Of a stretch of DNA of 64,000 nt, positions 1-64,000 are shown piece by piece. The notes under the pieces were generated by a model. The model made no database searches and was not told the DNA's origin. It saw only the letters and a program-made list of their open reading frames with translations. A program made the translations under genes and the position numbers. The stretch comes from the human T2T-CHM13v2.0 reference genome, Homo sapiens. Numbering within the stretch: position 1 is the first letter of the stretch; every line of letters begins with the position of its first letter. Location of the stretch: the NCBI RefSeq assembly GCF_009914755.1, contig NC_060926.1. The stretch is one strand, 5' to 3'.

Positions 1-130
1 CAAAGATAAAATGGATAAATTGGACACTATCAAAATTTAACATTTCTATTTTTCAAAAAGTATTATAAGGAGAATGAAAAGACAAACCAAAGACTGGGAG
101 AAAATATTTGCAAATCCTGTATCTTATAAA
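1..130 (+). mobile_element. Old LINE-1 (L1M) ORF2 3' fragment
   Basis: 'gaatgaaaagacaaaccaaagactgggagaaaatatttgcaaatc' matches the L1 ORF2 KRQxxDWEKIFAN segment. Confidence 0.75.
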
Positions 131-174
131 GGACTGTAATTACCAGTTTTCTGAGGTTTTTTTTTTTTTTTTGC

Positions 175-660
175 TTTTAATTATGAATGTACATTAAATT
201 TTTAAAAAAATATTTTTTCTGCACATATTGAGATGACTACTTTGTTCTGTTAATGTCATGAATTAATTAGATTCATTCTTGAGTGTTGAACTAACCTTGC
301 ATTATTTTTATTGATGTCACCTCATCATTATATAATACCTTTTATAGCTTGCTTGATTCAATTTGCTAATGTTTTCTTGAGAATTTTTGGATCTTAGTTC
401 ATGAGGGACTTTGGTCTTTTCTGGTAACATCCCTGTCAGGTTTTGCTCTTTCTTCTTTGACCTGTGGGTTACTTGGAAATGGTTTTTTTTTTTTTTTTTT
501 TTTAACCAGATAATTGGGATTTTTCTATGTATTTTAATGTTACTGATTTCCAATCTGTTGTAAAGAGAATGTACTTTGTATGACTTCTTTCCTTTGGAAT
601 TTGTCAAAACCTTGTTTTATGGTCCCAGCGTAAAGTCTCTCTTAGGGTTGGCAAAGTATG
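175..660 (-). mobile_element. Ancient LINE-1 (L1M/L1ME) fragments
   Basis: 'ttgcttgattcaatttgctaatgttttcttgagaatttttggatct' resembles antisense L1 ORF2. Confidence 0.6.
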
Positions 661-678
661 CTCTGTAGACTGGCAGTT

Positions 679-680
<2 letters not shown>

Positions 681-710
<30 letters not shown>
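681..710. repeat. (TG)n microsatellite
   Basis: Perfect TG run of about 15 units. Confidence 0.95.
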
Positions 711-715
<5 letters not shown>

Positions 716-747
716 GAATGTACTATGCACATTTCAAGAGATGTATA

Positions 748-1050
748 CAGTTAGCCCTCCATATCTGCAGGTTATACATTTGTGAATTCAACCACTGTGG
801 ATTGAAAAAAATGTTTTAAATACAACAGTGTAAGTAAGCAAATAAAAATACAATATAACAACTGTTTATACAGCATTTACACTGTATTTGGTATTATAAG
901 TAATCTAGAGATGATTTAACATAAATGGGAGGATGTACATAGGTTATATACAAATACCACACCATTTTATATAAAGGACTAGAGTATCCATAGATTTGGT
1001 ATTTGCAGGGGTTCCTGGAAACAATCTCCTGCAGATACTTAAAGGAGACT
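748..1050. mobile_element. MER2 (TcMar-Tigger) non-autonomous DNA transposon
   Basis: Starts ta|cagttagccctccatatctgcagg; internal 'ggtattataagtaatctagagatgatttaa'; ends with a degenerate TIR 'cctgcagatact..ggagact'. Confidence 0.85.
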
Positions 1051-2240
1051 TAATTTTCTTTCATAGGTGTTGTATTTATAGCTATCAGTTACCATGAATT
1101 GGTTTATAGTGTTATTTAATCTTCTGTATCTTTATTGACTTATGGCCATTTTTAATGAATTACTGAAAGAAGAGTGTTAAAATATCCAACTAGGATTGTG
1201 GGTTTTTTATTTTTCCTTCAATTCTGTGAATTTTAGAATATTTTAAAAGAGTTAATTCATTTATGATTTTGAAATAATGTTTTTGTATTTTTGTATCACT
1301 CTTAAAATATAGCATATCAACATCTTTATTTGTTTTTCATGATATATTTTTTCCTATATTTTACTTTTAATTTGTGTATCTTTTATATGTTAAATATCTC
1401 TCTTGAAACTAGACAGCATGTAGTTAGTGATTTCTGTTTTATTCAGCCTGACAATCTTCAGCTCTTTGACTTTTAATTGGAGTTTTGGTTTATTAACAAC
1501 AAATATATTAATAATTATAATCTAGTTATTAATATGGTGGACTCTATCTACACTAACATGCTATTAGTTTTTTCTTTGTTTCCTCTGTTCTTTGTTCCTT
1601 ATGTCCATCCTTTTGTGTCTTCCATAGGGAAAATTGTGTAATTTTGATATTTTTTCAGCTATAATTATTTGCTTTTAATTAGCAGTACCTGTTTGATTTG
1701 TAGTTGTTTCATACATGACATATGCAATTTATTCACATTATACCTTGATTTTATATTATACTACTTCCCATATAAGGTTAACACCTTAAAACAATATAAT
1801 TTCACTTATATTTCTTCTGCCCTTTGTGTTATCACTGTCATATATTTTACTATGACATCTGTTACAAACATCCCAATCCCTTGTTATATTTTGCTTTAAA
1901 TAACTAATAGACATATACTTTTAAAGAAAAGAAGGAAAGTTTTATATGTACTCCATATTTTCCATTTGTAATGTTCATTTTCGCCTGTGGATCCAAATTT
2001 CCGTCTTATACTATTTCTTGTTGGACGTAAAGAAGTTTTCCTTGCAGTTTTTGTAGCGCATGTTAGTTTTTGTTTGCCAGTAAATATCATTTCTCTAATT
2101 TTAAAGGACTCACTGTGCATAGAATTCTAGGTTGACAGTTTTCTTCTTTTAGCATTCTAAAAATGTTTTATTGTCTTCTGGCCTCTATTGTTTCTGAGAA
2201 GTCAGCTTTCATTCTTATTCCTTGTATGTAGTATTTCCCT
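1051..2240 (-). mobile_element. Ancient LINE-1 (L1M) ORF1/ORF2-region remnants
   Basis: T-rich antisense L1 motifs, e.g. 'atagaattctaggttgacagttttc' and 'ttgtcttctggcctctattgtttctgagaagtcagct'. Confidence 0.65.
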
Positions 2241-3264
2241 TTCCCGCAAGCCCCCATAAACTCCCATTTCCACTCTCACATTCCAAGCAAAAGCTATCTT
2301 TCTTTGGCAGGCTTGCTCCTTGGACATTTTGTCCCCTAGTCTCAGCAACTGGCACAGATATGAAAGTATCTTCTGTTTCCTGTTCACTTAAGGAATACTT
2401 GTCTTACAGGAGTTTGTTGGATTCTTTTATGCTCACAGTTCTTCGATGGATTTAAGGCAAAGAATAACATTTTTGTGTATCATTAACTTCTTATTTCAGT
2501 GGTTGTGACAGAATTTTGTTTTTCTACATCCTAACTAAAAGTAGATCATTATACATATAAATTTTAAAGGCAATAAAATGACAGAGATTGATGTTTTTGT
2601 CTTTTAAAAAATTTATGCATATTTACTTATTTAATACGTGGGTGTGGGTGTAACAAACTCCTGTAAGACAAGTATGTGCGCTCTCTCTCTCTCTTTATAT
2701 ATATACATTTATTTGTAAATATATATGCACATTTATTTATTTACCTTTTCCAAGGAATAAACAACTTTGAGAGAGATTCGATGACAAGATTTGGTCATAA
2801 TTTAGAGTTTCATATTGACATGCATAAACTATTAATTTGATATGTACTTACTAAATGTCTACTAGGTCTTAAAATTATGCCAAGTGTTGTGGAGACATTG
2901 TATTTGGAGATATAGTTATGTTATCTCAGAAGAAACCACATCTTAACACACATCATTTGATCGTTAAAGAACAAAATGATTGCTAAAGCCATTTTTATTT
3001 TAGAAGTTCACAGAAAGAATACCAATTAATCTTGGCTGAAATGAACAGAGAAGAATTTTTATTCAAACTGTTGGGACTTATAGGAGAAACAGTGGAGAGT
3101 ATCAGATAAACAGCCATTTTGAAGAGCATAAGCAAATGCTGGTGAATATATGACTTATTTAAAGGAAAGAACAAGGATCATAACAACCTATTAAAAATGA
3201 GAGCAGTTTTAATCACTTGTTCATATTTATTTGAATATTAATAAAGTGAAGGGCATATAATTTT

Positions 3265-3510
3265 ACATGTGAGGGTCAATTAACTTAAACAAATACACTC
3301 ATCCATGCCACCACCATACAAATTAAGATATAAAAGACTAGTAGAATCCTAGAAGCCTTCCTCACATCCCCTCCCAGCTATTCTCTCTCCTGAAGGTAAC
3401 CATTATTGTGACTTTCAATTTCAAAGAATAAAGCTTCCTGTTTTTGAATTTTTCACAAATGGAGTCATATATATGACACTCTGCTATGTCTGGCTCCTTT
3501 CAGTCAATGT
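3265..3510 (-). mobile_element. L1ME/L1MD-type 3' UTR fragment
   Basis: 'gaaggtaaccattattgtgacttt...aaatggagtcatat...tgtctggctcctttcagtcaa' is typical of an old L1 3' end. Confidence 0.65.
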
Positions 3511-5464
3511 CAAAATAATTGTTCTCTATTACAAGGAATTCCTTAGAAGAATAGAAATAAAAGAAGGACAAATATAATAATTATAGCCACTAGGCTGAGC
3601 CTGATACAAAGGTCAGTATGACATGGACAATATTCCTCAAATCTGAGATGTAAGGTGCATTTTGAGTTCTTTGTGTGAAGTCAGGTAATTTAATAATGTT
3701 CAATAAATTACTTGATTATTGATCTCAATGGTTTTTGATGTAAGAGATACAAACTCATAAGACAGAAGTAACATAATTATTTCATGTGCTTCTAATGATA
3801 CAAAGTCTTTGAGGGGTGACAAGTTTGCAGAAGTTGATAGGGTAAAGTGTGCATTAAATGAGAAAAATAGTAAATAAAGGGTTAGAGGAAACTGAAATAA
3901 TAAAAAAAGTTACAGAAAAGCTATTTTTTTTACTTTTAAAGACATTATTACATTACTATACAATACTTAATTTTATATAAAATTTAGCAATGTAAAATAG
4001 TCAATTTGAAATTTAAATAAGTATCTTTGAAGAAAACTGAGCTTCATGTCTGTCTTCTTTAGATCTTTCAAAGAAAAAAGAAAGGTTGAAAGTATACATG
4101 TTTTACTCTTTGCTCATTAATTTTTAAAGTCTCATCTTTGAAATGTCTGCCGTACAATGATGTTTCACCTGATTGGTTATGGCATACACATTACTGTCAT
4201 GTCACAAAACATGCTGCTTTAGAGAGTTGATTAATTTTGAATACTTGGTTAGAGATGATAAAACATTGGTAGGTTGATTTTAGAATAAAGAATCTATGTG
4301 GAATTAATAATGCAATCTACAAGTTCAGGCAAAAATTGCCTATGTGCAGCATTTATGTTAATCATAGAATCACTGAGGTGATTTGCTCAAAAGGCATATT
4401 GATAAGGTAGCTAAATTTTTTCAGACATCAGGGACATAATAATTAATGTTTCATTTATTTTCAACATGCTGAAAAATGCACTTGTAAGCCAATATTTGGA
4501 CATTATAGAAAACTTATTACTTTAGATATAGGTGTTTCATAATTTTAGTTTAAACAATAATCTCTTTTTCAACAAAGATGATAAAAAATGTAATAATGAT
4601 TTATAACTTTCAATATCTTTACAAGTACACAGTTTGCCTGCATAATAATGATATCACCTCATGACCTTTACTCCATTTGTGTCTTAAAATAGGGCTTTCT
4701 TTTGGATGCCTGTTAAATATATGTTATGATAGAACACCAAATTTATTAGCAGAAACTAGAAAGTTGCTTTAGATCCAATATTAAAACTCTATATTGTCTG
4801 AAAAAGAAAAGTGAGAAAGGAAAAGGGAATGGAGGTAAGAGTAAACAGAAGCATTAAATTTAAAGTGAACAGGAGATGAAGGGGGGAAAAAGTATGATTT
4901 GTTGCGTTAGTCTTTTCTACTCCAAAGTTTTCTTTCCTTTCTCTCTTTTTTCTCCATTCATGACTACTCTCTATATTAATCTTCATTTTACAGACTTCAG
5001 AGGCTAGGATTCTGAGCTGCATCTCTCCAGTCAGTGGAGAGATGTAGAAATCCTTTGGCTCCAGCTTTAAGGTTTAAACACACTTCTATTGGGTCAAACT
5101 CCCATAAACTTCGGACAGAAAAGATTAGCTCTGCTCACTGGGACATTTGCCTTCGCTGACAATATGCAAATAGAAAATTCACTTTTTTTTTTTTTTTACT
5201 TTGCAATTTAACAAAAGGTAATAGGTCTTTACTGAGAATAATATACTAAGTTAGCCTATGAAGCCATAACCCAATAAGGGCTATTACCAAACATCAGTGA
5301 GATAGGCTTCATGAAATAGTGCAAATATATGCCAAAACCTGTGTCACATGTTCTTAAAAACGACGATTTGATAGAAGACAGCTAGTTTGGACAGTATGTC
5401 CAATCCAAAAGCTCTACCAATCTGAAACATGGTTTCCATATGCCCACAATATCATCTTCTATTT

Positions 5465-6060
5465 GTTGTCAATGCTTTCCAGCCAAAGAATATAAGAAAT
5501 ACATATGTAGGTGAGCAAGTTGGATTTATTAATCATTTCAGTGAGAAAATATGCATATGGGGGACACCTATGAGGTGTCTCAGTAAGAGGGTATTAGAAA
5601 GGACTTAGAGAACTTAGGCTTTCGTTGGGTGATTTGGGGCACAGTCCTGTGAAGCAGGGGTTCACTTTGAATTAAGAGCTTTCAGAAAGCAGAACCAATT
5701 TTATGGCGGTACACCTCAGTAAATCTTATCCATAGAGTGGGGACACTAAAGCAAAACTAAAACTGTAATTGATAAGTAGTTAGCAGTCACTCAATTAGCC
5801 TGAGATGAGGATGTTAGAAACTTTTTGAGATTTGGACAATGTTTTGTATGTGTTCAGACATGATTATGGAGTGGTTTTGTTTTTGTCTTGATACACCATG
5901 GTCACAGAATGGCCTTGTCTGTGGACAATCTTTTTTGAAGTTGTTCATCTTCAGCAGAACGCCAATACCTTATGGTGATGCTGTTAGAGCCTGGATACCA
6001 GGTCTGGTTTTTGTTACACAGTGGTCCAGGATGTAGGGTACAATTACTTCTCCTCCCTAA
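5465..6060. mobile_element. Probable old ERV LTR, family unresolved
   Basis: 'ggatttatta...gaggtgtctcagtaagagggtattagaaaggactta' resembles an antisense LTR; local rise in GC. Confidence 0.45.
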
Positions 6061-6319
6061 CAATGACGAAGACATGTTTTATTTCTTATCTCTTCTTTAT
6101 CATAACGTAAAATTCAGCTGCATGATAGCCACGAAATAAATAATAGGTGAATGAGACTGAATAAATGAATAAGTATTGAAATAGGCACATAAACCAGAGG
6201 TTAGGCTAAAAAATGAGCTGAGCAGGCAAAATGATCACTTAACCAGATATCCATTGGCACTGACTTGAGCAAATTTTATTGAAACACAGGATGATTATAA
6301 TAACAATAATAATGATAAA

Positions 6320-6500
6320 TATTTGTTAATAATCTATGATAGTCACTCTGCTGCATAATCTATTCAATTCTCAAATGAGTCTTTAAGAATCATTTTAACT
6401 TTAAAACTACAGTCTGGAGAGGATCAGTTATTATCTCAAGGTCATTCAGATGGTAAGGGTGGAGTTGGTACTCAAACCTCAAATCTCAGGCGTCCCACTC
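6320..6500 (-). mobile_element. MIR fragment
   Basis: 'ctcaaggtcattcagatggtaagggtggagttggtactcaaacc' matches the MIR core. Confidence 0.6.
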
Positions 6501-6878
6501 TCAAACTGCCACTTCCTCTTTATCCTTGAAACTATTATATTTTTATCCTATTCCTTGCAACCAAAGCTGAGTATACTGCAAATAGCCACCCAATTGCCAT
6601 ATTCAATAGCCTCTTTTCAAAGATAGTATTACTTAACTCCTCTATAGGTTTCAAACAGTACTGGATTCTTTTTTATATATTAATACATGGTTTATTGATC
6701 ATTATTTTTAAGAGGTAATATTTTGTTTGACAAAAATTATTGTCATTTCCCACTTTGTGTTATTTATAGTTCTAATGATTGAATTTTTAGATCAGATTTT
6801 AAAAGATCAATTACAAGAAGCTTGAGGTAGTTTGGGGCATTTCACATTTTAAAAATCTCTAAAGGTTTAAAGGAAGTA

Positions 6879-7172
6879 CAGTTTTGCACCACATAATGAC
6901 ATTTTGCCCAATGACAGACCGCATATACGATGATGGTCCCATAAGATTATAATGGAGCTGAAAAATTGCTATTGCCTAATGATGTTGCAGTTGTCCTAAT
7001 GTCATAGTGCAACACATTCTTCACTTGTTTGTTATGAGGCTGGTTTGAACAAACCTACTGTGCTGTCTGTCATATAAAGGTACAGCACATACAATTATGT
7101 ACATAAAACTTAATAATGGTAATAAATGACTGTTACTGGTTTATGTATTTTCTATACTATATTTTAATAGTT
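6879..7172 (+). mobile_element. Tigger3 (Golem) family DNA transposon, left part only
   Basis: ta|cag...'gaccgcatatacgatgatggtcccataagattataatggagctgaaaaatt' is the Tigger3 left end. Confidence 0.85.
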
Positions 7173-7320
7173 ACTTCATTTTTTTAAAATTTCAATAGAT
7201 TTTGGGGGAACAGGTGGTATTTGTTTACATGAATAACATTTTTAGGGGTGATTTCAGAGTTTTGGTGCACCCATCATCCAACCAGTGTACACCAGTGTAC
7301 ACTATAACCTGTGTGTAGTC

Positions 7321-7626
7321 TTTTTTTTTGTTTTTTTTTTTTTGAGATGGGGTCTTGCTCTGTCACCCAGGCTGGAGTGCAGTGGCATGATCTTGGCTCA
7401 CTACAACCTCTGCCACCCGGGTTCAAGTGATTCTCCCTCCTCAGCATCCTGAGGAGATGGGATTACAGGCACATGCCACCATGCCTGGCAAATTTTTGTA
7501 TTTTTAGTACACATGGGGTTTCATCATGTTTGTTAGGCTAGTCTTGAACTCTTGAACTCAAGTGATCCGCCTGCCTCGGCCTCCAAAAGTGCTGGAGTTA
7601 CAGGCATGAGCCACCACACCCGGACC
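7321..7626 (-). mobile_element. AluS inserted in the L1 3' UTR
   Basis: Dimeric Alu with poly-T; TSD ctgtgtgtagtctttt at 7309-7324 and 7628-7643. Confidence 0.96.
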
Positions 7627-7877
7627 ACTGTGTGTAGTCTTTTATCTGTCAACCCCCTAAACCCTTTCCCCAGAGTTCCCAAAGTCCCTTGTATAATTCT
7701 TATGCCTTTGCATCCTCATAACTTGGCTCCCATTTATGAGTGAGAAAATAAGAGGTTTGGTTTTCCATTCCTGAGCTACTTCACTTAGAATAATGGTCTC
7801 TAATTCTATCCAGGTTGCTGCAAATGCAATTATTTTGTTCCTTTTTATGGCTGAGTAGTATGCCATAGTATACATAA

Positions 7878-8328
7878 ATACACACACACACACACACACA
7901 CACATATATTACATAGTATATATATACACATACATACACATATACATATGTGTATGTATATATATACACACACATATATATCACATAGTATATATATACA
8001 CATACATACACATATACATATATGTGTATATATATACACATACATACACATATACATATATGTGTATATATATATACACATACATACACATATACATATA
8101 TGTGTATGTATATATATATATACTATGTGATACGTGTGTGTGTGTGTATTTATGTATACTATGGCATACTACTCAGCCATAAAAAGGAACAAAATAATTG
8201 CATATATATCACATAGTATATATATATACATACACATATATACACATATACATATATGTGTATGTGTATATATATATACTATGTGATATATACACATATG
8301 TATATGTGTGTATATATATGTATATATC
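7878..8328. repeat. Complex (CA)/(TA)/(TATATG) expansion containing inverted segments
   Basis: Repeated 'tatatatacacatacatacacatatacatatatgtg' units and 'cacatagtata'/'tatactatgtg' in both orientations. Confidence 0.9.
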
Positions 8329-11300
8329 ACATTTCTTTATCCACTCATTAATTGATGGGCATTTGGGCTGTTTCCATATTTTTGCAATGGCAAATTGTCC
8401 TGCTAGAAACATGTGTGTGCAAGTATATTTTCATATAATGACTTCTTTTCCTCTGGGTAGATACCCAGGACTGGGATTGCTGGATCAAATAGTAGATCTG
8501 CTTTTAGTTCTTTAAGGAATCTCCACACTGTTTTCCATAGTGTTCGTACTAATTTACATTCCCACCCACAGTGTAAAATATTCCCTTTTCACCACATCCT
8601 TGCCAACATCCATTATTTTTTGATTATGGCCATTCTTGCAGGAGTAGAGGTGGTATCGCATTAAGATTTTGTTTTGCATTTCCTGATTATTAATGATGTT
8701 GAGCATCTTTTCATATGTTTGTTGGTCATTTGTATATCTTCCTTACAAAATAGTCTATTCATGTCTTTAGCCCACTTTTTGATGAGATTGTAAGTTTTGT
8801 TCTTGCTGATGGTTTGACTTCCTTATAAATTCCAGATATTAGCCCTTCGTCAGATGTATGGATTGTGAAGATTTTCTCCCGCTCTGTGGGTTGTCTGTTT
8901 GCTCTGCTTATTATTTCTTTTGATGTGCATAAGCTTTTTAGCTTAATTGAGTCCCATTTATTAAATTTTGTTTTTGTTGCATTTGCTTTTGGGTTCTTGG
9001 TCATGAAGGCTTTGCCTAACCCATTGTCTACAGAGGTTTTTCCAATGTTGTGTTCTAGAATGTTTATTGTTTTAGGTCTGAGATTTAAGTTTTTGATCCA
9101 TCTTGAGTTGATTTTTGTATAAGGTGAGAAGTGAGGATCCAGTTTCCTTCTTCTATATGTGGCTTGCCAATTAGCCCAGCACCCTTTGTTGAATAGGGTG
9201 TTCCTTTCCCCACTTTATGGTTTTGTTTGCTTTGTCAAAGATCAGTTGACTGTGAGGATTTGACTTTATTTCTGGTTTCTCTATTCTGTCCATTGGTCTA
9301 TATGCCTGTTTTAATACGAATACCATGTTGTTTTGATGACTATGGCCTTATAGTATATTTCATAGTTTGTAGCAGGTAATGTAATGCCAGATTTGTCCTT
9401 TTTGCTTAGTCTTGCTTTGGCTATGCAGGCTTATTTTTGGTTCCATATGAATTTTAGTTTTTTTTTATAGTTTTGTGAAGAATGATGGTGGTTTTCTGAT
9501 AGAAATTACGTTTAATTTATAGATTTCTTTTGGCAGTATGGTCATTTTCACAATATTGATTTTATCCATCTGTAAGCATGGGATGTATTTCCATTTGTTT
9601 ATATCCTCTATGATTTCTTTCAGCAGTGTTTTGTAGTTTTCCTTGTAGCCGTCTTTCATCTCAGTTAAGTATATTCCTAAGTATTTTATTTAATTTTTGT
9701 AGCTATTGTAAAAAGGATTGAGTTCTTGATTTGATTCTCAGCTTGGTCCTATTAATGTATAGCAGAGCTACTAGTTTGTGTACATGAATTTTTTATCCTG
9801 ATACTTTGCTGAATTTATTTACCAAGTCTAAGAGCTTTTTGGATGAGTCTTTAGGGTTTTCTAGGTACAAGATAATGTCATGAGTAAACAGCCACAGTTT
9901 GACTTCCTCTTCACTGATACGGATGCCCTTTATTTCTTTCTCTTGTCTGATTGCTCTGGCTAGGACTTCCAGTACAATGCTGAATAGAAATGGTGAGAGT
10001 GGGCATCCTTCCTTGTTTCAGTTATCAGGGGGAATGCTTTCATCTTTCCCCCGTTCAGTCTAAAGTTGCCTGTGGGTTTGTCATAGATGGCTTTTATTGC
10101 CTTAAACTATGTCCCTTCTATGCAAATTTTACTAAGAGTTTCAATCATAAAGTGATACTGGATTTTGTCAAATGCTTTTTTATTTGCATCTATTGATATG
10201 ATCATGTGATTTCTGTTTTTAATTCTGTTTATGTGGTGCATCACTTGTACTGACATGTGGATGTTAAACCATCCCTTCACCCCAGGTATGAAACCCACTT
10301 GAACATGGTGGATTATCTTTTTGATATGCTGTTGGATTTGGTTTGCTAGCATTTGTTGAGAATTTTTGCATCTATGTTCATCAGGGATATTGGCCTGTAG
10401 TTTTCTTATTTTTTTGTTTTGTCATTTCCTAGTTCTGGTATTAGGGTGATACTGGCTTCATAGAATGATTTAGGGAGGATTCCCTCTTTATCTTTTGGTA
10501 TAGTGTCTATAGGATTGTTATCAATTCATCTTTGAATGTCTGATAGAATTCAGCTGTGAATCCATCCGGTCCTGGACTTCTTTTTTTTTTTTTTGGTAAC
10601 TTTTTAATTACCATTTCAATCGTGTTGCTTGTTATTGGTCGGTTCAGAGTTTCTATTTCTTCCTGGTTTAATCTAGGAGGGTTGTATATTTCCAGGAATT
10701 TATCCATCTCCTCTAGATTTTCTAGTTTATGCACATGAAGCTGTGCATAGTAGCCTTTAATGATCTTTTGTATTTCTTTGGTATTGGTTGTGATATCTCC
10801 TGTTTTATTTCTAATTGAGCTTATTTGTATCTTCTCTCTTCTTTTCTTGGTTAATCTTGCTAATTGTCTATCAATTGTATTTATCTTTTCAAAGAGCCAG
10901 ATTTTTGTTTTATCTTTTGTATTTTTTTGTTTCAATTTTATTTAATTGTGCTCTGATATTGCTTATTTCTTTTTTTCTGCTGGGTTGGGGTTTGGTTTGT
11001 TCTTTTTTCTCTAGCTCCTTGAGGTATGACCTTATATTGTTTGTTTGTACTCTTTCAGACTTTTCGATGTAGTCATTTAATGCTATGAGCTTTCTTCTTA
11101 GCAGTGCCTTTGCTGTATCCCAGAGGTTTGGATAGGTTGTGTGACTATTATCATTCTGTTCAAATAATTTTGTAATTTACATCTTGAATTCATTGTTGGC
11201 CCAATGATCATTCAGGGACAAGTTATTTAATTTCCATGTAATTGCATCATTTTAAGGGTTCCTTTTCAAGTTGATTTCCAATTTTATTCCACTGTGGCCT

Positions 11301-12081
11301 GAGAGAGGACTTGCTATAATTTGGTTTTCTTAAATTTATTGAGACTTGTTTTGTGGCCTATGATATTGTTCATCTTGGAGAATGTTTCATGTGCTGATGA
11401 ATAGAATGTATATTCTGCAGTTGTTGGGTAGAATGTTCTGTAAATATCTGTTAAGTCCATTTATTCTAGGGTATTGTTTAAGCCAATTGTTTCTTTGTGG
11501 ATTTTCTTTCTTGATGACCTGTCTAGTGCTGTCAGTGGAATATTGAAGTCCCTGCTATTAATATGTTGCTATTTATCTCATGTCTCATGTCTAGTAGTAT
11601 CTGTTTTATAAATATGGGAGGTCGAGTGTTAGATGCATATATATTTAGAATTGTGATATTTTCCTATTTGACTAGTCCTTTTATCATTATATAATGTCCC
11701 TCTGTCTTTTTTAACACTGCTGTTGCTTTAAAGTTTGTTTTGTCTAATATAAGAATAGCTAATCCTGCTCATTTTTGGTGTCTATTTGCATGGAATATCG
11801 TTTTCCACCCCTTTACCTTAAGTTTATGTGAGTCCTTATGTATCAGGTGAGTCTCTTGAAGATGGTAGATAAATGGTTGGTGAATTCTTATCCAGTCTGC
11901 CATTCCATATCTTTTAAGTGAAGTATTTAGGCCATTTACATTCAATGTTAGTATTAAGATGTGAGGTACTATTCTATTCATCTTGCTATTTGTTGTCTGA
12001 ATACCTTTTTTTTCATTGTTTTGTTGTTTTATAGGTCCTGTGAGACTTGTGCTTTAAGGAGATTCTATTTTTGTATACTTT

Positions 12082-12522
12082 TGATAGAGACAGTAGACAG
12101 CCAAGTGCCACCCAGGCCATTGTGAACAGGGGGTTGGCCTAAACATGGCCACAGTGAAAAATTCCACCCCTTAACACACGCACAGGAAGGAAAATAAATC
12201 AATGTGGAGTGGCTCAGATTAAGGGCCTGCCTGGGCATGGGGAGAATGGGGTGGAGCCACCGGGAATTTGTGTTTTATGCAGGGGAGGGGATCCTGGCCT
12301 CTTCAGCTCCTGTGTGGTGGCCTGGTATTCAGTACGTGAGGTGGGAGACTGTTGGCAGGAGCCCCACCACCCACCCCCTCGGCTTTTTTTTTTCTCTGAG
12401 AGCTTTCTTTTAATGAATTCCATTCTCCTCACCTTTCAATGTGTCAATATGCCTAATTTTTCCTGGTCTTGAGACTAGAACATGGATTTTAGCTGAACTA
12501 AAGAGCAAAAAATCCTGCAATA
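12082..12522 (+). mobile_element. ERV1-class solo LTR (MER61/LTR27-like) inserted in L1
   Basis: Begins tgatagagacag and ends 'tttagctgaactaaagagcaaaaaatcctgcaata'; L1 sequence is continuous on both sides; approximate 4-bp TSD cttt/tttt. Confidence 0.8.
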
Positions 12523-14511
12523 TTTTGAGAATTTGTTTCAAGATTTAGAGCAGCTCTTGTAGTGCTGGCTTGGTAATGGCGAATTCTCTCAGCATTTGTT
12601 TGTCTGAAAAAGACTGTCTTTCCTTCATTTATGAAGCTTAGTTTCACTGGATACAAAATTTTTGGCTGACAATTTTTTTGTTTAAGGAGGCTAAAGATAG
12701 GATGCCAATCCCTTCTAGCTTGTAAGGCTTCTGCTGACAAGTCTGCTGTTAATCTGATAGGCTTTCCTTTATAAGTTACTTGGTACTTTTGTCTCACAGC
12801 TCTTAAGATTCTTTCCTTCATCTTGATTTTACTTAACCTGGTGACTATGTGCCTAAGTGATGATTTTTTTGCAATTAATTTCCAAGGTGTTCTTTGAGCT
12901 TCTTGTATCTGGATGTCTAGATCTCTAGCAAGGCTGGGGAAATTTTCCTTGATTATTCCCTCAAATATGCTTTCCAGACTTTTAGATTTCTCTTCTTCCT
13001 TGGGAACACCAATTATTCTTAGGTTTGGTCATTTAATGTAATTCCAAACTTTTTGGATGCTTTGTTTATTTTTTAAAATTATTTTTTCTATGTCTTTGTT
13101 GGATTGGGTTAATTGAAAAGCCTTGTCTTTGAGCTCTGCGGTTCTTTCTTCTACTTATTTGATTCTATCACTGAGACTTTTCAGTGAATTTTGCAATTCT
13201 CTATTCATTTCCAGAAGCTGTGATTATTTTTTATTTATGCTATTTATTTCACTGGAGGTTTTTCCATTCATATCTTGTATCTTTTTTGTTAATTTCTTTA
13301 AGTGGGACTTTACCTTTCTCTGATGTCATCTTGAACTACTTAAGAGTCGATTTTCAGAATTCTTTTTCTGGAAATTAAGAGATTTCATCTTGGTTTGGAT
13401 CCATTGCTGGTGAGCTAGTGTGATCTTTTGGGGGTGTTAAACAAACTTGTTTTGTCATATTACCAAAACTGCTTTTCTGGTTCCTTCTCATTTGGTTAGA
13501 CTATGTCAGAGGGAAACTCTGGGACTCAAGGGCTGCTGATCAGATTCTTTTGACCCACAGGGTGCTCCCTTGATGTGGTTCTCTCTTCCCTCCCCTAGGA
13601 ATGGGGCTTCCAGAGAGCCAAACTGCAGTGGTTGTTATTTCTCTTCTGGATCTAGCACCCAGTGGAGATGCCAGGCTCTGGGTTGACACTGGAGAGTGTC
13701 TGCAAGGAGTCCTGTGATGTGATCTGTCTTCGGGTCTCTCAATTGTGGATACCAGCACCTGATCTGGTGAAGATAACAGGGGAGGGAAGTGTACTCTGTG
13801 AAGGTCCTTGATTGTATTTTTTTAAATGTGCTGGTTTTGTGTTGCTTGGCCTCCAGCCAGGAGGTGGCACTTTCAAGAGTGCATCAGCTGCAGTAGTATA
13901 GGGAGGATCAGGCAGTGGGTGGGGCCATAAAGCTCCCAAGAGATTATGTTCTTTGCCTTCAGAGTTCCTCAGCTGTACCATGGAGTCTACAACAGCAATC
14001 CACCCCCTTCAAAAGGCCATGGATTCTCTTGGCTTTTCAGGTACGTTCCAATGGTAATTCTTGGAACAAAAGTTCACAGTGTAGATCTCCACACACTGCT
14101 CAGGCAGTGGGTGCTGAAAGCTAGCCCTGCCTCCTGACTGCCATTTTCCTTCAATGATCTCCAGTATTGGATGTTAAACCCCTCATCTCCACTGGCTTTC
14201 ATGGCTTGCATGTCATCCAAGTTGCTCCTCTGGCTCTCCTCCTGTATATTTATTTCCTTCTTGTTTCATTTTTTTTAAATCACAGTTTCCTCAAGTTTTA
14301 CCCTTCATTCTAAGTCTTCTCCTTTATTCTTTCTCCCTGTATAATTTCACTCCTGCAATTTCATTTGCTCCCCATCTTTCCAACTTTATATCATCACACC
14401 TGAGGGTGCATTTGAGCTCCAGTTCTGCATTTTCAGGAGCCAATTACACAATCCCACATGCATTCCATGCAGGCTTTTTTTTTTCATACATAGATAGATA
14501 AATAGGTAATA

Positions 14512-15216
<705 letters not shown>

Positions 15217-15859
15217 GATAGATAGATAGAGATAAAGCTCTCTCTCTGTATATATGTATATATATAAATATGTAGTTATATATACATATGTTAGATACAT
15301 TTGTGTGTCTATATTTATAAATAACACCTTTCACTAAACGTTTTTATTTTATCTTTCTCCAACTCACTTAAATGAGTCCACAGAGTTGCCTGAACACAAA
15401 CTTTAGAGGTGAGAGCAATCCTGATTCTATCTTATTTCTCATATTCAATTGGTGATAAAGACCTATCATTTCAATCTCTCACATACCGCCCATCATTCAG
15501 GGTACTTACAAGTGCCTCCATACGGATATTCATCTCTTCAGTAAAAATTAACTCTTCTTACTGTATTTAAAGCACAGATCTGATTCGGTTTTTTTCCCCA
15601 CTAAATTCTTACCCTTTTCTAGGCTTATAAGATATTTAACCATTTAATCCTAACCTGACATTCCAAATTTATTGTCATTGCTTTTCCTCCAATTGTGATC
15701 TCTACCAAAGTATATACTTGACCTAACTAAGCCCTATCATTTTCTCTTTACCATTTCTTCCATGTGGATTCCCCTGTCTTTACTTGGCCTCGTGGAAAAT
15801 TCCTACTCATGTTAAAACACAAGATTTATGAAAGGCTCCTAATTTCCTAACATTCTATA

Positions 15860-16030
15860 AAGCCCTTTACATAAATTTTCTTATTTAATCTTCAAAACTA
15901 CCCTATGGCAAAAACATTTTTGCATTTCCATTTTACAGAAGAGGGAACTACAGACTAATGTGGATAAAAACCTTGTTCATGGGCATATCATTATCGTGTA
16001 GTAAAGTTTGTATTTGAACTCATACTTTTT
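15860..16030 (-). mobile_element. MIR
   Basis: 'cttatttaatcttcaaaactaccctatg...ccattttacagaagagggaacta'. Confidence 0.7.
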
Positions 16031-16189
16031 ACTATAAGCTATATTAGTCACTTCCAGTGCCAACTCATACAGTTTTTCCCCTGTAAATTCATTTGTGTTT
16101 CCCCTCTTCTCTTGCCATAATACTTATTACATCCCCTTGACCACAGAGCATACTTTTAAGCTTCTACTGTAGAATTTGTATATTTACAT

Positions 16190-16296
16190 GTAATTGTTGT
16201 GTCTAGTAATTGAGTATCTTGATAGCAGCCATTGTACCTTATTTGTATTTAAATCCAACATTAGTGCTTGGTAGATAGTAAGTTTTGTTGAATGAA
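16190..16296 (+). mobile_element. L2 3' end remnant
   Basis: 'ctagtaattgagtatcttgatagcag...agtgcttggtagatagtaagttttgttgaatgaa' resembles the L2 3' terminus. Confidence 0.55.
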
Positions 16297-16709
16297 AACT
16301 AAATAAAGAGATGACCCACAATAAAAGAAAGTATAATATTTTGGTCACTAACATAGGACAGTGATTATGTGTTTATTTTCTAGTTTGAAAACAATGGTAA
16401 AATACAAAAGAAAAAGTATTATTTATTTTCATATAAAAGATTTTATATGAACTGTATGAATCCTCTTATCCCTTTTCTCCAACATTCTAAACCCCATCCC
16501 TGAAACCTACCTAAAAATAAAATTCATGTAAAATGAAGAAGAGGAAATAGTGCCTTAAAAATTTCTAGCATCGATTCATATTACTCTTTTGAATTACTTT
16601 TAAAGTGTTCAGTTAAACCACTGTTTTGGAATTTTTTTAGCATATGAATTTTCTTGACAAATCATGTTGTGACATTTATAAAAAATATTATACCAGAAAT
16701 CCAGAGTTG
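16241..16709 (+). repeat. Left arm of a 469-bp inverted repeat
   Basis: Reverse complement of 17895-18363 with 6 substitutions and no indels by manual alignment. Confidence 0.96.
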
Positions 16710-17079
16710 CAGTGTCAAAAGTTATTTTAAAATATCCATGAGTAGGTAGACAGCCAATTACATTCCTGTAGTTTTCATCTACTGACCAGTGTAAATTATT
16801 ATATGGGGAGAGGATTATCCATGACGTAGAAATATCACTCTTTTCAGTAACTCTTCTCAAAGTCTGAGACATTTTCAGACTCTAATCACCTGGAAAGTGA
16901 AACACCAATTTTTCTCTTAAGTTGACAGGAAAATAACTTCTGTAACAGGTGCAAGGATCAATACAGAAGTTACATAGTATACAAAGTTTATCTCTTTTTA
17001 CCTCAAAAACTTCATTGTGGCCTATATGCTACTGGATAGTAAAAACTAACCTAAATAAACTAAAAAGCAAAGAAACCAG

Positions 17080-17200
17080 TGTTGTAGGTGGTCAGTTCAG
17101 GTTCTTGACTTTGCCACACAAAAGAATTTGTGAGTCCAAAGTAAGAGTAAGCAAAGAAGTTTATTGCAAAGGAAAAGTAACACTCTGAGAGGCAGAGCAT
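17080..17200 (-). mobile_element. ERV LTR fragment in the inverted-repeat spacer
   Basis: 'ttcaggttcttgactttgccacacaaaagaattt...gcaaagaagtttattgcaaag' resembles an antisense ERV1 LTR end including its polyA signal. Confidence 0.5.
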
Positions 17201-17894
17201 CTTATACGTCTGTAAAGATTCTAAAACACAACTTCTAATATCTGGCTTCCACCAAATTATCAAAAAATACATATTCTATGTCTTCTTCCTGAACCTAATG
17301 AATCAGGATTATTAAAGAGGGTACCCAGATATTGTATGTAGTTTTATTCCACCTCAGTATTTCAAACTCTTATGCATGAATGTCCTTTGAGTACTGCTGC
17401 TTTACTGTAACCCATTTAGGATGGAAAACAAATGAGAAATCAAAAGAACTGTTACACTAACAGCCAAGTACACTGTACTTCCTACTATGAAGATTACCTT
17501 GATATATTGAAAGAAATAAGAACTAAGCCTACTTAATGATTTTAAATTATTAGTCACAAAAATGACATTTATCCTATTCTCCATCTATGACTGGGACTGT
17601 CACTATTTGTGCTCAACCTGTTTCATCAACTCCTATCTGAACTAGCTAAAGGAACAGGCTAAGTGGGCATTTGTCTGGAGTAGTCAAATATCACTCAATT
17701 GTAAAGAAATGGAGAAAATTGATGAGACCTCCTCTCAGAAGAGTTCTGAGTATGTTTGGTAGTAATAATTTGATAAACTCCTTGCTGGTTATATGGGGCG
17801 GCAGTGAAGAGAAATGGACTGATGACACAGAACACCTAAGGGTAAAGGACAGATTTTTGTACACTTACTTGATAACCACCCCTCTGACACATCC

Positions 17895-18363
17895 CAACTC
17901 TGGATTTCTGGTATAATATTTTTTATAAATGTCACAACATGATTTGTCAAGAAAATTCATATGCTAAAAAAATTCCAAAACAGTGGTTTAACTGAACACT
18001 TTAAAAGTAATTCAAAAGAGTAATATGAATCAATGCTAGAAATTTTTAAGGCACTATCTCCTCTTCTTCATTTTACATGAATTTTATTTTTAGGTAGGTT
18101 TCAGGGATGGGGTTTAGAATGTTGGAGAAAAGGGATAAGAGGATTCATACAGTTCATATAAAATCTTTTATGTGAAAATAAATAATATTTTTTCTTTTGT
18201 ATTTTACCATTGTTTTCAAACTAGAAAATAAACACATAATCACTGTCTTATGTTAGTGACCAAAATATTATAGTTTCTTTTATTGTGGGTCATCTCTTTA
18301 TTTAGTTTTCATTCAACAAAACTTACTATCTACCAAGCACTAATGTTGGATTTAAATACAAAT
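17895..18363 (-). repeat. Right arm of a 469-bp inverted repeat
   Basis: caactctggatttctgg...ggatttaaatacaaat is the reverse complement of 16241-16709. Confidence 0.96.
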
Positions 18364-20394
18364 CCAAACTATTATATCTGGAATAATAGTTTGATATGCA
18401 ATTTTTAATTAATCAAAGCTCCTCCTATGTTGGAATTTAGAATAAGAAAAAGTCTATGGAATATTACTTTATACTATTCGGAGTATAAATATTTCAAATA
18501 GCTAAAGTTCTTTTAAACGGTAATCATTCATGAATCATGTGTGCTTATTTTCTTTAATCAAATTTATTTTGTGTATATAAAATAATGTGTGTCATTTTGT
18601 TGGGGGTATTAAAATTGTTCAAGAAGACAACTTTTCCAAAAATCTGTAAGCATAATGAACCCTTAAAATTAACAGTACTAGCTACTTACAAATAATTTCT
18701 GTCCATTCATTAGGGTAAGCTATTTCAAACTTACGTTAGGAAGCATTTCTAGAGCCCATATTTGAGCTAATCTTCATATTTGGAAGTTAAAAAGCTTAAG
18801 ATGTAAAGTATCTTGCAAATATGTACTGAACAACTTGCTATTTTTAATGTCTGAATATCAACTTTTTATCTTTATATTTTCTAATATAAAATGCTTATTT
18901 TTTATTTTTAATATAAGTATTAATTTGATATGTTTAGGTTATATTTTGTGATTTATTTTATATATGTATATTTTTAATTTCACTATTTTGCTGAAAGTAA
19001 GAAAACTCATGGTACCAAGATAAGAAATATACCCAGCCTCATCTTGGTATTGTTTCAGAAAGAAATCAGATGGTTTGTGATTACTTCTTGCTATGACGTT
19101 TGCTTGCAATATTTCATTGCTCTCTCCTGTGACATTGGAGGACACCATCTTGATGTCAATAAACTTGTCTATGTTTCTGCAAATCAGACTAGCTTTCTCT
19201 TACCCTAGGACCCCAAGGATCCTATAACTAGTAAGTAGATATTTTTAAATATATATTAATGTTGAATTGTTCAAAATGTTATTGATTATTCTACTTCTTT
19301 GTGGTTGCTGCTTGGGTAAAATTATATCCAAATTAACTGAAATAAATATTGAACATTCTTCCCAAATATTTTTTAAACATTGTTTTATTAATATCCAAAT
19401 TTCTCTATTAGATCAGTAAAAAGATAGTTACTACTCTTTGTCCTTAAATACCCCTTTTTATATAATATGTGAATTATTGCCTCAGGAATATAATATTCTA
19501 GCCTGTACTATTCTGTACCTTTCAGGATACTGAACACAATGACACTTTGACTTTTATGCTCATTTAAAGTATTGACTATTTTATGAGACAGAGAAAATGA
19601 CACAGCATTTCTTTACAGACTTTTTTTTTGTTTGCTGATTTCACTCTTATCCTATTTGATCAGAGAATCGTTATCTTTCCTGACATCACATTTTATATTC
19701 ATAGAGAATTATTTTTTAAGGTGTCATCATTGAAATTTTTTAAATGGACTTTACAGTTAAATGTAAACACAATCTGGTTCTCCATAGTCACTGTAAATGT
19801 TTTGCTTCACTATTTAACTGAATACACTTTTTGTAAAATTTTATTTACCTTCTTTTAAATTTGGATTGTGTAAGTTTTACGTTTCAGATATCTTCTATGA
19901 AAATAAAAGTAATTTTACATAATATGGCAACAAATGACTTCAACAAAGTGCTGTGGTTCATAATATATTTTTACTAAAGGTTAGAAAACAGCAGAGGGTA
20001 GTTGGGAAAATGAGAAAGGAGCAGCTTTTAACTGAACACCAGATAACTTTAAAAAAATTTATTGGTCTTTATTCTTTATAGAGAACCTTGTACAAACTAT
20101 GAAGCCTCAAGTTCCATAACTGTGATTATCTTCCTTAGCCCTGCTTTCTCCTTCAAGGCCTTTCTTTTATATTTCCCCTTATATAAGTTCTTCTCTTGGC
20201 TCTACAGTTAATAGGATAAAAATTGGAACCTCTCTCCTCTTATTATCGACAAAATACTGGATTATTTTTCCCAATACAAACCTCCTTCTTCTACACTATG
20301 TAAATGGGGCCATTTGTTTTATCACCCCAAACACGTTTTTATGACTTGGAAACTAAGAAGACGTCTACCATGAATAGCAATACATTTACAACTA

Positions 20395-20600
20395 CAAAGA
20401 CTCGATAATTGATTGGATATAGAATTAGAGAGAGGAAGCATTAAGAATAATTTTTAGATTTCTGGAACTGAGCACCTTGGAGTTCTTTATTGAAATAGAT
20501 AGTATAGCCAAAAGCAATTTTGGGGAGAAGATGATGGAATCAGTGTTGGACGCATCAATTTTTGAAGTATTGAATGGATTACTGTAGGGCTGGGATTTTA
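20395..20600 (-). mobile_element. L2 fragment
   Basis: 'ataattgattggatatag...gaataatttttagatttctggaactgagcacc' is typical antisense L2. Confidence 0.6.
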
Positions 20601-21980
20601 CCTGGCTGGGGCTACAGATGATAATGGGGCAAAGGATTCGAGAGTGTTGGCAAAAGAATAGTTGGGTGGAGCAAAGGATTTGAGAATATTGGCCAAAGAA
20701 TAGTTGGTTGAAACAATGTGACACAAGGTTTGAGTTATTTAGGGAAGCAGGTGAAAACTAAATGGAATTAATAGGAAAAGGTAGAGGGGTAAAGGAACTA
20801 AAGATTTCAGTATGCTTAAAGAACAAATAGATAATGTGAGAGTTGGAAGAATGAATGCTAGTTTAAGGATTTCGTAAGTAATTCTGGGAGATGACTGAAT
20901 GGGCATGGATGGGTAAAATATAACCAATGTTGTTAGTGTTATAAAAGTAAACAGTAAATAGCTGAAAATCTGGACATATTATTTTGCATTATCAAAGGAC
21001 ACCAGAATGATGGCAAGATTTAAGTTAGAAAAGAAGTATTTGAATAATGAGAAGCCATGCAATTGACAGATGAAAATGATAATACGAGAACGATCTCATT
21101 TATTAGATTGAGCTTAATTTCAAAGGAGGTTTTATCTAGTGTTGTTGGAGCACCAGTGATCTGGAAGTTGCACTGAGTATTCAGGGGCATGCTAAGACCA
21201 CTTCAAGCCCCAAATTAATGGAGTATAGAAGAATAAGTGAAGTCCAATGTAGAGGGTGGATAGGAAAGTAATCCCTCAGAAAAAAAAGCTAGAATTCGTT
21301 TATGAGAAGAAGAAACAGTATATGCATAAACTAGTGGTCGACACAATGTATTTTTGAAGATAGTTGTATCAGAGGACAAAGAAGAAAGGTTGGGAAGGAG
21401 GCAGACAGTGGAAATCTGGCTTAGATACAAGAAATCACAGGCCATATATAGATGAATGCATGGGGAGATGGACATGTCAGCGGTCAGGGGAATTACTTTA
21501 GGAAAATGGCCAAGGATGGTGTTGACATGAGGTTTGCTGTAGTGATCTGGCTTTACAAGTAAGTACTTCTTCATCATTCTCTAAAGAAATAGGATAAATT
21601 TTACCTTTGTTGAGAAAATGTCCCTCACCCTGGTAGCAGCAATAATGGGGCTAATTATTTTACAGGATCCTCACCATAATTAGCAAATAGCACATACCTA
21701 GGAAATTTTTATTATATTCATTAAATCATTATGAATATTTATTAAATACTTCTATTCCAGACACTGTTGTAGAAATTACAGTTACAACAATTAGCAAGGC
21801 AAACAAGGTCCTGGCTTCCAAGGAGCTAAGCCTATGGAGCACATACTGATGTGAAAGTGCCCCTCTCTCTGACAGGAAGTTGGAAATGAACTGTTGACCA
21901 AAGTCCTTGAGTAACAAGAGACTTGAGTTTCTTGAGAAAAACTCCCTAGGCCCACTGAGGAGGAAGGATTGGCTAAACTG

Positions 21981-22854
<874 letters not shown>

Positions 22855-24621
22855 GAAATTAACTACTTTCAGAGAATGACAATTCTCCTTCTTAATTTTT
22901 AAAAAAGTGTATACAATGCATTAATGCCATGGATATAAGGCTAATTGTTTATGGTTCCTATAGCAGTCTGAATTTTAATAAGGGGTAGGAACAGAATTAT
23001 TTTTTATTTGTTTTGGAAGCTGCAAGAACTTGACTCTATATTTCAGAGACATTGTTAATAGTAGGTGGTGGAAAAGTTAAAGGTCTACATCTCTTTACAC
23101 TGTTACTTGGGCAAGCATATTGAGTCTTGTGCAAGATATTCCAGTGAATCTTAAATATGAGATAGAACATATGCTAATGTTTTCATTTGTAGGTATTTAG
23201 AAACTTGTGTGGCTTAGTTAATTTTTTCTTACGTATTTGTTTTCTTACATTGACACTCATAAAATTTTTGAATAGAATGATGAGACATTTTTTCCATGTC
23301 ATTTTCATGCCATTGATTTAATATTTCTTTCATGATATAAACTAGCTGATTGGAAGTTTTCTGGGTAAAAATTATTTATTTATTTAATGGGTAACAGAAT
23401 ATTGTATTAAACAAAGTACTGGTTGGTTATTTTAATACTTTGTTTTGGAGATAATCAAGCCAGCTTTATTTTCCATTCCACTCCCACTTTTTCTTGTACT
23501 CTTCTCTCCCTTTTTCTTAATCAATACCTGTGTATATGAGGAGTGGGCAGAGAAGGGGCAGAAAATATATTGCCACCCTCCCATCTTATGGCATATAGTC
23601 AGATTTTTTTGTGAAATTTCTCCAGCATTGAGAAGTATTTGATCTCTACTTGAAAATCAAGGTGCAACTTGAAATAGTCATAATGTGAATAATGACTTAG
23701 ATTAGTACACAGAGTTTTTATTCTTTCCAAAGTGGTGAATCTCATATTCCTGTTGTCTTCTGCTATACGTGATACTTTAGAGGGATTTGAAAAATTTCCA
23801 AGGGAAAAAGTATTTTTTTCTAAGAAACCCAGAATACACTCAATTTCCTTTTTATTATATTACATTGTTGCATGTTTTATTAATTGAATAATAAAATTAT
23901 TAAATATCTGTATACATGGATATCTATATATAAGAAAATGGAGAGATTATGTGAACATTCCTAAATTATCTGATATACCCATGTTCCTGATTTCTTATTA
24001 AAAATGCAGTTTCATAAAATGGTCATTTATTTTCTCCTAAGTACTCATGTTAAAGAAATAGTTCCATGCTCTTTAAAAGACTATGTGCTTATCATCAGTA
24101 TAGTGGCACTGGCTTTATTAATTTCTAATTTTTTTAGAAATTAATAAAGCTTAATTAATTTCAAAAATTTTAAATTTTAATCCTGATAAAACAAAGATTT
24201 AAAAACTTTAGCAACCACTTAGGAAAGCCAGGATAATAGACTTAAATATTATATTTTTAAGTGTTATTCCTTAGGGTATTTGGACGGGCATACTTCTTCT
24301 AACCTTAAAAATGCTAAATCCCCCTTGTTTCCAACCTGAGCAAATGTTATTCATGTGAAATGTCACTTTAATAAACATGTCTATGTTTATTCTGTTAATG
24401 AGACTCTGTAGACTAAAAATTTTTTGAAAAAATAAATCTATTCTTGAATTTAACTCTCAAAGACAGGGTTCAGGTCTTGAAATGGCATAACTATCACATG
24501 ATAGGTATAATGAAATATATTGATAATATGTTAAAATTTTCAAATAATTATATAAAATTCTTCCCAGGTTCACACAATCCTTTGTGGGCAATAAATAATA
24601 TGTCACAAATATGAATGAGAT

Positions 24622-25064
<443 letters not shown>

Positions 25065-26199
25065 GTTTTTTTTTTTAATGATAGAGAGTGACAGTACTTA
25101 TGCCCAAGCGAAGGACACGTGTCTCCTAAATGCATTGGAATTAGAATTTTAAAAGAGAAATATTCTGCTAGTCATCTATACACTGTTCCCATCACTTTGC
25201 TAATTCTACATCATTCTTTACTACCATTTTGAAAGTTTCTTTGTGAAGTGGCAAATTTTGGGACTAAACACATGTTTCTATTTGAAAAAAGTCTTATTTT
25301 TTGACTCAGAATACAAAGGCATACACTTGTATGTGATTCTTGTGAATATACAATCTTCTCTCTCTACTCGATGTGACTTTTCTAGAAGGGCTTTGAGGTG
25401 TGAATATGAATCAGGCCATTTTTGCTTCCCAGTATTCTTCCTTACACCTTAGTCAGAATACATCATCATCACCATGTTTGAGCCGACTCTTCAAATAGAA
25501 CATATTGTTGTAATAATTACCAAACCCTAGCCTCTTATATTTGAGCTGCTCTCCTAAGTAGGAATTTGATTCATAACATATTGTAGGAATCTGTGCATTT
25601 TAATTGTCCTTCTCTGTAACCTGACTGTGAAGCACTCCAATGTCAAGGATGTTGAATAATTCATCTTTGTCTTCTGGCACTTAACCGCAGTTCCTTGCAT
25701 ATGATAATTCTACTTACAATTTATTGAGTATCTTCTCTATGCTAGGCACTTTGGTAATTACTCAGTGTAGCCTTAACTAATTAACAAATTAATGAATGAA
25801 AGTTGAGTTAATCCTTCATGTTTGATGGCTAGAAGAAAAAGAAAAAGACCCATTTGTTCCATTCTGAGGGTGAAAGGACTGGTATAATTGGAAATGGGTG
25901 CAGATGGTAGCAGACTCACAGTGTCTGGCCGGACTTAGTATCTGCTAGTCTGATGCCCATAAAGGGGAAAAACACTGCAAGAGAAGAAACTATTGGAAAA
26001 ATACCACTTGTGGGAAAATGAATTACTGCGCTTTTAAATAAGTTTTATGGAATTTAACAGATAAACATTACTATAGAACAACGTATTTCAAAATTGAAAT
26101 AAAATATAATAGCATTAGACTATTGGGCAATAATTATTCATGGATAACTATTATTTGTGCACATCTTAAGAATGAGGCACTTTTGGAAAAGGCAGTCTC

Positions 26200-26565
26200 A
26201 TGCATACAATCTTTGACTGGCATTAGGCCACAAACATTTGCTTTATATAAAACATTTATTTTATATAAAACTCCCATTATAAAACTTTTGTGTTCTCTAA
26301 GTTCAAGGTCCCTAGGAATTTCTGTAAAGCAACTCACTGTGTATATCATTTAATCCTCTTCATAGTACCCTTTATAAATTGTGGAAAGGGGACTAGTACA
26401 AAAGAATAATGACATACTAGCTACTGATATTGATCTGTGTAATAAAGTATTTTCTGTCTCTGACTGAGGAGTCCTGTGTCTCTACCATCATCTATGAAAC
26501 TGTGGCACTCTCACATGACAACTTGCAAGTAGAGTAAAATCTCAGTCCCTTCAAAGCTCTTGACA
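26200..26565 (+). mobile_element. Old ERVL-type LTR, 3' part
   Basis: aataaa followed by the terminus 'cttgcaagtagagtaaaatctcagtcccttcaaagctcttgaca'. Confidence 0.6.
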
Positions 26566-27580
26566 TAGACCTGCCTGGAATTTGGTATTTATTAACATTA
26601 GCCATGTTTGACAATATCTTACCATCTTTTCTTAGTATCTTTTTCCAGCTCTGAGAATTTTAAAGTAAATGGGTAAATGTAACAAATACTAATTAATATT
26701 TCTCAATGATGGCATAATTGCCAGTAAAATCATCCACTTTGGTATCACTGTATAACTTTTATAGAGGAAAATAAGACATGAAAGTAGGCTGGTGTAGAAA
26801 ATTCACCATGGATTTAGATATTGAGCTATATTCATATTTTTAAGGACATAAGTAAGGCAAGTAATAACTGTAATAATCTACATAAGTAATGGAAAGACTG
26901 TTTTGATACTTGCATAAAGATATTTGAAATATAATTATTAAAATATAAAGAAGGTTTTTAATCAATATGTATACGTGGTACATTTTTAAAATCTGTGGGT
27001 TTTGGGCTTAGGATAATTTTATTTAATTTCCCTTACTGAAATAAAAAAGATCTACTAAGAACGAGTCTTCCTGTGAAATGAGAAAAAAGTTTTTAAAGAG
27101 TTTCTGTACTGAATATTTAAATACCCACACATTACTACAATCTGTAGACCACAGAGCATAGCAGATTCTCATGTTGGAATTGTGAAGCTAAATATTGTTG
27201 AGTTACTGCAATGGAGCATATGTTTGTGACTTAGTCTCTCACCTCTAATAATAGTCTTGTTATAATTGCACTGCAAAAAATGTTGGTTTTAAAACATCAG
27301 ATTATTAGGGAAAAATGTAATAAAATATTCTAAAATATTTTAATACTTAAACACTTAAAAACCATAAAGTAGGCTTTAAAACAACTGTCTTTTAATTCCT
27401 TTTTAAATATTCTTTTCAAAATTTTTTCTCTGCTTTCTCAATGCAATACTTAATATATTTAAGCAGCAACTTTAAAGAAATACTTTTCTGGTTATTTCTG
27501 TTTGAAGCGTCTTGAACAATACAATATAGTGTATACACTACAATTCTTTAAAGAAGCTCAGAAGATATAGTGTATATATA

Positions 27581-27887
27581 GAGCCAGTCCAAGCCCCAAA
27601 ACTGAAGAACTTGGAGTCCAGTGTTCGAGGGCAGGAAGCATCCAGCGCGGACGAAAGATGTAGGCTGGGAGGCTATGCCAGTCTGGTCTTTTCACATTTT
27701 TCTGCCTATTTCATATTCCAGCTGCACTGGCAGCTGATTAGATGGTGCCCACCCAGATTAAGGGTAGGTCCTCCTTTCCCAACCCACTGACTCAATCTCC
27801 TTTGGCAACACTCTCACAGACACACCCAAGATCAATACTTTGCATCCTTCAATCCAATCAAGTTGACCCTCAGTATTAACCATCACA
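27581..27887 (-). mobile_element. MLT2A (HERV-L) LTR, partial
   Basis: Minus strand begins tgtgatggttaatactgagggtcaacttgattggattgaaggatgcaaagtattg. Confidence 0.9.
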
Positions 27888-28066
27888 CTATGTTAGGTCA
27901 ATCATATCATGGTAAATAAGATCTGTATTGGGGCTCCCTTACTTGCATTCAATTATCATTTTTCATTAGAATATAATAGCACATGGGCAGGGCCTAATGT
28001 GCATGGAATGCAGTGTTCCAAACAATGTCTATTCATTTTCATACATAATTTTACCTTGTAGCATGG

Positions 28067-28495
28067 TGTGTCAGGGATCCCCAAAGCCACCCTCAGGCTT
28101 GATCATTTACTAGGACGTGCAGGACTCAGAAGCTGCTATATTCATGTTTATGGTTATCACAGTGAAATAATACAGATCAAAATCAGCAAAAAGAAAAAGT
28201 GCATGGGGTGAAGTCCAGGAGAAACCAAGAGTAAGCTTCCAGGTGTTTCCTCCCAGTAAAGTCAAACATGGATGTAGTTACTCTCCCAGAAATAAAAGTT
28301 GACAACATGTGTAAGGTTTTGCCAACCTGGGAAGTTCACAGGAGTCTTTCTTCAGGATTACTACTGGAAGTTAGTCACCTAAGCATGACTGACCTCAGCT
28401 ATCAGATTCCAGCACCATTACCTCCTTCCCTCTCACTATGTCCTCAGCAAAAGCAGGCATTCACTTTAAATCATAGTGTAAAGATAAAACACTGA
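28067..28495 (-). mobile_element. MER21-like LTR
   Basis: 'tgtgtcagggatccccaaagccaccctcagg...aaaatcagcaaa..gcatggggtgaagtccaggagaaacca'. Confidence 0.75.
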
Positions 28496-29005
28496 CACTG
28501 CCCATAGATCTAGGTATATTGCCAGAGGAACTCAGTGAAAATAAACTTACTGGAATAAATGAGGAAAATAGTTGTGATGAAAAGGATCAGGAAGTCTCAG
28601 AAGGAATGATGCTGGCAAAAAAAAAAAGAAAAAAAAATTACACTAAAAGAACTCTAGGAGATATTTCCTGACATTGAAAGTGAAAAGAATAACATGTTGT
28701 TAGATGATTCAAACCTAAAGAGCTGTATGACGAATCATCATGGCTTAGAAAAGACTATTGTTCCATACTGCAAGTTACGGTGAGTAGGAAGTACTGTTTA
28801 AACTACTCTTGTTCATTTTTAATTTTTTTTACAAAAATACAACTTAATGTTTAATGTTTAATGGTTTAAGTTGGTGCACTAAGTAAATATTAGTTTTATT
28901 AGTTTTTCATTTCCCAATACATTTATAACTGAAAGAGAGTTTTTAATGTTTTGACAAAAAAAATTTTTAAAGGTCATGGGACAATTGTACTTTTTCCTAT
29001 TAATT
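28496..29005 (+). mobile_element. TcMar-Tigger (Tigger6-like) fragment
   Basis: 'ccagaggaactcagtgaa...aaatgaggaaaatagttgtgatgaaaagga...gagatatttcctgacattgaaag'. Confidence 0.7.
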
Positions 29006-29017
29006 ATTTAAAAGTAT

Positions 29018-29450
29018 TTTTTGTTTTTAATTGTGGTAAGAAACACATAACATAAATTGTACCACGTTAATGATTTTTAAGTGCATAGTTCAACAGTGTT
29101 AATTGTATTTACATTGCTGAGCAACAGATTTTCAGAACATTTTCATCTTGCAAAACTAAAACTCAGTACCCATTAATCAACAACTTCCCATTTTCTCTTT
29201 CCCCCAGCTCCTGTTAACCACCATTCTACTTTCTGTTTTTATGAATCTGACTACTTTAGATATCTCATATAAGTGAAATCAATACTATTTGTCTTTTTGT
29301 GATTGGCATATTTGACTTAGCATTATGTTATTAGGATTTGTCCATGTTGTAAAATGTGACAGAATTTCCTTCTTTTTTAAGACTAAATAATGCATCATAC
29401 ACATATGCCATCTTTTGTTTATCCATTCATCTGTAGATGGACATTTAGTC
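29018..29450 (-). mobile_element. L1MA/L1MB 3' end
   Basis: 'tttcatcttgcaaaactaaaactc...ccaccattctactttctgtttttatgaatctgactactttaga'. Confidence 0.85.
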
Positions 29451-29709
29451 CCTGTCTCCAGAGAAATATACTTGGGAAATAAATTGTATTAAGTGTTCAC
29501 ATAGCCTTAAAGAAAAATGTTCACATTCAGACACATTCATACTTATGCTCAGATGATAATACACTCATGTATATCTATAGATGTTCCTTTCACTGATTTG
29601 TTAATACTTTATATTAATTTCAAAGACTCTTACAGTCATTATCAGAATGCAGATTTATTTATAGTCCTTCATGTTTCTAGGATTAATATTTTCATCTGCT
29701 ATTTTGAAC

Positions 29710-30750
29710 ATGCATTCATCCAACAGATGTTTACTTGACTTCTGCTACATTCCAGAAGCTATGCTGGGTGCTTGGAATACATAAATTGATAAGGTCTCTG
29801 TCATATTAGAAAGTATATTTTTACATGGGGAGAAAGTAAACAAGTATGTATCATAAACAAGAAAATTGAGTAGTATGTTAGACAGTAGGTATTCTGGAAA
29901 AAAATTAAAAAATACAGAGCAAGATGAAGCAGGCTGGATGTAAAGAGGAGAGAGCAGGCAAGTTGTAGTGCTTAACAGGATGGTCAGGGAAGTCTTTAGT
30001 GAACAAAACTTACATGTGGTAAAGGCTTTGTCCTTGTGGATATAGGGTGAAGAAGATAATCTAAGTGGCACAAACAGCCAGTGAAAAGCTCCTAAGGCAA
30101 GAGCAAACCTCTTATGTTCAAAGAAAGTAGAATCCAGTGTAGCTTGAGCAGAGGCAACAAGGGTAAGAAAGGTAATGGATGAGATCAGAGAGGGGGCTCT
30201 GATCATTGAGAGGACTCTGGCTTTCACTGTGAGGAAATGGGAATGAAGCCATAGCAGGGTTTTGAGTAGAGGACTAAGTGAATGGACTGTCTTTGTTAAA
30301 TGGCTCACTCCAGCTACAATGTTCAGAGAAGTCCATGGGGCTAGGGGACAAAAGTGGAAATGAAGAGATCACACCAGAGATACTGCAGTTATCCAGACAA
30401 AACATTATGTTGGTAGCAGTGAAAATGGTGAGGACTCACTGGGTTCTAGATATATTTGAAAAGTAGAGAATATTGGGTTTCCTAAAGTGATGGATTTGGA
30501 GTGTAAATGATGACAAGCTTTGGCCTGAATATTTTAATGTATAGAACTGTTAATCATCTGAGATGAGGAAAGCTATTGGAGAAACAAATCTCTGGGAAAA
30601 AATCAATTAAGTTCGACAATATGATTTTGAGAATTTGATATTATTAAAAGGGAGATGCTATAAAGTCAGTATGTTAAAGAAGTTTTGAGTTATGGAGATA
30701 GGTATGAGCTGTAGATTTCTGTTTGGAAGTTGGAGAAATCAACAGCTTTG
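29710..30750 (-). mobile_element. L2 (3' ~1 kb)
   Basis: Antisense L2 tail 'attcatccaacagatgtttact' and internal L2 motifs. Confidence 0.75.
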
Positions 30751-30754
30751 AAAG

Positions 30755-31030
30755 CAGGGCCAACTACATAATAGGTGGGATCCAGGGCAATAAAATGTGA
30801 AATACCCTGTTCAAAAGACAGAAAATCCATTTTTTAATTCAGCACTCTCTCTTTCAATGAGTGAGTTCACATCCTCACAGACACTCAGGTCCCCACCTGG
30901 CAGCAAAGGGCACAGGCCCCCAATTTTAACCCTCCTTACACCCGCACCCAGGCCCCTTGCAGGTGCAGAAGGTGGCAGTGATGGCTGGGTGTGGGCAATA
31001 AGGCAGGAGGCAGAGAACCTATCTTGGAGA
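30755..31030. mobile_element. hAT-Tip100 (MER45-like) fragment
   Basis: 'cagggccaactacataat...ccagggcaataaaatgtgaaataccctgttcaaaa' resembles the MER45 terminus. Confidence 0.5.
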
Positions 31031-31155
31031 GGTGGAGAGGTGATGGGAGGAGAGAATGCATGCACCTACCTTGAAATGTAAGCCCTATAGCTTTAAATGA
31101 CTTTCAATTTCTTTGTGGAATTTTATAAGACAGATTATATTACTCAATGATTTAA

Positions 31156-31515
<360 letters not shown>

Positions 31516-32574
31516 TGACATTTGGGCAGCCTCTGTTTTTAAAGAAATCCTTTGGACAAAAATCAAGGTGGTCAAATCATTAATCTACTAATTTTTTTCC
31601 ACAAATATTTCTTGATCATTTACTATAGTCTTTAAATCCCTAGGATACATTTTTTTAAAGATTAAGTAAAATTGTATTATTAATATTTATTTTAAAATTG
31701 TGTCTCTTATTTGAATACTCAAGACATTTGTGTAAATAGCAACCCTTTTTATAGATAAATACACATTACAAAATATCAGTTGACTATTTTAAATAACTTA
31801 ATTTTTGATGTTTATTTTAAAATCATCTTATTACAATATTAGCATTTCTAATTTTGTTTTACCACCCACATAACAGTTTTTTAATGTGTAAAACCTGGGT
31901 TAGAATAAACTTAACACATAGCACATTTATGCAATGAAAATTATAACAAGATTATACTAAAAGGTTTCATTTCTAACCTTGATTCATCACTATTGACTTT
32001 AAAAGGGAAGATGTACCTTTCTTTAAAAATTATGGAGATGCAAATTTAAAAACACAAAATAGCAAAAATGCATGCTAAAATAAATATAAAATAAAAAGAA
32101 ATAGCGGAGTTGTGGAAAGAATAGTTATAAGGATAAATGCTTTTTCAGGAAGTAGATTATATGCCAAAGCAATTCCAAAATTAAGTGTAATTATTTTTAA
32201 TAGTAGTAGTTAATTCTTCTGAGACATACATATAGTTCTGTATTTTAAATATTTTCCATGCTGTTTTATGTTGGAAGTGACTTGTGGACATTAAATTTAT
32301 ACAAAGTCAATTGTACTATACATTTATTATGTTTAATGTAAATAATGATTCATATTTTAAAGATGAGATTGTTTATATACAGAATAATGCTTTGATAGAA
32401 ATAGTGATGTTACTGTTAATAGTGAAAATATATCAGCAATATTCCTACCTCGTATTCTAGTATCAAATTAGTGTATGGTAAAATCTAGTTCTGGTTTTTA
32501 CAGAAGCTGACTTATTAAACTTATTTAACCCATTTTAAAACATGCTTATTATAAGGTTCTTCACTTTTCCCTAT

Positions 32575-33020
32575 TTTATTCCTTGTCCCGACAGAAAAAT
32601 ATAAGAGTTTCTTGGCTGCTCTGTGACCCAGCCAGCTGCATGTTTTCCTCTGCAGGCTGAATCTAATAACGATGTTCAGGTTCTTGCCCAAAACACTGAC
32701 AGAAACGTGCCCTGGCCCTGAGCCAAGTTCCTTAAAGTTTCCTATAAACTCCATGCACCTTAGCCCCTCCTTGTAAATATATTGAGATAGAATATCCCTT
32801 GTATCACTTTCCTTTGGAGGATACACTGCAGCCCCACCGCTCCCAATATAAGTAAGTTCCTCTGATAAATGCTTTGAATTGCTCACCCTGCCTTTTAGTG
32901 CTTCTTTCTTTGGAACCAGAACCAACCTCTGTCAAGATGGTTTGGGACACCTCCTCTTGGTAATACCTCTGCCACCACTTTTGGGGTGACTACAGGCTCA
33001 GATTCATCAGGACAGAACCT
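32575..33020 (+). mobile_element. Old ERV1-type solo LTR (MER31-like)
   Basis: GC-richer block with TATA-like 'cctataaa', polyA-like 'gataaatgcttt' and terminus 'cacttttggggtgactacaggc..caggacagaac'. Confidence 0.55.
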
Positions 33021-35574
33021 GTGCTTGATTAAAAACAGCCATTTTAATTAGAAATAAGAAAATAACCAGGCTGTTTGCCATTTTGTTCACCTTCTTTCAT
33101 TGTTTCCTTTTTCCATTTTCCACATTATTATTTTGGAATATCAAATTCATCTGTGAGAGTTACTTGCAGATTGGTGTTTTTAGGCACTTGCACTTCTTTT
33201 GGTGGCATATAAAATATAGCATTAAATGTTCAATTGTGTATCCTTTCCAATTTTTGAGGTTTTTACTTTTCTTCAATTGTAATTTGAGATAGTCTATAAG
33301 AGGCAAAATTTCTCATTTTAATTTTGTCTAAAACTCCAAAAATTATTGACTACAATGTCAGAATGGTTATCATGGATTGTTTTTGTGTAATGGAGGGAAG
33401 ATAACTATTAGAACATCGACCATTTGACATTCTTACTCCTCACATTAAGGAAATGATAAATATTCTGTATGTATATAATTAATAATGTAATCAAATTATT
33501 CATTTTGAAAAATTTAGTTGAAATTTATAAGATAATTCATATAATGGCAAGTTGCTTAGTGTCTCTAGGTGAGCCCATAATTGCATTATAAATGCCCCTA
33601 TAATCAGCACTGACAGCAATCTCGGATGTGTTCTACTTGTTCCCATGGAGAGAGGTGCTCAAGCATTCTGTTTTGAATGAAAACTCACATTAACATGCAT
33701 GGATCTATTATGTTATATATCTTCATATAAATTTTACATCTTTTAAACTTCAGGAAATATGTATATGAATATGAGCAATCAATCAATGAATAGGTTTTAA
33801 TTATCTTTAACTTCTCCATATTGTTGGAATTTAGAATTTCTCTAACACAGCAAGCTTGACACTTCTATATGTAACTAAATATTCAAGATTCATGAAACTT
33901 ATAATTTAGGCTCATTTTCTTCATTTTTTTTAATTGAAAGCATTCAACTCTGTATATAAAACTCTTTTCCTTCCTAAGAAATAAAATCAAATTCATGCCT
34001 GTCTAAAAGCAGAAAATTAAGTTATATTGTGAGTGTGACCCATTTAAAGCAGCTCTATTTTATGCCTCACAGTTTTAAATGGACCAACTTATTTAAGTAA
34101 CTGAACATAGGCTTAGAAGGGAAAATCTAACAACTGGAACAGTGTGATGATGATATCTTGTAAATTTCCCTCCCCTGTGATCCATTGGCTTGTCTAAGCT
34201 TTATTTTTGTTTCTTTTTTTCTCTTCTGTAGGTTATTTCCTGTAGAGACAGTAGGAAAAACTGAGGGTTATTTTTCTGTTCTTGCTATTGAAAAATAAAT
34301 CTCTGTTTTACATTCAGTGTTTCGTTCTGCTCTAAGTATCTTAGGTAATATGCATATCTACTTTATAGGTATTGCCTAAAGCATAAAATAATGTAACAGA
34401 AAATTAATGAAATGCGTTCTCTTATTTCTCTTTTGAAGAGAGTGTCAATGTTTATGAAAATAATAAATTGACCAGTAGCTAGGCAAGTTCAAGTTGTTCT
34501 TTTTTTTTAAAATAGAATTGTTGCTGGATAAACATTTTGATCAGAGGCATGCTCACTGGAGGTCTTTCTAAGGACAGCTTGCTAGTGATGTCAAATTAAG
34601 AAGTGCAGGCTAATGTTCTGGGACCTTCTGTATACTAAAGCCAACAGAACAGGCTTAGATAAAGTGCCCTGTTCCTGTCAATGTTAGATGGGTTGTATAA
34701 GCTCTGTCTGGCAGCTTGTGAAATTATCTTTCCAAGAGAGACAAGAAGGGTGGAGATGTTATTTAAATAAGCATCAAAAGTACCCTCTGCTTAGTTATTC
34801 AGGGCCAAAAAATTAGCATAAAAATCCTAGTTCTGTAAAAATGTACATTTTCTCAAACAACATTAGGCAACCCACAAGCTTTAGACAAACAACTGGCACA
34901 TTGCTTCTGACATGAAAAATGAACCCCAACCACATGGAAAGCACATTCCAGCTATAATACTTGTCTTCTCATCATGGATCATAGCTTTGGCCTGGAGTCT
35001 TCCATTCCTCTTTGCTGAAGTAACAGCAGTGAGAGAAGCCAGTATCTTGGGGCTTTCCATTGTGTCCAGGTCTTAATCATGGCCCTACATAGGCAAAAAT
35101 GTGTCAAAGTGGTTGGCAATATAATGACCCAGAAGTGTTAGCCCTTTTGGCAAAATGCAGGCCAGCATAAGGTTGCTCCATATGTGCTTCCAATGAAGAA
35201 CTGATTTGCCAGATCTCTCAAACAGCCTAGCCATGAGCACTGCGAGCATTGGAAATTTACCATAATGGTAAATGAAACAGCAAAATAGCCTTTCATTAAC
35301 TTCACATCTGAACTAAGGACAGAATTCTAGGTCATTAGAATGTCTTATTTTTGAAATCCAGTCAAAATCATTTATGATGTACAATGATTGAGTTGTAGCA
35401 CAAGAGGAAGCAAGACATAAATTTACTTCAAGTAAAACAGAAATCTAGAGAAATTAAATATAATGTCCATAAAATAAAAAAATTGAAAATGTAATCTAGG
35501 TTTTCAAACCCTGGGTTATGAACTCTTGTAACTGCACAAAAGTGACTGACTTTACCCTGCAGAGAGTTAAACTA

Positions 35575-36620
35575 GTAGTTTGTTCACTTATTTGGCAAAT
35601 ATGTTTTGAGACTAATGGTACGTCAAGTACTGACCTAGGAACTAAAGATAAAGAGGTAAGTCAGACAAGAGGGTTTATGGAGCTTAAATTCTAGGGTGGG
35701 GAGACACAGAATAAGTAAGTAAAAAAAAATAACAAAATAATTTCAGATGAAGAAAAGTATTGCTAAATTATTCAGTCAATCAAATAGCCAGTGTGAAGAG
35801 AGGATGGGAAGGTTACTTTAGATTTAGTGGTAAAAGAAAGAATTCCTGAGAAAATGATACTTGAGCTGATATCTTAATAGTAAAAATAAATCATCCCATT
35901 ACATGGTCTTGGGGAGAACATTTCAGGCAGAAGGAACACAAAGTGTTACGGCCTTAAAATGAAAATGATCCTCATGTGTAAAGGAATAAAAGGAAAACCA
36001 TGGTGGCAATAGTAGATTTGACAAGGAGGAGAGTCTTCTGGAATGAGGTAGCCAGTGTCCAGATTATAAAAAGTTTAGTAAACCAGAGTAAAATAGTTGC
36101 TATTTTGTTCCAAATATAATGAAATAATTTTCTAGGGTATTAAAGAGGGTAGTGACATCATCCTATTTGTATTTTGGAAAGATAACCCTGGCAGGAAAGG
36201 TAAGGGGGAGTAAGAATATATTTATGGAGACTGCTTTGGAGTCCAGGCAAGCTAAATGGTGGCTTGGACTAGAATTTTAATATTGGAAATAGAACATAAT
36301 ATTGGACATATTTTGGAGACAAAGTTGAAGAATTTGTTGGTGGATAAATTTTAGGGATGAGGGGAAAGGGAGTGTCAAAAATAACTTCTGAGATTTGGCT
36401 TGAGTAATTTGTTAAATAGAAATGGACTTTATTTAGATAGAGAAGGAACCAAAAAGAAGTAGAAATTTTTGTTGGGTGGGGGAAGATAATCCAGAGTTCT
36501 ATTTTGGCCATAAAAGAAGTTTGAGACAGTCATCTAAAATTCCCGGGAAAGAGTCAAGAAGGTAGTAGTGTATAAAACAATGCAAGTCAGAGGAACAATC
36601 AGAGCTATACATGTATCTTT
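35575..36620 (-). mobile_element. L2
   Basis: 'gaacatttcaggcagaaggaacac', 'agtgacatcatcctatttgtattttggaaagataaccctggc'. Confidence 0.8.
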
Positions 36621-36849
36621 CTCAGTTAGCACTGGGTCAGCATGTCTTGAAGTGTACCTCTAGGTATATGGAACATCTAGGGGGAGAGTTGTTTTGCTGC
36701 TTTCAGAGTCCTCTTTCTCCATCATCCTTAAACATCTCCAAGTTAGAGCACATACTATTAGACTATACTACTGCTACTCAATGTACCCCTCTACAGATTC
36801 TCAAGTTGTTCTTATTCCCTGAAAATTTTAGGATACAATTTGCATGCTT

Positions 36850-39330
36850 TCTTTCCAATACTACTCTTGTCATAGTCTTAATTCTGAATATCCATATGGG
36901 CAATCATTCTCATACCCTAGCTTCAGAGTTTCATGATCTGTAATAATCTTCTGCCCCAACATACCTACTTCCTTAGTCACTTACCATCTAGATCTTGCCA
37001 CTGCCCCCAAAGACTCAAATTTGAGCATCCTATTTCCTAACAGCCATCTTCTGCCTTTCTCATGGTCCCTCTTGTACTTAGATTCCAGCTATTCTCTCAC
37101 TAATATTTGATTGATTTTCTTCCTCTTTTTTCCTCCAAGACTCTCATAATGATCCATCATTGTAATCACTTCCTTCCATCTCTTCTTTACATGTTTGGCC
37201 TCTTAACCCTCTATGTTTCCTGCCAGTCAAACTCTAAACACAAGTTAAATCCAACCTTTTCCCCATTCTATGCCTAACTCTGGGCAATTAAATGTGGCTA
37301 GGAATAAGCAATCATGCGTATGTATTTCCATTTAAATTTGATACTCACTAAGTTCAGATGGTCCTTAAGGAAATTGTTGAATTTCCATTGCCAGTTCACT
37401 TTTTGACAGTTCCTGACAATTCTTCAACACTGTCTATGTCTTCCAACTTTTAACACCTTCGTTTTTCCTTCAGACTTGGGCTGATAACTTTGTTTATATT
37501 TCTTTGGAGGGCAAAACTATATATATAAAGTTAGAAGAAAATAATCTGGAAATCTCCACTCTCAAATCTACCAACCTCTATCCATATACCCTACCATCTC
37601 TCCTATTATTATGGAATATTCTCCATGCTCACAACAAAGCCATCTCATCCATTTGTGCAATGAATCCCGTCCCCCAGCAATTCAATGACATTGCCCCAGG
37701 AATTTTCCCCTCTGTCTTCTCCATCAATATTTTCCCTTCATCTTAAATAATCCTCATTAGCCTATTGACCTGTGGTTACACCTGATAGGAATCAAATTCT
37801 TCTTCTTTGAGCCTACATCCTCCTTCAGGTATCACCTCATATTTCTGGCAATGCATTTAGCAAAATAATTTACAAGAGCTCTCTGGAGCCTACCAGCCAT
37901 TCCTGCCTCCTCCCTCTATTTATTTCACACTCTTGTAGCACTTTATTCCTTCTACCTTCAGAAAATATACCTAGTTCATTGACTACTCTTCATCTCAACT
38001 AATACCACCCTGGATCAAGCCATTATTTTCTTTTGCTCAGCCTGTAATTGACACCATTTGGTTTCCCTATATGAATTTCCTGCTTTCCTAGAGGAGTTAC
38101 TGATACTCTTAAAATATAAGTCTGATTATGCTATTTTTTTGCTAAACCCCCTTCACAATAACTTCCCATCGCATTGTAAAAACTAAATGTAATTGTTTTA
38201 CATTTCTCATCTTTCCATCTTCACTGTAAGGCTTTCTCTCTGTTGCTGCAGTCCCACTACTATCTTTCCTCTCATGCCCAGCCTTTTTCCACTATGGGGC
38301 CTTTGCATGCACTGTTCCTCTTGGCATCACTGGTTCCTTTCATTTCTCAAGGCTTAGAAAAGACTTTCCTAAATCCTCATAAATAGAACTTGTTATTATA
38401 ACATCATACTTTCTTCCTTCATAGCATTTTTTCAATTTATAAATACATATTTACTTTTTGTCTGTTTTATCTTTTTTTTTAGACTATCAACTTCATGAAA
38501 GTAGAAACTATGTTTCATTAATTACCGTTCCAATATTTGGTAGTATGCTGCTTGCTACATAGTAAATGTTTAACAAATAGTTGTTAAAAAGAAAAACAGT
38601 AACAACAAACACAGCTCTCTGTACTCCCTGGCTTCACTTATACTCTTCCATTTCTCTCTTGAATCAACTCCAGTCAGATTTCTTATTCCATCTAGCTAGA
38701 GAAACAATTTTTATTAGAGTCACCTGAGACCTCAATGTGATCAAACTCAACCAGTAACTGATTATTTTCTTTCTTAGCTTCTGGGATTATCACCGTATTG
38801 AGAATTTCCTAAATCACTGGTGCTTCTTTTCTGTTTGCTCTGCTAGTTCCACTTAATTTACACTTACAAATTTGGAGTATATTGGGGTTCAGTCTTTATC
38901 TTAGACAGCTTCTCTTATTTATCCACACTAATTTCTCATACCTTCAGTACACTATGAACCATAAATTTCGACTTCAAGTCTGGGCAACTTTCTAGAGCTC
39001 TAAATATGAACATACAACTACATACTCAACATCTTTATTTTGATAACTAATAAAAATCTTAATATGTTAAAAATCAAATCTCTGATTTGATTGTAAATTC
39101 CACCAACTCTATTCTGCACTTCAGAAAATATCAACATTATTCATTTAATGCTTCTGGTTAAGGACTTTAGAGTTACTTTAATTGTTCTCTTTTTTTTTTT
39201 TTCGTATCCCAAATCCAAATTATCTGCAAATCTCTCTTCCATTTATGCTGAGAATATTACCAGTTCTCACTCTACTACCACCTTTATCCAAACTATTATA
39301 CTTTTTGTCTATGGTATCTTTCAGTAGTCT
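36850..39330 (+). mobile_element. L2 fragments (nested)
   Basis: Pyrimidine-rich L2 motifs; a 3' end near 38480-38590. Confidence 0.65.
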
Positions 39331-39334
39331 TTTC

Positions 39335-39788
39335 TGGTCACTAATTTCAGGTGTCAACTTGATTTGATTAAGGAATACCTAGAGAACTAGGAAAGTATTA
39401 TTTTGGGGTGTATCTGTGAGGGTATTTCCAGAGGAGATTTCATGTGAGTCTGTGTGGACTAAGTGGGGAAAGTCTTCTTTCAATGTGGGTGGGCACAATC
39501 TAATTGGCTGGGGTCCCAGATAGAACAAAAACTGAAGAAAAGTGAATTAGTCTAGCTGTCTTGTGCAGCTAGGATACACTCTGCTTCTCCTGCCCTTGGA
39601 CCTCAGAATTTCAGGAATTCTGGCCTTTGGACTCCAAAACATACAGCATGGCTACTCAGGTTCTCAGGTTTTTTGACTTGAAATGAGTCATGCTACTGCC
39701 ATCCCAGGGTCTTTGGTTTGCAGACCACCTGTTATGGAACTTGGCCTCCATAATCATGTGGGCCAATTCCCTTAATAAATCTCCTCTC

Positions 39789-39839
<51 letters not shown>

Positions 39840-39890
39840 ATCTATCTATTTCCTATTGGTTTTATCTGTCTGGAGAGCCCTGACTAACAC
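39335..39890 (+). mobile_element. MLT2B/C (ERVL) solo LTR
   Basis: 'aggtgtcaacttgatttgattaaggaatacctagag' ... 'tctgtctggagagccctgactaacac'. Confidence 0.88.
39789..39847. repeat. (ATCT)12 ATC (ATCT)2 tetranucleotide STR
   Basis: Directly visible, within the MLT2 LTR. Confidence 0.95.
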
Positions 39891-40009
39891 CTCTTCTAAA
39901 TGGTCTCTCTTATTTCTACTCTCGCCCTTCTATTGTCCATTCTTCTCCTTTTTTTTTTCTTTCAGTTAATAAAATTGTGTTAGGGAATTCTGTTCAGTAG
40001 ATTTTCTTT

Positions 40010-40462
40010 CCTTTTCTTAATTATACTTTAAGTTCTGGGGTACATGTGCAGAACGTGCAGTTTTGTTACATAGGTATACATGTGCCACAGTGGTTTGCTG
40101 CACCCATTAACTCATCACCTACATTAGGTATTTATCCTAATGTTATCCCTCCCCTAACCCCCACTCCCAGACAGGCCCTGGTGTGTGATGTTTTTCTCCC
40201 TGTGTCCATGTGTTCTCATTGTTCACCTCCCACTTATGAGTGAGAACATGGTGTGTTTGATTTTCTGTTCTTTAGTTAGTTTGCTGAGAATCATGGTTTC
40301 CAGCTTCATCCATGTCCCTGCAAAGGACATGAACTCATCCTTTTTTATGGCTGCATAGTATTTATTCCATGATGTACATGTGCCACATTTTCTTTATCCA
40401 GTCTATCATTGATGGACATTTATGTTGGTTCCAAGTCTTTGCTATTGTGAATAGTGCTGCAA
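40010..40462 (-). mobile_element. 5'-truncated L1PA (about PA6-8) 3' end
   Basis: 'ttatactttaagttctggggtacatgtgcagaacgtgcag' and the antisense ORF2 C-terminus. Confidence 0.92.
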
Positions 40463-40779
40463 GTAGTAGACTTGCAGACTATCTGTCTTTTAAAAGTTAA
40501 CTCAGATAATGTCACTTCTTTTTACATAATCCTATGGTAAAACAAAAGCCCTTAGAATGATGCAGCAATGTATCTGTGATCTCTTTGCTCCCTCTTCAGG
40601 TTCACTGTGTATCATCGTGCCTCTTGCTCACTTTGTTCCAATCATCTGGTTCTCCTTGATGTTCCTTGGACACGCAAAGGAACATCAAGCACACTCCCAC
40701 CCCACAGCATTTGCACACTCTCTGGTTCCTATTCTTCAAATTCCTGTGTGGTTCAGTTTTTCACTTCCATATTGTCTTC

Positions 40780-41223
40780 TCTTTTAGTCTGTTTGTGTTG
40801 CTATGCAAGAACACCTGAGGCTGGGCAATTAAAAAAGAAAACAGGTTTATTTGGCTCATGATTCTGCAGGCTATACAAGAAGAACGGTGCCAGCATTTGC
40901 TTCCGGTGAGGGCTTCAGGCTGCTTCCACTCATGGTGGAAGGCAAAGCAGAGCCAACATGTACAGAGATCACATGGAAAGAGAAGGAGGCAAGAATGAGA
41001 AAGGGAAGGTGCCAGGCTCTTTTTAAAACTAGCTCTTGGAGTTATCTTTCACAAGACTTAATAGAGTCAAAATTCACTCATTCCTGCAAGAATGGCACCA
41101 AGCCTTTCTTTCCTGAAGGAACTGCCACCATGACCCAAACACCTCCCATTAGGCCTAACCTACAACACTGGGGAATCACACTTCAACATGAAGTTTGGAG
41201 TGTCAAATATCCAAATTATAGCA
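40780..41223 (-). mobile_element. MSTB-type MaLR solo LTR
   Basis: 'ttagtctgtttgtgttgctat...ttggctcatgattctgcaggct...caaatatccaaattatagca'. Confidence 0.88.
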
Positions 41224-42323
41224 TCTTCCTTAAGCACCTTTTCTACAATGACTAACTTCATTCAACCCCATCCCACATTGTCCTATTCTCCTTGTAATAC
41301 TTATTGGTACTTACAGCTTTTGTATTATCTGAAATATTATATTTAAAATTTTTTTTACCATTTCATCTCTAAATTATATTATTAATTCCATGAAGGAAGT
41401 TGTGTGTGTTTTGTTCACTGCCATATTCTAGTGCCTAGAAGGCTGGCTGGAACTTACTGAGCATTTCATAAATCTTTGTTGAAACAATGAATATAGGTGC
41501 ATTTTAAATTCAAGAAATTGTTAAGGTGATGTTTCTCAACCTTGATATATCTTAAATATTATGTGATGCTATTTATTAGAAATTCTAATTAAGTAATTTT
41601 TAAATGCAGCTAGAATTCTGTATTTATAATGAAATAATTATAAGTTCTCATACATGAAGAATTGAACAGAGAAAAAGAACTTAGCCAGGGAAATTGCAAT
41701 TGGTTCTATTTTGTGACATTATCAAATAGCGAATAGCATTTGTTATATTCTCTGTTACTTTTAAAATTTACACAACTTGGATTTGTAAAAAATTTGTAAC
41801 AAGCTAGATTCTCCAACCTGAGATTTAGTTTCTAACATAATGACCATAGTGTTTTTTCATATTTAATATAATTGTCATTTTGCTTTTGTTATTGCACTAA
41901 GAAATTAAGACAAGTGAATACTACCTACAAATTTACACAAATTAATATCTTAGTAAAATACTGAATACATTGCAGTTTTATTTTAACAAATAACTAAATT
42001 CAAATTAAACATTAAAATTTTTATCTAAATTTGAATAGCACAGAGCTATTTACCTTTCATATGTTTTTAAATATCTTTATTGTTATATGTTGTTAGTTGG
42101 TTTTATTTAGAGAGTATTGTCTAGACATAAAAAAAAAAATCCAGCACTCCAAATGTCTATGCAGTTTAATGCACCATTTACCTTACTAGAAAGTAAGGCA
42201 TCACACCTAAAGAAAGGAAGAGTAACTTACCCAGTGTCACAAAATGGCCTTTTACGAATTACTCCTCCATTGTCCACCCATCTGATACTCACTGTCTGGA
42301 TTTCTTGGTTATAGTAAATCTAG

Positions 42324-42375
<52 letters not shown>
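42324..42375. repeat. (ATCT)13 perfect tetranucleotide STR
   Basis: 13 uninterrupted units between unique-looking flanks. Confidence 0.97.
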
Positions 42376-43559
42376 GTGTATCTCTCTACCAGCTTTTTTT
42401 ACTTGTTCTTAATTGTTCAATTTATATATTATGAGAAAATGGTTATAATTTTCTGAGAGCTGAATTACCATAGTAGGCAAAAGAGTTGCAGCAGCAAGGA
42501 CAACATTGCACTTCTAGATATTCCACAATGTTTCCCCTTTCCCATAAATTACAATTTAAGTAGTTCTCTCTTTGTTACCACAGCCGAACTGCTGATTACA
42601 TGTCAACTCAGAAAATATATTCTAGGCAATTCGAAAGTAGTTCACTCACAGCTGCTAATCATTTGTAATATGCAGGTGATTCAAAAAATCTTGATTTTGC
42701 AAAGGACTTTAAAGTATCTTCCAGAGGAATGATGATGCATTAATTTTTACCTGGCTTTCTTGTTTTTATTATTTCTAAAAACTTAATAGTCTTATCAGTA
42801 TTTTTATTTACATTTGTGTTTCTTTAAATTTCTTTTAAAATACTAAGCTCACACACCTGCATCCACCAAGAATAATTTGTGGCAGCTCTATTTGGTTAAA
42901 TGTTCCTTGTATAGAATGTGATTACATTATTAATTTGGACCAATTTATATATTAAGCTAGGGGGCCTACAAAATAATTCCTAGCCCGATAGATATCACTA
43001 ATGATAATTGATTTGGCAAGATCTTTACATGTTAAATTCAACTTTAAAAGCATAGGTGAATTTTTATTTTAATTTACTATTTATGGATTATATGCTTCAT
43101 ATGACTTCATATAATGCATTAATATTGATTTAATTGTAGAATGGCATTTGTAAAATGAACTTTCGTTTCCTCATATTCATTATATAGTATTTTTTCTATT
43201 TATGTCACATATTGTTATGTAGTACTCCAAGGTATTCCTAAGTGCACTTTTAGTCACTTACTTATATTAAGTAAATTAATTTATATTAATGCAATCATTT
43301 TTATTATTCTTTTCAATTTTGTTCATTGCAAGAAACATCTCTTTTGTAAGCTCATACTTACAGATATCCACACATAAAAGTTTTGGATTCCCCTTTCTAG
43401 ATATGGACTTATGTAAAAAAAAGTCAAATTTATTGAAAATGACAATATTGCAATATAAGCAATTCATTTAAATGAACAAAACAATTTTGAAACTTTTTAT
43501 AAGAAAAATATGGTATATACACAAGGGTATACATTTATTAAATATATACATACACATAG

Positions 43560-43580
43560 GTATGTGTATATATGTGTGTG

Positions 43581-43655
<75 letters not shown>

Positions 43656-43656
43656 T
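43560..43656. repeat. Compound (TG)(TA)(CA)(GA) microsatellite
   Basis: Directly visible. Confidence 0.95.
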
Positions 43657-44749
43657 GTATAGCAGGCACTATTGCAACCACTCATGTACTCTCAGATCTA
43701 TTTCCCATTTTCATGTACTTGCCATGATGCATTAGCTCTCCCAGAAGCAACAACTGCTTCTCTTTGTCAGAGGGCTGTCCCCTGGCTGCCACAGTCTGTT
43801 TTGCCTACATGCACAAAGAGTTGCCCACAGATACATGGAAGCATCCTGATATTTACAGGTTCATGTTGGCTGCTAACCAAAGACTGGTGCAGAACTGACT
43901 AGCGCTCAGAGTTGCCATGCAAGTGTGAGGCAAAGTTATCTGCCCTTCAAAAGATTTTGCTTTAAATTGCACCTAGTCATAATATTCTGCTAGGGTAGCT
44001 TTGAAAATCCTGAAATGAAAAGAAGTCCAGTTTTTAATGGGCCATGATTGACAGAAGTTTTTTAATGACGCACATTGTTGCAAGAACTTTGTTGTAAGAA
44101 TGTTGAGGAAGCATATCAAAAGGCTAACAGAAATACACATGTGAGAAGAGACCTATTATATACAAACTGTGAAGCTCTTGTTGGCCAACCAGTGAAAGTG
44201 TGAGTGGTATGCTGTTTGCTCTGTTCTGCCATAGGCCCTGTTGCCCCCTGAATCTGCTGGCCATCAACTCCACCTTCCCCTGAAGTAGCCCAAAGTCACC
44301 CTGGAATAAGCACTATTCATGCCCACCTTCAGGAGAAGTTGCTGCTTTGTAGGACTCTCCACTCAGGAGTTTGCCTAGTCCATGGAGGACGTGTTCAATT
44401 GATTGAATTGAGGACAAGGCAAATATGAGTTCATTATCAGCTTGCAGTGTTTCTTCAAAACACACATGAATGAGGCCTATGGCTATACCAGATTCTCAGT
44501 GGCGGTGCTGATGAAAACTCCACTACTGATTCCTGTTCAGTACTTTCAAGTATGCACTAGAGCTGCTCTGGTGACAGTCTCTAAGGCTAGGGCCCCCATG
44601 GCCAAACTGTCCGGGTTCTGTTCTCTGTTCTGTCCATATCCCTCTGTCCCTAACAGCACTATCCCCCAATGCCTAATGATATAATTTTTATATCTGTGGA
44701 TTTAATAAAACTTTAACCAGTTAAACAAACAAACAAAGATGGCCCCTGA

Positions 44750-45900
44750 GGAGATTTCCTTCACCAAGATGAGCAATGTATCTGTACAGTTTGCACCATC
44801 ATACTAAGGAGCTCACTAATTGCTGTCCTGTTGGGCCATGATTGACAGTCCAGAGATTTTTATGGAATTTGCTTCCTTAGTCTCAATAAAGATGATCGAA
44901 TCCAGAATGCCTGTGGCCAGGAGCACAGTACTTAATAGAGTAAGGTGGAGAGAATTATGGTAATGAACAGCAAAGATGGAACAATGAAAAGGGGGCTCTG
45001 AGCTGCAGGGGATTATAATAGACCATGGTTTTCTAAGGATGGCCAACAAGGATGTTGCCTCATATATAATAATGTAACTGTAGATACATAGTGTGTATTA
45101 TATGTTACATACACACACACACATACATAAAGACCAAAGTGCATGAGCAGAAGGCTTATGTCAACCATCCAAAGGCTATTTCCTTATTAGTTTCCAGATG
45201 GAGGCCTATTCTCTGACCCAGAGCCACTTACTAGCAGGAGTGGAGGCTGGCTCACTTGAAAGAGGTCCCTGCAATGCCACAGAAAGTATATACAGTAGTG
45301 ATTCCTCCAATCATTTCCCAAAGGGAATCGATGGTCATTCATATGAATAATTTTACACTGGGGCAAACGGGGTTACTCAGATGTCCAAAGAGATTAGATA
45401 CAATATATGAGAAGATTTGATCTGAATCTGAAATGCTGTCATGACATCCCTGCTCAGGTGGGAGTGCAAATAAAGTACAAAGGGTACACAGTCCCATCTG
45501 CAGTTCATTTCTCCCTCTCTCTGAGTATATAATTGAGATAGATACACTTAGCAGTTGGAGAACTTTTAGGTTGGCTACTTGCCCTGTATGAACCATCATA
45601 AAAGCCATGATAATTGTGAAGACCACAGAGAAGACCCTGAAACTACATGCAGATAAATTCAAATACTATTCTCAAAACTGTTATCAGAGAATTAAAGGAT
45701 ATAGGATTCATGTGTTTCAGAATAATCCCATTAATTTACTTATCTGGCTCCTGAGAAAAGCAGATGTACTGTTGAACTGACAGTGGCAGTAAGATGGCAG
45801 TGGTGATGGAGTGTCACAATCCCTTGCCAGGTGTCTGTATTTGAGCAAGTTTTAGAACTGAACTTTGTTGCCTGAGGAAGAGACTTCTTCATTGTAAACT
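44750..45900 (+). mobile_element. Degraded ERVL/MaLR internal (gag-protease region) sequence
   Basis: 45314-45400 reads FPKGNRWSFI*IILHWGK then frameshifted LDT, matching the ERVL protease context (LPQRDLWPF..VHWGKG..LLDTG). Confidence 0.65.
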
Positions 45901-46920
45901 AAAGAGCAATATCAAGTTATTCTTATCTGGAAAAGCCCAGAGTATTTAGTCAAGTAATTTGTCTACAGCAGATGCTCAATTCTGATACATAAATAAATGA
46001 ATGTTTTATGCTAAAATATCTTGGCCTTTGCTTATTATTTCATAAGTCTTTCATAATATGTGGATTTTGCTAAATAATACTTACTATAACATTTTATATG
46101 TAATATATGTGTTATAATACAAATTTTCTATTAAAAATTTAAGTATTACTAAAGAATTTTTGAATTATAAGAGCATACACATCTTTATATTTTCATATAA
46201 TGTATCTAATATTTTTATTTATTTATTTTAACTTTTATTTTAGGTTCAGAGGTATTTGTGCAGGTTTCTTAGATAGGTAAACTCATTTCACTGGGGTTTG
46301 ATGTACAGATTATTTCATCACCCAGTTATTAAGCCTAGTACCCATTAGTTATTTTTCCTGATCCTCTTCTATCTCCCAACCTCCATCTGCTGGTAGACTA
46401 TGGTGTCTGTTGCTCCCATTTATGTGCCCATGTGTTCTCACCATTTAGCTCCCACTTATAAGTGAGACCCTGTAGTATTTGTTTTCCTGTTTCAACATTA
46501 GTTTTCTAAGGATAATGATCTCCAGCTCCATCCATGCTCCTACAAAGAACATGATCTCATTCCTTTTTTATGACAGCCTAGTATTCCATAGTGTATATGT
46601 ACCACATTTTTTAAATCACGTCTACCACTGATGAGCATTTAGGTTGATTCCATGTAATTGCTATTGTGGATAGTGCTGCAATGAACATATATGTGCATGT
46701 GTTTTTATGATAGAACGATTTATATTCATTTGGGTATATACTCAATAATGGGATTGCTGGGAGTTTAGCTCTTTGAGGAATCACCACTTTCCACAGTGGT
46801 TGAACTAATTTACACTCCCAATAGTGCATAATTGTTTCTTTTTTTCGACAATCTCTCCCGCATCTGTTTTTGGTTTTATTGTTTTTGTTTTTTTACTTTT
46901 TAATAATAACCATTATAACT

Positions 46921-47236
<316 letters not shown>

Positions 47237-47830
47237 AATAACCATTATAATTGGTGTGAGATGGTATCTCATTGTGGTCTTGGTCTTGATTTGCATTTCT
47301 CCGATAATCAGTGATGTTGAGCTTTTTCTTCATATGCTTCTTGGCGGCATGTAGGTCATCTTTTGAACAGTGTCTATTTATGTCCTTGGACGAATTGCTT
47401 TGTGTGTAAATTTAAGTTCTTTATAGATACCAGATTAATATCTAATGACCTTTGTCATTAGACCTTTGTCTAATGACCTTTGTCAGATGAATAGTTTGCA
47501 AAATTATCCCATTGTGTACATTGTCTGTTAACACTGTTGATAGTTTCTTTTGTTTTGCAGAAGCTCTTTAGTTTAATTAGATTCCATTTGTCAACTTTTG
47601 CTTTCATTGCAATTGCTTTTGGTGTTTTTGTCGTGAAATCTTTGCCACTTTCTATGTCTAGAATGGTATTGCTTAGATGTCTTCCAGAGTTTTTATAGTT
47701 TTGGGGTTTACATTTAAGTCTTTAATCCATCTTGAGTTGATATTTGTGTATGGTGTAAGGAAGGGGTCCAGTATCAAACTTTTGCATATTTCTAGCCAGT
47801 TATTCCAGCATTATTTATTGAATAGGGAGT

Positions 47831-48544
<714 letters not shown>

Positions 48545-51500
48545 GGAGTTCTTTCCCCATTGCTTGTTTTTGTCAGCTTTGTCAAACATCACATGTTCAT
48601 AAGTGTGTGGTCTTATTTCTAGACTCTCTATTCTGTTCCTTTGGTCTATATGACTATTTTTGTACCAGTACCATGCTGTTTTGGTGAGTGTAGCCCTATA
48701 GGATAGTTTGAAGACTGGTAATGTGATGCCTCCAGGTTTGTTCTTTCTGCTTAGCATTGCCTTGGCTATTTAGGCTTCTTGAAACGTTTTTATACGAATT
48801 TTAAAATAGGGTTTTTTTGGCTTTTTTTGTTTTTTTTTAGTTCTGTGAAGAATGTCATTACTAGTTTGATAAGAATAGCATTGAATCTATAAATTGCTTT
48901 GGGCAGTATAGCCATTTTTACCATATTTGTGCTTCCTATCTATGAGTATGGAATGTTTTTCCATTTGTTTGTGTCATTTATGGTTTATTTGAATACTGTT
49001 TTGTAGTTCTCATTGTACAGATCTTTCATCTCCCTGGTTTGTTGTATTCCTAGGCATTTTATTCTTTTTGTTGCAACTGTGAATAGAATTGTGTTCCTAA
49101 TTTGGCTCTTGGCATGACTTTTGTTGGTATATAGGAATGCTCATAATTTTTATTCATTGATTTTGTAATCTGGGACTTTGGTGAAGTTGTTTATCAGCTT
49201 AAGGAGCTTCTGGGGCAAGACTATGGGTTTTATTAGATGTAGAGTCATGTTGTCTGCAAACACGGATATTTTGACTTTCTCTCTTCCTATTTAGATGCCC
49301 TTTATTTCTTTCTCTTTGATTTCTTCAGCCAGGACCTCCAATTTTATGTTGAATTGGAGTGGTGAGAGAGAGAATCTTTGTCTTGTTCCAATTTTCAGGT
49401 GGAATGCTTCCAGCTTTTTCCCATTGTGTATGATGTTAGCTGTGGGATTTTTATAAATGGGTCTTATTATTTTGAGGTATGTTCCTTCAATACCTAGTTT
49501 TTTGAGAGTTTTTTAACATAAAGTGGTGATGAGTTTTATCAAAATACTTTTTCTGCATCTACTGAGATACCCATGTGTTTTTTTGTTTTTAGTTCTGTTT
49601 ACGTGATGAATCATATTTATTGATTTGCATATGTTTAACCAACCTCGCATCCCACGGATAAAGCCTACTTGATTGTGGTGGATAAATTTTTGATGTGCTA
49701 TTGGATTCAGTTTGCAAGTATTTTCTTGTGGATTTTGGCATCAATGTTCATCAAGGCTATTGGCCTGAAGTTTTCCTTCTTTGTTGTATCTCTGACAGAT
49801 TTTGGTATCAGGATGATGCTGGCCTCTTAGAATACTCATAGAATAACTCATAGAATACTCAGAATAACTCATTCTGAGCTAGGGAGGAGGTCTTCTCAAT
49901 TTTTTGTAATAGTTTTGGTAGGAATGGTATTGATTATTATTTGTACATCTGGTAGAATTCAGCTGTGAATCTGTCTGGTCCTGGGATTTTTTTTTTTATT
50001 GGTAGACTGTTTATTACTGTTTTAATTTCAGAGTTCATTATTGGTATGTTCAGCAATTCAATGTCCTCCTGGTTCATTCTAGGGAGTGTGTATGTCCAGG
50101 AATTTATCCATTTTCCAGTTTGTGTGAGTAGAGGTATTTACAATATTTTGTGATTGTTATTTGTATTTCTGAGGACTCAGTGATAATATCCCTTTGTTAT
50201 TTCTAATTGTGTTAATTTGGATCTTCTCTCTTTTCTTTTATACTACTCTAGCTAGCAGTCTATCTAGTTTATTAAATTTTCCAAACAAAAAACAACTTCT
50301 GGGTTTGTTGATCTTTTGAATGGTTTTTGTGTCTCAATCTCCTTCAGTTCAGCCCTTATTTTGCTTATTTCTTGTCTTCCGCTAGCGTTCAGGATGATTT
50401 ACTCTTGGTTCTCTTGTTCTTTTAGTTTGAGATGTTAGGTTGTTATGTTGAGATCTTTCTAAATTTTTGAGGTGGGCATTTAGTGCTATAAATTTGCCTC
50501 CTAACACTGCTTTAGCTGTGTCTCAGAGATTCTGATATGTTGTATCTTTTTTTCCCATTACTTTCAAAGGGCTTCTTGATTTCTGCCTTAATTTCATTAT
50601 TTTCCCAAAAGTCTTTAAGGAGCAAGTTGTTTAATTTTCTTGTAATTGTGTGGTTTTGAGTGATTTTCTTAGCCTTGATTTGTAATTGTATTTTGCTGTG
50701 GTTCAATATCACTTTTTCTTTTTTTGCATTTTCTGAGGATTGTTTTATGTACGATTGTGTGGTGGATTTTAGAGCATATGCCATGTGGCAATGAGAAAAA
50801 CATATATTTGTTGTTTTCAGGTGGAGATTTCTGTAGATATGTATTATGTTTATTTGATCCAGCACTGAGTTCTGGTTCTGAATGTCTTTGTTAATTTTCT
50901 GCCTTGATGATCTGTCTAATACTGTGAGAGTGGGATATCGAAGTCTCCCATTACCATTGGGTGGGAGTCTAAGTCTCATTGAAAGCCTCTACAAACTTGC
51001 TCTATTAATCTTTGTGCTCTTGTATTGCATGTGTATATATTTAGCATAGTTAGATTTTCTTGTTGAATTGAACCCTTTACCATTATGTAATGTCCTTCTT
51101 TGTCTTTTTTGATCTTTGTTGGTTTGAAGTCTGTTTTGTCTGAAATTAGGATTGCAACCCCCTGCTTTCCTCTGTTTCCCATTTTCTTGGTAGATTTTGT
51201 GTTATTATGCTGACTTGTTTCTGTTGTTGCTTTATAGTGTCTCCGGTATATGTGTTTAACTGTGTTTTTGTAGTGGCTGGTAACAGTCTTTCCTTTCCAG
51301 ATTTAGTGCTTCCTTTAGGAGCTCTTCTAAGGCACATTTGGTCATAACAAATTCTCTCAGCATTTGCATGTCTGAAAGGATTTCATTTTTCCTTTGCTTA
51401 TGAAGCTTAGTTTGGCTGGATATAAAATTTTTGTTTGGGATTTCTTTTCTTTAAGGATGTTGAATATTTTCTCTCAATCTCTTCTGGCTTGCAGGGTTTC

Positions 51501-54500
51501 TGCTGACAAGTCCACTGTTAGTCTGATGGGCTTCCCTTTGTACGTGACCTGACCTTTCTGTCTGGCTGCCTGTAACATTTTTTCTTTCATTTCCACCTTG
51601 GAGAATCTGATGATTATACATATTGGGGATGATCTTCTCGTGAAGTATCTTATGAAGGTTCTCTGCATTTCCTGAATTTGAATATTGGCCTCTCTAACTA
51701 GGTTGAGGAAGTTCTCACGAGTGATATCCCGAAATATATTTTCCAAGTTGCTTTCATTCTTCTCATCTCTTTTAGGGACATCAATGAGTTGTAGATTTGG
51801 TCTTTTTACATAATCCCATATTTCTCAGTGTTTTTTTTTTTTCATTCCTTTTCATTCTTTTTTCTCTATTCTTCTCTGTCTTATTTCAGGAAGTCAGTCA
51901 TCAAGCTCTGAGATTCTTTCTCTAGCTTGGTCTATTCTGCTATTAATACTTGTGATTGCATTATGAAATTCTTGTAGTTTGTTTTTTAGCTCTATCAGGT
52001 CAGTTTTATTCTTTTCTATACTCGCTATTTTGCCTGTCAGCTCCTGTATCATTTTATTGTGATTCTTAGCTTTCTTGGATTGGATTTCACTGTTCTTCTG
52101 CATCTCAATGATCTTCATTGCTATCCGTATCCTGAATTCTGTTTCTGTAATTTCAGCCATTTCAGCCTGGTTTAGAACACTTGCTGGAGAGCTAGTGTCC
52201 TCATTTAGAGGAAAGAAGGTGCTCTGGCTTTTTGAGTTGTCAAGAGTTCTTGTGCTGGTTTCTTTCTCATCTTTGTGTGCTGATGTTCTTCAATCTTTGA
52301 AGTAGCTGTCCTTTGGATGGATTTTGGGGGTTTTTAAATACTATTTGATAGGATAAATCAAACCCTTGAGGGTTTGAATGTTGTATATAAGGTGGGTTCA
52401 GTCAACTGGTTTTATTTCTGGAAGATTTTAGGGGGCCAAGTCTCAGCTCACAACTTCTAGACTGCATATTCTAACTCTGGGACACTGGTATCAGGCCCTG
52501 AGTTTGTTCTCTGGCTTCTCAAAGTTAGGAACTCCTTAAGCTGGGGGGCAGGGGGTGGCCCTGAGATGTTCTGTAACCATTGGTCCCAGCACTCTGAAGG
52601 GTGGCACCAGCTGAAGCATTTCACAGGGCAGTGGCAGTGGGATCCATCATCATTTGCATGTGTCAGCAGCAGGTGCAGCGCAGCAGGGTCTGCTATTGTC
52701 TGTACCTAGTTTCACTCTGGCAGAAGTGTTGGCACAGGGGTGGGCCACTGCTGGGAGTGGGGCTTATGGGCTCTGTGTCCACCAAGGCTCTGACTACAAT
52801 GGCAGTATGGTGGGGGTATTGGGGGTGGGGAGAGCTTGGAGTGCACTCCCACCAGCAGCAATGGCAGGGCAGCATGCATGCATACATGTGCACTGGCGGG
52901 GCAGGGAAACTAAGATCTGCCTGCCCACATACACACTCTCAAAGTGATGTGGAGGGTGGCCGTGAGCCCCAGAGAAGTTGAAGGTGGGGGAGGGAGCTGG
53001 TGGGCTGGCACATGGCCGTGGGGCCTGCCCCACTGAAACTCTTTGTCAGTCAGGTGTTGTCCCCAGGGTAGTAGCTATGATACAGGTCCCCAGGTCACCT
53101 GAAGCTGCACTACAAGTAGCTGTGGCCAGGCTGGGGCCCCTGGAGAGGTCAGGTTGAACTATCTCCATCTAAAGGGCAAGACCACCCTGCAGAGTTCAGG
53201 TCCAACAGTTCCTCTAGAGCTAAAGTCTCCTATGGGAGCAAGTGGAGCCCAGAGGGTTGGGTGTCCCTGGCCATACTCCACAACAGATGCTCCTGCATCA
53301 AACCCTCTGGGCTCCACACCAGCTGGTGTGCGGTCCCTACCACCTCTCTAAGCAGCTCTCCCTGCCAGCTCAAGTCTCTATGGTGGTCAAGGGGTCTTCT
53401 CCTGTCAGGATTCCAGAGGGCCATGGTGAGAGCAGGTTGTTCCTTGCCAGTTCAACTCATCTATTCCCCCGGAGTCACTGGGGTCCAGGAAGGAGTCCCG
53501 CTGCTGTAGCCCATGCAAGGTTCTGAGCTTCCTCCTCCTTTAGCCCAGCTTCTGTGTCTTCCCTCTGGACACTCTCAGTGCTTTCCCTCTGAAGATCTTT
53601 TAGGAGTGCACTAATCATCTGGGTCCCTTGGTGGCAGCTGTTCCACCTTGCTGCATCTAGTTGGCCTTCTTGCCCAGTCCCATTCTAATATATTTAATTT
53701 ACCATTTTTATAGGTAAACACGACTTCTCCCAAACCCCATTTTTCTTTACAAGTTTTACTTTTTCTCTCAAAATAGAATGAGTGTTTTGAAAGACTGTCT
53801 AAATTGTACACTGCCTATTACATACTATCGTTTTGAGGTTATGATTTTGAGAATGGCTTTTCAGGTGAGTTCCTTGAGATAGTAACACTACTTTTTAATC
53901 AATAAAGAGTATATAATCACAGGGCTTTTAGGGTTGCACTTTTCTCTCAGCCAGATGTTCACTGTAAAATCATCCACTAACACTGAATAAACTTACTTTT
54001 ATTTTCATTACTGTGTTTATACATATCTATGAGATAGAGATTTTTGACTTGGATATCCAAACCTTTAAATAAAAAATATATTCACAGAACTGAAGACATG
54101 AGGTTTTTAAATTCAATTATCTGGTTTATTATAAAGACTTTATTTTCGTGTTAAAAAAATCTCATGAATATCTCAAAGTATCTCATGAGTATCTCAAAGT
54201 ATGAAAGTTGATATCATGTAAATGAACAGGCATTATTTCTCCAAATCTATAGTTCATGTGTAAATTTTTCCTGTGTATCTTTGAATTACTGTTCTCCCAT
54301 TACATTTCTTACTATTATTAAGAGAGAGTAACACCTTCTGCATTGACAGAAAATTTGTTATTTATACTTTCCACTTATATTTGATGCTTTTTATCATTCA
54401 AAAATTTTAGGTTGCCTAAAAATATAACCTATATGTTGTTTCAGCTTAGTGGCATTAGAAAACCATGCATTTGAAGTGGCTGAAAGTATGTGCCTAAAAT

Positions 54501-55908
54501 TAGCTTCAGATATTTATTGTATCTTTTGTAAGACATTTACAAATAAATTAATTCTTTTTAATTCCAGGTAAAATTTCCAATTTTTTTTTTTAATGATCTT
54601 GGCTTTGAGTTGATGAAATACTCCTTTGGAAACTGAAGTCTATAGTTGAGATTAATAAAGTTCTCGTGCTTTTAGTGTCAAAATTGCAGATCTGAAATGT
54701 TGAACCAAAATGGAACATCTTTCAAAAGCTGAAGAATGAAATCCTTTAAAATTATATGTGTGTCTTTAAAGCTCCATAAATCATTCTTTTAAAATAAATA
54801 ATTCAGTCCTAATTTTATTCACTTATAAAAGAGAATAAACTCGAAGCATTATTAGAGTAATTACTTTTTTTAATGAACTGAGTTCAGAATATCTATAAAG
54901 ATTTCTTTTTTCTAGTGAAATTTAAAGGTATGCATAATTAATATTAACTGAATAGATACTTTAGATATTAGTGGTTGAACTGTACTCTTGAAAAAGGAAA
55001 TTTATGCAACCAGCGTAGCAGGTAGTAGAAATGGTTATTGTCAAACTTTAAATTAGCAATCTTTTGATAAAAAAGCAAATAAAAGACATTAAATATTCAA
55101 GCCTAAAATAGGAAAATTGAGAAAAAATTATAATTTTAATAAATGTGTTTTTCCCAAGTTCAATATTGGCACCGCAATAATGTTTTTCTCCTATTAAAAG
55201 TAACCAATTCATTCATCAAAACTCTGTAGTACTTAATAGTTTACCTTATTCTTTGTTCTTTCTGATTTCACATCTATCAATCAAAACTACTGCAGTAAAT
55301 GCTAGCCTAGTGCCCAGTTTCAATAATCAAGAAGAAGTCACAGTGAATCATGATGAAATTTGAATTTAACAGGAGTAACTGGAATGAGAAAAAATATTAG
55401 GATTCCATAGGAATAGTAAGTGGTCGATTACAAGAACAAACTATAACCCATATTCTCTATCTAAAAAGGTGTCTGAAACCAATCAATATATAAAGAGTTT
55501 CTATATGGGACTAGAGTTTAGAACAGGTTAAATGTAATACCGTGGTCCTGGGCTGGGAAGTGGATTCACAGTAACACTTTGGGAAGAGGATGAGAATCTA
55601 TATATAAGTGGATTGGAAACATACTCCCAGTGAAATGGTCTAAAAGGAACAAATGCGAGTGGAATTGTTCCAGGTCACTGAATTGGTGTTCAATGTAGTA
55701 TGCAAGCTCTGGAGAAATTAAAATGCTAGAAATGGGAAAATTAGGCCAATTGACAGTTAAAATGAACAAACTCGACATGTGAAATATGGGCAAGCTTGGT
55801 TAGAACACAGGTGGCAAGTAATTGCCTCTGGCAAACAATGTAATAGATTTACAAATCAATACAAATACAAATCTTAATATACTTTCTAGGGAGGTCTAAG
55901 TATTAAAT

Positions 55909-56100
55909 CTGTTCTGTCCAATAAGATAGCCACTAGTCACATATAGTTATTTGCATTAAATTTAAATTAATTAAAATTAAAATGTAATTCTGACTCTGCA
56001 GTAGACATTCTCAAGTTCTCAATAGTCTCTTGCGGCTTTTGGCTACCATATCGTTCATCATGAATATAAACATTTCCATTACTGAAGGAATTTTAATTGC
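55909..56100. mobile_element. MER3/MER33 (hAT-Charlie) MITE
   Basis: 'ctgtccaataagatagccactagtcacata...aaatttaaattaattaaaattaa'. Confidence 0.8.
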
Positions 56101-56449
56101 TACTGTTTTAGGTGGACACAGTGACTCACTTTTGGTCAGTCTAGGGCTATGAGGTGCAATTTTTATGATTAAAAAAACTCATGCCAATAGAGAATATAAC
56201 CTATTTAGGGCCTTAAAATAAATATAGATAAGATAATGAAAGTTATGAATAACTACAAACAGAGCTGTTCATATTTCCAGGAAAATCTGTAAAATATAAG
56301 CAATTGTTCTCTCAAAATCCAGTAAACAGAACAAAATGAAATAAAATAAAAAGACACTTTCATCTATGCTGGAACCATACATTTTAAAAAATATATTAAA
56401 ATTATAACAAAACAAGAAAGAATGCTGAGAGTCAATATATCCAAACTAG

Positions 56450-56970
56450 AAATTAAATAATCTACAATGCTGTTTGGAATGTCATAACTGAAAGTTTCAC
56501 TTTTGTTTAAGATGTAGAAATTTACAACACACAGCTGTTCCTTTGCTCATAACTGGAGAATAACCAAGAAACTTAAAAACAGCAACAGCAGCAACAAACA
56601 ACAACAAACTACATATGTATTTCATAAACACAAAATCAATCTACAAAAAGATATGTGAAGCAAATAAGTTAAGAATGAGCCCTTCCTAAATGAGTACTGA
56701 TTAAATCACCAGAAGCATTTGTTGGATCATGGAACTGAAGGATTGGATCTGCCATAGAAAAGGAGACTGCTGTGAGTAAGCAAAATCAGTAGAGGTTTTA
56801 AAGCTATGTGGGCTGGCCTGGTGGACTGGTTTCTCGTGTTCGAAGAAGGCTATTTTACCTACCTGCCAAGACTTCTCATGGGACTTTTGCTGAATATAGT
56901 GATGGTAGTAGTATGACAGGCTGGGATCTGTTCTACAAATGGGAGGGAGGGAGGGACAGAGGGGGAGAGG

Positions 56971-57011
<41 letters not shown>

Positions 57012-58255
57012 TCCATGTTATTACAATTCTTATATATAAGAATTATGCTAGAGGAAGACTTCTATAATATACATAGTGCATAACTTGACCCCAAGAATTT
57101 TAAAGCAGAGGTAAACTTAAACTAATTTAATTGCAACATAGTTCAATCTAGCAGAATTCCCAATTAAATTTAAATGATTAGCCTCTTTTACTATCTGATG
57201 AACAGAGAAAGGGACTTTTTCCCTCTGAAGAAAATAATATTTATCTGAATCTCTTTGATTCTTTAATCAAAAATAGTCACCATGAAATATATATCAGATA
57301 TGTGAAGAATAATTAAAATTGGCCATAATCAAGAGAAAAATAGTCATAAGAAGTACATACAGATGTTGGAAATCGCATCTGGCCTTTAAAATAACAGTTA
57401 TAAATATATTTAAAAAATTAGAAGAAAAAATGGACAAAATGATGAAAAGTACAAAGATTTTAGCAAATAAATAGAATTTCTAATAAAGACACAAAATAAC
57501 ATTCTAGAACTGAAAAATATAGTATCAGAAATTGATTTAATAAAATACAGGACAGAGAAAAAAAGAAACAGTGAACATACGACAGGTAATAGAAATTACC
57601 AAAGTAAAATATAGGAGAAACATCAAATAACAGAAAAGACTGGTGAAGAAACTATGGACCATATCAAAATCCTAACAAAAATATAAACTGAAGTTATAAA
57701 AGTTGAGAAAGATTTAATGAGGTAACATAATGAGTTGATAAAGAGAAGAGGGAGAATTTCTTGTAATTTGAGAAATTAAGAAAACTTAAAAATAAAAATA
57801 ATAAAATCAAATAAGAATATATTGTTGACATAATGCTAAAAACTAGAGGGAAAAGAAAAAAATTAGAGAAAAACAAAGACACATTACATTCAGAAGAAAA
57901 ATAACAGTGATTTATGCCAGACATCATAAAATTGGAAAAATATAAAATAATGCCTTAAAAAAACAGACAGAATATAAAAGTTTACCTAGAATTTCATGCA
58001 CAACAAAACTCTTTTAAAAATAAAGAAATCTTTTTTTTTAATTTCTAAAAATGAAAGGCTGACAATTCTTCACCAGTGGGAGCACATTACAAAAAACACT
58101 AAGAAATTTAAAAAAATCTTTCAAAATAAATTAAAAGGATCCCAGATCAAAACATGGATCTACAGGAGAGAATGAAAGGGAAAAGAAATGATGGATATAT
58201 AAGCATATGTAAAAAACTGTATTTTTAAATTTAAGAAACCATTTGAAAAGACTGT
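56450..58255 (+). mobile_element. Ancient L1M 5'/ORF1 remnants
   Basis: A-rich ORF1-like motifs, e.g. 'attctagaactgaaaaatatagtatcagaaatt', 'cctagaatttcatgcacaacaaaact'. Confidence 0.6.
56941..57008. repeat. (GGGA)/(GA)n polypurine repeat
   Basis: Directly visible. Confidence 0.9.
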
Positions 58256-58261
58256 TGATAT

Positions 58262-59330
58262 ACTAAAAGTCCACAAAAGCAGTTGCAAGTAAAACAAGAA
58301 TTAACCTAATTAGGCTAAAGAGCTTCTACAGAGCAAACATAGCTATCAACAGAGTAAAGAGACAACCTACAGAATGGGAAAAAATATTCGCAATCTATGC
58401 ATTCAACAAACGTCTAATATCCAGAATCTGTAAGGCTCTTAAATAATTCAACAAGTGAAAAACAAATAACCCTATTAAAAAGTAGACAGAGGACATGAAC
58501 AGATACTTCTCAAAAGAAAATATACAAGCAATCAACAAACATATGAAAAAAAATGCTCAACATTCCTAATTTGCATTTCCAGAGACATGCAAATCAAAAC
58601 AACAGTAAGAAACCATACCAGGTAATTTAGAGTGGCTATTATTAAAAAGTCAAAAATTAACAGATGCTGGCTAGGTTGTGGAGAAAAGGAAACCCTTATA
58701 CACTATTGTTGTGAATGTAAATTATTTCAGCCAATGTGAAAAGCAGTTTGGAGATTTCTCTAAGAATTTAAAACGGAACTACCATTTGATCCGGCAATCC
58801 AATTACTGGGTAAATATTTAAAGGAAAATAAATTGTTCTATCAAAAGGACATAAGCACTTGTATGTTCACTGCAGCACTATATACCATAGCAGAGATGTA
58901 GGCTCAACCTAGGCTTCCATCGACAGTGGATTGCATAAAGAAAATGTGGTACACATACACCATGGAATATTTTACAACCATAAAAAAGAATGAAATTTCA
59001 TCCTTTGCAGAACATGGATGCAACAGAAGGCCATTATCTAAAGTGAATTAGTGCAGGAATAGAAAACCAAATACTGCATTTTCTTACTTATAAGTGGAAG
59101 CTAAACATTGGGTACACGTGGACAGAAAGATGGAACAATAGACACTGGGAACTACTGTTGGTGAGAGAGAGAAGTGGGCAAGGGCTGAAAAACTACCTAT
59201 TGGGTACTATGCTCACTACCTGGGTGATGGAATTATCTGTACCCTAAACCTCAGCATCATACAGTATATCCAGGTAGCAAACCTGCATATGTACCTCCTA
59301 AACCTAACTAAAAGTTAAAATTTAACAAAA
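58262..59330 (+). mobile_element. L1PA15/16-type 3' ~1 kb
   Basis: ORF2 C-terminal region and 3' UTR 'aaactacctattgggtactatgctcactacctgggtgatgg'. Confidence 0.9.
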
Positions 59331-59388
59331 CATAGTAACATTACTGTATCATGGGGTATATTATATATATATATATATATATATAAAA

Positions 59389-60030
59389 TGTACATGAAGA
59401 GTCTGCCTCCAGGCCAAAACTTCTATATGTGATTTGTTTTTAGCTCAACCCTAGGCAATTACAGTGCTTTGCTCATCAAGCCTCATGTGGGAAGCTGCCT
59501 GCCTGTATAAGATATGGCACATAGTCAGTGCACTGTAACTTTCTGAGGGACATACAGTCAAAGACTTACCCCCTAGCTCACTCCCAAAACCATGTACATA
59601 TGCATATCTGCATTCCTAGCCCTGTGCCTCTGTTTGAAGGCTTCCTGATTAGGGGCCTCAGCTAAGGCAATTTCCAGGCACCTCCTTTGAGATCTCTTTA
59701 CCAGTCAGGCCCTAACTGATAGAGTTTTCCCCACTTTGACTCAGTATTTTTCCACTCCAGGCCCTTCTCCAGCTCTTTCCTTGTGGGAGCCCAGGTCCAT
59801 AAAATGGCAGCAGGTTTTTTTTCTAGGACCTCCTCCACTTTGACGTGATTCCCTCAATCTGTGCTCCTTGTCATCTGACCTTCACCTGGTGCTGTTCCAT
59901 GGCAAAATATGGAACGCCAAAGTGTGGTACTTTCCCCTCTGCTTCTTGCCTGCCCTGTTGTCATAAGAAAATAACAGCCTTTTCAGTTTGGCTTGTCTTA
60001 ATTGATTACCTCAACACCTGCCAGCTTAAC
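59389..60030 (+). mobile_element. Old ERVL LTR (MER54/MER74-like)
   Basis: GC-richer block interrupting L1M sequence; 'ccataaaatggcagcagg', 'gaccttcacctggtgctgttccatgg'. Confidence 0.5.
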
Positions 60031-60032
60031 TA

Positions 60033-60110
60033 TGTGTGTGTGTGTTTGTGCGTGTGTGTGTGTGTGTGTATGTGTGTATGTGCATGTGTATATGCATAGG
60101 TATATGCATG
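60033..60110. repeat. Imperfect (TG)n microsatellite
   Basis: Directly visible. Confidence 0.9.
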
Positions 60111-60149
60111 GTTGTAAGGATTTATTTTCAATAAAGTGGTAAAACTATA

Positions 60150-60630
60150 TCAAAATAAATTACACATGAATAGGAAGAAAATCAATAATAAATGAGAGAA
60201 TTAATCCCAAACAATTCAGCAAGTACATTAAATGTAAATAGACTATTCAGTCTAAGCAATACCAGAGATTGTTATTTGGAGTGAAACAAAACAAAAAAGA
60301 TCCAACTCTAAGATGTCCAGGAGAGTTACACTTTAAATAGACACACATGGATTAAAAGTAAAGGCATTGAAATAGAAAACACAACCACCAAATACTAACC
60401 ACAATTTTATGGTGTGAACATATTTATATCAAACAAATTGTTCTAAATATTGTTATGAGAGATACCAAGCAATATTACATAAAGGTAAATCTTGTTCTCT
60501 AGAGGGACCTGAGTTCTAAAGGTCATGCCCCTAATGATGTAACTTCAAAATGGATGAAGCAAAGTAGACATGACCAAGGAGACAGAGATGAATGTACAAT
60601 TATTATTGAAGATTTTAACTCCCCTACACT
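60150..60630 (+). mobile_element. Ancient L1 ORF2 endonuclease-start remnant
   Basis: 'tacattaaatgtaaatagacta' (TLNVNGL-like) and 'attattgaagattttaactcccc' (GDFNTP-like). Confidence 0.65.
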
Positions 60631-60992
60631 GAAACGATTTTACTGGGTTTTGTGATACAGAAAAAAAGTAAAAATAATAAATGCATTGCCCAAAGAATTT
60701 TCACACTCTAAGTGCATCTGTACCCAACTCAAGAATGTCACTTAAACTTTAGAAAGTATCTTTATACACTTCTCAGTCATCTCACCAAAAGGCGAACAGT
60801 ATTTTGACTTCTATTAACATGTATTTATTTACTTTACTTATTTTTCCTGTATTTTAACTTTACTTAAATGATTTATTTAGCTCAGAACTAGGTCAGATTC
60901 ACTTATATTGGCTCATGTAGCAGAAAATTCTTTATTGTTTAGCATTCAACTGTATGAATATACCATAATTTATTTATTCATTCTACTCTTGA

Positions 60993-61319
<327 letters not shown>

Positions 61320-61524
61320 TGGAGTTCTAATTAATAAAGCTACTATGAACATTCTTATGCATTTATCTTATAAATATAAGTACATATATCTGTTGAATGT
61401 ATACATAGGAATAAAATTGCTGGACAAAATGGTATGTGTATTTTGAATGTTAGTAGGTATTATAAAACAAGTTTCCAAAGTGTTTATATACATTTTTATT
61501 TCCACCAGTAGAGAATGGGATTCT

Positions 61525-61826
<302 letters not shown>

Positions 61827-62894
61827 GAGAATGGGGTTCTATTTTATTAGTATCTGTTTCATTTTTCTTATTGATGTTGTAATTCTTATTTTTTTATGTA
61901 TTTTCTCTCTAAAGCTATATTTTTATATATCATTGTAGCTTATATTTGCATTTATTTGATGAGTAATGCCAATGAGAAGCATTGTAAATATAAGCTACCA
62001 TGTGCACACTTTACATGTATAATTTGCAGTTTACATGTGTACACAATTTACATGTGCATACAATATGTGCACTTTACATGTGTTTATAGGCATTTCTGTA
62101 TCTCCCTATAAGATTCCTTTTAAAATCATTTCCATATTTTCTTTTACTGAATTGTATATATTCTAGACACAAACCCGTGTTCAATGTTTGTATTAAAAGT
62201 AACTTCACCTATTATGCAGATTACACTTAAAATTTTAGTAGTGTTTTGATGAATAAGAATTCTTAATTTTAAGTCAGTTCACTTCATTAACTGTGTCCTT
62301 CATTGTGAGCATTTTTGAGTTATATTAAAATAATATATAGACTTTTAAATGTAATGCTTTTATTATAAAAAAAAGATTAGTAGTGCTTCTGGGTGATAAG
62401 ACTCCAGATTTTAAAAACTTATTTCCTTTTTTGTATTTTAAAATTTTGTTATAATGTTGTTTATATTCCTACCATTGATGATAGAATTAATCATACTGCT
62501 TGGCTCATTTTAGTTTATGAGGACTGGTCTGAAAAGGACTGTATTCTGTTAAGTTAATTGAATAATTCATTCTCTTTTTCCTCCTATCCCACTTTCGTCC
62601 TTCTCCCCATGGACCACCATGGACCATCCTTCTATTTTATGTGTTTTTATGAAAAGTCTATTATATCAAACATATCTATTTAATTGCTTAAGATATGACT
62701 TTGCTTTCACAATTTTTTATTAAGCATTAAGTTTTTAAGAACATTTTATGTTGATATGTGTACCTCAAACCTGTTGGATCTATTTGATATATAATATCCT
62801 ATAGTTTGAATTTACCACATTTTACCTACCTATCTAAGTGACAGATACACATTGCCTCTGTTGTACCAGATTGCTCTTCAGAAGTGTCTGTGCC

Positions 62895-63278
62895 TGTATT
62901 AGTCCATTCTCACACTGCTACAAAGAACTACCTGAGATTGGGTAATTAATGAAGAAAAGAGATTTAATTGACTCAAGTTGACTCACAGTTCTGTTCCTCA
63001 GCCTCTATAGCAAGTATGGCTGGGAGACCTCAGGAAACTTCCAATCATGGCAGAAAGCAAAGGGGAAGCAAATATGTCCTACCAAGGCGGGGCAGGACAG
63101 AGAGCCAAAGGGGAAGTGTGACACACTTCCAGATTTCATGAGAAATCACTCATTCTCCAGAGAACAGTAAGGGGGAAATCAGCCTCTGAGATCTAATCAC
63201 CACCCACCAGGTCCCACCCAACATTGGGAATTACAATTCAACATGAGATTTGAGCAGGGGCATAGAGCCAAACCATTT
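62895..63278 (-). mobile_element. MSTA-type MaLR LTR
   Basis: 'tgtattagtccattctcacactgctacaaagaactacctgag'. Confidence 0.9.
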
Positions 63279-64000
63279 TGCCCCTGACCACTCCCAAATC
63301 TCATGTTCTTCTCACATTTCAAAACCAATCATGTCTTCCCAACAGTCCCCCAAAGTCTTAACATTTCTAGGATTAACTCAAAAAGTCCAGCTCCAAATCC
63401 TCATCTAAAACAAGGCAAGTTCCTTCTACCAATCAACCTGTAAAATCATAAACAATTAGTCAATTCCAAGATACAGTGAGAGTACAAGCATTGGGTAAAT
63501 ATTCCCATTTCAAAAGGGAGAAATTGGCCAAAACCAAGAGGCTTCAGGCCCCATGAAAATCCAAAACACAGCAAAGTAGATGTTATTCCTAAAGCTCCAA
63601 TATAAACTTTGACTCCATGTCTCACATTCAGACCACACTGAAGGGGTGGGTTCCCAAGGCCTTGTGCAGCCCTGCCCCTGTTGCTTGGCAGATTACAGCC
63701 CCGCCCCTGTTGCTTGGCAGATTACAGCCCCATGGCTGCTTTCACAGGCTGACATTGAGTTTCTGTGGCTTTTCAATGCACAGGGTGCAAGCCATCAATG
63801 GATCTACCACTCTGGGATCTGGGGATGGTGGCCCTTTCTCACAGCTCCACTAGGCAGTGCCCCAATGGGGACTCTGTGTCAGGGTTCCAACCCCACATTT
63901 CCCTTCTGCACTGCTCTAGCAGAGGTTCCCCAGAAGGGCTCCACTCCTGCAGCAGACTTCTCTCTGGACATCCAGGCATTTCCATACATCGTGTGAAATC
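63279..64000 (-). mobile_element. MSTA/THE1 internal region, running off the window end
   Basis: 'cccaaatctcatgttcttctcacatttcaaaaccaatcatg', 'cagctccactaggcagtgccccaatggggactctgtg'. Confidence 0.9.

What the first reader, a model, noticed from the sequence alone, without database searches (positions are those of the whole stretch)
16241..18363. Young 469-bp inverted duplication of largely unique sequence around a 1185-bp spacer
Seen: 16241-16709 and 17895-18363 are reverse complements of equal length, with 6 substitutions (5 transitions) and no indels by hand count (~98.7%). The arms are not a pair of Alus or L1s. I see no transposase or TSD, so they are unlikely to be transposon TIRs. Established: highly identical inverted repeats mediate recurrent NAHR inversions, are homogenised by gene conversion, and form long dsRNA when transcribed. 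Inference: the spacer 16710-17894 may be a polymorphic or recurrent inversion, and any read-through transcript would fold into a ~470-bp non-Alu stem (ADAR, Dicer or MDA5 substrate). About 1.3% divergence implies a hominid-era origin, or an older one kept similar by conversion.
Basis: partly seen in the sequence, partly recalled or inferred. Interest (0 to 1): 0.8.

Follow-up and report, generated by a model that had tools for sequence, protein, structure and literature searches.

The report
Small local inverted duplication, human chr2
A 469-base stretch of otherwise unique human DNA was copied once, in reverse orientation, about 1.2 kb from the original; this is a real but ordinary example of the commonest kind of small inversion-type rearrangement in human genomes.

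Summary
Arms 16241-16709 and 17895-18363 are 469-nt reverse complements with 6 substitutions (5 transitions, 1 transversion) and no indels, around a 1185-bp spacer.

The arm sequence occurs only at these two places in the whole T2T-CHM13 assembly. There is no target-site duplication, no frame longer than 90 codons and no Pfam match above cut-off, and no Rfam match. It is therefore not a transposon. Homology stops sharply at all four arm ends.

It matches the published "inverted duplication" class: under 1 kb, inserted within 5 kb of the source copy, not retrotransposition-linked, thought to arise by replication error (PMC4617611; PMC12350158).

Arm divergence is 1.28% (95% CI 0.47-2.8%). That implies an origin roughly 2-28 Myr ago, depending on the rate used.

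- **Polymorphic NAHR inversion.** No chr2 entry near my estimated hg38 position appears in a catalogue of 612 candidate IR-flanked inversions.
- **Long dsRNA.** No annotated transcript covers the repeat.

No outgroup or second human haplotype was available. Which arm is the copy, and whether the spacer ever flipped, remain open. Interest is low.

The parts
16241..16709 (+). Left arm of the inverted duplication (469 nt, 26.7% G+C, one CpG)
   Evidence: only two copies in the whole assembly
16710..17894 (.). Spacer, 1185 nt, 35.4% G+C. Unique except for an interspersed repeat fragment of about 120 bp at about 17073-17199.
   Evidence: no open frame over 90 codons and no Pfam match above cut-off
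17895..18363 (-). Right arm, reverse complement of the left arm with 6 substitutions and no indel
16200..16240 (.). Left outer flank. Unrelated to the right outer flank. No target-site duplication: the best shared direct word in the 30-nt flanks is 5 nt and does not abut the junction.
18364..18404 (.). Right outer flank: unique sequence, unrelated to the left outer flank

Best explanation
A single, old, local inverted duplication of unique intergenic DNA. One 469-bp segment was copied in reverse orientation 1185 bp away in one event. The most likely route is a replication-based template switch (FoSTeS/MMBIR type). In that model a stalled nascent strand re-primes on the opposite strand nearby, copies 469 nt backwards, then returns to its own template. 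The product has sat in the lineage long enough to collect 6 substitutions. It is most probably fixed, neutral and untranscribed. Shown: the structure, its uniqueness in the genome, its sharp ends, and the absence of transposon hallmarks. Inferred: the template-switch mechanism, fixation, neutrality, and which arm is the copy.
For: The arms are exactly equal in length with no indels, and all four ends are abrupt. Local alignment of the 40-nt inner and outer flanks scores no better than random window pairs (16% and 34% of null pairs score as high). A word-7 blastn of 4 kb on each side finds only the 469-bp match at a significant E-value; the next hit has E = 0.019 over 49 nt on the other strand. 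The arm has 2 matches in the 3.1-Gb assembly, both here. The spacer and the right flank are also unique, apart from one repeat fragment of about 120 bp in mid-spacer. Nine stop-to-stop frames of at least 50 codons overlap 16000-18600, the longest 90 codons. I scanned 8 of those 9 against Pfam, leaving out 15968-16120, which lies outside the structure. None of the 8 reached a curated cut-off. There is no Rfam match inside the repeat at E up to 1. The geometry fits the published class. [quoted passage not shown] They are described as not typically retrotransposition-linked and are attributed to replication errors. Passages of Schloissnig 2025 (PMC12350158) report 277 inverted duplications among 733 non-MEI inversions, median length 284 bp. 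Only 8.8% have breakpoint homology and most have 1-15 bp of microhomology, 'suggesting a replicative formation origin'.
Against: No ancestral (pre-duplication) allele, ape sequence or second human haplotype could be examined. Junction microhomology, the signature of template switching, therefore cannot be scored, and neither fixation nor neutrality is shown. A staggered-break inversion with fill-in would leave exactly the same present-day structure. The hexamer GTGTCA lies 2 and 4 nt inside the spacer from the two inner junctions. Its null frequency is 1.8%, but I noticed it post hoc. It could mean slightly longer original arms or a priming site, and it remains unexplained.
Confidence: 0.7

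Rival explanations
1. Inversion with breakpoint duplication. Staggered single-strand breaks flanked the 469-bp segment on one side and a break lay on the other side. The ends were filled in and the piece was re-ligated in reverse. The spacer was thus inverted at the moment the second arm was made.
For: The result would be identical to what is seen: equal arms, sharp ends and no TE features. The mechanism itself is recalled from the Drosophila inversion-breakpoint literature and comes from no call.
Against: Human surveys attribute small inverted duplications mainly to replicative processes. Nothing in the present sequence separates the two models.
Confidence: 0.2
2. The repeat is now an active NAHR substrate, and the 1185-bp spacer is a polymorphic or recurrently flipping inversion in humans.
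For: Inversions with this geometry exist. I read 70 of the 612 rows of Table S1 of PMC13629690. Thirteen of those candidates have both IRs under 1 kb and an inverted segment under 5 kb, and 7 of the 13 are polymorphic. Examples are HsInv0193 (418-bp IRs, 618 bp), HsInv0061 (654/656 bp, 1674 bp) and HsInv0147 (140 bp, 1550 bp). Small IR-flanked inversions are easily missed: most of the 37 polymorphic inversions absent from Porubsky 2022 were rare and/or small.
Against: The 612-region catalogue has no chr2 entry at hg38 183.9-184.7 or 184.8-185.2 Mb. This rests on my estimate of the hg38 position. IR pairs chosen on structure alone were rarely polymorphic: 6 of 319 inverted SD pairs, or 1.9%. 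The two non-TE 'IR'-type candidates of similar geometry among the rows I read were both not polymorphic in 54 people: HsInv0062 (668/669 bp, 1015 bp) and HsInv0064 (520 bp, 4063 bp). The longest perfect tract between the arms is 137 bp, at or below recalled estimates of the minimal segment for efficient mammalian homologous recombination.
Confidence: 0.1
3. A much older inverted repeat whose arms are kept 98.7% alike by gene conversion.
For: Intrachromosomal inverted repeats are known to undergo conversion (established knowledge). All six differences lie in arm positions 90-331, leaving both ends clean.
Against: That clustering is not significant; by my calculation from the positions, P is about 0.12 for a range this narrow. 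An old repeat converted over part of its length should show diverged homology beyond the converted tract, and none is found with a word-7 blastn.
Confidence: 0.07
4. The repeat is transcribed and acts as a long non-Alu hairpin RNA, serving as a source of endo-siRNA or a substrate for ADAR or MDA5.
For: If transcribed, either strand folds with 465-466 of 469 arm positions paired arm to arm (MFE -1017 and -1029 kcal/mol). That follows from the repeat itself.
Against: The hub's RefSeq table shows no gene, transcript or functional element over 16-18 kb. The only gene in the window starts at 55252 on the minus strand, so its 3' end lies about 37 kb away. No CpG island is present: 1 CpG in each arm and 3 in the spacer. 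No Rfam family matches. Expression data could not be consulted.
Confidence: 0.03
5. Assembly artefact, or a DNA transposon with long terminal inverted repeats.
For: Artefact: fold-back chimeras do occur in long-read data (recalled). Transposon: terminal inverted repeats around a core resemble this layout.
Against: Artefact: fold-back chimeras give perfect palindromes without a spacer, whereas here there are 6 differences and a 1185-bp unique spacer. Transposon: this is the only copy in the genome, with no TSD and no transposase remnant.
Confidence: 0.02

Closest known systems
Small local inverted duplications ('Inverted Dup' / inv-dup class of the 1000 Genomes SV maps; Sudmant 2015, Schloissnig 2025)
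   Same: The duplicated stretch is under 1 kb (469 bp). The inverted copy lies within 5 kb of the source (1185 bp). The sequence is non-repetitive and there are no retrotransposition hallmarks.
   Different: The published cases are polymorphic insertions scored against the reference. Here both arms are in the assembly and have diverged by 1.28%, so the event is old and probably fixed. The ancestral single-copy allele has not been seen.
IR-flanked (NAHR) polymorphic inversions of the InvFEST/HsInv series, e.g. HsInv0193, HsInv0061 and the non-TE 'IR'-type candidates HsInv0062 and HsInv0064
   Same: Inverted repeats of a few hundred bp flank about 0.6-4 kb. HsInv0062 (668/669-bp IRs, 1015 bp) is nearly the same layout.
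   Different: No second orientation is known for this locus, and it is not in the 612-region catalogue. HsInv0062 and HsInv0064 themselves proved non-polymorphic in 54 individuals.
Segmental duplications (inverted SD pairs)
   Same: Intrachromosomal duplication of non-TE sequence at over 90% identity.
   Different: The arms are 469 bp, below the 1-kb length in the SD definition quoted in PMC11794170 and PMC13629690.
L1 twin-priming inversions (about 85% of inversions under 2 kb, per the abstract of the Porubsky preprint seen in the listing)
   Same: Small size and an inverted segment.
   Different: The arms are not L1. They have 2 genome matches, whereas the neighbouring Alu-bearing flank gave 4621 first-look candidates. 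Twin priming inverts part of an insertion and does not duplicate local unique DNA.

Membership tests
Local inverted duplication (inv-dup SV class) | Duplicated stretch shorter than about 1 kb | tested here: met
   469 nt; criterion from PMC4617611
Local inverted duplication (inv-dup SV class) | Copy in inverted orientation within about 5 kb of the other copy | tested here: met
   1185-nt spacer, reverse complement
Local inverted duplication (inv-dup SV class) | Not produced by retrotransposition or a mobile element | tested here: met
   2 genome matches only; no TSD; no ORF or Pfam match above cut-off
Local inverted duplication (inv-dup SV class) | A single-copy ancestral allele exists (an outgroup or haplotype lacking one arm) | not testable with these tools
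   No ape genome or second human haplotype is held. The region has no paralogue in the assembly that could serve as an outgroup.
Local inverted duplication (inv-dup SV class) | Microhomology of 1-15 bp at the novel junctions | tested here: inconclusive
   This cannot be scored without the ancestral allele. The only signal is a hexamer shared 2 and 4 nt beyond the inner junctions, null frequency 1.8%, noticed post hoc.
IR-mediated (NAHR) polymorphic inversion | Inverted repeats at both breakpoints | tested here: met
IR-mediated (NAHR) polymorphic inversion | Both orientations of the spacer observed among individuals | not testable with these tools
   Only one haplotype was available. The catalogue look-up was negative, but it depends on an estimated hg38 position.
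IR-mediated (NAHR) polymorphic inversion | Long uninterrupted identity for homologous exchange | tested here: inconclusive
   Identity tracts are 90, 24, 59, 15, 113, 25 and 137 bp. Catalogued inversions have IRs down to 140 bp.
DNA transposon / MITE with terminal inverted repeats | Target-site duplication abutting the ends | tested here: not met
   The best shared direct word in the 30-nt flanks is 5 nt and does not abut the junctions.
DNA transposon / MITE with terminal inverted repeats | Multiple copies in the genome | tested here: not met
   The arm occurs only at this locus. The spacer is unique apart from an unrelated 120-bp repeat.
DNA transposon / MITE with terminal inverted repeats | Transposase gene or remnant (autonomous form) | tested here: not met
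   The longest stop-to-stop frame is 90 codons. 0 of 8 frames scanned reach a Pfam cut-off; the best is 15.7 bits against a 50-bit cut-off, for an unrelated family.
Segmental duplication | At least 1 kb long at 90% identity or more | tested here: not met
   469 nt
Structured RNA gene (miRNA or other Rfam family) / hairpin-RNA locus | Match to a described RNA family; evidence of transcription | tested here: not met
   0 Rfam matches within 16241-18363 at E up to 1; all 5 matches in 14000-21000 lie at 14824-15313. Transcription was not testable, and nothing is annotated there in the hub's table.

The most novel reading that the evidence does not exclude
The repeat could be a live flip-flop. In this reading the 1185-bp spacer toggles by NAHR in human or ape lineages and has been missed because small IR-flanked inversions are hard to call. 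When read through, the locus would also yield a rare non-Alu perfect dsRNA of about 466 bp, in the gene desert that I estimate (from recalled gene coordinates, no call) lies upstream of ZNF804A.
Probability: 0.08. Interest if true: 0.45.

Novelty: new member of a known kind. Interest (0 to 1): 0.15.

Why it matters
It matters little on its own. The locus is a clean, dated example of the commonest inversion-type rearrangement in human genomes, caught after it aged rather than as a polymorphism. It could serve as a rare-genomic-change marker for hominid phylogeny. It could also be a test case for whether a repeat of about 470 bp, 98.7% identical, can drive inversion of a 1.2-kb spacer. It lies in a gene desert with no annotated transcript or functional element, so no functional consequence is expected.

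Tried and rejected
- **Ancestral arrangement from split repeats.** I tried to recover it from old repeats split by the junctions. This failed because arms, spacer ends and flanks are all unique; the only repeat is mid-spacer at about 17073-17199.
- **Paralogue as outgroup.** I looked for a paralogous copy elsewhere in the genome and found none.
- **Diverged homology beyond the arms.** I searched for it and found none.
- **Transposon.** Rejected.
- **Known RNA family.** Rejected.
- **Kronenberg 2018 great-ape SV paper.** Not held under the PMC id I recalled.
- **Sudmant 2015 supplements.** Only a PDF is readable; the table archive is too large, so I did not search it.
- **Schloissnig 2025 supplements.** I searched for CHM13 prefixes 18458 and 18459 and hg38 prefixes 18409-18412. 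There was no chr2 row, but the file was cut when stored, so this says little.
- **Exact hg38 position.** I could not get one. I bracketed it from the statement that rs12465214 lies in an intron of LOC102724340, about 250 kb from ZNF804A (PMC8508958), together with ZNF804A coordinates recalled from memory.
- **Clustering of the six differences.** Not significant (P about 0.12, my calculation).

Full report
**1.
The repeat finder on 14000-21000 reports one inverted pair: 16241-16709 and 17895-18363, 469 nt, 1185 nt apart. My base-by-base comparison finds 6 differences and no indels, so 463 of 469 positions (98.72%) are complementary. Five differences are transitions and one is a G/C transversion. 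One transition lies in the arm's single CpG.

The arms are AT-rich (26.7% G+C). The spacer is 35.4% G+C and the window 35.3%. Across the whole window there are 11 inverted pairs of at least 150 nt within 20 kb. This is the only one above 87% complementarity; the other ten are 75-87%, and those I compared with the hub's list overlap stretches it gives as masked repeats.

**2. What it is not.**
The 469-nt arm has exactly two matches in the 3.1-Gb assembly, both at this locus. That search can detect common repeats: the Alu-bearing left flank gave 4621 first-look candidates.

The spacer is unique except for a fragment of about 120 bp at about 17073-17199. That fragment belongs to an interspersed family, with 40 scored copies at 80-88% identity out of 108 candidates. 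The 1.2 kb to the right is unique.

- No target-site duplication is present. The best direct word shared by the 30-nt flanks is 5 nt and does not abut the junctions.
- Nine stop-to-stop frames of at least 50 codons overlap 16000-18600, the longest 90 codons. I scanned 8 of the 9, omitting 15968-16120, which lies outside the structure. None reached a Pfam cut-off; the best was 15.7 bits against a cut-off of 50.
- Rfam gives 5 matches at E up to 1 in 14000-21000. All lie at 14824-15313, in and just beyond the Alu region, and none is in the repeat.

So it is not a DNA transposon, an LTR element, an L1 twin-priming product or a known RNA gene. At 469 nt it is also below the 1-kb length that defines a segmental duplication.

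**3. Anatomy of the ends.**
Homology stops abruptly at all four ends. Local alignment of the 40 nt beyond the inner ends scores 8 and beyond the outer ends 7. Random 40-mer pairs from the window score as high 16% and 34% of the time.

A word-7 blastn of about 4 kb on each side finds only the 469-nt match. The next hit has E = 0.019, covers 49 nt, and is on the other strand. There is therefore no halo of older, diverged homology. This argues for one discrete event rather than a conversion tract inside an older, larger repeat.

One oddity is that GTGTCA lies 2 and 4 nt beyond the two inner junctions. A shared hexamer within the first 12 nt occurs in 1.8% of random pairs. I noticed this after looking, so I treat it as unexplained rather than as evidence.

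**4. Age.**
Six differences in 469 nt give 1.28% divergence (Poisson 95% CI 0.47-2.8%). At 0.5e-9 substitutions per site per year this is 12.8 Myr (4.7-27.8). At 1e-9 it is 6.4 Myr (2.3-13.9). Both rates are recalled values.

The divergence is about the human-chimpanzee level. Whether Pan shares the duplication is roughly even odds in my judgement. The 5:1 transition bias and the absence of indels are unremarkable for so few events.

**5. Closest known kind.**
I saw only passages of the two survey papers, not their tables.

- **Sudmant et al. 2015 (PMC4617611).** Of 229 sequence-resolved inversion sites, 54% were inverted duplications. [quoted passage not shown] The authors favour DNA replication errors.
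- **Schloissnig et al. 2025 (PMC12350158).** Inverted duplications are the most common class: 277 of 733 non-MEI inversions, median length 284 bp. Only 8.8% have breakpoint homology and most have 1-15 bp of microhomology, 'suggesting a replicative formation origin'.

The present structure (469 bp, 1185 bp away, unique sequence, no TE hallmarks) meets every feature of this class that I could test. The untestable features are the single-copy ancestral allele and the junction microhomology.

Genome-wide maps of inverted pairs of at least 200 bp and 80% identity exist for CHM13, with 627,791 pairs (Fernandez-Luna 2024, PMC11794170, sections read). By those criteria this pair is in scope. The pair lists are not in the supplements I could see, so I could not confirm it is listed.

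**6. Mechanism.**
My best reading (0.7 overall) is a one-step local inverted duplication, now old and probably fixed and neutral. I favour template switching during replication over the main rival, a staggered-break inversion with fill-in (0.2). The rival predicts that the spacer was inverted in the same event. The two leave identical products, so only an outgroup can separate them.

**7.

(a) *NAHR inversion.* It is physically plausible. I read 70 of the 612 rows of Table S1 of Moreira-Pinhal 2026 (PMC13629690). Thirteen of those candidates have both IRs under 1 kb and an inverted segment under 5 kb, and 7 of the 13 are polymorphic. An example is HsInv0193 (418-bp IRs, 618 bp). However, those candidates were ascertained from inversion calls. 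Several results point the other way:
- Pairs chosen on structure alone were rarely polymorphic: 6 of 319 inverted SD pairs, or 1.9%.
- The two non-TE 'IR'-type candidates most like this one, HsInv0062 and HsInv0064, were not polymorphic in 54 people.
- Number-prefix searches of that table found no chr2 row at hg38 183.9-184.7 or 184.8-185.2 Mb.
- The longest perfect tract between the arms is 137 bp.

The hg38 position is my estimate, about 184.0-184.3 Mb. I bracketed it from the statement that rs12465214 lies in LOC102724340, about 250 kb from ZNF804A, and from recalled ZNF804A coordinates. I put the probability of a polymorphic inversion at about 0.1.

(b) *dsRNA.* If transcribed, either strand pairs 465-466 of the 469 arm positions arm to arm (MFE about -1017 and -1029 kcal/mol). 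That follows from the repeat itself. The hub's RefSeq table shows no transcript or functional element there, and the sequence has almost no CpG. Expression and editing data could not be consulted. I put the probability at about 0.03.

**8. Verdict.**
This is a real feature, correctly described, and an ordinary member of a well-documented class of small rearrangements. I found no report of this particular locus. The searches behind that statement are the gene names (2 papers, neither about this repeat), the catalogue look-ups above, and the cut supplement. Novelty: new member of a known kind. Interest: 0.15.

Noticed in passing
window 61055-61283 and 61562-61790: A 229-nt inverted pair, 75% complementary and only 278 nt apart. 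It lies inside stretches the hub lists as masked repeats and inside the annotated span of lncRNA LOC105373777 (55252..118771, minus strand). Being closely spaced and within an annotated transcription unit, it is a likelier dsRNA former than the repeat under study.
   Followed up: no
window ~17073-17199 (spacer positions ~364-490): A fragment of about 120 bp from an interspersed repeat family. 40 copies were scored out of 108 candidates, at 80-88% identity, on many chromosomes. No tool named the family. It lies mid-spacer, so it says nothing about the junctions.
   Followed up: partly
window 20625-20708: Two tandem copies of a 42-nt unit, 86% alike.
   Followed up: no
window 14824-15106, minus strand: Two sub-threshold matches to metazoan SRP RNA (54 and 51 bits against a gathering score of 70), plus a mir-1268 match. 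They lie in a stretch the hub lists as masked (14766-15106). This is the usual signature of an Alu element.
   Followed up: no
window 22494-22854 and 40002-40362: A 361-nt inverted pair, 87% complementary and 17 kb apart. Both arms lie in masked stretches, so these are presumably two copies of one interspersed repeat family.
   Followed up: no
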